Shown here one piece after another: positions 1 to 64,000 of a DNA stretch of 64,000 nt. The stretch is taken from positions 45,570,001 through 45,634,000 of the forward strand of contig OX597829.1 of the NCBI GenBank assembly GCA_951406725.2, in the 5' to 3' direction. Below the pieces are notes generated by a model that did not search any database, had not been told where the DNA came from, and was given only the letters and a program-made list of their open reading frames with translations. Position numbers and translations under genes: made by a program. Each line of letters begins with the position of its first letter. The stretch's first letter is position 1. This DNA comes from Octopus vulgaris (lineage: Eukaryota).

Positions 1-45
1 CCGCTAAGCATTTCGCCTGACATGCTAACGTTTCTGCCTGCTCGG
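1..45 (-). mobile_element. SINE family B, 5' head fragment
   Basis: CCGCTAAGCATTTCGCC..GCTAACGTTTCTGCC matches the head of copies at 7545-7590 and 31660-31695. Confidence 0.75.
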
Positions 46-214
46 AAAGGATTATAATCTGGATCTAGTCCTTCACAGTACATTACCAAGTCGTTCTAGA
101 ATTCTCTTACATTTTCATCATAATTCGCTTGGGTGACTTATCCGAATTAATGCATTCTTTCCACACCAGAAGTCCCGATTGAATGATGAAGCATGAATGT
201 CTAGCGTGCATTTT

Positions 215-370
215 AATCACATTGGTCTTTCTCTTAGTGAAATACTGCACCTGTGCATTGTAATGACTACAGGTGAAAGTAGCAGTCTGCTAAATGAACT
301 GGTTGATCCTGCCCATTGATAGCTTGTTGCCTGTTCATCCATTCAGTATCTAGGGATATTCACCATTGAT
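215..370 (+). pseudogene. possible highly decayed non-LTR RT remnant
   Basis: Short peptides IGLSLSE and SSIQYLGI resemble the RT GL.lN..K and YLG motifs; frames are broken. Confidence 0.2.
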
Positions 371-447
371 TCAATAGGAATCATTTGCTGAGATATTTAA
401 CATCCACCATGTTGCATTCCATGATTACGACATGTAACCTTCTTTAT

Positions 448-449
<2 letters not shown>

Positions 450-481
<32 letters not shown>

Positions 482-643
482 AACACACACACACACACAC
501 ACACATTCACACACACTCATACACACACTCACACACACTCATACACACACTCACACACACACTCACACACACACTCACACACACACATTCACACACACTC
601 ATACACACACTCATACACACACACACTCACATGTATGGACGTG

Positions 644-675
<32 letters not shown>

Positions 676-700
676 TGCACAGGCATATGCATACACACAT
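450..700. repeat. (CA)n/(CACT)n compound microsatellite
   Basis: Seen directly; merges into a degenerate SINE-A head at about 703-865 (minus). Confidence 0.95.
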
Positions 701-939
701 ATGCGACAGGCTTCTTTCAGTTTCTGTTTACCAAATGCACTCATATGTCTTTGGTTAGCCCAAGGCTGTGGTAGGAGATTCTTGGCCAAGGTGTTACATG
801 ATGGGATGGAACCTGAAACTAATACGGTTGGGAAGCAAACTTCTTACCACATAGCCACACATGTGCCATTATCAATAAAAAAAATGAACAACTTTTGTGG
901 AAGAACTTTAAAGAAATGACACTCTCTGTATGAATGGTG

Positions 940-974
<35 letters not shown>

Positions 975-1330
975 TATCATCATCATCACCATCGTTTAAC
1001 TGTTTAACATCTGCTTTCCATGCTGGATGGTTTGTCAGAGGACTGGCAAGCCAGAAGGCTGCACCAGGTTCCAATCTGATCTAGCAATGTTTCTACAGCT
1101 GGATGCCCTTCCTAACACCAACCACTCTGAGAGTGTAGTGGGTGCTTTTTACATGCAACCGGCATGAGGGCCAGTCAGGCAGTACTGGCATTGAACATGC
1201 TTGAATGGTGCTTCAGTCAGGCAGCACTGGCAATGACCATGCCCAAATGGTATTTTTTACGTGCCACTGGAACAGGAGCCAGTCAGGTGGCACTGGCAAT
1301 GGCATAGCTTGAATGGTGCTTTTTACGTGT
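940..1330 (-). mobile_element. family C repeat (RTE-type 3' tail, (GAT)n end)
   Basis: Reverse of GTTAGGAAGGGCATCCAGCTGTAGAAA...TTAAACGATGATGAT; homologous to 61720-62060. Confidence 0.8.
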
Positions 1331-1649
1331 CAGGGTCATGGGATATTGTGAAAGGCTTGGTTGGAGGCCCAACCTTCCAAGTTCTTTTACAGGGCTTAGA
1401 AAAACTGAAGGGCTACTGCAATAAGTGTGTGAATCTGAGAGGGAAATATGTTGAATAAAATCATAACTGATCCACCTGTATTTTCTTTTTCCCAAAGCCA
1501 GGAACCTTTCAGTAACCTGTCATGTGTAGACAAATACATATGACAAACTTCCAGTTTCCACCTGTCAAATTTAATTACAAACTATTGTAGAGGATATTAT
1601 TTACATTATTTACATTTGACGGATATTTCTCCTCATATTGTTTGTTAGC

Positions 1650-1697
1650 AATACAGCATTTCGGCTGATATACCCTGCAGCCTTCATCAGGTGTCTT
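1650..1697 (-). ncRNA. type-I hammerhead ribozyme motif (decayed copy)
   Basis: AAGACAC-CUGAUGA-A-GGCUG/CAGCC-GAAA-UG-CU-GUAUU; U16.1 is mutated. Confidence 0.65.
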
Positions 1698-1740
1698 GGG
1701 AAAATTTCGAACCTAGGTTCTCATTCCTAAGGTATTCCCC

Positions 1741-1788
1741 AAGACACCTGATGAAGGCTGGAGGGTATATCAGCCGAAACATTGTGTT
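1741..1788 (+). ncRNA. minimal type-I hammerhead ribozyme motif
   Basis: GACAC (stem I)-CUGAUGA 1748-1754-A-GGCUG/CAGCC (stem II)-GAAA 1776-1779-CA-UU-GUGUU (stem I'). Confidence 0.75.
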
Positions 1789-2411
1789 AACAACAAACAA
1801 GATGAGGACAAATGTAAATAATGTAAATAATGTACATAATTACTCATCTCTTAAATATAGAACCATATTCTAGAGGACAGTAGCCAAAAGTGCCTATCCA
1901 GTGGAAGCAAACTCCAAACCATGTGGTTCCAAAGCAAAGTTCTTAAGGTTTAAGGAATTAATTTGTTTCAGGAAACAGATTTCTTTTAATTCCTTTCATT
2001 ACCATATTTCTTTTGAAATACATTGTCTTTGATTCAACTAATTTCGAAAATAATGAAGAATTTAGTTTGATAACTTAGTCATTGTCAATTTGGTATTTGG
2101 AATATAAATTAACATGAACTTTAATAGTCTTTGATTCAGATCCTTTTAAAAACAGAAAGTTAGTCTCTGGTTGGTTGGTATTAAAAGAGGGTGTCCTGCA
2201 AATACCAAATGAGTCACAGAATAAACTTCAAGTAAAGATAGGCTTGTGATATTGTTGTCTTGAGCATTTCTGTGATATCTTTTGTTGTTGATGTTGTTAT
2301 TGTTGTAGTTATAGTTGTTCAGCATCCAGATAAGATTATTAAAAGCATTCTAGCCATGACTATCCCATCTTATTTTCAGACATTGTATAATAATGACTAT
2401 ATTACCTAAGG

Positions 2412-2414
<3 letters not shown>

Positions 2415-2466
<52 letters not shown>

Positions 2467-2693
2467 ATATGTTTGTGTGTCTGTGTTTGTCCCTCTAGCA
2501 TTGCTTGACAACTGATGCTGGTATGTTTACGTCCCCGTCACTTAGCAGTTCAGCAAAAGAGACTGATAGAATAAGTACTAGGCTTACAAAGAATAAGTCC
2601 CGGGGTCGATTTGCTTGACTAAAGGCGGTGCTCCAGCATGGCCGCAGTCAAATGACTGAAACAAGTAAAAGAGTAAAGGAGTAAAAGTAAGAG
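2415..2693 (+). mobile_element. SINE family A, 5'-truncated within its internal microsatellite
   Basis: 3' half with (GTAAAAGA)n tail; 17-bp TSD TATATTACCTAAGGTAT at 2398-2414 and 2694-2710. Confidence 0.9.
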
Positions 2694-3027
2694 TATATTA
2701 CCTAAGGTATCTATCTTCTTTTTTTTACATGCTAAATGGTAGAATAATTTGAGGGAGATGTAACTGCTTTTTCAGGCACATTGAGTGATATTACAGAGAG
2801 GGACTCATTCATTGGCTAGTTATTGTTGTCATATGTATATGTGGTCTCTTTCTCTCCCTCTCTCTTCCTCTCATACTAGTAGCAGTTGTTCAGTTTTGAT
2901 CTAGCAGATGAAGGGTCTTTCAGTCATGTCCAACCCATTGTGTGTCTTGTATCTTCTTTTTCTACATAAGCCACTAAGGCGTAATTTGAGGGAGGTTTGG
3001 CTGCTATCTGTAGCAGGTTCAACAATC

Positions 3028-3439
3028 ACTCTTTTACTCTTTTACTCTTTTACTTGTTTCAGTCATTTGACTGTGGCCATGCTGGAGCACTGCCTTTAGT
3101 CGAGCAAATTGACCCTGGGACTTATTCTTTGTAAGCCCAGTACTTATTCTATCGGTCTCTTTTGCTGAACCGCTAAGTTACGGGGACGTAAACACACCAG
3201 CATCGGTTGTCAAGCAATGGTAGGGGGACAAACACAAACACACAAACACATACACACACACACACACATACATATACATATATATGACAGGCTTCTTTCA
3301 GTTTCCGTCTACCAAATCCACTCACATGGCATTGGTTGGCCTGGGGCTATAGCAGAAGACACTTGCTCAAGATGCCACGCAGTGGGACTGAACCTGGAAC
3401 CATGTGGTTGGTAAGCAAGCTACTTACCACACAGCCACT
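3028..3439 (-). mobile_element. SINE family A (tRNA-derived, CORE-like box, internal TA/TG microsatellite)
   Basis: A box TGGCTGTGTGG, B box GGTTCAGTCCC, CORE-like CTTG(G/A)GCAAGTGTC, tail GTAAAAGA. Confidence 0.9.
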
Positions 3440-3539
3440 GTCCTCCGGACTCTGTCTGATTAGGAAAGCCTCATCAAAAGCATTCCAGCCTTGACCGTTC
3501 CATATATTTGTATTTTGTCCAGTGTGATTTTTCCTTTCT

Positions 3540-3615
3540 TTAAGATAGTAAGATGTGATTTGAGGGAGATTTGGCTGCAGTTCTAGTAAGTTAAATGACC
3601 ACTTAGAATTTCCTC
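3540..3615 (+). mobile_element. old dispersed repeat family F (GTGATTTGAGGGAGATTTGGCTGCTATTTCTAGC motif)
   Basis: Related copies at about 2745-2790, 2980-3020, 6315-6360(-), 36840-36875(-), 37330-37370, 49080-49130. Confidence 0.6.
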
Positions 3616-3803
3616 AATGATCCATATTATACTTATTGTTGCCGTTATTATTATCATTTTGGCCCCTAATCTGTCCTGACTGGAAGACCCATGAGCCTTT
3701 GAATATGGGCAACCCAAGCTAGAGCATTTATTTTTTTTTCTCCAGTATATTTAGGGCTACAATATCATCATTTGTATCCTTCCTGTTTCCAAGAAAGAAC
3801 TAA

Positions 3804-4213
3804 TACTCTTTACTCTCTTTTACTTGTTTCAGTCATTTGACTGCGACCATGCTGGAGCACTGCCTTTAGTCGAGCAAATCGACCCCAGGACTTATTCTTT
3901 GTAAGCCCAGTACTTACTCTATCAGTCTCTTTTGCCGAACCGCTAAGTGACGGGGACGTAAACACACCAGCATCGGTTGTCAAGCAACGCTAGGGGGACA
4001 AACACAGACACACTCAAACACACACACACATACATATTTATACATATATATGACAGGCTTCTTTCAGTTTCTGTCTACCAAATCCACTCACAAGGCATTG
4101 GTCGGCCCGGGGCTATAGCAGAAGACACTTGCCCAAGATGCCACGCAGTGGGACTGAACTCGGAACCATGTGGTTGTTTAGCAAGCTACTTACCACACAG
4201 CCACTCCTGCGCC
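3804..4213 (-). mobile_element. SINE family A, full length
   Basis: Near-identical to 33051-33461. Confidence 0.92.
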
Positions 4214-4624
4214 TAATGTGATGACTTTACAAAGATTTAGTTGTTACTCCCAAGCTGGTCGATTGACCATTTGGATATTCCTCCTCACTTGCTCTTCAAT
4301 AAACTTTATTGCTTAACAGTTCTGTCACTTTTATTAAAGAAATAATGAAACTAATTGAATGAGAAACAAAAGGAATAATACAATATAATTCCGATAAAAG
4401 ATTTAACAATCAAATATTATGATTTCTTTCTAAACGGTTCAATGAATCAATAAATCAATCATAAACATATTTATCTCTCAATTCCATTGATCAATTCCTA
4501 TTGAAATTCTTTAGAGGATAGATTGTAATTGAAATTACATGCACATGAATGCACACACATACTTGCAGAAATACATGTATAAATGCACGCATAAAAGCAT
4601 AAACACATACACACGTGCATTTGC

Positions 4625-5490
4625 AAATGCACAAAGAATAAAACAGCGAATGAGGCTCTCTGTTGTTCCTTTGACAAGCTAGAAATAGCAGCCAAAAGCA
4701 CTACCGAAAGAACAAAGAATAAAACAGTGAATGAGGCTCTCTGTTGTTCCTTTGACCAGCTAGAAATAGCAGCCAAAATCACTACCAAATGCACAAAGAA
4801 TAAAACAGTGAATGAGACACTTTGTGGCTCCTTTGACCAGCTAGAAATAGCAGCCAAAATCACTACCAAATGCACAAAGAATAAAACAGTGAATGAGACA
4901 CTTTGTGGCTCCTTTGACCAGCTAGAAATAGCAGCCAAAATCACTATTAAAAGCACAAAGAATAAAACAATGAATGAGACACTTGGTTGCACCATTGACC
5001 AGCTAGAAATAGCAGCCAAAAGCACTATTAAAAGCACAAAGAATAAAACAGTGAATGAGACACTTGGTAGCGCCTTTGACTAGCTAGAAATAGCAGCCAA
5101 AAGCACTACCAAAAGCACAAAGAATAAAACAGTGAATGAGACACTTGGTGGCTCCTTTGACTAGCTAGAAATAACAGCCAAAATCACTACTAAAAGAACA
5201 AAGAATAAAACAGTGAATGAGACACTTGGTGGCTCCTTTGACTAACTAGAAATAGCAGCCAAAATCACTACCAAAAGCACAAAGAATAAAACAGTGAATG
5301 AGATTCTCTGTGGCTCCTTTGACCAGCTAGAAATAGCAGCCAAAATCACATTCACATGCACAAAGTATAAGAGAATGTGTGAGACTCATTGTAGCTCTTC
5401 GAACAACTGGAAATAGCAGCTAAAATCACTACCAACAACACAGTGAGTGAGACTCATTGTGGCTTCTCTGACTACTAGAAATAGTAGTGA
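4625..5490. repeat. 81-bp minisatellite, about 9 conserved plus 2 degenerate units
   Basis: GAATAAAACA recurs at 81-bp spacing (4798, 4879, 4960, 5041, 5122...). Confidence 0.95.
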
Positions 5491-5689
5491 AACTCACTTC
5501 TCTATAACCTTCAAAATGGGAAAGAAAAATCAGATAATGTAGTCCTAGGAACCCCTAAAATAATGAAGGATGGTCTTGATATGAATGTTATTGATTTTGA
5601 GTTTGCTCGATAGGGAGTGACCTGGAATTAAGAGGAGAAGCAAACAAGACAATAATGCAACCAGCCCCTACCACTTACTCTACTAACAG

Positions 5690-6255
5690 CAGTAAATTAC
5701 TACCACCACAACAACAACAAACACAACCACCACCACCACTACCACCACCACCACTATCACCACTGACACTAACACCACCACTACCAACACCACCACCACC
5801 ACCACCACCACCACCACCACCACCACCACCACCACCACTACTATCACCAACACTAACACCATCATCACCAACACCAACACCACCACCACCACCACCACCA
5901 CTACTATCACCGACACTAACACCATTACCACTGCCACCATTGGCATCACCAAAACAACCACCACCACCACCACCACCAACACCACCACCATCACCACCAC
6001 CACCAAACCACCACCACCACCACCACCAAATCATCACCACCACCAAACCACAACCACCACCACCACCACCACCAATCCTCCACTACCACCACCACCACCA
6101 CTGCTGCCCCCCCCCCCCACCACCACCACCAAACCACCACCACCACCAAACAACTACCACAACCACCACCACCACCACCACCACAACAGCCACCACCAAC
6201 ACCATCACCACCACCACCACCACCATCACCATCATCACCACCACCACCACCATTG
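5690..6255. repeat. (CCA)n-rich compound microsatellite
   Basis: Seen directly. Confidence 0.95.
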
Positions 6256-6877
6256 CTATCACCAATTACAGTAACAAATTTAGCCAATGAGAAAACCTCT
6301 GTGTATTGCTGTATCGAACTGCTAGGAATATCTGTCAAAATTCCCTCAAATCCACACTCTACCATTTTCTAGAGAAGAAGCGTGAATTAGATAATCTAGT
6401 CCTAGATGATGTCAATGACGATGGTGATGGTGGTAGACAGTGACAGCAGGGACAATGATGGTGACAACAGTAATGATAATGATGGTGATGGTGACGGTGA
6501 TGGTGATGGCTATGGCTGTGGTGATAGAGGTGACGTTGACAGTGACGAGGAATTCTCTGTCCTTGTTTGTCCCCTCTATGTTTAGCCCCTTGTGGGTAAT
6601 AAAGAAATAGGTAATAATAATGATGGTGATGGTGATGGCAACGGTGGCGCTGATGGTGATAGAGGTGACATCAACAATGACGAGGAATTCTCTGTTGGTT
6701 TTCATGATGATCATCCATTCAGTTGCTCATTAAGTTAACATGAAAGTGGCTGAGTATTTCATAGACATGTGTATTCTTAACAGAGTCAGCAGGTAGAATC
6801 AGCATGATGTAGTATGTAGAAAATGCAGCACATTTCAGTATCAAGCACAGTCCATACAGCAAGCTTCCACACAGTTT

Positions 6878-7592
6878 CTTATTTCTTTATTGCCCACAAG
6901 GGCACATTTTTCCCGGCATGCTAACATTTCTGCCAGCTCGCTGCCTTTTTTTATTTCTTTATTGCCCACAAGGGGCTAAACACAGAAGGGACAAACAAGG
7001 ACAGACAAAGGGATTAAGTCGATTACATCGACCCTAGTGTGTACCTGGCACTTAATTTATCTACCTCGAAAGGATGAAAGGCAAAGTCAACCTCGGTGGA
7101 ATTTGAACTCAGAACATAAAAACAGAAGAAATACTGATAAGCATTTCGCCCAGCGTGCTAACATTTCTGCCAGCTCAACGCCTTTTTTTATTTCTTTATA
7201 GCTCACAAGGGGCTAAAACAGAAGGGACAGACAAAATGATTAAATCGATTACATCGACCCCAGTACGTAACTGGTACTTAAGTTATCGACCCCAAAAAGA
7301 TGAAAGGCAAAGTCGACCTTGGCGGAATTTGAACTCAGAACACGACGGCAGAAGAAATACCTATTTCTTTACTACCCACAAGGGGCTAAACACAGAGGGG
7401 ACAAACAAGGACAGACAAATGGATTAAGTCGATTACATAGACCCCAGTGCATAACTGGTACTTACTTAATCAACCCCGAAAGAATGAAAGGCAAAGTCAA
7501 CCTCGGCAGAATTTGGACTCAGAATGTAACAGCAGACGAAATACTGCTAAGCATTTCGCCGGCGTACTAACATTTCTGCCAGCTCGCCGCCT
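6878..7592 (-). mobile_element. SINE family B tandem array (3-4 units)
   Basis: Repeated CCCCGAAAGGATGAAAGGCAAAGTCGACCTCGGCGGAATTTGAACTC units; B box GAGTTCAAATTC; central GCCTTTCATCCTTTCGGGGTCGATAAA resembles the Meta/MESC-type SINE core (from recall, not searched). Confidence 0.88.
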
Positions 7593-8223
7593 TTTTTTTC
7601 CCATTAGTGCAAGTAGGTAACTGGAATGGCTTCTATACAGTTTCTGTCAACCCAGTTTCATTTACAAGGCAATAGTGACAAGTTCTATGTAATCATGCTG
7701 GTTGTGGAACATTATTATTGCTAACCAAAATTCTCATATCTCTCGACTCTTCCTGCATCAATAAATAACCCTAAAAAAAGAAAGATTAAGAGAAGGTGGT
7801 CATGTTTAAACCAATTTGATCTTGGGTTTGCACAATCAGGGTTGACCCAGGGTGAGGGTGGGGGCTAACCAACAGCAACAATGTAGAAACAGCAATAGAA
7901 ATAAGGCTGGAACAAAAAAATAGAAACAAAACTGAATTTGGCCTTGATGATATTTGGGGGTCAAAGTATATAGGTTGTGGATTTGGGCCAAATTTATAGA
8001 TTAAAAATGTGGATCCTGGTAGCTGTATTTGCCAAATTTTTAATTCTTTCATATAGCAGAAACATTTTCCTTTTCCATTGCATTTTATGAAATCCATAGC
8101 ATTTTATGAAATCACACACACACACACACATACACCCATGCACACAAATGCATGCACACATACACACATGCACACAGGCATGTACACACATGCATACACT
8201 CCTTAACAGCACACAGATACACT

Positions 8224-8259
<36 letters not shown>

Positions 8260-8739
8260 CATACATATAAGCAAAATAGTCAAACACTGAGATTTGAGAT
8301 ATATATATATATATATATATGTAAATATATATATTATTTACATGCCTCTTTCCTTTGCTTTCTTTTCTTTCTCTTTAATTCTGTGTGTATACATACATAC
8401 ATACATACATACATACATACGTACATACATACATAAATACATACATACATACAAACATGCCATACATACTTACATACATACACACACACATGCAAACATA
8501 CACACACACATGTAAACATACACACACACACATATTGATTTCAAATCTTTTACACATATATAACATTTCCCACTCCACCACCCCACCACCATCACAACCA
8601 CCACCACTACCACCACCACCACCACCACCACCACCAACAACAAAAATAATATGATGTACCATAAACAAATGAAGGCATCACAGCAGAACCCACAACACAC
8701 AGAAAACATAAGACTTTACAAAAGAAATATAGCAACACA

Positions 8740-8804
8740 TTAGGGAGGACCATTCATACAATGAACGAACCTGCAAAACACAGTGCAAGATACTATAGAC
8801 ACCA
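8740..8804 (-). other. candidate terminal exon of an unidentified minus-strand gene
   Basis: Acceptor TTTTTTTCTCTCCTTGTGTAG|; reads xVSIVSCTVFCRFVHCMNGPP* (phase 1) or WCL* (phase 0); no homology recognised. Confidence 0.2.
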
Positions 8805-9097
8805 CTACACAAGGAGAGAAAAAAATGGGGGGGGGGGTTAAAACAGAAACGAACCCCCACACCACCCAAAAAAAAATTAAAACCAAGAGAATAAAATGAA
8901 TAAAAATATGATGAAGACCAAAGAAATCTTCATAGAATTGCTCAGTCAAATACATAGTTTCATGAGAAGTAAACTTTTGACCTCACACTTAATAACAGCA
9001 ATCAGAATTAAAAAAATATACACATATATACACAACATGAAAGAGCAACAAACAGTTAACATGGAGGAGGAGAACTTAACTGGAATAGAAAAATAAA

Positions 9098-9127
9098 CAA
9101 AACTGAAAGAAGCCTGTCGTATATATG

Positions 9128-9160
<33 letters not shown>

Positions 9161-9372
9161 TTGTGTGTCTGTGTTTGTCCCCCTAGCATTGCTTGACAAC
9201 CGATGCTGGTGTGTTTACGTCCCCGTCACTTAGCGGTTCGGCAAAAAGAGACCGATAGAATAAGTACTGGGCTTACAAAAAGAATAAGTCCCGGGGTCGA
9301 GTTGCTCGACTAAAAGGCGGTGCTCCAGCATGGCCGCAGTCAAATGACTGAAACAAGTAAAAGAGTAAAAGA
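9098..9372 (+). mobile_element. SINE family A, 5'-truncated
   Basis: High identity to 33195-33461. Confidence 0.9.
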
Positions 9373-9509
9373 ATATATACACAACTGCATGAGAATAAAT
9401 AAATAAATAAATAAATAAATAAACAAAATAAATAAATAAAAAATAAATAAATAATTCATATGGCAGAGTCTTTCTGAACAACTCATGAAGAAATAGCACT
9501 GCATGAGAA

Positions 9510-9560
<51 letters not shown>

Positions 9561-9624
9561 ATATGGCAGAGTCTTGCAAGAAATTCTGTTTATGAAAACA
9601 AATTACCTGAACATTGACAGGCCG

Positions 9625-9662
9625 AATCATCATCATCGTTGCCATCATCATTATCATCATTG

Positions 9663-9696
<34 letters not shown>

Positions 9697-9885
9697 TATC
9701 ATCATCACCATCATCATCATCATCATCATCACCATCACCATCACCATCACCATCATCATCATCATCATCATCATCATCGTCTTCATCATCGTCTTCATCA
9801 TCGTCTTCGTCGTGTCCAGCAGCAGCAGCAGCAACACCACCACCACCACCACCACCACAACCACCATCACCATCATCATCATCAT
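9625..9885. repeat. (CAT)n/(CAG)n/(CAC)n microsatellite, expanded tail of a family C element
   Basis: Seen directly. Confidence 0.9.
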
Positions 9886-10970
9886 TTAGTGTCTGCTTTC
9901 CATGCTGGCACGAGTTGGACAGTTTGACTGAAACTGGTAAGCCAGAGAGCTGCACCAGGTTCCAGTCTGATTTGGTAATGGTTTCTATGGCTAGATGCCC
10001 TTCCTAATATCAACCACTCCAAGAGTGTAGCAGGTGCTTTTGCGTGCCACCAGTATGGGTGCCACTTACATGACACCAGCAATAGTCACAACTACGATTT
10101 CAAGCACAGCATATCATCAAGATCTCAGTCACTTGCCATCACCTCCAAGAAGCCTACCATTTGAAGAACATGCTTACCATCTTGTCCCTCATCTCTGTGA
10201 GGCCAGACATTTGAAGATCATACTACTAGCAACAACCACAATTACGATTTCGCAGGTATAATTTGTATGGCACCAGCAATGGCCACGACTACAATTTCAC
10301 ATAGTTTGACAAGTTTTCTCAAGCACAGCATACACCAAGGTCTTGGTCACTTGCCATCATTTTCATGAGTCCCAACACTTGAAGATCATGCTTCACTACC
10401 TTATCCTTTGCCTCTGTGAGGCCCAATATTTGAAGATCATGCTGTTGGTAACCTCCATGATTACAATTTCACAGGTGTCTTTAACATGACATCAACAACG
10501 GCCATGACTATGGTTTCACTTGGCTTGATGAGTCTTCTCAATCATCATCAATGTTTAACGTCTGCTTTCCATGCTAGCATGGGTTAGATGATTTTGACTG
10601 AGGGCTGGTGAACCAGATGGCTGCACCAGGCTCCAATCTTGATCTGGCAGAGTTTCTACAGCTGGATGCCCTTCCTAATGCCAACCACTCCGAGAGTGTA
10701 GTGGGTACATTTTACATGCCACCGGCACAGGGGCCCATCAGGCAGTACTGGCAACAACTTCACTCGAATCTTCTTACACATGGCCACCGGCACAGGTGCT
10801 AGTAAGGCGACACTGATAACGATCACACACGAATGGTGCCTTTTACGTGCCACTGGCACGAAAGCCATCTAGCTGCTCTGGCAACAATCACGCTCAGATG
10901 GTGCTCTTAGCACCCTAATAGCACAGGCACAAGTGCCAGTAAGGCGACCTGGTAATGATCACACTTGAAT
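9885..10970 (-). mobile_element. two family C elements (9885-10540 and 10540-10970) with internal repeats
   Basis: Both contain CTTTCCATGCT.GCA.G.GTT and GATGCCCTTCCTAA..CAACCACTCC. Confidence 0.75.
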
Positions 10971-11204
10971 ATGATCTGATCAATTCAATAGCAGTGGTAG
11001 CATTGAGGGAAAATGGGGTTTGTTTGATCCTTAGAGAGCTCAATCCTCGGCCAAACCACATCCATAAATGGAAAACTTGCCTAATGAAAAAGAAGGATCT
11101 AACATGAGAAAGAAATATTAACCCAAGCAACAACAAAACGTATTATATCATTTTGTTTTATCTTGATAGAGTCATTATACCAATAATTAGTATAAGCACT
11201 GGGG

Positions 11205-11441
11205 TTGATTATTGGCTTCAAATTTTGGCACAAGGCCAGCAGTTTCAGAGTTGGGGAGAAGTTGTAAGTTGATTACATCAACCCCAGTGTTCAACTGGTA
11301 CTTATTTTATCGACCCTGAAAGGATGAAAGGTAAAAGGGACTTAGGCAGAATTAGAGCTCAGACGAAAAGCCATTGTAACAACTCTGCTAGATTGCTGCC
11401 CGGGAAACCAACTATGTATGAGACTGAAGAAAAGTAAATGA

Positions 11442-11515
<74 letters not shown>

Positions 11516-11518
11516 ATA

Positions 11519-11606
<88 letters not shown>

Positions 11607-11847
11607 TAATAATCCTTTCTATTATAGGGACAAGGCCTGAAGTTTTGGGGTAGTTGATTAGATCGATCCTAGTACACAACTGTTACTTAATTTATTGACC
11701 CTGAAAGGATGAAAGGCAAAGGTGACTTTGTTGGAATTAGATCTCAAACAAAATGCCATTAAGCATTTAGCCTGGCAATGTAACAACTCTGCCAGCTGGC
11801 TGCCTGGGACACCAACAATCTATGAGACTCAAGAAAAAAAAATAATG

Positions 11848-11898
<51 letters not shown>

Positions 11899-12395
11899 GT
11901 TTCAAATTTTGATGCAAGGCCAGCAATTTTAGGGGAGAGGTTGTAAGTTGATTACATCAACTCTGCCAGCTTGCTGCCTGAGAAACCAACAATCTATGAG
12001 ACTGAAGAAAAAGAAAATAAATAACAATAATAATAATAATAATAATAATCCTTTCTACTATAGGCACAAGCCCTGAAATTTTGGGCGAGGGTTCAGTCAA
12101 TTAGATTAACCCCAGTATTCAAATGGTATTTTATTTATTAACCCCGAAAGGATGAAAGGCAAAGTCACCCCCGGCGGAATTAATGGTTTCAAATTTTGGC
12201 GCAAGGCCAGCAATTTGGGGGGAGGGGGTAAGTCAATTTCGTCGACCCCAGTGTTTGACTGGTATTTATTTTATTGACCCCCAAAGGGATGAAAGGCTAA
12301 GTCAACATTGGCAGAATTTGAACTCAGAATGTAAAGACGGATGAAATGCCACTAAGTATTTCACCTTGCATGTTAACGACTCTGTCAGCTCACCT
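11205..12395 (-). mobile_element. cluster of SINE-B variants interleaved with (TAC)n/(TAA)n tracts
   Basis: GGCACAAGGCC...GATTACATCGACCCCAGT...GAAAGGATGAAAGG units; flank motif ACCAACAATCTATGAGACT repeated three times. Confidence 0.75.
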
Positions 12396-12991
12396 CTGGG
12401 TGTTTATCATTAGGATAATTATTCTCCTGAGAAACAACAAAGTGTGTTCCAACAAATGAATTCACAACAAGAATCTGGCAAATTGAATACAAAAACCTTA
12501 ATGCTATCGTTATTTTGATGCCTCTTTTCCCATGTTTGCATGGGTCAAATATGAATACGTTGGGACAGAGATTTTTCTATGGTTGGCTGTCCAAGCAAGG
12601 TAATATCCCAACCACTACCACCACCACCACTGCTGTTACCACCACCACCACCACTACCACCACCACCACCACCACCACCACCACCACCACCACCACCACC
12701 ACTACCACCACCACCACCACCACCACCACTGCAAGTTTGTTGAACAATGGAACAGAACAGCAGCAAGCTGGCAGAATCGTTAGCACGCAGGGTAAAATGC
12801 TTAGCAGTATTTCATCTGTCTTTACGCACTGGGGTCGATGTAATCGACTTAATCCCTTTGTCTGTCCTTTTTTGTCCCCTCTATGTTTAACCCCTTGTGT
12901 ATAATAAAGAAATATAAAAAAAAAAAGGAACAGATCAGACATGGTTATACAGAAAACTGGAAATATATAATACTGCTTGAATTTTGCTCAC

Positions 12992-13068
12992 AAAGATCAT
13001 ACAACATATATCCAGACTCTGGCATGTGTTCATAATGAACTGCAAGCAAACGACACTGTTGGTGTCAA
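12992..13068 (-). other. candidate internal exon
   Basis: Acceptors CTTCACAG| (exon from 13068) or TTGCTTGCAG| (from 13039) and donor |GTGAGC at 12991; unique sequence; reads VDTNSVVCLQFIMNTCQSLDICCMIF or xHYEHMPESGYMLYDL. Confidence 0.25.
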
Positions 13069-13271
13069 CTGTGAAGTTTACAGTGAGTGCAATTTATGTG
13101 AAGATGAAGAGAAATATGCACTCATTTACATATCCACAAACACACACACACACACACACACACCATACAAATTCAAAACTGACATTAACATCCCCATAAC
13201 TTAGTGGTTTAGCAAAAGCAACCAGTGGAATAATTTCAAGACTTTAAAATATATACTAGAGAAACAATTTT

Positions 13272-13499
13272 TAGCCCTTTAGATAATTACCCATCTGAAA
13301 CTGTCTGTGGATTTGTAGTACAAATGTTTTGTTTTCATAAGTTCTGAATTAAAATCTTCCACCAAACCTTAGTCACAATTTATGTTCCTAACACTAGCTT
13401 AATGAAAACCAAGTAATTTTACTAAATTCCTTGTAATATTTAAAGTAATTGAAAGAAACACAGAACATCTTAAAATAAATACAGTAACAAAAGGATTGA
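13272..13499. mobile_element. piggyBac-like MITE family P1, inserted in an old SINE-A
   Basis: Homologous to the 55937-56623 copies. Confidence 0.75.
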
Positions 13500-14607
13500 A
13501 AAGAATAAGTATTGGAGTTGACTTGTTTGACTAAAAATTCTTCAAAGTTGTGCTCCAGCTTGGCTACAGTCTTAATGACAGAAACAAGTAAATGATAAAA
13601 TAATATGATAATACAACAAGCATTCCTTCAGATTTAGTTTTATAGTTTTAGCTACACTGACCCCCAAAAGTTTCTTCAGATGTTGGGTTTTAACCCTAAA
13701 GTGCAAGAGTGAAGGCCCCAAGGAATTTCCGAGAAAACTTCAAGTTAATTTTATCCTTTTACCTGTTAACTTTCACCTGTTTCAGTTATTAGACCATGGC
13801 CATGCTGGAGCACCACCTTGAGGAATTGTTAATGAAATGAACTGACCACCCTGTATTTATTTTTCTTTTAAAGCCTGGTACTTACTCTATCAGTCTCCTT
13901 TGATGAATCACAAAGTCGCAGAGGCAGAAGCACACCAACACCAGTTGTCAAGTGGTGGTAAGGGACAAAAAAGACAGGAAGGCACACATACTTGATTAAT
14001 TAATTAATTGTTTGTCTGTTTTAACTTTTATATGAAGAAAATTCTAATGATGAGAATATATAAAACAAAGATTCTGTAATTGATTTTCTTTAAGTATCTA
14101 ATGAGGAGGGAAAGAGCAGAACTTATGATCCCTTTTTCAGTAAATTTTCAGGGCCCCTCAAGGCAAGTACCTGGAAGGAAGAAAATTAACCTCAAATCTG
14201 AAACATCACCTGAATGCTTGCAATAAAGATATACTTCATTAAAGGTGCACAAAGGCACACGTGAAAGACACACAAAGGCCATGATAGTGTATTAAGATAG
14301 GCAACAGATTAAGTCTGTAGTCAAAAGATAGCTTGCTACTGCATCAGTAAAGCTTTTCTTTATCTCAGCGACAGACAAGAGAATGACAAAGACAGGTAAA
14401 AAAAATTATGTAATTAGAGGAAGAAAAAGCGGGAAGGTGTGGGCCTGCTTTGTTAGGAACTGACATATCCAGTCATACATCTTTAACATTGATCACTGCT
14501 TTTGACTGATGTTGTCAGAAGATGCCAAAATCGTTATTCATGCCAGCGATGATGTTGTTCATGGAGAGGAAAACCATATATTATACATACAAGCATGTAT
14601 ATATATC

Positions 14608-14638
<31 letters not shown>

Positions 14639-14992
14639 CATATGTATGTATGTGTGTGTGTGTGTGTGTGTATGTGTGTGTGTGTGTGTGTGCATATGTA
14701 TATATATGTGTGTGTGTGTGTAATGTGTGTATATATATTTATATATATATACATACATATACACATACACACATATGTATATGTATGAGCATAGATTTAT
14801 ACATATATATATGCATGCATATATATAAATATATATATATGCATGCATATATATGTATAAATATATATATATGAATATATATATTTGATTATGATATAAA
14901 TGTGTATAGATATGTCCAGTATGTATATCATGTATGTGTGTATGTGCATGCATATATATATAGACACATATATATATATATATACATGTGTA

Positions 14993-15397
14993 GGTGTAGG
15001 AGTGGCTGCGTGGTAAGTAGCTTGCTTATCAGCCACATGGCTCCAGGTTCAGTCCCACTGCGCGGGACCTTGACCAAGTGCCTTCTACTATAGCCTCGGG
15101 CCAACCAAAGCCTTGTGAGTGGATTTGGCAAACAGAAACTGAAAGATACCCGTCATGTATATGTATATATATGTGTGTGTATATGTTTGTGTGTCTGTGT
15201 TTGTCCCCCCAACATCACTTGACAACTGATGCTGGTGTGCTTATATCCCCATAACTTAGCGGTTCGGCAAAAGGGTCCGATAGAATAAGTACTAGGCTTA
15301 CAAAGAATAAGTCCTGGGATTTATTTGCTCGAGTAGAGGCGGTGCTCCAGCATGGCCTCATTCAAATGACTGAAACAAGTAAAAGAGTAAAAGAGTA
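14993..15397 (+). mobile_element. SINE family A, full length, followed by (GATA)n to 15545
   Basis: A/B boxes and tail. Confidence 0.9.
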
Positions 15398-15423
15398 TTG
15401 AGATGGATAGATAGATAGATAGG

Positions 15424-15499
<76 letters not shown>

Positions 15500-15921
15500 C
15501 AGACAGATAGACAGACAGACAGATAGATAGACAGACAGACAGATAAAAGAGAGAGAGAGAAAGAAAGAGAGTGACATACATACATACATTGACACATAAC
15601 ATACATAACCACCACAAATATACTAATAATTTTGAACATCATTAATATTTTTCTTATGAACACTAATAGACATTAAATTATGAAATATTTACAACATAAA
15701 AGATGATAGATTAAATTTTGTCCACCAGTTTTTCTCATCATTTATTATTTTTATTTTTATGTATTTTTAGCTTCTCGTTTACAATCAACCTCACCAATTA
15801 CTTAACTACTACACCTGCCATATAAATGCTTTGAATACAAAAACAACAATAACAACAAAAAAATTACGACAATATGCAGCAGAGCTATGCCAAAATTAGC
15901 TTATGTATATTACATGCGTAC

Positions 15922-15997
<76 letters not shown>

Positions 15998-16285
15998 GCA
16001 TATATATATATATGTATATAGATATACATATATGAATAAAATCAAAATAAGCAACAGGATGTCAAGATTTAATGATTGCATATACATATATGTATATAAA
16101 CACATACACACACACATGCACACACACACAGACACACAATGTATATAGAATATACACTTCTCAGCTACATGGTTTCAGGTTCGGTCCCACTGTGTGGTGC
16201 CTTGGGCAAGTGTCTTCCACCAAAGCCTCGGGCTGACAAAAACCTTGTGAGTGGATTTGGTATATGGAAACTGAAAGAAGCCTGT

Positions 16286-16346
<61 letters not shown>

Positions 16347-16501
16347 GTGTGTGGCTTTGTGTGTGTTTGAGTCTGTTTGTCTCACACCACCACTTGACAA
16401 CCTATGTTGGTATGTTTACATCCCTGTTACATATTGGTTTGGCAAAAGAGACCATCCACAAGCTCATTGCTTAAATTGAGGTTACTTTAACAAGTGATGT
16501 A

Positions 16502-17021
16502 CTGTAAATCCTCGAGTATAATCCGCATTTTTCCCCAAAATTTAAAGGTCAAAATCCCTAGTGCGTTCTATATACGAGGTTAAAAATGAAAAATATTTTG
16601 TAAGCAATGTCCAAGTCTCTATTTGCTGTCCAGCAATGTTTATTCAGATGCATTTTGTGATGACGGGTGCGAAAATACCTTAAGCTAAGCCTGAAAGCAA
16701 TGAAGTCATAAAAGAATCATCTATAACTTGCAGTAAGCAACATTTATTAAACGTTATTACTGTTATTACTGTTATTTCTTTATTTTCTGCAAAGAAAATG
16801 CACAAAAAAGCTACACGTTTGCATTATGTTATATATACAATAATAATAAAGGACGTTACCATATACATTTTTACAAACCAAGGACGTTATAAACACCTCC
16901 TTGGCTCAAGTTAGAGAAGGGTTGCGTGTTATACACAAGGTTTGGGTTTTTCAGAGGTACAGCCCCCTAAAAATCCCCTACGTATTATACTCAAGGGTGG
17001 ACTATACTCGAGGATTTACGG
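16502..17021. mobile_element. Tc1/mariner superfamily (Tc2/pogo-like) MITE
   Basis: TIR CTGTAAATCCTCGAGTATA / TATACTCGAGGATTTACGG, TA flanks at both ends, no ORF. Confidence 0.85.
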
Positions 17022-17321
17022 TAATAACACAGCTACCATAATAAAACACTGTATTGATGTATAAAGGATTTAATGTACTTTGTAATATAGTATGGCTGAG
17101 TAATGAAATTCAATGTCCCTACAAGCCATTAATATTTATGTACAAGCTGCCAGGAGTATGTTTAACCCATTAATCCTTAGCATCCAGAAAAATTACTAAT
17201 GCTTGTTAAGCAAACTACCTATTGAGCTTATTTTTGGTATAGTCTGCCTCTAAACTACTGCTCTGTGAGTGAGCAGGCACTGCATACAAACAAACCAACT
17301 ATACACACGTACAAAATAAGT

Positions 17322-17540
17322 CATCATCATCATCGTTTAACGTCCGCTTTCCATGCTAGCATGGGTTGGACAATTTGACTGAGGTCTGGCGAACCAGATG
17401 GCTGCACCAGGCTCCAATCTTGTTCTGGCAGAGTTTCTACAGCTGGATGCCCTTCCTTATGCCAACCACTTCGAGAGTGTAGTGGGTGCTTTTACGTGCC
17501 ACTGGCATGAGGGCCAGTCAGGCGGTACTGGCAAGAGCCA
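17322..17540 (-). mobile_element. family C element
   Basis: (CAT)n-CGTTTAACGTCCGCTTTCCATGCTAGC... Confidence 0.85.
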
Positions 17541-17587
17541 TGAAAAAAATCGTGTTTTTTTTTTATAGTAATTTTTTCCTGTATATA

Positions 17588-17981
17588 GGCGTAGGAGTGG
17601 CTGTGTGGTAAGTAGCTTGCTTACGAACCACATGGTTCCGGGTTCAGTCCCACTGTGTGGCACCTTGGGCAAGTGTCTTCTGCTATAGCCTCGGGCCGAC
17701 CAAAGCCTTGTGAGTAGATTTGGTAGACGGAAACTGAAAGAAGCCCATCGTATATATGTATATATATATATATGCGTATGTTTGTGTGTTGTGTTTGCTC
17801 CTCTCCCCCAACATCGCTTGACAACCGATGCTGGTGTGTTTACATCCCCGTAACTTAGCGGTTCGGCAAAAGAGACAGATAGAATAAGTACTAGGCTTAC
17901 AAAGAATAAGTCCTGGGGTCGATTTCCTCGACTAAAGGCGGTGCTCCAGCATGGCTGCAGTCAAATGACTGAAACAAGTAA
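17588..17981 (+). mobile_element. SINE family A, full length
   Basis: A/B boxes and tail. Confidence 0.92.
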
Positions 17982-18257
17982 CTGAAAAATAAATGAAAAA
18001 ATGTATCCATTTTCCTGGACACTATGCATTAATGGGTTAATATGTAAAATTGGTACATCCAATAATGTTATAGCACAATATTTTTGGTGGCTGTTTAAGC
18101 AATGAGTTTATGGATGGTTAATGGGTTGGATGTGGTGCTGAAGAAGGAGCAAAGACTCCTGAAATATGACAGATATGCCCATTAACAATTCTTCATCTTC
18201 GATCTCGTTGTTGTTTACATTAGGTGTACTTGGATATGAAACATCATATGCTGCTGA

Positions 18258-18439
18258 AGCACCACCTTTTAGTCGAACAAATCGACCCCAGGACTTATTC
18301 TTTGTAAGCCTAGTACTTATTCTATCGGTCTCTCTTGCTGAACCGCTAAGTTACAGTGATGTAAACACACCAGCATCGGTTGTCAAGCGATGTTGGGGGG
18401 ACAAATGCAGACACACAAACATATACACACACACATATA

Positions 18440-18470
<31 letters not shown>

Positions 18471-18638
18471 ACATACGACAGGCTTCTTTTAGTTTCTGTC
18501 TACCAAATCCACTCACAAGGCTTTGGTCAGCCCAAGGGTATAGTAGAAGACACTTGCCTAATGTGCTATGCAGTGGGACTGAACCCAGAACCATGTGGTT
18601 GGTAAGCAAGCTACTTACCACACAGCCACTCCTGCACC
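18258..18638 (-). mobile_element. SINE family A, lacking the 3' tail
   Basis: Homology to other copies. Confidence 0.9.
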
Positions 18639-18850
18639 TAGTTTTAGATTAGTTTAAATATGTAGAGATAACCTTCATCATCATCCTCATCCTTATTCAA
18701 CATCTGTTTTCCATGCTGGCATGGGTTAGGTGGCTTGACTGAAAACTGGTAGGCTGGAGTACTGCATGAGGTTTCAATCTGATTTTTACAGCTGGTTTTT
18801 ATGACTTGATGTCCTTCCTAACAACTGCCACCCCAAAGATGTAGTGGTTG

Positions 18851-19003
18851 CACTAACGTAGCTAGGGGGCAGTAGCTAGGGTAGCACTTTCAAAGGGGCA
18901 CTACTTTTGGGTCTGCTGTAGGCAATTTGTGGTTTTTGTGGGGTCCAGGGGTGAGAAATGGAAGGGCCACCCCGATGCGGCACACACTGTAGCTACACTA
19001 GTG
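18851..19003. mobile_element. hAT-type MITE nested in a family C element
   Basis: TIR CACTAACGTAGCTA / TAGCTACACTAGTG; 8-bp TSD AGTGGTTG / AGTGGGTG. Confidence 0.75.
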
Positions 19004-19594
19004 AGTGGGTGCCTTTTACGTTCCACCGGCATAGGTGCCAGTTATGCAACAATGGCATTGGTCACAGCTACAATCTCACTTGGCTTCACAGGTCTTCTGA
19101 AGCATGGTATATCGCCAAAGGTCTCGGTCTCTTGTCACTGCTTCTGTGAGGCCCAACATTCAAATGGTGCTTTATATATGCTACCAGCACAGGTTCCAGT
19201 TGTGTGACACTGGCATTGGTCTTGACTAGGATTTCATATGGCTTGACAGGTCTTTTCAAGCCAAATGCAATCATAGTCATGGGTGATGCTAAATTACTCT
19301 GGTGGCTGAGAAAAACTGGGAATCTGTATCATAACAAGAGAAGTATACTTGTGTATGTATATATATATATATATATATATATGCCATGTGGTATTTCTTA
19401 TTCTTTTACTTGTTTCAGTCATTTGTCTGTGGCCATGCTGGAAGCATCGCCTTGAAGGGTTTTATTCAAACAAATTGACCTCAAGACTTATTCCTTGTTT
19501 TTAAAGCCCAGCACTTATTCACTTATTCTATCAGTCCCATTTGCTGAACTGCTAAGTTATGGGGGACATAAACAGAAGTAGTAGTAGTAGTAGT

Positions 19595-19782
19595 AATAAC
19601 ATCGAAAATACCTTAGGAAGGAGAACCCAGGTTTGAAAATTTCCCCAAGACACCTGATGAAGGCTGGAGAGTATATCAGCCGAAACATTGTGTTAACAAC
19701 AAACAAGATGGAGACAAATATCCATCAAATGTAAATAATGTAAATAATGTACATAATTCCTCATCTCTTAAATACAGAACTG
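19595..19782 (+). mobile_element. monomeric copy of the hammerhead-containing Penelope-like/retrozyme element
   Basis: Same sequence as 1737-1865; CUGAUGA 19654-19660, GAAA 19682-19685. Confidence 0.75.
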
Positions 19783-20172
19783 TACTTCATCTCGTGTTGC
19801 TCTGCAATCCCACATTGTTAAGCACAGTGTACCACGAATCAACACCTGATTTGTGGTACACTGTACACCTATTCAGACAACGTCAATTTGATGGAGGCGT
19901 GAGCTAATGTGTGGCATGAACGTTTGATCTCTATAAACAAATCATTTGTGCAGGTCATTCGGCGAAAGCTGAATGCTCAAACGTCACCTTCAGTGGAAAA
20001 TTCCATCACATACATACATACATACATACATACACACACACATGTACATACATACATACATACATACATACATACACACATGTACATACATACATACATA
20101 CATACATACATACATGCATACATACATACATACATACATGCATACATACATGCAATAGATATATGTATGTAT

Positions 20173-20480
20173 ATCACGTGATCACGTGACCGACCAGACC
20201 ATCAGTTGTTGTTACACATCGCTGGTCACAATGCACTTCGCATTGTTTTAGCCTTCAAATGATGCCACCCTGCTGGCTAAGCGAGCAGGCCAACAGAAGA
20301 AAGAGTGAGAGAAAGAGTGGTGAAAGAATACAGCAGGGATCACCACCCGCCTGCCGGAGCCTCGTGGAGCTTCTAGGTGTTTTTGCTCAATAAACACTCA
20401 CAACGCCCGGTCTGGGAATCGAAACTGCCATCCTACGACCGCGAGTCCACTGCCCTAACCACTGGGCCATTGCGCCTCCA
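20173..20480 (-). mobile_element. SINE family D (tRNA-derived) with (CACGTGAT)n tail
   Basis: Head GGAGGCGCAATGGCCCAGTGGTTAGGGC (A box), B box GTTTCGATTCC. Confidence 0.8.
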
Positions 20481-20688
20481 CTGTATGTATCTATGTATAT
20501 ATCTATGTATATGTGTGTGCATTTATGTGTGTGTGTATGTGTGTTTGTCCACAACCACTGCTTGGCAACTGGTGTTGGTTTATGTATTTCCCTGTAATTT
20601 ACTGGTTTGAGACCAATAAAATAATTATCAAGATTTAAAAACGAATAGTAGTACTGTAGTGGCTTCATTTAACTAAAACACTTCAAGG

Positions 20689-21079
20689 AGCAAAGAAGGC
20701 AAGGTTCACAATACCAGATGAATATCGCCTTCTCCCATTAAAATTGTTCTTTGTGTTGTTTCAGGTGCCAACAGGTGAGGAAAGAAGTCTCAAATGGAAA
20801 CCAACCAGTTTTATTTACATAGTAACACAGAATAAATGAAGTGTGTCGCTCTCAGTAGACCATCTCAAGCTGTGTACGGCTCATTGTATCTCTGTTTACA
20901 CGGGCCCATTACTTCAGGAGATACGATGTGCAGACAGGACTAGCCTGGAGACCCAGCCAGTGAATGTGTGTTCAGCAAGTGCTTGAGGTGAAAAAAAAAG
21001 AGAAAATCTGTTTGCTAGGCACTTGTATCCAGTTTGCCATCATGAGCTTTGTTGTGATCTCGTGCATGGCAAATGGATG
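20689..21079 (-). mobile_element. insertion into an old SINE-A, possibly an LTR-retrotransposon fragment
   Basis: 5-bp direct repeat CAAGG at 20684-20688 and 21080-21084; PBS-like TGGCACCTGAAACA at 20770-20757. Confidence 0.35.
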
Positions 21080-21350
21080 CAAGGTAGTGCTCCAGCATGG
21101 CCATGGTCCAAAGACTGAAAGAAGTAAAAGATGAACGATATCATTTAAAATGACAATAATATTTTGATTTTCATACTTTGGTTTTATTTTACTGATGAAA
21201 CAGTTTATTCATCTAATTCAAATGAATTTTGTAATTTTTCATTGAACTTAAGTAATTTGGGCAAGTGTCTTCTACTATAACCTCTGGCTGACCAAAGCCT
21301 TGTGAGAGGATTTGGCAGACGGAAACTGAAAGAAGTCCATCATATAAATA

Positions 21351-21399
<49 letters not shown>

Positions 21400-21411
<12 letters not shown>

Positions 21412-21630
21412 TTAGAGACAAAAACACTATTTTGCAAAACAAACAAGGAAAGACTTAATCAATACATAAAATTTTAATAAAAAGTTAAAAAACCGCCACT
21501 ACAATTGTTTCATGTCTTCTAATGACAATCTAATTAATATTATATAATATTTTACTATAAAATTGGATTTAATCCTAAATCTGATTTTTTCCCTGTAAAT
21601 TTGGATTTATTCCCTAATATTTATTATTAT
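21400..21630. mobile_element. Penelope-like LTR fragment with internal inversion, inside the (TA)n of a SINE-A (21257-21850)
   Basis: TATAATATTAATTAGA at 21401 and inverted at about 21529-21544; partial hammerhead 21496-21531(-); related to 45700-45770 and 46160-46200. Confidence 0.5.
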
Positions 21631-21915
21631 ATATATATATATATATATGTATATGTATATGCTTGTATATCTGTGTTTGTCCCCACCACCATCGCTTGAC
21701 AACCAATGTTGGTGAATCTATGTCTCCATAACTTAGAGGTTCAGCAAAAGAGACCAGTAGAATAAGTACTAGGTGTACAAAGAATAAGTCCTGGGGTTGA
21801 TCTGTTTGACTAAAGGCGGTGCTCCAGCATAGCCACAGTCAAATGACTGAATTGTGCAAACAATAAAACTTAGTAAAACATATGCGAAAAGTCTACTTTT
21901 TATTATATCTTACAC

Positions 21916-21952
<37 letters not shown>

Positions 21953-21989
21953 TATACATGCACACACACTCACACATACAAACACACAG

Positions 21990-22028
<39 letters not shown>

Positions 22029-22035
22029 TGAGACA

Positions 22036-22365
22036 CCCTTTGGTCATGAATGACCATGGGATTGCACCTAGAAAGTTCCCCTCCAAGGCACAAGTCCAGG
22101 GAAGTTTGTTTATGGAAGACCAGCAGTCGCCCATGCATACCAGCCTCCCCTCTCCACGCCACCAGTGTTATCCAAGGGAAAGGCAAAGGTCGATACAGCT
22201 TGGCACCAGTGATGTTGCAACTCATTTCTACAGCTGAGTGAACTGGAGCAATGTGAAATAAAGTGTCTTGCTCAAGAACACAACACGCAGCCCAGTCCGG
22301 GAATCGAACTCACAACCTCACGATCATAAGCTTGACATTCTAACCACTGAGCCATGCGCCTTCAC
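22036..22365 (-). mobile_element. SINE family E (tRNA-derived CORE-SINE)
   Basis: A box TGGCTCAGTGG, B box GAGTTCGATTCC, CORE-like GTGTTGTGTTCTTGAGCAAGACACTT. Confidence 0.88.
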
Positions 22366-22384
22366 TATATATATATATATATAT

Positions 22385-22545
22385 ACTCAATTCAAATAAA
22401 CAAATAAAATTTATGGACAATAAGAGGACGTTCACAAGAAATGTATAAGCTTGTTGCTCGGTGAAAGGAGAGAGTTTGAGGTTTCGAGCATAGCTCTTCA
22501 TCGGAAAGGAGAAAGGGAAATGTCCAAAGAAGAAAAGAAACCACC
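22385..22545 (-). mobile_element. Penelope-like LTR fragment with hammerhead motif (second family)
   Basis: UUU-CCGAUGA-A-GAGC/GCUC-GAAA-CC-UC-AAA at 22507-22475; related to 45480-45690. Confidence 0.55.
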
Positions 22546-22737
22546 AACTGCATGTGTGTGCGTGTGTGTGTGTGTGTGTGCACGTGCATGCAAGTGTGCT
22601 TGTACACTTACTGAAATTATCTCTGCATGAATGTACACATGTAATTGGTTTGACAATTACAGGCAAAGAGACTGGTTCTCTTACAGACTATCTTAGTAGT
22701 GAACGAAAACTTATCTCACCAGCTGGTGTCAACACAA

Positions 22738-22850
22738 TGAAGGTCACTCTTATGGCTCTGGATACAGTACTTAGAAAGCCACTCCTATGGCTCTTGATAT
22801 GGTACTATGGATGAAGGCCACTCCTATGGTTCTGGATATGGTACTCTGAA
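22738..22850. repeat. about 35-39-bp tandem repeat x3
   Basis: CACTCCTATGGCTCT.GATATGGTACT unit. Confidence 0.8.
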
Positions 22851-23889
22851 ATGAAAAAGTATATAAAATCTCTTCGAATTCTGTTATGCAAATGACCTGC
22901 AAATTTGCATCATTTACACATTAGAGACCTGGCTACTCACCATGTCTCTACCAATCAGATGAATACACGAGTGAGATAGAATTTATACTCACCAAGAAAT
23001 GGAACAGAAAACTGGATGTGAATACTGAGTCTTTCCTGAATGAAGAACGTACCATTTGGCATAAAGTATTGATTGATGACATCAAGACCAGACTTAGAAA
23101 AATTCAGAGACACAAGAGAATTTGGAGAGAGCAGGTATTGATGCTGAGAGGTATGGATACAGAGACATGTATGATTAGAAAGCTGAGGAGATAGGTACTT
23201 GTAAGACAGTGGAAACTTGGAAAAGTCCATGAAACAACTTGAGAACTATAAACTAGATCTTTGCACAAAGAAATGTTGAAAGTCCATGATAGATGATGTA
23301 ATGTCGGAAAAGTACAATAGATAAAAACCATAAGAGACATGCCTGTAAAGGCTGGAAGAAAAGGAACAGCGATGAACAATATTGATTAGCTGACAGTGGA
23401 CTGAATAACAGCCAGGATAGTGTAGCGGAGAGAATGAGGTATGGAAGAAACAGGAGAAATGTGGAAGGGAAAGACAAGTTTTAGGGGCTGGTATGAAAGT
23501 GGGGCAAAGTATAAGGACAGCACAGTGGGTCGGGTTAGGGCGATCTAAGTGAGATCTATGTCATAAGTGGGGATATGAATGGGTGGAGGTGGGTGGAGAG
23601 GGGACATGAAAGTGATTGAAATAGAAATAAGGTTGACAAGGAGTCAGATGAACTGTGGTGGGGTGGAGTTAGCAAAAGAAAGGAGGGGTGTGGGTGGTCT
23701 GGTAGTGCAAGGGAGGGAGATGAAAAGTATTGAGGTGACAGAGAAGCCATAGGAAGCAGGTCTCAGTGCAAGGAAAAACAGGACTTAGAGTGAGGGGGAG
23801 GTGGGGTGGAGGTTGAGTGCAGCATGAGCGTCCCAACCACTTTCACTACCTGCTTTACTGTTATCTCTGCTATGTTTATAGAGAAACTT

Positions 23890-24189
23890 CCCGTGGTCAT
23901 GAATGATCATGGGATTACACCTAGAAAGTTCCCTTCCAAGTAACAAGTCCGAGAAAGGTTGTTTATGGAAGACCAGCAGTCATCCATGCATACCAGTCTC
24001 CCCCTCTCCATATCACCGATGTTATCCAAGGGAAAGGCAGAGGCCAATACAGCTTGGCACCAGTGATGTCACAAGTGGAACAATGTGAAATAAAGTGTCT
24101 TGCTCAAGAACACAACACACAACCTGGTCCTGGAGTTGAATTCACTACCTCATGTTTGTGAGCCTGACACTCTAACCACTGAGCCATGC
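23890..24189 (-). mobile_element. SINE family E
   Basis: Homologous to 22036-22365; its 3' part plus flank TATCTCTGCTATGTTTATAGA is duplicated at about 25420-25597. Confidence 0.85.
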
Positions 24190-24210
24190 AGCAGAAAGCA
24201 TTTTATAGTA

Positions 24211-24593
24211 TACTCTCTTTTACTCTTTTATTTGTTTCAGTCATTTGACTGCGGCCATGCTGGAGCACCACCTTTAATCGAGCAACTCGACCCCGGGACT
24301 TATTCTTTTGTAAGCCCAGTACTTATTCTATCGGTCTCTTTTGCCGAACCGCTAAGTAACGGGGACATAAACACACCAGCATTGGTTGTCAAGCAAGCTA
24401 GGGGGACAAACACACACACGCATACATATACGACGGGCTTCTTTCAGTTTCCATCTACCAAATCCACTCACAAGGCTTTGTTCGGCTTGAGGCTATAGTA
24501 AAAGACACTTGCCCAAGGTGCCACGCAGTGGGACTGAACCCGGAACCATGTGGTTGGTAAACAAGCTACTTACCACACAGCCACTCCTGCGCC
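24211..24593 (-). mobile_element. SINE family A, full length
   Basis: A/B boxes and tail. Confidence 0.92.
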
Positions 24594-24609
24594 TATGTTG
24601 ACAATTATT

Positions 24610-25215
24610 AAACATCCTGGTTATCTCCCTTGTAAGGTTTAGCATCTGGAAATCAGTTTTCCCCCCTTCAATGCCATATCTCCCTAGGGTTTCCTCTTTT
24701 GCAGGCTCTGTACACTTTGAGTGTCCCATACATTTTTATACAATTGCCATCATCCATACAAATCACATGCTCACATCAATGTAATCTTCCCTCTTTGCAA
24801 ACTACATCCAATTTTTCTTATATACAATTTTTTTGTTGTTTTTTTTTCACTCAGGTCATTTGCTTTCTTTTATTTGCCTACACCAATATCAAACATCTAC
24901 AGAAGCATGCTTGTTTCTTTTCTCTCTAACCTTCACAAATCCCCTGCGTTCAAAGTCCACGTCTCATACTCATGTAGCATAGCACTTCACACAACACACA
25001 AGCATCCTACAATTTGTTCTTCACTCACTGGGAGAGGCCTTTTGTTGCTAGCATAATTAGTTGCACACTGAGCTGTTTTTTTTTTACCTGTTTCTACTCT
25101 GGCTAGTATGTTCTCTGAGCATTCACCACCACTGCCAAATAGGTCACCTAGGTAACAGAAACTATCGGCTACTTCTAGGAAGTCATTAAGGCAGCTGAGA
25201 GAATCTATTTCATGA
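24610..25215 (-). pseudogene. RTE-clade LINE reverse transcriptase/C-terminal fragment
   Basis: LEVADSFCYLGDLFGSGGECSENILARV matches the RTE V..F.YLG...GG......AR pattern; frameshifted. Confidence 0.8.
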
Positions 25216-25264
25216 GTGATCTTCATTCTTATAAATATTTAAGTACATGTGTGTGTGTTTGTGC

Positions 25265-25389
<125 letters not shown>

Positions 25390-25849
25390 TATGTATGTAT
25401 GTTTGTTTCTTTTCCTTTTTATCTCTGCTATGTTTATAGACAAACTTCCTTTGGTCACGAATGATCATGGGATTACACCTAGAAAGTTCCCTTCCGAGTT
25501 ACAAGTCCAGGAAAGGTTGTTTATGGATGACCAGCAGTCGCCCATGCATACCAGTCTCCCCTCTCCACACCACTAATGTTATCCAAAGAAAAGGAAAATT
25601 CTTTCTCTGAAGAAGGAGGTGGTTCCTTACAAAGATACAAAGCTCCATCATTGGAATGTAGATAACAAAAACATCACTTTTGAAACCTGAAGAAAATTCT
25701 AGCATAGCTTCACCGTTCTGATTACAGATTGTATTTGTTATGTGCGAATCAGTTGGTTGATTTGTTTTACTGAAAATCCAAGCTTATCCGGACTGACAGT
25801 TAGGCATTTGCTTACAAAACCAAGTGCACCAATTATTATTGTTATAAAT

Positions 25850-26370
25850 ATAAATTTGTAATCTGAATATTAGATGCTGGGGGTTTTGAAGCAGTTGTGT
25901 CCATAATTATCTTCTATCTTTTTGATTTTCAAAGAGATATTCACATCAGCAGGACAGCTACGACAGTACATGTTTCTAATCTGTCTCAAACAACAATATC
26001 TGGCTTGTTATGCACATGAAAGTGATTGAAATAGACGTGAGGTTGACAGATGTTTTGATAGGATTCTCTATATTTATTCTAGGACAGAATTTTTTTTCTG
26101 GATGACATTATATATTGTTTTAGCGACAACTTCATGTCGCATAGGGAAATAGTACCTTGATATTTTTGAGCCACTGCTAATCACACATGTGATGTCTTTC
26201 AGAGAAATATGACACAATCTACATTTACAGTTGCAGCTTGAAACTCCAAGGGCTTTGCTGTCCCTTTTGATTTTTAGGTATTTAGTAGCAATCTCCTGTT
26301 CTTGGATTGCAAATGCATAGCCTTTGAAATGTGATGACTCTAAGAGAGGCTTTGGTTCATGTCAATGGTA
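25850..26370 (-). pseudogene. R4/Dong-like (RLE-clade) LINE C-terminal fragment
   Basis: Peptides KGYAFAIQEQEIATKYL, RYYFPMRHEVVAK and HNKPDIVV (RHD and PD motifs of the restriction-like endonuclease). Confidence 0.75.
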
Positions 26371-26388
26371 TTGTCTTACTCTCATTTT

Positions 26389-26795
26389 TCTTTTACTCTC
26401 TTTTGCTTCTTTCAGTCATTTGACTGTGGCCATGCTGGAGCACTGCCTTTAGTCGAGCAAATCGACCCCAGGACTTATTCTTTGTAAGCCTAGTACTTAT
26501 TCTATCGGTCTCTTTTGCTGAACCACTAAGTTACGGGATGTAAACACACCACCATCAGTTGTCAAGCGATGTTGGGGGGACAAATACAGACACACAAACA
26601 CATACACACACATACATATATATACATATATATGACGTGCTTCTTTCAGTTTCCATCTATCAAATCCACTCACAAGACTTTGGTCAGCCTGAGGCTATAG
26701 TAGAAGGCACTTGCCCAAGGTGCCACGCAGTGGGAATGAACCCAGAACTATGTGGTTGGTAAGCAAGACACTTACCACACAGCCACTCCTGCGTC
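26389..26795 (-). mobile_element. SINE family A
   Basis: Homology to other copies. Confidence 0.9.
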
Positions 26796-27118
26796 TTTAA
26801 GATTTTGGGAAACATATCCATGCATAGTCTATTTTTGTTGTGCAGTGTGCGTCCCCTTCAGGTTTTCTTTGAGGGATGCTAGTCCAGCTGTTTGGGGGAT
26901 GTATGGGTGGTCCCCAGGAAGAGAGAGCATCCTGAAGAGTTTGCTTCCAGCATGCAGGATATTGCTTTCTTCACTTTTCATTTATATGTATGTTTGTGTG
27001 TGTGTGCGTGCGTGTGTGTGTGTGTGTGTGTGTGTATGTGCATGTGTGTATGTATGTATGTATGTATGGATGGATGGATGCATGTGCGTATGTATGTATG
27101 TATATATATATATATATA

Positions 27119-27721
27119 TCTACTACATATGTGGGAAATTCTGTCTGTGGGTGTGTTTGTCTGCGGAGTTGTTAGCTAAACTCCTCCTACGTTATTTTGT
27201 CGATTTTGATGAAACTTTACATGTGAGTAGAACTCATGTCTGGAAACCTCATAGCATACTCAGATTGTTGAAAAATCGATAATAGGACACCTTGAAGGAT
27301 TCTTATATATAACTAATATATTTTATTTTAATAGCCAAGAGAAATAACCCATTTATTTTCCTATATTATTTGGTATAAATCAATTTGAGTATGCTTATTT
27401 CTTAGTATTTGAACTGTTAGAGTTATTTTCACAACTTATCCAGTACAAACCTTAAACAAGTATATAAAATTTTTCTAAATAGTAAATCCACTTATTTAAT
27501 GAATATACCATGAATGACGATGCTTTTCATGTCAATTCAGCCAATTGACAGGTGCTGCTTGAAGAACTGTTCTACTTTTAGACAAATGCTCTGTCAACAC
27601 AAAGGTCGCACCCTGTTTACATGTAGGAACACCTTCTTAAAATCTATCTGTACATCTTGAAAATGGCCAGCGTGTATATTTCACAGAAGACAATGCTCAA
27701 AATGTAGTTCTGAATCCATGA
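27119..27721 (+). mobile_element. Helitron derivative retaining a RepHel peptide
   Basis: 5' TC after (TA)n; GATTTTGATGAAACTT motif shared with the other Helitrons; 27641-27718 encodes NLSVHLENGQRVYFTEDNAQNVVLNP. Confidence 0.65.
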
Positions 27722-27799
27722 GTAACCACTTTGCAGTGGGACTGAACCCAGCACCATGTGGCTTGTAAGTAAGTTACCACACAGCCACTCCTGCTTATA

Positions 27800-27912
27800 T
27801 ATATATATAGTATATAAGTAAAAGGGCAGGCAACAGGTTGCTCTGCCGCATTCCGAAAGAATGCGGCAGAGCAACCTGTTGCCTGCCCTTTTACTTATAT
27901 ACTATATATATA
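27800..27912. repeat. perfect inverted repeat, 54-bp arms, 5-nt loop (CGAAA)
   Basis: 27800-27853 is the exact reverse complement of 27859-27912. Confidence 0.97.
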
Positions 27913-28315
27913 CTGAACTCTACAGAAGTTCCTGAAGCTAAAAGTCATATTTACATACCGAAATCTACCGGTAAATAATTGTTGGTTGTCTGAAAAACCA
28001 TCGAAAAATTTAATTACCCTTTTATTATATATATATATATATATATAATATATATATAAAGCTAACACCCATATCTCACGTACCTTATCATATATATCAT
28101 CAGCATGTACCCACCCCATGTCTGTTTACCATACTATATTCACCCCTATATAACTTTCACCTTATTCACTCTGGCACTATAAGTCTCTTTTCCTCCTCAA
28201 ACTCTTGCAACCATTACCCACCTACTCCTACCCGCACCTCCCCACCAAATTCAAATTTTTTCCCTATCTACAGTTTCATTATTAATCTGCTTCTTTTCAC
28301 TAAAACAAGTAATAT

Positions 28316-28352
<37 letters not shown>

Positions 28353-28355
<3 letters not shown>

Positions 28356-28753
28356 TCTTTTACTCTTTTACTTCTTTCAGTCATTTGATTGCAGCCATGC
28401 TGGAGCACCGCCTTTAGTCAAGCATATCGACCCCGGGACTTATTCTTTGTAAGCCCAGTACTTATTCTATCGGTCTCTTTTGCCGAACCGCTAAGTGACG
28501 GGGACATAAACACACCAGCATCGGCTGTCAAGCAATGCTAGGGAGACAAACACAGACATACAAATGCATACACACAAACATATATATATATACATATATA
28601 CGACAGGCTTCTTTCAGTTTCTGTCTACCAAATCCACTCACAAGGCATTGGTCGGCCCGGGGCTATAACAGAAGACACTTGCCCAAGATGCTACGCAGTG
28701 GGACTGAACCCGGAACCATGTGGTTGGTTAGCATGCTACTTACCACACAGCCA
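28353..28753 (-). mobile_element. SINE family A
   Basis: Homology to other copies. Confidence 0.9.
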
Positions 28754-28924
28754 ATATATATATATATATGGGAAAAAACAAGAAGAAACTGGAGAAGAAA
28801 CGGATGTATGAATAATTTTTTTGTATGTTGCAAAAAGGCGAAAGTTACTTTTAAAAAACATAACAATACAAATAAATTGATTGCAGGTTGAAAGTTCATA
28901 AAATAAAATAAAAATAAAATAAGG

Positions 28925-29045
28925 AACCTACATATATGTTTCAGTTCTATCACTGAGTTGATTGGAATTTCCAAGCATTTTAATACTTTAATACTAAGAA
29001 AGGTACCATATTCTAACTATATGGTGGTGGGACTTCTTCAGGGTT
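28925..29045 (-). ncRNA. type-I hammerhead ribozyme with intact core and extended stem II
   Basis: AACC-CUGAAGA(29041-29035)-AGUCC...GAACU-GAAA(28942-28939)-CAUAUAUG-UA-GGUU. Confidence 0.6.
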
Positions 29046-29853
29046 GGCATAGAGCTCTTGGGTCTTTGGTAAAAGTAACTTTCATCTTTTTGCAGCATAC
29101 AAATAAATTATTCACTCAACCATTTCTTGTTTTTCCCCCCAATATTAATTATTTCAATAACCATAACATATACCAATGACTTTCGCATTATATGATAGGG
29201 ATTAAACCAGTGGAATACCTTGGATTATGTAATCCCTAATGATGACTTAAGTAACTATATATATATATTTTTGATGTGACTCTACCCTATACTGTTTTCT
29301 CCCCCTATCATTTTCTCTCACATCCTTTCTCAAATTCCTTTTCTCCCCTTCACCATTGTCTATCTGTCTCCTTCTCCCCCTCTTTCTCCTTTACTCTCTC
29401 TTGTTGCACACATGTGACCATTATCCATCTTTCTTTTCTTTCAGGGCTGTCCTAAAGACTGGACATATTCTATCTCTCTCCTATCTTTTCTTTTGTCAAA
29501 GAAAATATTTCTCCAGCATTCACTATTTTACCATCATTCTGGTCTAACGACCCTCCATGTTTGTTTTCGTTCGGTTTCCTTGTATGTCTCCACTATCCTG
29601 TTTTTGTTCCCAATTTTGACCCTCCATAAATCCCAAATTTTATTTTGGGACTTATGGGAGCAACTCTCTTTGAAGACTCATATTGTTTATTAGAGCTTGA
29701 AATTAGGAGTAGATAGACAGCTGACAACTGACGAAGGGTTGTTCTTTATGTTACTTGTCCTGTTTTCCATTTGCTTCTCTTGTTGCTTGTGTAGTGAACT
29801 CATTATTTTCGTATTTCATGTTGTTTACTGTTTGTGATGTTCTGTACCCATAC

Positions 29854-29902
<49 letters not shown>

Positions 29903-29959
29903 CATACACACGCATATGTATGTATGTATGTATGTATATGTATATATATATATATATGT

Positions 29960-30342
29960 ACAGATGTGACTATGTGGCAAGAAGTTTGCTTCCCAACCAC
30001 ATAGTTCCAGGTTCAGTCCCACAGAGTGGCACCTAACATATACCTTGGGCAAATGTCTCCTACTATAGCCCTAGGCTGACCAAAACCTTGTGAGTGGCAT
30101 TGGTAGACAGTAACTGAAAGCGTGTCGTATATGACTTTGCGTCTGTTTGTCCTCTACTACCGCTTGACAACAGGTGTTGGTTTGTTTACCTCCCCGTAAC
30201 TTTAGTGGGTCAGCAAAAAGAGACTGCTAGAATAAGTACTAAGTTTAGGGGAAAAAAAAAAAAAGTTCTGAGGTCAATTTGGTCAACTTAATCCTTAAAG
30301 CGGTGACCCAGCATGACTGTTGTAGCCTAATGAATGAAACAA
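29960..30342 (+). mobile_element. SINE family A, older copy
   Basis: Diverged homology. Confidence 0.8.
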
Positions 30343-30479
30343 ATGTGTGTGTGTGGGTGTATGTATGCATGTGTGTGTATATACACGTATATGCTCATAT
30401 ATATATTTGGTGTCGTGTATGTGGCTAAATTTCTGCACGATATTCTTTTCTTTCTTTCTGTTTTCAAATTTAAACTGCT

Positions 30480-30830
30480 TAAGATCCAGCCAATAACCGG
30501 CTTCATTGGTGGGGGTGGGCAGAGCCTTTTCTGTCGATGGAGAATATAATCGAAACGTTCAACTGTAAAAAAAAAAAAAAAAAAAAAAAAGGAAAAAAAA
30601 AAAAACAGGTTTTTTGCTGTGGTCTAATTTCGAACTGGTAAAATATTGTATAAGCGAGCTGTGCTGTTAAGATAAAATAATGAATAAATAAATAAACACA
30701 CTTGCTACCCAAACCAGCGTAACCTTTTGTTCAATACAATAGTCGGTGACTCATGGTGCATAACTGCTTCCCAGCGGCACGGTGTTTTTCTGTGTGTGTG
30801 GGAGTGACTATCATAAATAGTCGGTCCTAT
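30480..30830. promoter_or_regulatory. candidate promoter/enhancer motif cluster
   Basis: CCAAT 30490-30494, ATTGG 30505-30509, GGGGGTGGG 30511-30519, TGACTCA 30747-30753, at the edge of the CpG-retaining domain. Confidence 0.3.
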
Positions 30831-31296
30831 TACAGTAACTATTATTATAAGCTTATGTATGTGTTACAAAAACAACAACAATAACGAGAAAAACGATACA
30901 AAAAAACAAAAAAAAAAGAATACAAAAAAAAACAAAAATACAAAAAAAACTAAACAATATGTAAAAAACGAAACACGCACGCTCGCACGCACACACATAC
31001 GGCACAAATAAAAAAAATTTAAAAAGTGGAAAAAAATATAAAAAATGCAGCCGGTTTCTCTGGTGCGTATATTTGGCTAAATTGAACTCAAGAGTTTAGA
31101 GGCCATCGTTATTAGACAACTTTCTTAATGTCAAGTAATATATACATTAAGAAAGTGAGTTTAAGAACTGACACATGCGTAAATAGTTTCCTTTTCCTTT
31201 TCTTCTCTTTTTTTTTCTTTTCCTTTGGTCTTGTCCCTGGCATTATTTAACCACTTCAAACGATGGTGCGACCAATGTTACTTCCATCAAATAACT

Positions 31297-31943
31297 GTTT
31301 CTTTATTGCCCACAAGGGGCTAAACATAGAGGGGACAAACAAGGACAGACAAACGGATTAAGTCGATTATATCGACCTCAGTGCGTAACTGGTACTTAAT
31401 TTATCGACCCCGAAAGGATGAAAGGCAAAGTCGATCTCGGCGGAATTTGAACTCAGAACGTAAAGGCAGACGAAATACCTATTTCTTTACTACCCTCAAG
31501 GGGCTAAACACAGAGAGGACAAACAAGGACAGACAAACGGATTAAGTCGATTACATCGACCCCAGTGCGAAACTGGTACTTAATTTATCGACCCCGAAAG
31601 GATGAAAGGCAAAGTCGACCTCGGCGGAATTTGAACCCAGAACGTAACGACAGATGAAATACCGCTAAGCATTTCGCCCGGCGTGCTAACGTTTCTTATT
31701 TCTTTATTGCCCACAAGGGGTTAAACATAGAGGGAACAAACAAGGATAGACAAAGGGGTTAAGTCGATTACATCGACCCCAGTGCGAAACTGGTACCTAA
31801 TTTGTCGACCCCGAAAGGATGAAAGGCAAAGTCGACCTCGGCGGAATTTGAACTCAGAACGTAACGACAGATGAAATACCGCTAAGCATTTCGCCCGGCG
31901 TGCTAACGTTTCTTATTTCTTTATTGCCCACAAGGGGTTAAAC
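31297..31943 (-). mobile_element. SINE family B tandem array (3 units plus a tail fragment), CpG-intact
   Basis: Units about 31297-31478, 31479-31695, 31696-31912. Confidence 0.92.
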
Positions 31944-32738
31944 GGTTTCCGGCCTCAAGAAAGCCGGTAATAGATATTGAGGTGGGGGCGAAAAGCATTT
32001 GAAATTGGAGCGCAGAGCCGGCACGGGTACCGGAAAGTGCTTTGTCCGACTCGCTAATAATTCCGTTACATACCCTCAGATTGGTACTTACAGATGTAGT
32101 AGCTAGTCAAATATAACGAAAGGCAAAGATAGCTTTTAGGCGAAATTTGAACTCAGAACATAGAGAGAGAGCTTGGAAAGAATACCGCAATGTCCAATGG
32201 CACACATCAACATGAATACTTGATAGGAGTGAGTTAAAAGGAATTGCGCTCAATCGGCGCTCAACCACCTGTCCAAGTCAGAATGCTAGTGTAGTTTCTA
32301 TACTTTTGTATATATAATAATTATGTAACAAACACACGCATATGTATATTTTAATGAATACCATTTATTTATGCCTGAATACAAGTTTCACTTGGATTGG
32401 CTTCAATTTTTTTTAGAGGGAAATACCTCCGTTCCCCATTGTGCGCGATTGAAGGAGAGTCGTATGCTTTTGTTGGGTAGTGTTTTTGTCCATATACATT
32501 TGTGAATTACATTCTCAATGAATAAAGGGATTCTGTTTCTTCCCGCTTCTTTCTTTTTTCTGTTTATGTTCATACATACCCACTGTATGTGTATGTGTGT
32601 ACGTGCGTGTAAGTTCGTATGGGTCTGTCTGCATGGGTGCATATAATCGTGAGAGTGCCTTCATTAAAAGAATTCACCTTAGTTATTATATATACAGTTG
32701 TTTTTGTTGTTTACTCCAATCGGACAGCCTGGTCTTAC

Positions 32739-32874
32739 CAACAGTGATCATACCGGCCTTTTTTTTTATTGGAAGATTGGGGTTATTGGGAGTGAAGGAG
32801 ATATCGGTTCGATCAGAAACGAGTGCTGCGCGAACTTGTAACGGCCACTTGATCGTGTTACCCACGGGGTCCAT
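32739..32874 (-). CDS. candidate first coding exon, unidentified (MDPVGNTIKWPLQVRAALVSDRTDISFTPNNPNLPIKKKAGMITV)
   Basis: ATG at 32874, open for 45 codons plus 1 nt, donor TTG|GTAAGA at 32738; unique CpG-rich sequence; no homology recognised. Confidence 0.3.
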
Positions 32875-33050
32875 TTCTGTCTGTCTGTCTGTTTCTTTGC
32901 TAATCTCCTCCTTTTCTCTCATCGGTTTTTTAATGAAATAAATCAAATAAAAACTTTTCAGGTAAGAAATGAACGATTAGACGAAAGAGCGAAAAAAAAA
33001 AAAAAAAAACAAAGAAAAAAAAAAAGGACTTAAAATTACAGAACCCTGTA

Positions 33051-33221
33051 GGCGCAGGAGTGGCTGTGTGGTAAGTAGCTTGCTAACCAACCACATGGTT
33101 CCGGGTTCAGTCCCACTGCGTGGCATCTTGGGCAAGTGTCTTCTGCTATAGCCCCGGGCCGACCAATGCCTTGTGAGTGGATTTGGTAGACGGAAACTGA
33201 AAGAAGCCTGTCGTATATATG

Positions 33222-33252
<31 letters not shown>

Positions 33253-33461
33253 TTGTGTGTCTGTGTTTGTCCCCCTAGCATTGCCTGACAACCGATGCTG
33301 GTGTGTTTATGTCCCCGTCACCAAGCGGTTCGGCAAAAGAGACCGATAGAATAAGTACTGGGCTTACAAAGAATAAGTCCCGGGGTCGAGTTGCTCGATT
33401 AAAGGCGGTGTTCCAGCATGGCCGCAGTCAATGACTGAAACAAGTAAAAGAGTAAAGAGTA
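33051..33461 (+). mobile_element. SINE family A, full length, CpG-intact reference copy
   Basis: GGCGCAGGAGTGGCTGTGTGG...GGGTTCAGTCCC...GTAAAAGAGTAAAGAGT. Confidence 0.95.
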
Positions 33462-33754
33462 ATATCGTTGACAGATATACAGAAAGGCATTGATAGATAC
33501 ATAAGTCGGAGAGAAAACATAAGTACATAAGTATAGAAATGACGGTATATGTTGTCTAGTCCTTGATACCCCTAAGCAAAGCTTTCTACACCCGACTATT
33601 TCATCATATTTTCCGACATTGTATCCAGGATAACATTATCCAGTGTATTTTCCCTGTTTTTTAAACATTTACAATATGTTTGAAGTAGAATCTGACTGTT
33701 GTTTCTAGCACTTCGAGTGACCACGTTGAGTCTGGTCCGATAAACAGACGAACA

Positions 33755-34055
<301 letters not shown>

Positions 34056-34165
34056 AAATTGAAATAGAGAGAGAGAGAGAGTGAGAAAAATAGAGAGAGA
34101 GAGAGGGGGGAGATACTGATAAAAAAGATATGACGACTCAATCGATAGGTAGATAGATGGAGAGG

Positions 34166-34210
<45 letters not shown>

Positions 34211-35178
34211 GAAAACGAAAGCAACAAGCAATCATTGAGAGGAATAGTTTGAGTTGACAATAATAACCATTACACACTCATAATATGGGTGGGGTGGAAG
34301 AATAGGGCTGAAAAGAGAGAAACAGAAAATGTAAAAGATGTGTAGGAGGTGGATAGTGAAAAAAGTAAAGAAATAAAGCAATAATACGGAGAGTGGGGGA
34401 GGAGGGAGAGTGGTAAGAATTAGAAGGAGGAGGAGGAGGAGAAGAAGAAGGTGAAAGAGGTGTGTGTATATGTATACAAAAGGAAAGGCAAGTCGTTGCT
34501 GACGAGACGGCAATATATGACAAAACGACAATCAAAAAGAAAAAAAAAAGTGAGAAAGAAAGAAAGAAAGTGAAAGGTGAAGTGAAAGAGGGAAAAGAAA
34601 AAGGAAAAGGAAAAAAAAATTGGCAGTTAAGCAAGAATTTTCATTCAATGGTCAGCAGCAATGGAGAGAAGAAACAACCGGAGGTCTGTGCTTGGGGACA
34701 GGAGGAGTTTAGTAATGGACAGTAAATCTATGGATAAAGAAGGTAGGGATATGTAGATATATATATGTATATATATATTTGTGTGTATATTTATTTATTT
34801 ATTTACTTACCTATATCTATCTGTCTATCTATCGTATGTTAGCTACCCCCCGAAAGAAGGATGTTTTTGTTGTTGTTTTTAAAGGGTTTCATAGGGGTAA
34901 GAAAAAGAAAAAAAAAACACAGGGAGAAGTTTCTTTTTCTTTCTTTCTATCTCTGTATATTGCGCGTGTATGTATATATATGTATATATAATTTTCAAGT
35001 GCGAATTAAAACGAGAATTTATATGCGCACATATCTTGTTACAATATTTCTAATTGTCCGCATGTACATAGACAGTATACGTGCATGGAATGTGTGTTTA
35101 GCATGCATACTTTTGTCTGCATGTATAACATTTTCAAATACATACAAAAATAATTTGAGTTGCTCTGTACATATTTTC

Positions 35179-35257
<79 letters not shown>

Positions 35258-36227
35258 GTTTATAAACATATGCACGTTCCTCATCAGATTTTTTTTTCAT
35301 CCCAACAACACCGTTTCTCCTTAAAACGGCACATAAGCCTTAATTAATAATCGTTTATAATTAGCAAGCATCACACTATTTCACCTGTAGTTAGTTGTTA
35401 TTTTTAGTCAAATATGAACCGAGTTTCTCTTTTAGCCCCGACTATGTTTTGATAAAATGGACCCTTGCTAGAAATCGTTTTAGTCTTGGTCATCCCATCT
35501 TTGTTTTTCATATAGAACTTCGTAATCCTTCCTACATGCCCAAGAATTGCCATTTCCACTTCTCAGCCTTTTTTTAAATATATATATATATATTTAAATG
35601 ATTGATTGTAAGGTGTGATTTAAGGAAATTTTGTCGACATTCATAACCGGTTTTTGCGATTACGTAGAGACAAATTAAATACAAAACAATGCTGGTTGTG
35701 TTATATTACTCCAATCATTACACCGCTATTTTATTATAATTCCCTTCACATCTAAGATGTTTTATAGAAATATTAAAATTTTTCTCCCCACTTCTACGTA
35801 ATTTTATCGATACCGGAAGAATGTAAAATCAAAGTAAACCCCGGCGGAATTTGAACTCAGAACGTCAAGGGCCGTAACTAAATGCTGCTACAGGAGCAGG
35901 CATTTTAGTCCGACGCTGAAAACCATTCTTTAAATCAACCACCTGTTCCAATTGTATTTATATTCTGGGTGTTGCTGATGTTACGAATGATTTTGCTGCT
36001 GTTGTTGTTGTTACTGTTGTTTGTGTATATTACGGAATCGGCAATTATTGTTTCTGGGGTGGGTGCGAGGGGGGTCGAAAGCTAGGCGTTTAAGAAAGCC
36101 GGTCTAAATGTATCATACAACATTCCACTACTTTCTTTTCCTCGGTGTTGACGTTATTTTTCGTGTCTCTAGTGTTTCATATAGTGACTTCGAAGTTTTG
36201 GTTTGCTCACCTTGATGAGACTACACA

Positions 36228-36272
<45 letters not shown>

Positions 36273-39200
36273 GTGTGTGTGCCAAGTAGTTAGAACGTCG
36301 GGCAAAATGCTTCGTGGTATCTTCCGATTCTCTACACCTTGAGTCCAAGCCTCACCGATGTTATCTTTGCCTTTTCATATCCTTTTGAGTTCGATGAATG
36401 AAAAAGTACCCATAACCAACCAAGGCTCTGGATTGCTGGATAGGATGCCCTGCTATGGCCTACTTGGTTGGTCAACTTAACCCGTCACTCGGTTTAACAT
36501 TACTACCTGGCCACCTTAGGTGCATTTAACGGTGTCCACTCTGGTGCAGCCATTCAGGCCAAGCTTCCGGTTTGAGGATACCTTCTTCCTTCCTCCTCAT
36601 CCTCCAATCCCGGACATACCCCTTACTCTTTACAATAAAAAAAAATCACCCTGTTTTAACGTAAGAAACTAATATAACAAGCGAACTAAACGAAAGATTC
36701 CCTGCCTGCGAGAGATCACATCGCTTTCTTTAATAAAGAGCGCATTCTATTTTGTAGTCCTGCATATGGGACAGTCCATAGAATCTGGTTGATTAAGATT
36801 GACCTGGGACTACGCAAATGCACGAATGTTGGAAATATAAGAAATAGCGACTGAATCTCCATCAAATTACACCCTATTTAAAAGAAAGAAAAGGAGAAGC
36901 TATATAGTCATTCGCAGCCTTATACAACAGTGTGGTTACGGCAGCAAAGCTTGTGTCTAATAGGCTTGGTTGGTCATGGTTGATTTGGGGTGTAAACAAC
37001 GGCTGTAGCAACTAATATCATACTTGTGGAAATGCCGGTGATAGTTGCTGGCCAACGCAAGTTAGTGCGCCGGACGAACAGTTTTTGTTACATTCATCTC
37101 GTTACTCTATTCTTTATTCAACTTCTCGCCGGGTGTTGTAGCAGTAGAAATAGATCTAATCGACGTATGTGAAAAGATTTGATTTTTGCTCAATCAAAAT
37201 AAATATATTACGTTGATGATTGTCCTGGTCAGTCTTAACTGAGTAAACCTTGTAATTAAAAGCATTTCAGCCGTCAGCTTCTAACCTTTTTGTAATATGC
37301 TGTCCATAACTCCGTTTCTAAGACATTAGGGTGTGATTTGATGACGATTTGTCTGCTATTTCTAGCTTGTCATCGGAGAGAGGGGCTATGCGTTAGTGTT
37401 AGACAATATTTGTCAGCAGCTGAGATATGCAACAATTGAGAGTAATTTATCAACAAACCGAAACTGCGAACCAGTTTCGATTTCCGATAGTTATTATTTA
37501 CTTCTCTTCACCTACATCGGGCACCGATTGCTTTAATAACCTGAGTCCACTTCTTTTTGTGTGTGTGTTTCTCTTTTAAGAAATAACGGCTACTGATTAT
37601 AAAGTAGTAGATTCTGTAGGTGCAAAATCATGGTTAACCGAACCTACCTGGCTATAATATATTTTCATTTATATCTATATTGATCTTGAGACACGTACAA
37701 ATATAAAAATAAAGGTACCAGTCAAGTACTCGGTAGCTTCAATGTTTCTTTAAAGCATCTTAGACGTGAAACGGAATTATATGCAATGCAAATAGAAACA
37801 GCGCACTGATCAGGAGTAAATATAATGCAAACGATACGGGAGAAAATACGGTAAAACGAACTTAACGAACTCGCATAAGCAATTTACGTTAGTATCTTCG
37901 ATCGATTGTTCGTTGTCTTGCGTTCAAATCTTGCTGAGTTTTCTGTTTCTCCATGTTCTGTAAAATAAGAATAAGTTATTTAATTGTAGATCAGTTGTGC
38001 TCGAAGAGATCTGCTATAAAATGTTCCATCCGTGACCATCACGTTTTTTTTTTTTTTAAATCACGCAGTCATCTTGATTCAGTATGTTCCCACCCCACCT
38101 TTTTACTTTAGTTCGTTTAATAAGAATCAGTTAACGGTGGGACGATCGTATCTATTTACCTTTCGAATGAGTGATGCTCCGAAAAAAAATATATATATAG
38201 TCGGCCGTATGTTGAAACCAAAACGATAATAAATAAAAGCTCCTGCTCTGTTTTTTTTTTTTTTTTAATTTGTCCAGCTTTATGGCTATAATAAAGAAAT
38301 GATTACTTATTATCAGGACTGAGAACAGACATTTTCTTGAGGGATATGCTGCCCTTCAGTAAATTCATTGAAATTTGGTTGAATGTGTGTGTTAAGGATG
38401 GCCCGAGTGAGAGGTCTACTCCAAATTGGCACCTGTAGACTTAGGAATAAGGAGGAGAGAGACGCACTGGCCATGGTACTCCGATAGTATATAGCGTGGT
38501 TCAGTATCTGTGAGGTTCCTTGGTTATCCCCTGGGTGACGTTTCCTCTGCACCTATTGGGGATTTTGTTATGATTTTTTTTTTTTTTGAAAATTATTTTT
38601 TTTTGGTTACGTTTCTATGTAAGTCCAAACTCTCCCTTGTCTTTGAGTTGAAATTTCACAGCTCTTGTGACCATAAAAAAAAACTTACGTATATGTTTAT
38701 TTATTGCTTTGGATAACCCTTTACGTTCTGAGTTCAAATCCCGCCCAGATAGACCGGCGTCGATTCAAATCTACATTATTGGTCAATAGATTTTTGGACT
38801 TGGCCCAAAACTTGAGAAATTGTTGTTTTTGTTGTTGCTACAGGTAGCGTGTTGGCAGAAATATCAGGTGTGTCGGACAAAATATTTCACTCCCTCTCTT
38901 TCTACATTTCCGAATTAAGATCGTAACCGGATTATCTTTGTCTCAATTTTCTTGAAGTCAGGAATGCGAGGTACTACTTATATAGTGATGACAAATTGAC
39001 TTTTCCCTACTTTAAGAAATTGATGGCCATGCGCCAATGTAAACCGTTTTCGTTTGTTATTGTTGTTCTTGTTAAATGCTATTATTTTCGTATTTGAATT
39101 TTCCGTTTTACATTACATTGTTTTATGGATATTAAAATCAATATATTCCTTATCAGAAATCAATATTAACATTATTGTTATTATTATTATTGTTGTTGTT

Positions 39201-40359
39201 GTTGATATTGTCGTTGCATGCTTATTGTTGATGATTATATTTATGATGATGCTGGCCACACATAACAACCAGTCTTGTGTATTTTTGTTTTTATTATTAT
39301 TTTTATTCCTGTAATTTTTATATATTACGTTTATTTTTGCACCCTTTTTCTTTTTTTCTCGCATGTTTTGTTATCTTTTTTTTGCTACTGACGATGTTTT
39401 AAAATGTTTATATGATCATGTTTTAAAGGTGATTTTAATATATCTGTTTACATTATAATATAATCTATATCAGCATCTTTTAACTTGGGAGAAGGGAAAA
39501 ATTGGAGAAATTTCTCCACAGGAGAAAGAAGGAATACATTTCAAGTTGCCAAAAGGGGAAAGTGTTCATTGGTTGGAATAGAATCCTTTGTCATTATTTA
39601 CACCGTTTTTATGAGATTTACTTTCCTTAATGTCGATTTCAAGGATGTTAATGTTAATATTTTAAGTCTGTTAATGGTATTTGCAAACCATAAGGCATAT
39701 GTCACTCTTCATCTATTACTAAATATTGATACTCTGTTCAAAATTGGCCATGTTAGGATTCCTAGATTGAGTTGCAGTTAGCAGATTGTGCTTCTTCTCT
39801 GCACTGCATAGAAAATTCCTATGCATGTACCACATAAAAAGCACCCAGTACACTCTGTAAAGTGGTTGGTGTTAGGAAGGGCATCCAGGAGTAGAAGTTA
39901 TACCAAAGCAGACAATGAAACCTGGTGTAGCTATCCAGCTTACCAGCTCCCATGAAACCGTCCAACCCATGTCATTGTGGAAGATATGTGTTAAATGATT
40001 ATATATATATCAAAAGGATGTGTTATTATACTATTCTACAGCCATACCAACAATCCAACATACCTCCATCATCAGCTGCCACATCGATATCATTATGGTT
40101 TTGACACCTGAGCAGTACCATTCAATCCGGTATGTATATATATATTTGAAAGAATGAGTAGAGATGGCTTTCTTTTTTATTGTATGCATTTTTAGTTTGA
40201 AAACAGCTAATTGAAGCTTAAAACTTATATCAGAGTAACTCATTGTAAACATTATTATTGACATTAAAATGAAAATTTATCCCATCAAAAAATCCATTTC
40301 TATTCATTCTTTCAAATATATATAATACTGTACCAAGAAGTTTCTCTTTATTACTTTAC

Positions 40360-40830
40360 TATATCGCAGTCATGCTAGGCTAGTCATGTCATCAGTATGA
40401 GTGATGAAAGAATATCCAAAGTCCCCATGTACTGTCAGCTTGAGAGTGGACACAGGAATGTTGGTTGACCATGGCTCAAATATAAGGACAGGCTAAAGAG
40501 TAATCTCTTGGAGATGAAGGTAACTCACAATATTTTTGAGCAAACAGCCTTGATACGAACAAAATGGAGATCGTTGTGTCAAAATGGTATTAAAAACTTT
40601 GTTGCAACCAGCATTAACAGGCTTCAGGGTGCAAGGCAAAGGAGAGAAGTGGTTGCAAATATGCCACTTGCACTGACCTGTAATCCTCATACTTGTAACA
40701 TCTGTGGCCTCCTTTGCAAATCGTTGGCAGGACTTAAATGTCACATTCGACATAAGCATTAAGACAGACATTACAAAGAAAGAGGATGTTGAAGCCTCAT
40801 ACGTCAAAACTGACGGGAGAGTCCGTCATA
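40360..40830 (+). pseudogene. RTE (BovB-like) LINE 3' end with C2H2 zinc finger
   Basis: ASHVISMSDERISKVPMYCQLESGHRNVG*PWLKYKDRLKSNL...TCNICGLLCKSLAGLKCHIRHKH; in-frame stop. Confidence 0.85.
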
Positions 40831-41352
40831 TACATAATGTGAAGTATCTCTTCCTACTTTAAAATTTGAAGGTAAAACTCCATTGTATATAAAGAGAGAT
40901 TAATAACAGTACACTGGAACCAATCAATTGACAGTGCTTATATATGTCACATCATGGTTGAATGGTTTTAAGTTTGCTTTGTTATCACAAAGTCCAGGGT
41001 TCGATCTCAATGTGTGGAACCTTGTGCAATGTCTTTTATTATAACCTAAAACACGAGTAAAACTGTGGGAAGCATGTCTGATGTGTTATACCAGTAATTT
41101 AAAGGCCATTGTCACAGTGCCACACCAGTTCTATCCGAGAATTGCATTAAAGGTACACATCTTATAGGTACAGGTGTGGCTTTGTGGTAACCACATGGTT
41201 CCAGATTGTTTGGATTTGTGGATTCCATAGATGGATACTGAAAGAAGTCCATTGTGTGTGTGTGTGTGTGTGTGTGTGTACATATATAGATATCATCATT
41301 GTTTAACATCTGTTTTCCATGCTGGCATGAGTTAGACAGTTTGACTGAGGAC

Positions 41353-41555
41353 TTTAGCATTTAAACTGGCCATATTTGGCCAAAATGTTCTATCTGTTTT
41401 ATATTCACACTGACCAGATCCTGCCACTCACACCTACCCTACAATGGCATTTTAAAACTTAAAACAATCAAATTATCTAGATCTTGATGTTACGACATAA
41501 TACATGATTAATTCAAAACAATGTGAATAAATTAACCTGAATCCTAAAGACTTAA
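41353..41555. mobile_element. piggyBac-like MITE family P2 (decayed)
   Basis: Homologous to 53105-53583. Confidence 0.65.
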
Positions 41556-41724
41556 ATACTTGATTGGTAGTTGGCTGTACATGGATTTTCATGGAGTTCT
41601 AAGCATCAGTTAAGTGTTATGCTGTCTCATATGAAATAGCAGAACTTACGTTCTTTGGTTATGTTCTTAGTCCACTGTTTATCAAAAAATAACATTTGTG
41701 TTACTTTGTATGAAATATATCTGG

Positions 41725-41997
41725 TAAACACTGTAAAGTGGTTGGCATTTGGAAGGACACCCAGCTGTAAAAACAATGCCAGAATTGACCTTGCTTGCAC
41801 TTGTGCCACATAAAAAGCATTCTGTCCATTCTGCTGGGTGGTTGGTGTTAGAAAGAGCATCCAGCTGTAAAAAAAAAATGCCAAAATAGACCCAGAAGTC
41901 TGGTGCAGGCTCCTGTCTGGCCACCTCCTTTCAAACCATCCGACCCATACTAGCATGGAAGGTGGACATTAAATGCTGATGATAACAATGATGATGA
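41725..41997 (+). mobile_element. family C elements
   Basis: GTGGTTGG..TTAG.AAG.GCATCCAGCTGTAAAA motif twice, (GAT) tail. Confidence 0.7.
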
Positions 41998-42966
41998 ACT
42001 CCAGTTTGGTTTCATTTCTTCTACCAACTTTCAAGTTCCAAATATATTAAGACATGTATGTATAAGAGTGTTGTTCTCTGATTGACAGTTAACCAAAGAA
42101 GCCGTTGAAGTGCTTCTCTATAAATCCTGTAGAGCTAGTTTGAGGTGCTAATTTATTTATTTATTTATTTATTTATTTATAGCATTGACATGAAGAATGT
42201 AATTTTAACTGTCAAACAATATGTGACTGACCTGACTTATGATTGTTGGGTGTCATTTAAAACTTTGAAACCTTTATTCAATATTTCTTTCACCATATGT
42301 TCATGTACAATTAGACAAGGATGGCTGCACAAAACTTTTTAGGTTTGTTTTTTTTGTAATCATGGTTACTCCACATATATGCTCATATGCATACATGTAT
42401 GTATGTGTATATATATATGTGTGTGTGTATATGTGTGTGTGTGCATGTATACATGTGTGTGCATGTATACATGTATGTGCGTGTATATATGTGTGCGTGT
42501 ATATACATGTGTGTGTGTGTATATATATGTGTGTGTTTATATATATATATGTGAGTGTGTATGTATATATGTATAGGTGTATGAGTATGTATATTTATAA
42601 GATTTATTTATGGTGTATACCATTACACCATAAATGACCTACTACGTGATTTGGGCAAGTGACTCCTACTGTATCTTGGGGCTGACCAATGCCTTGTGAG
42701 TGGATTTGGTAGGCACAAACTGAAAAAAGCCCCATGTGTTTGTGCTTGTACCTACTACCATTTGGCAACCAGTGTTGGTTTGTTTATGTCTCCATAACTT
42801 GGTGGTTTTGGAAAAAGAGACCTGTACAGTAAGTACCAGGCTTAGTGGGGCTGAAAAAAAAAGTACTGAAGTTCATTTGTTCAGCTAAATCCTTGAACTT
42901 GGTGTCACTGCATGACAGTAAAAAGTAGGATATTTCTAAATATATATATATACACACACACATATA

Positions 42967-44109
42967 CATGGTTTGATCAGTAAGTGTCCAGACTGTTGCC
43001 ATAGTAGTGAAGCTAAAGCATGCAGAGTGAAGCTGCTTTGCACAAATTGACCTTGAACTTTGCTGTGCATGCACACTAAGTTTTAATGCTCTAGCTCACT
43101 TCTGCTGTTTACAGCAGTACTTGGAAGGAAGGTGTGTAGTATGTGATCATTGCATTGACAATGACAGAGAAAGCTGATCTGAGAATCTGCATCAAATTTT
43201 GCCAAGAGCTTGGCAATACCTGCTCAGAGGCTATGCAAAGTTTTCAAAGAGTTTGCATCGTTCTTGATTCAGTGGAAGTATTATAAAGCATTTTTCACAC
43301 GATCATAATAGATAGGTCTGTTAAGAAATAAAATGAAAGTGAATATAGCATTTTTGAGTGTTCTTGAATAGCTAAAAAGTGACTCTTACATGGTGAGAAT
43401 TCTTCATTTCGAAGAAATTTTATACACATACGTACATGTATGCATTTTATTTTTCTAATATGTAACCGTGTGTGTATTGTTGGCGATTTTCTTTCTCTGT
43501 CTTCCCTTCTTCGGACCTTTACTATATTTCTGATATAACTGAAACCCAAGTGTCTTTTTGTCCGGCTGAAAACAGTTTTGGCACAAAAATTTGCAGACAC
43601 GCATCTTATACCTAAATCTTCAGTGATAAAGGACTGAACTGAACCGTAACTATTCTGCACATCCTCTGATAACTCATGGATGGTGATTCGAGGAATTCCT
43701 CCACACAGCTGCATACATATCTGTGATGTTTTTCTCAGTTCTGCTGGTTACAGGTCTCCCAGAATGTTTGTCACTATTGACATTTTTTCAGCCATCATGG
43801 AAACATCTGGACCACTTGTACACTTGTTTGCGGCTTATACACTCCTCTCCATACACTTTCTGCAACTTTCCGTTAGCCCCTGAGCAGGTATTGCCATGGC
43901 AACTTTCTCTGTCATGGTCAATGTGATGATCTCACGCTACACACCTTCCTTCCAAGCACTGGTGTAAATGGCAGAAGTGAGCTAGAATGTTAAAAAACTT
44001 GGTGCATATGAATAACAGAGTCCAAGGTCAACTTGTACCAAGCAGCTTCACTCTGCATACTTTAGCTTTGTTACGAAGGCAACAGTTCGGGTACTTATTG
44101 ATTAGACCG
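42967..44109. mobile_element. mariner derivative: two inverted 5' ends with transposase fragments
   Basis: Arms 42967-43230(+) and about 43880-44109(-); MTEKADLRICIKFCQELG at 43161(+); RITIHELSEDVQNSYGSVQSFITEDLGIRCVSANF on minus at about 43590-43690. Confidence 0.85.
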
Positions 44110-44115
44110 TATATA

Positions 44116-44895
44116 GGCATGACTGTGTGGTAAGAAGCTTGCTTCCCAACCACATGGTCCTGGGTTCAGTCCCACTGTGTGACACCTTGGGCAAGTGCCT
44201 TCTATTATAGCCTTAGGCTGACCAAAGCCTCATGAGTGGATTTGGTAGACAAAAACTGAAAGAAACCCATTATATATATGTGTGTGTGTATGTGTGTGCT
44301 TGTTCCCCCACCCCACCAACGCTTGATAACCAATGTTGTGTTTAAGTCCCCATAACTTAGCAGTTCAGCAAAAGATACTGATAGAATTAGTACTAGGCTT
44401 ACAAAGAATAAGTCCTGGGGTTGATTTTTTTTTTACTAAAAACCCTTTAAAGCAGTGCTCCAGCATAGCCACAGTTAAATGATTGAAACAAGTAAAAGAA
44501 TATATAGGAGCAGTTGTGTGGTAAGTAGCTTGCTTACTAACCACATGGTTCTGGGTTCAGTCCCACTGCATGGCACCATGGGCAAGTGTCTTCTACTACA
44601 GCTTTGGGCTGACCAAAGCCTTGTGAGTGGATTTAGTAGACAGAAACTGAAAGAAGCCCGTTATATATATATATATATGTAGATATGTATGTATCTGTTT
44701 GTCCCCCCCTCCTCAACAGTTGACAACTGATGTTGGTGAACTTGTGTCCCTGTAACTTAGTGGTTCGGCAAAAGAGACCGATAGAATAAGTACTAAGCTT
44801 ACAAAGAATAAGTCCTGGGGGCAATTTGTTCAAGTAAAGGCGGTGATCCAGCATGGCCACTGTCAGCTGACTGAAACAAATTACAGAATAAAAGA
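44116..44895 (+). mobile_element. two SINE-A copies in tandem (44116-44499, 44506-44895)
   Basis: Homology to other copies. Confidence 0.88.
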
Positions 44896-45294
44896 ATATA
44901 TATTTATATATACAGGCATTCTGTCGGTTACGAAGATGAGGGTTCCAGTTGATCCAATCAACGGAACCCTCATCTTTGCTAGTGGAATTAACATGCAAGT
45001 GGCTTAGCACTTCACAAACATATAATTTCTTTTAAGTTTTTAATATTTCATATTATAGATGATATTATATATATATTCTGTGATATTCTCATCTACAATC
45101 GTCGCAGTATCTTAGTCATGGATAATTATTGGCAAAATAGCTGATGTGAAACAATTGGTCCTAGGTTTTTTTTTTTTACTTAAAAAATCTATTATCTACT
45201 CTTCTGGTACTGAGTACTTCTTCTTTCAGTTAGTTATTAACACACAGACACGCCCACACATAGATGCATATACACATACTATGATATTGTGACA

Positions 45295-45690
45295 GGTTGT
45301 AGAAGTGCTATAAAACATTTTTCACACGATCATAATAGATTGGTCTGTTATGAAATAAAATGAAAGTGAATATGGCATTTTTTGAGTGTTCTTGAATAGC
45401 TAAAAAGTGACTCTTACATGGTGAGAATTCTTCATTTCGAAGAAATTTTATACATATACATACATGTATGCATTTTATTTTTTTCCAATATGTGACCGTG
45501 TGTGTATCGTTGGCGATTTTCTTTCTCTTTATTCCCTTCTTTGGACTTTTTCTATATTTCTGATGAAGTGCTCCACTTGAAACGTGAACTCTTTCTTTTC
45601 TTTCCTTTCCTGAGCATCCAATAACACAGTACTTGTACCACGTCCTTGTGTTGTTGTTTTTTCTTGCTTATTCTTGTTTGGATTGACTAT
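45295..45690 (+). mobile_element. Penelope-like LTR (second family) with decayed hammerhead; partial copy at 43270-43535
   Basis: CUGAUGA 45560-45566, GAAA 45579-45582; a segment of about 265 bp is closely repeated at 43270-43535. Confidence 0.55.
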
Positions 45691-45773
45691 ATATATAATA
45701 ATAATATTAGGGAATATGATTCCAAACTTACAGGGATAGATTCAATTTAGTAATACTAAATCAAATTTCACAA

Positions 45774-46156
45774 TCTCTCTATATATAAACGGCAGTTTGT
45801 CTGTGCGTTTTCTGTGTGTCTGTTTTCTCGTACCCTCACTCTGACCACGGCTTTCAACCGATTCTAATGAAACTTGACACACACATAGCCCAATGTCATA
45901 ATTCAAAACTAACGCAGCGAAAATTTTGAAAAGTTCCCCCACTTCTGAAAAAAATCGATAAATTCAACATGGGGTTGAGAATCAGAAACACAAACCAAAA
46001 ACTGTCTAGGGGACGCAACTCCACTTTTTTTAACTCTCAAAAAAAAATTTACCATCATTTTTTCAATTTTTTTGCTATTTTTTGGCTATAACTCTCTAAA
46101 AATGCTTTATAGTTATTTCCCTTACAAACCTGAGCAACGCCGGGCGATACTGCTAG
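45774..46156 (+). mobile_element. non-autonomous Helitron family H1
   Basis: A|TC...CTAG|T ends, subterminal hairpin CC(T/C)GAGCAACGCCGGG, no TSD. Confidence 0.88.
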
Positions 46157-46532
46157 TATATAATATATGTATATAAATTAGAGAAGAACCACCATGTAGC
46201 AATTCAACAATGATATAATGAAATCCTAATATATAGAAAAAAAAATTAAATATACGATAAAACATATACCTATAATTAAGTAAAGTACAAAATAATGAAT
46301 AAATAATGAATAAATAGTATATAATTAGTAAAAGAAGATACATTACGGAACTGATATTTTAATGAGTTATATCTATTTATCATCTGATGAGACACATCTG
46401 CATCACCAGATGCTCCTGAACCAATAAAGTGTCCCTCCGTTTACCATATGCATAATGAACACTGAAATTGATCATACTTTACCGGTAAGCTACCAGGTGT
46501 AAACCATTTGTCATTATATATATATATATATA

Positions 46533-46907
46533 TCTTTTCTCTATATATAAACGGCAGTTTGTCTGTGTGTGTTTCTGTGTGTCTGTTAGGTTGTACCCTC
46601 ACCCTGACCACGGCTTTCAACCGATTCTGATGAAACTTGACACACACATAGTCCAATGTCATAATTCAAAACTAACGCAGCGAAAATTTTGAAAAGTTCC
46701 CCCAGTTCTGAAAAAAATCGATAAATTCGACATGGGGTCGAGAATCAGAAACACAAACCACAGACTGTCATGGGGACGCAACTCGACCTTTTTAACTAAA
46801 AAAAAAATTTACCATCATTTTTTTTCCATTTTTTGGCTATAACTCTCTAAAAATGCTTTATAGTTATTTCCCTTACAAACCCGAGCAACGCCGGGCGATA
46901 CTGCTAG
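46533..46907 (+). mobile_element. non-autonomous Helitron family H1
   Basis: A|TC...CTAG|T ends, hairpin CCCGAGCAACGCCGGG; closely similar to 45774-46156. Confidence 0.9.
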
Positions 46908-47187
46908 TATATATATATATCCTCTGGCTCTGATAAAATATTTGAGAAAAATTATATCAATATATCTTGTCTATTGAAAATCCATATATTTTTGCAACTG
47001 AAGATGGCACTATTTAAATTGGTGTAATGCTTGCATTGTTCAATTAAATGGAGGTGCCTTAAACAGTCGTAATGCACTGATACTTGGACATCTTGTTACT
47101 TATGTTGATTTTACTTCAAGTGGTATGGACAGTACTGGACTGACTTGGTACTTCAACTTAAGTTCCTTCAACTGAATCTAATATATA

Positions 47188-47224
<37 letters not shown>

Positions 47225-47939
47225 AACGAATTCCAACTCTGTCTGTTTTTTATGTTTTATTTATATTCTTTATAATATTAATGTAGAATATAGAATATAT
47301 AGTATAAATAATATATATAGTAAAATGAAATGAAGTATTGATTGTCTTATTGAATATCAAATATTAAGGGACTAGTATACTTTCTTGCATTTAAGCAGTC
47401 TTCAAGGTCTCAGGTTGTGACAGGAATGTTTCAACTGTATATATACATACATATGCACACATTCACATACACAAGGTGTGTTTCGTGGGATTTCCTTGAG
47501 AGATTTATTGGGGAGGTATGACAACCTAACCTTAACCCTGCTGCTTCAACTTACCTTGTTCAGGTTTCTCCACACTACACCCATTTTCCAGTGTGGGGTG
47601 GGGGTGGGTGGAGCTCTGTAGTTGTCATTATCAAAGCGAAACAGCATAGAAAATTATTATATGCATATATCTCATCATTGACTAGACCAATAATCTGGCC
47701 TGTTTCCCCACCGACATTTGATAGCAGTAATTTGATACTGTTTTACATACTCCTGTACATGACCTGCAGGAAAAGGGTGATTGTGAGGGAAGAAGGGTTT
47801 TCTTTTTTGTATGATTTTGAATTTTGTCTAGGCTTGGTTTATCTGTTTTAAATTTTTTATTTGAAAAATCTTACAGAATAAACTTACTTAATTTTATAAA
47901 TTTTATAATTAAAAATGAAAAATTAGTGAGATTGATGTC

Positions 47940-48560
47940 ATTTTAGAAAGAACACTAGACTATTACAGAAACATCTAGAGAGACAGCAATCATCTTTGAG
48001 GATAGAACAATTGCCATGTTTAGTGATTGTAAGGAAGAAACATGGGTTGACAGGAAATTTCAGAGGAATGATTTTTTTTGAGATTGGGAATAGTGTTAAG
48101 TGTATGGCCCAGGGGCTGCAGACACATTATGGGTAATGAGAAGTAAAGTTAGTTATTCATTCATGGAATGGTATGAGACCAACCAGCTCCAGAGTATTAT
48201 ACTATAGTAGTAGTAGAAGGACAAGATCATACATCTGTGGGCCAAAAATTGGATTGTGATGGTGAGCTGTATCTTGACCATCAGTTGAGTGGCCTTTGTT
48301 GTAAGACTCAGATGACACTCACAATGGAGTATTGATCCCACATCTGGAGGCAATACTCAATCATTTGGACTTTGAAGAATTTATCAGTTGTTGGATTATG
48401 AAGTATTTTCTAGCTCTGAATAGAAAGCCAGTCTTTGTGAGGCATCCTTTGCCATGATGAAGATATATACTTGTTAGGGGAGATTCTCATTGATGGTTTA
48501 GTGGGAATATATAGTCAGTACAAGGTGTTGATGTGGCTGTGTGTATGTTATTACAAGAGT
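47940..48560 (-). pseudogene. decayed LINE (I/Jockey-like) RT-region fragment
   Basis: SAAPGP and FLTITKHGNCSILK resemble the SAPGPD and FP..WK.A....ILK motifs. Confidence 0.3.
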
Positions 48561-50590
48561 TCATTAAGAGATGGAAGAATAAATTCAAGATCTATATATT
48601 TACTACATAAAAATATATTTTATTTAGTGGTTGATGATGATACATAGAATCAAAATACAGAATCTAGCTGAATGAAGTAATCTATGCAAAAAAGTTCAGG
48701 AATAGGAAATATAGAAATAAGAGCTAAGTGGTGGTTTTCAGTCATGTGGCATAGAAAAATAGACAGGCATAGCAATGGCGTGAATGGCTCTAAGTCTAAC
48801 CAGCTAAGAAGCGAAGAGCTGGGTTAGCAAGCTGTTTTTATTAATGGAACGCTAAGCATTCTAGAAACTTCCAAGAGAAATACCAAGCTTCTTGAATAAT
48901 TAAGAATTATGTCTCATGACATTGATGCTTCAAGAAGCTTAGAAAAGGGAGGTTACTCTATGATCTTTCTTGCAAGTGAGATCATTCAACTATCTAGCTA
49001 TGGCCTCATGCAAGTCCTGATACAGCAGATCTGGGATCTAGGAGCCTCATTATCCAATGTGTTTTTTGTCTAAGATATTAAGAGAGATTTGGTTTCTAAT
49101 TCTGGATGGTCAAGTGATCACTTAGAGGCTTAACTACACTTTGTATTGGAGTGCGCTGTCTTAAGACTTGGGGCTTCAAACATATAGGGCTTTAGGAGCT
49201 TTTAGCAGAATCTGTTTAGTTACAAGCATTCTGAATCCAGTCTCCAGTGTGTTTGATATCTTGATCTGATCAGATAGTTCTTACTAAACGAACCTGTGAA
49301 TCAAGTCTTTTTCCATCCCTTATCAGACACTGAGGCCCTTTAAAGTTAATGAATTTTCTGTCTTCCTGCTAAGCGTGTCAGAAAACAATTAACAAAATGA
49401 AGCTGGAAAGGAATAAATAATGTATGGAGGGAGATTTCAGTTCTTTACTGGGAAGTTTGAGTTTGCTCCTTGATGCATCATACATAATTTTGTCTACATC
49501 CACCATGTTTGCCTTCAGGCTGTAAAGGCTTTATATGGTTCTTTTGCTGTTTCTGTTATAAGCTAGTTTTTATAAGAAGTGATTACCACCCTTTAGTTCA
49601 CTGCCTCCCACATCATTTATCTAATTTTACGATGGCTGGCATCCCTTTCTACATAAAAACAACAAGATTGGAAGAAGACAGTTCTGAAAGAAGGGGAGAT
49701 GAAACAGATGGTTCCACATCAGTGTTTAACTGGCACTTTAGTTAATTTATTCCAAAACAATGAAAGGTGATGTTGACCCTGGTATGATTTAGACTCAAAA
49801 TGCAATGAACTGGACCAAATATTACAAAGAATTGTTCTGGTGCTGTAAAAATTCTATGAATCCACTGTTTTATTATCATCATCATCATCATTTGCTTTTT
49901 AAGCATGAGGGTTTTTAAAATTATATATTAGAGTGGTAAGAGACTCACAAGAGAGCTGAACAGTAGAAAGTCTTCAGAGTTGAAACCCCTCCTTAGGCAA
50001 GTGTTTTGGCCATTCTTACACTCTCGTAGTGTAAGACGTTAAGGAACGTAATACTTACCTTATATTTCATAGAATCATTAGCATCTTCTTTTTGATATAA
50101 AATTATTATTTTTGACTTGGAATAATTATAAAATAGAGTAGAAATATGAAAAAAATAGAACATTAATACTTTATGTTATCAATAGTTCTCTACCTGAAGG
50201 TTACAAACTTTAGTAGATTATACAAAAAGCAGCAGAATGGTCTTAAAGTGCTTTATTGTAATTATTTCATTGTTTCACCACCCTGCAGGACTCCTTCAAT
50301 TTCATTTCTTTCTGATACCATGTATTTCTTGATCTTCCCTTTTTTTTCCACTTCCTTGCAAATTAATTTCTGACATTCCTCTTACCCGATCACTTTAATT
50401 CTTCCTCAGCACATGACCCAGCTAGTTCATCCCATTTCTCTTCATGACATTTATCACAGCCTTTGTTGCCTTTATTTTTTACAGTTCATTGATTGTCTTT
50501 CTCTCTCTCTCTCTCTTCATGTTATATAAGCATGGGATATGATTTTTATTTCTTTTATTTATGCCTTGGGATCACAAATTTATAAATGAA

Positions 50591-50976
50591 CTAGCAGTAT
50601 CATCCGGCGTTGCTAGGGTTTGTTTCGACCCTTTAGAATTGAAATTTTTGAAAAGTAAAAATTTTGCATTATGTAGCTTGTTATTCTTTTTAATTGACCA
50701 TTTTTTCTGGTTGAAATACACCGAAAAATGGCAACACAGCAGTCAAAAAATCGTAAAAAATAGGGATTTTCATAGAAAAATAGCACCTTTTTGATGTAAA
50801 TAATTTTTGGTGTTAACATGGTCCAATTTGAATTTTTTCTTCTACGGAAGGAAAAGCAAGCCTTCTTCTATCATACTCTCAATTTTGGTCAACTTGTGCC
50901 GCAGGGTCTCGAAGGAGATAGTGTTAGTTGAAGGCTACCAAGCACAGATAACTTCAGCTTTATATATATATAGGGA
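50591..50976 (-). mobile_element. non-autonomous Helitron family H2
   Basis: Reverse TC...CTAG ends; homologous to 53664-54066. Confidence 0.85.
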
Positions 50977-51634
50977 TTATTACTTTTCTCAAATACATTG
51001 ATGACAAAACTGAAAAAATTTGGTTTTAGGTAATATTGAAAAGAAAGGAAAGAAAACATGATAAAATCATGTAAAAAAAAAAAGAAAAAAGCTTGACTAA
51101 CTGTGAGATTAGATCTAGATATCTCCTCCCACTCATTTCTGACGTATATGATTTGAACGTGACCAATATCCATTGGGCAACATCAGTCCCAGATATTTCA
51201 GGTATATGTGTGTGTGTGATATATATATAGCTTTCACTCTTTCTAGCATATATACACACACACACACACACACACTTATCTATCTATCTATCTATCTTCT
51301 ATCTATATATATATTATGGGTGTGTATGTGTCAGTAGGTATTTAAAATGAACAACAGCACCAATAGCAAAATATAAATGAAGAGAAATTTAAATTGAATA
51401 AAGAAAAAAAACAACAAAAATATAGAAATAGAATAAAATAAAATAAAATAGACATGTATGATGACAAACCGGTTTGTCGAGAAAGCCAGTCATTATATTT
51501 TGGCATATTGTCAAATAATTGTAATAGGTTTTTTTCTGAATAGGTGCGTGAATATGCACCTAAAACTGTCAAATTTATGCATATCTATCTGTTTATTTCT
51601 CTTGCTCTCTCTCTCTCTCTCTCTTTCTCACTAG

Positions 51635-51690
<56 letters not shown>

Positions 51691-51756
51691 GTCAGTCTGT
51701 CTGTCTGCCTCTTTTTCCCCCTCTCTCGCACACACACACATACACACGCATAATAT

Positions 51757-51962
51757 TTTATTCTTTTACACGTTTCAGTCATTTGGGTGTGGCCATGCTG
51801 GAGCACAGCCTTTTAGTCGAACAAATCGACCCCGGGACTTATTCTTTGTAAGCCTAGTACTTATCCTATCGGTCTCTTTTGCCAAACCCCTAAGTTATGG
51901 GGACGTGAATATATCAACATCGGTTGCCAAGCAATGGTGGGGGCACAAACACAGACATACAA

Positions 51963-52012
<50 letters not shown>

Positions 52013-52177
52013 TATATATATGATGGCCTTCTTTCAGTTTCCATCTACCAAATCCACTCACAAGGCTTTGGTCGGCCTGAGGCTGTAGTAGGAGACACTT
52101 GCCCAAGGCGTCATGCAGTGGGACTGAACCCAGAACCATGTGGTTGGGTAGCATGCTTCTTACCACGCAGCCACTCC

Positions 52178-52178
<1 letters not shown>
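51757..52178 (-). mobile_element. SINE family A
   Basis: Homology to other copies. Confidence 0.88.
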
Positions 52179-52214
<36 letters not shown>

Positions 52215-52380
52215 ATACACACACACACAGAATAATCCTTTCATGTAGGAGTTAATTTGTTCCAGAAAAATGCTCATAAAGCAAAAACTTTGTCAACAGA
52301 AAATAAAACTCATAAAAGGTCTGGGTCTCATAAAACAGTTCCTTGTAAAGTGAAGTATCATTGTATGTATATATATATAT

Positions 52381-52519
52381 ATTTCTTTACTACCCACAAG
52401 GTGCTAAACACAGAGGGGACAAACAAGGACAGACAAAGGGACTCAGTCGATTACATCGACCCCAGCGTGTAACTGGTACTTAATTTATCGACCCTGAAAG
52501 GATGAAAGGCAAAGTCGAC
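52381..52519 (-). mobile_element. SINE family B, 5'-truncated
   Basis: Homology to other copies. Confidence 0.88.
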
Positions 52520-52522
52520 AAA

Positions 52523-52570
<48 letters not shown>

Positions 52571-53104
52571 GTCTGGTCTATGTGTATGTCTGTCTTTCTG
52601 TCTCTCTCCCTTTTCTCTCTCTATCTATCTGTCTATCTATCTATTCCCCCTTTCTTCCTTCTTTCCTTCCTTAACTCTAGATAAGGTATGTGTGGGTGAA
52701 ACAAACAAACCGACCGATAAATAGGCAAATAATCATATAGACAGACAAATAACTAGCTGCTTGGCTCATTATTTCTTTTTCTGTATGGTTATTTAATATA
52801 TCTAGGTACCTCTATCACTCTCTATGTCTTTCTCTGTCTTTCTTTCTCTCTGGATTTCTTTGCTTCTCTCTCTCTCTCTGTAGGTGTTTATACATTTATA
52901 TTTTCAAACGAAGCAAAAATATTGTAACACAAATAGTATTCATATATACACAATACAATCAGTATTCATGTATTCATAATTGCTCATGTATTCACTTATC
53001 TCTAACTGTTTAAAAATTCTTCACCCAAACATACAAACCTACCTCAAACTTATGTCACCTTCAGTCAATATTTCCATTGGTCCACCATTTAGCTTGCCTA
53101 TTTG

Positions 53105-53583
53105 TTTAACTCTTTTGCATTTAAACCGGTCATATCCAGCCAAAATATTCTACCTGTTTTATGTTCAAACCAGCCAGATCTGGCCTTTCGCACTTACCCT
53201 ACAATGTCATTCTAAAATAATAAAATGTCATATCATCACAAACTGGAAGCTGTGAGATAAAACAATGTGAATAAATAAGCATTACAATTTAATGCTGAGA
53301 GTTTAAGATAGTTTGATTCTAGTCTGCTAGGGATTATCTCTGTTCTCCACTGCAAACATCTATTTTAACCCTTTGCCATTTAAACCAGCCCAAATATCCT
53401 ACCTGTTTCATATTCAAATCAGCTAGATCCAGCTACTTACACCGAGCCAACAATGTCATTCTAAAAATGTACAATCGCATCTTCAAAATCTCAGAGTTAA
53501 AAAGATAATCCTTGATTAATTCAAAACAATGTGAATAAACGGGCAGAACATTTGGCAGAGTAATCTGAATGCTAAAAGGCTAA
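53105..53583. mobile_element. two piggyBac-like MITEs family P2
   Basis: TTAA-C(C/T)CTTT starts at 53105 and about 53365; further inverted copies at about 56672-57450. Confidence 0.7.
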
Positions 53584-53663
53584 AGCAATTCATATTTTAA
53601 ATTAAAATCTTCCATCATAAATATATGCAATATCCTTTTATTAAATTATGTTCTTAATGCTAA

Positions 53664-54066
53664 TCTGTATATATAAAGCTGAAGTTGTCTGTGTGTCTGT
53701 GGCAGGTTTGGTAAGCCTTCAACTAACACTATCTCCTCTGAGACCTTGCGGCACAAGTTGACCAAAATTGAGAGTATGATAGAAGAAGGCTTGCTCTTCA
53801 TTCTGTAAAAGAAAAAATTCAAATCAGACCATATTAACACCAAAAATTATTTACATAAAAAACGGTGCTTTTTCTTCTATGAAAATCCCTATTTTTTACG
53901 ATTTTTTGACTGCTGTGTCACCATTTTTCCTTGTATTTCAACCAGAAAAATATTCACTTAAAGAGAATAACAAGCTACATAATTCAAATTTTTTACTTTT
54001 CAAAAATTCCAATTCTAAAGGGTCAAAAAGAAAACTAACCCGAGCAACGCCAGGCTATACTGCTAG
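53664..54066 (+). mobile_element. non-autonomous Helitron family H2
   Basis: A|TC...CTAG|T ends, hairpin CCCGAGCAACGCCAGG. Confidence 0.88.
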
Positions 54067-54106
54067 TTTTATATATAAATGAGTACCAGCAAGGGAGCAT
54101 TTATGT

Positions 54107-54250
54107 CAGGCCTGTGGAGTTAAAACAAAAAACTTTGACTCTGACTCCAACTCCTTTATGTAATTAAGTGATTGTGGTCTATTTTACTGACTCTGACTCT
54201 TTCTTAATTGTTTCCGACTCTGACTCCATCTCTCCAACTCAGCAGCCCTG
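54107..54250. mobile_element. hAT MITE
   Basis: TIR CAGGCCTG / CAGCCCTG, internal GACTC(C/T) repeats, 8-bp TSD ATTTATGT / GTTTATGT. Confidence 0.75.
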
Positions 54251-55277
54251 GTTTATGTCATTACTTGCATGTTGTGGCTAAGATTCCTTCAAGCCATATC
54301 CTACTATCCTGATAAAAGAAAGGATAATTTGAATAATGTAATCTCAGGTGCTATGCCTATAAAGTATGGGGATGTGATTATTGTTAGAACTGTTGACTGT
54401 ATAATCCTATATGACACTTGTCCTCTCATGGCTGACCTGTTGTCCACAGTTTGGTACCCTTAACAGATTGGTTCTAGAAAGCAGGCAAAGAAATGTGCTT
54501 GGCCTGGTGGCATTTGTGGAGATGAGGGTTCATGCAGATCAGTGATGGGATTGATACAAGGACACACATACACATACTCCCTCCCTGGCACATTGTCCAT
54601 TGCTGGTGATCTGACGGGGAAGGGGAAATGACAGCAAGATGCCAGTAGGCAGACAAAAGCTGTGAAGATTCAGCTCAGTGGTGAGATGGTGGACATGGAC
54701 TTGGTCTGTATGTCCATTTGATCATAGTTTGGCTCAATCAGGTTTGACCTTGGGCTAAACTGCAATCAGTTAATGATAGTTATTTTACTAAATATAACTA
54801 AATTTTTTTTCTATTTTTTAAAAAAGAAAAAGAATTAATATAAACACAGTGAGCGTTGCAATTAATTCCAAATTAATTAATTCTGAAATTAACACAATAT
54901 AGGATGATCAGGATGATCATGAAAAGACAAGGTATCTTTAATCTTTAACTTGTTTCAGTTATTGGTTGACGGCCATGCTGTAGCATCACGTTGAAGGGTT
55001 TTTTTTAATAAACCAACCTCTGAACTTATTTTAAAGTCTGGTACACACAGATATGCATGCGCACGTATACACACACTCACACAGAGAGCTTCTTTAAGTT
55101 TCCATTTATCAATTGCACTCACAAGACTTTGGTCAGCGCTGAGGTATAGTGGAAGTCACTTGTGCAAAGTGCCAAGCAGTGGGACTTGAACCTACAAGCA
55201 TTCTATTGGGAAGTAAACTTCTTTCACCAAAGCAAGTCCTACTGCAGAATATGATAATTATCATTTAGAAGATTATA

Positions 55278-55670
55278 GGCACAGGTGTAGCTCTGTGGTA
55301 AGTAACCTGCTTACCAGCCACATGGTTCCGGGTTCAATTCCACTGTGTGGCACCTTGGGCAAGTGTCTTCTTCTATAGCCTCGGGTTGACCAAAGCCTTG
55401 TGAGTGGATTTGGCAGACAGAAACTGAAAGAAGCCCGTCATATATATATAAATATGTATATGTGTGTCAGTGTTTGTCCCCCCACCCCCCCAACATTGTT
55501 TGACGAGTGATGCTGATGTGTTTATATCACTGCAACTTAGTGGTTCAGCAAAAGAGACTGATAGAATAAGTACTAGGCTCACAAAGAATAAGTCCTTGGG
55601 TTGATTTGCTTGACTAACGGTAGTGCTCAATCATGGCTGCAGTCAAAATGACTGAAACAAATACAAGAAT
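55278..55670 (+). mobile_element. SINE family A
   Basis: Homology to other copies. Confidence 0.88.
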
Positions 55671-55936
55671 AGTTTGCTTGACGAAGCATTGTAGAATACA
55701 TACAAAATCAGTCAGATATAGAAAGAGATCGCAATACAAATACAACATTAAAATAGCGTAGTTATTGAAATGTTACCTTACAAATATTTAATTAATTCTT
55801 AATTCAGACTAATTAGATATTCTTAAGGTAACATGGCAATGTCTCTGTTTTTGTTATCAGTTATTGTTTTTGAGATTTAATGTTCTGCTTTCATGGTTGT
55901 TTTTATTTAAAGCATACTAATTTCTACAATCAGTAA

Positions 55937-56623
55937 CCCTTTCGTTACCAACCCAGCTGAAACCAGCTCTGCTCTGAGTACAAATGTCTTGTTTTCAAAA
56001 GTTCTGAATTAAAATCTTTCACCAAACCTTAGTCACAATTTATGCTCCTAACACTAGCTTAATGATAACTAAGTTATTTTACTGAATTCTTTGTTATATT
56101 TAAAGTAATTGAAAGAAATGCAGAGTATCTCAACAGAAATATGAAAGCAAAAGGGTTAAATATATAATAGAAAAACAATTCTTAACCCTTTCGGCTGAAA
56201 CCACTTCTGGCTCTGTAATACAAATGTCTTGTTTTCATAAAATCTTCCACCAAACCTTAGTCACAATTTATGTTCCTAACACTAGCTTAATGATAACTAA
56301 GTTATTTTACTAAATTCCTTGTTATATTTAAAGTAATTGAAAGAAACACAGAGCATCTCAACAGAAATATGGTAACAAAAGGGTTAACAAATGATTAACC
56401 CTTTCGTTACCAACCCAGCTGAAACCGGCTTTGGCTCTGTAGTACAAATGTCTTGTTTTCATAAGTTCTTCTGAATTAAAATCTTCCATCAAACTTTAGT
56501 CACAATTTATGTTCCTAACACTAGCTTAATCAAAACTAAGTTATTTTACTAAATTCTTTGTTATATTTAGAATGAATTGAAACAAATACAGAGCATCTCA
56601 AAATAAATACACTAACGAAAGGG
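55937..56623. mobile_element. three adjacent piggyBac-like MITEs family P1 (55937-56155, 56186-56383, 56399-56623)
   Basis: TTAA|CCCTTT...AAAGGG|TTAA ends (the first left flank is GTAA). Confidence 0.88.
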
Positions 56624-56705
56624 TTAATGAATTGTCCTGTAGTTCTCTGTACTTTTGAAGATGAGTGGAATAAACCCTTTAGCATTCAGATTACCCTGTT
56701 GCGAT

Positions 56706-57039
56706 CCCTTTCGGTCATGAATGACCGTGGGATTGCACCTAGAAAGTTCCCATTCCATAATACAAGCCTAGGTAAAGTTGTTTATGGAAGACCAGCAATC
56801 GCCCATGCATACCAGCCACCCCTCTCCATGCCACCAGTGTTATCCAAGGGAAAGGCAAAGGGGCCGATACAGCTTGGCACCTGTGACGTCGCAACTCATT
56901 TCTACAGCTGAGTGAACTGGAGCAATGTGAAATAAAGTGTCTTGCTCAAGAACACAACACGCAGCCCGGTCCGGGATTCAAACTCACTACCTCACGATCA
57001 TAAGCTCGACGCTCTAACCACTGAGCCATGCACCTTCAC
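56706..57039 (-). mobile_element. SINE family E nested in a P2 MITE
   Basis: Homologous to 22036-22365. Confidence 0.88.
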
Positions 57040-57625
57040 AATGTAATACCTATTCATTCACATTGTTTTGAATTAATCGTGCATTATCTCACAGCTCTGG
57101 AATTTCAATGATGCGATAGTTTATTTTTGCTATGACATTGTAGGGTAGGTACAAGATACTGGATCTATCCTCTTTGAACATAACAGAATAATAGATCGGG
57201 AAGAATATATGGGTCAGATATAGCTGGTTTAATTCTTTAGCATTCAGATTACTCTGACAAATGTATTGCTTACTTATTCACATTGTTTTGAATTAATCAT
57301 GCATTATCTCATCGCTTCAAGATTTCAACAACGTGATTGTTTAGTTTTAGAATGGCATTTTATTGTGGGTGTGAGATCTAATCAGTTTTAACATAAAGCT
57401 GGGTAGAATATTTGGACTGGATATGGCTGGTGTAAATACTAAAGGGCTGAAATGGTTTCCATCCCCTACTTGAAAAACAGTAAATGGTTAGCTTTATTTA
57501 TTCACAACATCTGGTTATAAGATAATGCCACAATTACAAGTATTCATTAAAAAAAAACATACCAACAAAAGAAAACACTGGTAAAAATGAATGAACAAAT
57601 GATTTATTCATTAAATGGAACAATA

Positions 57626-58047
57626 GGTGCAGGAGTGGCTGTGTGGTAAGTAGCTTGCTTACCAACCACATGGTTCCGGGTTCAGTCCCACTGCGTGGCA
57701 TCTTGGGCAAATGTCTTCTGCTATAGCCGCAGGCCGACCAAAGCCTTGTGAGTGGATTTGGTAGACGGAAACTGAAAGAAGCCCATCGTATATATGTATA
57801 TATATATATGTATGTGTGTGTGCGTGTATGTTTGTGTGTCTGTGTTTGTCCCACTAGCATTGCTTGACAACCGATGCTGGTGTGTTTACGTCCCCGTCAC
57901 TTAGCGGTTCGGCAAAAGAGACTGGTAGAATAAATACTAGGTTTCAAAGAATAAGTCCCGGGGTCGATTTGCTCGACTAAAGGCGGTGCTCCAGCATGGC
58001 CGCAGTCAAATGACTGAAACAAGTAAAAGAGTAAAAGAGAAAAGAGA
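57626..58047 (+). mobile_element. SINE family A, full length
   Basis: A/B boxes and tail. Confidence 0.93.
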
Positions 58048-58415
58048 ATAGTTTTGTTACCTTAATAATTAAGGTCCGGTTCCAGTTTTTATTTCTTGTA
58101 TTTTTTTAAAAGTATAATTTTATTATTTTCATGATGCAATATTTGGGAATCACTCACATCGAGGTGGCTTATATTTCTCAATATATCATGAACTGGAATT
58201 TCTGGTAAAAATATACATGGCTAACAATGGTGCAGAATCAAGTCATTGATATTACTATGTTTCATTCAGTTCTTTAGTATTTGAAACCTGCCAAAGCTGA
58301 CTCAGCTTCTCATACAGCTGGAGTTGATAAAATATCACTATCAGAATTATTGACATTTTCCATTGTAATTTGCCCTAGTATTGTTTTCTCATTCATTTCC
58401 TTTGCGGCAGACAAA

Positions 58416-58448
<33 letters not shown>

Positions 58449-58483
58449 CTAATAATAATAATTATTATTATTATCATTATGAA

Positions 58484-59412
58484 GGTAGTGAGCTGGCAGA
58501 ATCATTACTGTGCTGGACAAAATTCTTTGCAGCATTTCATCTGTCTTTTTGTTCTTAGTTCAAATTCCACAGAAGTCCACTGTGCCTTTCATCCTTTCGT
58601 GGAAGAATCGTTAGCACGCCGGGCGAAATGCTTAGCGGTATTTCGTCTGCCGCTACGTTCTGAGTTCAAATTCCGCCGAGGTCGACTTTGCCTTTCATCC
58701 TTTCGGTCGTTAAGAATCGTTAGCACGCTGGGCGAAATGCTTAGCGGTATTTCGTCTGCCGCTACGTTCTGAGTTCAAATTTCGCCGAGGTCGACTTTGC
58801 CTTTCATCCTTTCGGGGTCGATTAAATAAGTACCAGTTACGCACTGGGGTCGATGTAATCGACTTAATCCGTTTGTCTGTCCTTGTTTGTCCTCCCTGTG
58901 TTTAGCCCCTTTTGGGTAGTAATGAAATAGGTATTTCGTCTGCCGCTACGTTCTGAGTTCAAATTCTGCCGAGGTCGAATTTGCCTTTCATCCTTTCGGG
59001 GTCGATTAAATAAGTACCAGTTACGCACTGGGGTCAATATAATCGACTTAATCCGTTTGTCTGTCCTTGTTTGTCCTCTCTGTGTTTAGCCCCTTTTGGG
59101 TAGTAAAGAAATAGGTATTGAGAAAATAAATATCAAGTCTAGCACTTGGATCGATGTAATCAACCTGCACCTCCCCATCAAAATTTCAGACCTTGTGCCT
59201 ATAGTAGAAAGAGCTGGTAGAATTGTTAGCATGCCAAGCAAAATGCTTAGCGGTATTTCATCTGTCTTTACGTTCTGAGTTCAAACTCCACCGAGGTTGA
59301 TTTTGCTTTTCATCCTTTTGGGGATGATGAAATAAGCACCAGTAATGCACTGGGGTCGATGTAATTGACTAGCTCCCTCCTCCAAAATCTGAGGCCTTGA
59401 GCCTAAATTAGG

Positions 59413-59415
<3 letters not shown>
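58484..59415 (+). mobile_element. SINE family B tandem array plus variant copies
   Basis: Repeated AGAATCGTTAGCACGC.GGGCGAAATGCTTAGCGG heads and bodies. Confidence 0.88.
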
Positions 59416-59443
<28 letters not shown>

Positions 59444-59462
59444 TCATCATCATCATCATCAT

Positions 59463-59778
59463 TCAGTATTCTTATTTTCATCACATGCTTTCACTGCGCT
59501 ACTGAGCACAGCCCTGTATACCTTGGGTATGTGCTGTGGATTGTTGTGATACTCTTATTTTCACTGTGTTGAAAGTGCATTACATCGGATGTGCACTGTG
59601 CCTAGTAGCGCTACTTTCTGTATGGTATACATGTTCAAAAATCCCAATATTTTGGTTATGTATTTGTCTAAATGTTTTTTTAATCATACCTAATGCACTC
59701 ATTATTATAGGGATTGTTTCTGTTTTTAGACTCCACATTCAGGTTACCTCTATTTCCAGATCTTTGTATTTTGAGAAT
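59463..59778 (-). pseudogene. R4/Dong-like LINE 3' end within (TAA)n/(TGA)n tracts
   Basis: FSKYKDLEIEVT*MWSLKTETIPIIMSALGMIKK...QKVALLGTVHI. Confidence 0.85.
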
Positions 59779-59787
59779 TATTATTAC

Positions 59788-59838
<51 letters not shown>

Positions 59839-60061
59839 TAAGGCATTGAGCTGGCAGAATCGTTAGCATACTGGATGAAATGCTTAGTAGTATTTTGCTC
59901 ATTGCTATGTTCTGAGTTCAAATTCCACCGAGGTCAACTTTGCCTTTCAGGGTTGATAAATTAAGTACCAGTGAAACTCTGGGGGTCAATGTAATTAACT
60001 AGTCCTCTTCTCACCAAATTTCAGGCCTTGTGCATTTAGTAGAAAGGATTATTATTATTAT

Positions 60062-60428
60062 TATTACCTCTGCCTTCGCTAAGGCGGAGGTATTGTTTCA
60101 GTCGTGTTTGTTTGTTTGTTTGTCTGTGGACAAAATATCTCAAGCACCGTTGGTTGGATTCAGATGAAACTTTCAGGGATGTCGGGCCTTGTGACTGGCA
60201 CAAACTGATTAGATTTTGGTATTGATCTGGTACCGGACAAGGTTTCTGGATTATTTTTCCTGTTTTTTACTTAATTTTTGAAAGCGGTCGGATTTACATT
60301 TAGTATTCTCATTTATGAGAGCAGTCGAGTTTATTTCAGATATTCTCATTTTAAAATCATCTCTGGCTAATCATTGAGTGGACATTGGTGTTGCCTTGGC
60401 AAAGGTTTGTGCTCTCTGAGTGCTCTTA
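60062..60428 (+). mobile_element. Helentron-associated non-autonomous element (HINE/DINE-1-like)
   Basis: 5' TACCTCTGCC...GGCGGAGGTA hairpin, (GTTT)n, 3' GGCAAAGGT subTIR and GCTCTCTGAGTGC hairpin; inserted in (ATT)n. Confidence 0.8.
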
Positions 60429-60431
60429 TTA

Positions 60432-60471
<40 letters not shown>

Positions 60472-61260
60472 GAGTAGTAGTTGGTTTAAAGTTTTACATT
60501 CTGTGCTCAAATCCTTTTGAAGTACATTTTCACTTTCAAGTTTCTGTTTATAAGATTAAATTAGTAGTTAAGTACTGAAATTTAATTAACTGCCCACACC
60601 TTCCCTCATAAGTCTAACCTTGTACTTATTTTCAAAATTTTTATATTTACACATACACACACATTTATATATACATTTTCATGCACTGATATATGCTCAA
60701 ATGCATACTCACACTGATGATTGCTGCTGAATGCTATAATGAACTTTTAAACAGAACTGAAAATGTGAAATATATGCTGCACTAGGCATGCCTCGGTGAT
60801 TAAGGGCTTCATCTCCCAAACACATGCTTTTGGTTTCAGTCTCAAGATTTATCACCTTAACCAGGTGCTTTGCAAGTGAATTGAAACTGTGTGGAGCCCC
60901 TCCCTCCCTCCCTCCCACACCTTCACACACATACATACCCTCAGGTGTGTGTGTGTGTGTATTTGTGTCCTTTGTATCTGATAATTTGTGTAAACTTGTC
61001 TGGCTATTTGGAAATATTACCTTGCTTGGAAAAAATCGAGAGTTGGTGACATGAAGGGCATCCGGCCAAAGAAATTATGCTTCTGTAAAAACTCTGTCTT
61101 ACCCGCACAAGCATGGGTGTGTATATCGTCATCATCATTTTGTCAATCCATGGAGAAGCAGGAAATGATGATAAAAGATTATGATGATGATCATATGCAC
61201 ATATACACACACACACACACAAAATATACATCCACTCACACACATAGACACACACCCACA

Positions 61261-61296
<36 letters not shown>

Positions 61297-61298
<2 letters not shown>

Positions 61299-61693
61299 TG
61301 CAAGAGTAGCTTGCTTACCAACCACATGGTCATGACTTCAGTCCCGCTGCATGGCACCTTGGGCAAGTATCTTCTACTATAGCCTCGGGCCGACCAAAGC
61401 CTTGTGAGCGGATTTGGTAGACAGAAACTGAAAGAAGCCCGTCGTATACATGTATATATATATGTATATATGTGTGCGTATATGTTTGTGTGTCTGTGTT
61501 TGTCCCCCCAACATCACTTGACAACCGATGCTGGTGTGTTTACGTCCCCATAGCTTAGCGGTTCGGCAGAAGAAACTGATAGAATAAGTACTAGGCTTAC
61601 AAAGAATAAGGCCTGGGGTCAATTTGCTCGACTAAAGGCGGTGCTCCAGCATGGCCACAGTCAAATGACTGAAACAAATAAAAGAGTAAAGAG
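61297..61693 (+). mobile_element. SINE family A
   Basis: Homology to other copies. Confidence 0.9.
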
Positions 61694-61719
61694 TTTAAAA
61701 TAGCAAAAACTAACGAATT

Positions 61720-62060
61720 GAACCAGCCAGGACCCCTGGACTGGTGGTACGTAAAAAGCACTATCCGACTCGTGGCCGATGCCAGCGCCGCCTCAACTAG
61801 CTTCCGTGCCGGTGGCACGTAAAATGCACCAATCCGACCGTGGCCGTTGCCAGGCCCGCCTGGCACCTGTGCAGGTAGCACGTAAAAAGCACCCACTACA
61901 CTCACGGAGTGGTTGGCGTTAGGAAGGGCATCCAGCTGTAGAAACATTGCCAGATAAGACTGGAGCCTGGTGCAGCCTTCTGGCTTCCCAGATCCCCGGT
62001 CGAACTGTCCAACCCATGCTAGCATGGAGAACGGATATTAAACGATGATGATGATGATGA
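61720..62060 (+). mobile_element. family C element, CpG-intact reference copy
   Basis: Three GG(T/C)ACGTAAAA(A/T)GCAC repeats, GGCGTTAGGAAGGGCATCC, (GAT)n tail. Confidence 0.88.
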
Positions 62061-62559
62061 TAACAAAAGAAAACAGAAAACAACAAAAGTGGCAGGCGAA
62101 TGAAAACACACACAAAATTTCCGTGTGTGGGTCTGGTCCTGTTATCTCAATTTTGTTTATATTATGAAGATGTATGCTCACTTGTTTATGGAAACAAAAT
62201 GAGCAAAAAGCCCTACAAGTCTAATAATCTGACTATGTATTTATATTTGTGTACATTTATGTTTCTTGTATGTATGTGTGTGGTATTACATATCTATGCT
62301 TGGTCTATGTAAATGAGTTTCTTTGGTGAGTGTAAGTGAATGAGGTTTGTGCTTATATATATATATATGTGTGTGTGTGTTTGCGTGAATGAGGGTTGTG
62401 TGTGTTTATCATTAAAATTATTAGCACCTAATATCATAAATTTTAAAACTGTTTCTTCTTCCAACTGTCCCTAATAAATGCCAGAGACGGGTTTAGCAAG
62501 TACAAACACTGACTTGTTTTGGATCATTGCTAAGCAAATTTGACATGACAATGACAACG

Positions 62560-62562
<3 letters not shown>

Positions 62563-62608
<46 letters not shown>

Positions 62609-62882
62609 GTCTGTGTATGTATCTGTATGTGTGTGTATCTGTATGTGTGTGTGTATATGTATCTGTATGTGTGTATGTATATGTGCGTGTATACATATCT
62701 GTATGTGTGTATGTATATGTACGTATGTATGTATATGTATGTATATGTGTATATGTATGTATATGTGTATATGTGTGTGTATATGTATCTGTGTGTGTAT
62801 CTGTATGTGTGTATGTATGTATATATGTGTGCATGTATGTACACGTGTGCGAGTATGTACGTGTGTGTGTGTATGTACATGT
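62563..62882. repeat. (TA)n/(TG)n/(TATG)n compound microsatellite
   Basis: Seen directly. Confidence 0.95.
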
Positions 62883-63595
62883 ATAATTCTCTATATACAT
62901 ATGCCTGATTATATATATAACACACACACACACATGCATATATATATATATTTGGTAAAACATATGTATATATATATAAACGCATGTGTGCTTGTGTGTT
63001 TTATGAAAATATTCTTCATGAAAACAATGAGTCACACTGAAGAACCTTTTGTTGAAACAGGAATATATGTTCCTGGGATTCATTGTTTTGGATAAGACAT
63101 GTTAATATTTGAGGCTTCACACTTTGAGTTCTTTATACAAAGTGGTCTGACAATGTTGTTATGAAACTAGTCACACAAGGAATGTGTGTGTGTGTATGTA
63201 TGTATGTATGTATATACATGTAGGCATGGTTGTGTGGTAAGATAGTCTACTTCCCAACCACACGGTTTCAGGTTCAGTTCTGTTGCATGGCACTTTGGAC
63301 TAATGTCTTCTATTATAGCACCCCACAGGCTAACCAAAGCCTTGTGAGTGGATTTGGTAGGTGAAAACTGAAAGGAGCCCATTGTATATTTAAGAGAGAG
63401 CGAGTGTGTGTGTTTCTGTGTGTGTGTGTGTGTTATTGTCTCCATGTTTTGACATGGGGGAATGTTGATTTACTCGGAAACTGGTAAAGTTTGGTGACCG
63501 GGAAGGCATCTAGCCATAGAAAAATCTACCTCGACAAATTCGTTCTGACCAATACAAGCATGGAAAAATGGACAGCAAAACAATTATGCTGATAA

Positions 63596-63651
<56 letters not shown>

Positions 63652-64000
63652 GTGTATATGTTTGTGTATAGACATATATTTATGTGTGTGTGTGTATATA
63701 TATATATATATGTATACATGTATGGTTGAACTTCTGCCAAGTGATCTAGAGAGTTTTAGTGACATCATTACAAGTCTATAACGAAGAAGATAATTATGTC
63801 TGCTTATATTCCGATATAAAATTTGCAGATGTTGTAACCTGATTTTAGGTTCAAGTTCAGTGCATTTTTGTTTTTTTAATACGTAACATTTTTCTGTAGT
63901 AACCTTGGGAAGTCTGAGTCAATTTCACTCATAATACAATCAATTTGTATCTCAGAAGGAAAGATAAATTGTTAAAAATCTAGGGCAGTCGTCTTCTATA

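What the first reader, a model, noticed from the sequence alone, without database searches (positions are those of the whole stretch)
1583..1877. TSD-bounded mini-element made of two inverted hammerhead ribozymes
Seen: a 271-bp non-coding insert bounded by an 11/12-matching direct repeat, made of two back-to-back copies of one unit. Each unit carries GACAC-CUGAUGA-A-GGCUG/CAGCC-GAAA-nn-nU-GU(G/A)UU. The dinucleotide after GAAA is CA in one copy and UG in the other, the two opposite deamination products of CG. Known: Penelope-like elements and non-LTR retrozymes carry minimal type-I hammerheads with palindromic stem III that act as dimers, and they often show inverted partial LTRs. Inferred: the ancestral stem III is the palindrome AACGUU with a GUU cleavage site, and this is a non-autonomous self-cleaving retroelement family of cephalopods mobilised by a Penelope RT.
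Basis: partly seen in the sequence, partly recalled or inferred. Interest (0 to 1): 0.75.

Follow-up and report, generated by a model that had tools for sequence, protein, structure and literature searches.

The report
Back-to-back Penelope retrotransposon end repeats
This insert is two shortened, back-to-back copies of the end repeat of a common protein-coding jumping gene (a Penelope-like retrotransposon), likely written by the enzyme starting once from each cut DNA strand; both ribozyme copies here are damaged, and the unusual feature of the family is a tRNA-derived stretch in its end repeat that may act as a promoter.

Summary
In detail: a 271-bp insert, 12-bp TSD and two inverted minimal type-I hammerheads. 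The family consensus has CG after GAAA (87 of 155 units).

It is not its own non-autonomous family. The unit is the pseudo-LTR/ORF start of a Penelope/Poseidon-type PLE. It follows the RT–GIY-YIG stop codon in 27 of 30 loci and runs in frame into the ORF in 4 of 30. The exact junction occurs at two places genome-wide. There are roughly 26,000 decayed units.

Doublets pair one long with one short 3' end (69 of 75) and carry TSDs (50 of 75; control 5 of 300). In 38 of 69, including this one, each arm holds sequence the other lacks. This favours two priming events at two internal RT start sites.

Both hammerheads here are mutated, and the doublet RNA is predicted to bury them in a hairpin.

The full pLTR carries a tRNA-Arg-like A/B-box head, which this insert lacks. 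Pol III use is unproven, because a hairpin explains the same 5' ends. The scan noted this tRNA-headed PLE before on other DNA (e1-8669850).

The parts
1583..1594 (.). Left target-site duplication (12 bp, 1 mismatch to the right copy)
   Evidence: family mode 12-13 bp; 50 of 75 doublets vs 5 of 300 controls
1595..1736 (-). Left arm: 5'-truncated pLTR copy with the SHORT 3' end (no tail); contains the PLE ORF start codon (1724-1722) and about 42 codons, now with a stop at codon 4
   Evidence: family boundary at 1596 and 1736 also seen as loose ends in 4 DNA runs
1650..1695 (-). Left hammerhead, damaged: CG to TG in the helix III palindrome, U16.1 to C, one mismatch in stem I and one in stem II; predicted inactive
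   Evidence: sequence read directly; activity inferred
1735..1736 (.). Head-to-head junction with 2-nt microhomology, no palindrome
   Evidence: same junction at one other place in the genome
1735..1865 (+). Right arm: 5'-truncated pLTR copy starting at ORF codon 8, with the LONG 3' end; 33 nt shorter at its 5' side than the left arm; 11-nt deletion after 1813
1743..1788 (+). Right minimal type-I hammerhead inside ORF codons ~10-25; core intact, palindrome decayed CG to CA; predicted cut 3' of 1783
   Evidence: helix III self-duplex -5.7 kcal/mol for the family form, +0.1 for this copy
1800..1849 (+). Stem-loop whose loop holds the short 3' end; likely the RT-binding/start structure
   Evidence: (I4); function inferred from PAc (PMC11167929)
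1832..1865 (+). PLE 'tail': 34 nt present on one arm only, between the two family 3' ends
   Evidence: (I2)
1866..1877 (.). Right target-site duplication
19596..19782 (+). Second, single copy of the same pLTR (microsatellite remnant, body, hammerhead, tail; no tRNA head)

Best explanation
The insert is a head-to-head pair of two 5'-truncated pseudo-LTR copies of a Penelope/Poseidon-type retrotransposon, likely made in one event in which both nicked target strands primed reverse transcription, one at each of two internal start sites. SHOWN in sequence: the full element is ORF (RT then GIY-YIG) - stop - ~30 nt - palindrome - tRNA-Arg-like head - (TAA)n - start codon - hammerhead (cut at ORF nt 70) - stem-loop - two 3' ends at ORF nt ~122-130 and ~152-154. 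Doublets nearly always pair one long with one short end and are flanked by a 12-13 bp TSD. INFERRED: the element protein, possibly as a dimer, nicks both strands 12-13 bp apart. Each 3'-OH primes cDNA synthesis on element RNA, one from the distal and one from the proximal site. Both cDNAs stop early and are joined by microhomology (2 nt here; very often at the palindrome at the pLTR's 5' edge). The ribozyme is a passenger of the pLTR. In the parent element it likely cuts multimeric or read-through RNA as a dimer or with protein help. Here both copies are mutated and would be buried in a long RNA hairpin. The family is old (about 5-7% divergence; no intact ORF seen). The short copies appear to come from the same source elements as the long ones. 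Whether they were copied from short Pol III transcripts started at the tRNA head (about 35%) or from long RNA interrupted at the palindrome (about 65%) is open.
For: pLTR directly behind the endonuclease stop in 27 of 30 loci, one being the query's own and five being copies of one duplicated segment. Tail continues in frame into the ORF in 4 of 30 loci (L145, L153, L171, L172). RVT_1 above Pfam cut-off in 2 of 4 family fragments scanned. C-terminal GIY-YIG-type motif with CxC and two His read from the translation, aligning to the GIY-YIG of another PLE of this genome. 3' ends: 113 long + 97 short of 251 units; the same two ends appear as loose ends in two RNA runs of organism B. Adjacent pairs are head-to-head in 90 of 106; long+short in 69 of 75; TSD in 50 of 75 vs 5 of 300, but in only 5 of 31 single copies. 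In 38 of 69 long+short doublets the tailed arm is the more 5'-truncated, so neither arm can be a plain copy of the other. Arms agree at subfamily sites: 56 of 60 (p=1e-8) and 56 of 63 (p=2e-5). PAc nicks and extends both strands, starts RT at two internal sites that define the tail, and is modelled as a dimer (PMC11167929). Inverted pLTRs, a one-sided tail, TSDs and palindromes at pLTR 5' ends are described for rotifer Penelopes (PMC3846280).
Against: Pfam GIY-YIG did not hit the two endonuclease fragments, so the domain and clade rest on motif reading; no tree was built. No biochemical test of priming or cleavage. Later deletions inside palindromes could mimic 'each arm holds what the other lacks'. 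21 of 69 doublets have the short arm more truncated and 10 are about equal, which fold-back also allows. Many junctions are perfect fold-backs at the palindrome (flipped-loop form 241 vs native 735 matches), which self-priming explains equally well. Concordant arms could come from one RNA or from two RNAs of the same period. Samples were chosen by exact patterns, mostly on contig C1, and favour less-decayed copies. No empty site was listed.
Confidence: 0.8

Rival explanations
1. Same parent element, but the inverted arm arises by fold-back: one cDNA self-primes at its 3' end (the palindrome or a microhomology) and is copied back, ending at the short site.
For: Perfect symmetric junctions at the palindrome are common. 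Arms share subfamily variants. Self-priming was proposed for PLE palindromic junctions (PMC3846280).
Against: For this locus the left arm has 33 nt more at the 5' side, the right arm has the 34-nt tail and an 11-nt deletion that the left lacks. 38 of 69 doublets have this nesting. The window junction is not palindromic. Single copies seldom show a TSD (5 of 31).
Confidence: 0.15
2. The short copies form a SINE-like class: Pol III starts at the tRNA-derived head of the pLTR, and the short RNA, uncut as a monomer, is copied by the PLE protein. The window doublet would be a truncated product of such RNA. This concerns the RNA source and is compatible with the best explanation.
For: 58 of 70 head-containing copies begin within 19 nt upstream of the pattern, none at 20-24, 12 further up. 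The head aligns colinearly with host tRNA-Arg(TCT) and (TCG), z 8.6 and 8.0, best of 25 distinct tRNA sequences covering few isotypes. A and B boxes are intact and there is no T4 run on the sense strand of the pLTR.
Against: The wall coincides with an imperfect palindrome. Endonuclease-attached copies often delete it (8-13 of 53 across most of its positions), so it disturbs copying by itself, and palindromes at pLTR 5' ends occur in PLEs without any reported tRNA head. No diagnostic change separates short from long copies. Two RNA-seq runs of organism B show about equal strands and no pile-up of read starts. ARAGORN and Rfam do not call the head a tRNA.
Confidence: 0.35
3. One reading: a self-standing non-autonomous family built of two inverted hammerheads (or a retrozyme) that transposes as a unit.
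For: A TSD bounds the whole unit; one other locus has the same junction and a third is within 1 nt of it.
Against: Only 2 junction matches in 2.8 Gb against about 26,000 units. The other locus lacks the window's deletion and differs at subfamily sites. Junctions vary freely. Same-strand neighbours are rare (12 of 106), so no tandem arrays. The unit is in frame with the PLE ORF. Opposite-strand ribozymes cannot dimerise in one RNA.
Confidence: 0.03

Closest known systems
Penelope/Poseidon PLEs: Poseidon_Ac of the green anole (PMC11167929, main text parts 1-2 of 4 read) and Pen2a/Pen2/Pen3a of Adineta vaga (PMC3846280, passages)
   Same: Single RT + C-terminal GIY-YIG ORF; hammerhead overlapping the ORF start; two internal 3' ends bounding a 30-40 nt tail, the upstream one in a stem-loop; inverted pLTR with tail on one side; TSD; palindrome at the pLTR 5' edge; AT-rich targets.
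   Different: The pLTR contains a tRNA-Arg-like A/B-box head and a (TAA)n tract (D. virilis Penelope uses a LINE-like internal promoter, PMC2377424 passages). TSD mode is 12-13 bp vs 8-10 bp in the rotifer cases. Most copies are pLTR-only.
Minimal type-I hammerheads of metazoan PLEs (PMC4209133, parts 1-2 of 4 read)
   Same: Extra nucleotide between A9 and G10.1, G10.1-C11.1 pair, long helix II, 5-bp helix I, palindromic 15.2-16.2; pairs on opposite strands 100-700 bp apart were already noted there.
   Different: Helix II is 6 bp here; both window copies are decayed.
Non-LTR retrozymes and Schistosoma SM-alpha SINE-like repeats (PMC7761336 and PMC6765202 passages; bioRxiv 10.64898/2026.07.22.740005 part 1 of 5 plus passages)
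   Same: Short dispersed repeat with type-I hammerhead, PLE-related; SM-alpha is described as Pol III-transcribed.
   Different: No tandem arrays; head-to-head pairs dominate; the sequence is colinear and near-identical with the autonomous PLE's own pLTR and ORF start, with no separate lineage.
TRIMp3 elements Helenus, Ajax, Cassandra (PMC10886601, passages)
   Same: Small-RNA-derived Pol III promoter sequence inside a terminal repeat, thought to come from a SINE insertion.
   Different: Those are non-autonomous LTR elements; here the tRNA-derived part sits in the pLTR of a protein-coding PLE.

Membership tests
EN+ Penelope-like element (Penelope/Poseidon clade) | Single ORF with RT followed by C-terminal GIY-YIG endonuclease | tested here: met
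   RVT_1 above cut-off in 2 of 4 fragments; EN motif read in translation and aligned to another PLE's GIY-YIG; Pfam GIY-YIG itself did not hit
EN+ Penelope-like element (Penelope/Poseidon clade) | [quoted passage not shown] | tested here: met
   Read by eye from the L145 and L093 translations against the definition in PMC8557442
EN+ Penelope-like element (Penelope/Poseidon clade) | RT phylogeny within Penelope/Poseidon | not tested
   No tree or homologue search was run
EN+ Penelope-like element (Penelope/Poseidon clade) | pLTR that repeats the ORF start behind the stop codon, direct or inverted, with one-sided 30-40 nt tail | tested here: met
   27 of 30; 4 of 30; 69 of 75 long+short; 34-nt tail in the window
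EN+ Penelope-like element (Penelope/Poseidon clade) | Target-site duplication | tested here: met
   50 of 75 doublets vs 5 of 300 controls; only 5 of 31 single copies
Minimal type-I hammerhead ribozyme | CUGANGA and GAAA core, UH triplet, helices I and II, palindromic helix III | tested here: met
   Met for the family form (N7 varies T 119 / A 39 between subfamilies). The right arm lacks the palindrome; the left arm also lacks U16.1. Rfam models did not hit
Minimal type-I hammerhead ribozyme | Self-cleavage as dimer or with protein help | not testable with these tools
   No read-start pile-up in two RNA-seq runs, uninformative for a fragmented library
Non-LTR retrozyme | Tandem head-to-tail non-coding repeats, each with a hammerhead | tested here: not met
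   12 of 106 adjacent pairs on the same strand; 90 head-to-head; unit is in frame with a PLE ORF
Non-LTR retrozyme | Abundant circular monomer RNA | tested here: inconclusive
   No back-joint at the predicted cut among listed joints (16 not shown); library not suited
tRNA-derived SINE | tRNA-related head with A and B boxes at the element's 5' end | tested here: met
   For the full pLTR; absent from the window insert, whose arms stop short of it
tRNA-derived SINE | Independent non-autonomous lineage distinct from its partner | tested here: not met
   No diagnostic substitution between 53 EN-attached and 155 head-starting units
tRNA-derived SINE | Transcription by RNA polymerase III | not testable with these tools
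   5' wall and absence of T4 runs fit it; the palindrome explains the wall too

The most novel reading that the evidence does not exclude
An autonomous Penelope element captured a tRNA-Arg-derived Pol III promoter inside its own pseudo-LTR, so that the element itself sheds a ~270-nt SINE-like RNA carrying the ribozyme and both RT start sites. Its dimeric protein writes this RNA in from both cut strands, giving tens of thousands of head-to-head pairs. This would be a SINE-like class born inside, and never separated from, a PLE, and a genome-scale record of twin priming.
Probability: 0.3. Interest if true: 0.7.

Novelty: new variant of a known kind. Interest (0 to 1): 0.45.

Why it matters
How PLEs make their inverted repeats and one-sided tails is still open (PMC8557442 calls for mechanistic work; PMC11167929 leaves later steps unvalidated). 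This high-copy family gives counts that separate the models: one long plus one short end per insertion, a 12-13 bp stagger, mutually non-nested arms. These are testable in the existing PAc assay. A tRNA-derived promoter in an autonomous PLE's pLTR did not turn up in my paper searches; Repbase and Dfam could not be searched, so the family may already be deposited. If functional, it would link PLEs to SINE birth. Thousands of such doublets are also a source of long double-stranded RNA. The locus itself is a dead, ordinary product of this family.

Tried and rejected
Rfam scans found no hammerhead or tRNA family; the top hits were miRNA models matching the long hairpin or microsatellites. ARAGORN called no tRNA in 11 loci.

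The Pfam GIY-YIG genome search found other PLE families, for example one with 781-codon open frames. They do not share this hammerhead or tail, so they were rejected as partner.

A pattern search for sister hammerhead families gave 24 matches. I examined 10: eight were decayed members of this family and two (L378, L395) were unrelated and not followed. No sister family was found in which to test conservation of the tRNA head.

The flipped-loop test for second-generation, non-autonomous templates was inconclusive, because the flipped form also occurs in three clearly endonuclease-attached copies.

No RNA holder was listed for the window stretch. The empty-site search in four DNA runs listed no joint skipping the insert; 192 joints were not shown and the flanks were poorly covered.

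ADAR-type hypermutation: 1 of 269 units had 5 or more A>G or T>C changes, and the window arms show no such signature.

PMC5785218 (dimer cleavage of PLE hammerheads) is not held. No tree, homologue search or structure prediction was run. Supplements were not opened; those of PMC13282606 and PMC4209133 may list this family.

Full report
OBSERVATION. The described sequence is present. A 12-bp direct repeat with one mismatch (1583-1594, 1866-1877) encloses 271 bp made of two inverted arms. The right arm holds a minimal type-I hammerhead (stem I 1743-1747/1784-1788, core 1748-1754, extra A, 6-bp stem II, GAAA 1776-1779, predicted cut after 1783). Alone, it forms stems I and II with probabilities of 0.76-1.0. 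The apparent 31-nt spacer is the longer 5' part of the left arm; the arms meet at a 2-nt overlap, 1735-1736. Rfam found no hammerhead family, so the ribozyme call rests on the motif as defined in PMC4209133 (parts 1-2 of 4 read).

FAMILY. The window lies in a 2.8-Gb assembly; no call established the species. The unit is a high-copy repeat. There are 1,432 exact matches of a 37-nt hammerhead pattern (control 0). Ten of 182 units sampled independently of that pattern match it exactly, giving roughly 26,000 units, a rough figure. Mean identity to the majority sequence is 92.6% over 228 units. 44 of 182 units keep both core and palindrome, in line with neutral decay. For some searches I dropped 7 loci: 3 duplicates (L176, L177, L197) and 4 suspected duplicates that I did not check (L203, L208, L212, L216). 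For the consensus I dropped 7 of 30 loci (3 without the head, 4 copies of one duplicated segment). Most loci come from exact-pattern lists on contig C1.

PARENT ELEMENT. In 4 of 30 hammerhead-pattern loci the repeat is preceded by DNA that translates as the C-terminus of a PLE endonuclease. Searching with that DNA, 27 of 30 returned loci carry the repeat about 30 nt behind the stop codon on the same strand; one is the query locus and five are copies of one segment. [quoted passage not shown] RVT_1 scores above cut-off in 2 of 4 fragments; Pfam GIY-YIG hit neither endonuclease fragment. One fragment aligns to the thumb and GIY-YIG of another PLE of this genome. The CxC/His pattern and a linker without an extra Zn-finger fit Penelope/Poseidon as defined in PMC8557442 (introduction and passages); no tree was built. 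No intact ORF was seen. The start codon lies 70 nt before the predicted cut and 154 nt before the long end, the arrangement described for PAc (PMC11167929, parts 1-2 of 4). The PLE families found with Pfam GIY-YIG do not share this repeat.

INSERTION ANATOMY. 3' ends are bimodal: 113 long and 97 short of 251. The same two ends appear as loose ends in two RNA runs of organism B, and the window's boundaries recur in DNA runs of four organisms. Of 106 adjacent pairs, 90 are head-to-head, 12 same-strand and 4 tail-to-tail. Of 75 doublets with both ends, 69 pair long with short, where about half would if ends were drawn independently. 50 of 75 have a TSD (mode 12-13 bp) against 5 of 300 mismatched flanks. 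Only 5 of 31 single copies do, two of them in simple repeats. Arms agree at two subfamily sites (56 of 60; 56 of 63) and share 20 other variants against 7.9 (maximum 16) for random pairs. In 38 of 69 doublets the tailed arm is the more 5'-truncated, in 21 the short arm, and 10 are about equal (doublets limited to inner gaps under 700 nt). The window is of the first kind: the left arm has 33 extra 5' nt, while the right arm has the 34-nt tail and an 11-nt deletion. Its exact junction occurs at 2 places in the genome with up to one mismatch, so the 271-bp unit is not a family.

MECHANISM (inferred). Both strands are nicked 12-13 bp apart. Each 3' end primes reverse transcription, one at the distal and one at the proximal internal site, and the two truncated cDNAs are joined by microhomology or at the palindrome. 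This extends what was shown for PAc (nicking and extension of both strands, two start sites bounding the tail, predicted dimer) to the final product. Fold-back self-priming, proposed in PMC3846280 (passages), explains the many symmetric junctions but not mutually non-nested arms unless deletions followed. The ribozymes are passengers. They are on opposite strands, so no dimer forms in one RNA; the doublet RNA folds to -145.5 kcal/mol and stems I and II drop to probability 0.0. The right copy's helix III self-duplex is +0.1 against -5.7 kcal/mol for the family form, and the left copy has lost U16.1.

tRNA HEAD. The complete pLTR begins with an imperfect palindrome followed by about 75 nt that align colinearly with host tRNA-Arg(TCT) and tRNA-Arg(TCG) (z 8.6 and 8.0 against shuffles; best of 25 distinct tRNA sequences of few isotypes), with A and B boxes, then (TAA)n. 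There is no T4 run on the sense strand. Of 70 head-containing copies, 58 begin within 19 nt upstream of the pattern, none at 20-24 and 12 further up. This is where a Pol III start would lie (spacing recalled, not from a call). Three results count against reading it so. The wall is also the palindrome, which endonuclease-attached copies often delete. No substitution separates 53 such copies from 155 head-starting ones. RNA reads show about equal strands and no start pile-up. That tRNA-Arg-derived SINEs are known from octopus is recalled and untested. Neither arm in the window reaches the head.

COMPARISON AND NOVELTY. The hammerhead type, inverted pLTRs, one-sided tail, TSD and 5' palindromes are all described for PLEs. 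It fails the retrozyme test (no tandem arrays) and the SINE test of an independent lineage. A tRNA-derived segment in an autonomous PLE's pLTR was not found in six paper searches; the nearest concept is TRIMp3 (PMC10886601, passages). Other papers seen as passages only: PMC13282606, PMC6765202, PMC6962438, PMC8967140, PMC7761336, PMC5625713, PMC2377424; the 2026 retrozyme preprint as part 1 of 5 plus passages. Repbase and Dfam were not searchable. An earlier follow-up in this scan reached the same reading on another piece of this genome (e1-8669850). I saw it after my own analysis, and it is not independent evidence.

VERDICT. A real feature and a decayed inverted-pLTR insertion of a Penelope/Poseidon-type element. 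The family is a variant worth noting for its tRNA-derived head and its clean record of two-ended priming. Interest 0.45.

Noticed in passing
window 1340-1520: High-copy repeat just left of the insert (very high depth in four DNA runs); it reads like the 3' end of a Tc1/mariner transposase plus terminal repeat (label recalled, not tested).
   Followed up: no
window 1200-1332: Two diverged 66-nt direct repeats belonging to another common repeat of this genome.
   Followed up: no
L061-L064, L070, L073 (G000 C16:20.84 Mb and others): A young PLE family with many uninterrupted 781-codon RT + GIY-YIG frames, preceded by a second long open frame (up to 479 codons) and followed by a long repeat-rich 3' region; my scan found no type-I hammerhead within the 8.5-kb stretches.
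   Followed up: partly
L378:1500-1537 (G000 C1:94.6 Mb): A hammerhead-like motif with the same helix III palindrome but unrelated stems; possibly another PLE family.
   Followed up: no
L097, L104, L108 (upstream of the pLTR): pLTR copies sit in the (TAA)n tails of other LINE-like retrotransposons, suggesting preferred insertion into, or joining with, these microsatellites.
   Followed up: no
L096:1405-1635: Chimera in which another tRNA-like SINE head appears joined to this element's head in the anticodon-arm region (SINE label recalled).
   Followed up: no
L213: One unit with 6 A>G changes, the only candidate for fixed A-to-I editing among 269 units.
   Followed up: no
L292:138-2854: Cluster of seven tRNA-Cys-like genes within 3 kb.
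   Followed up: no
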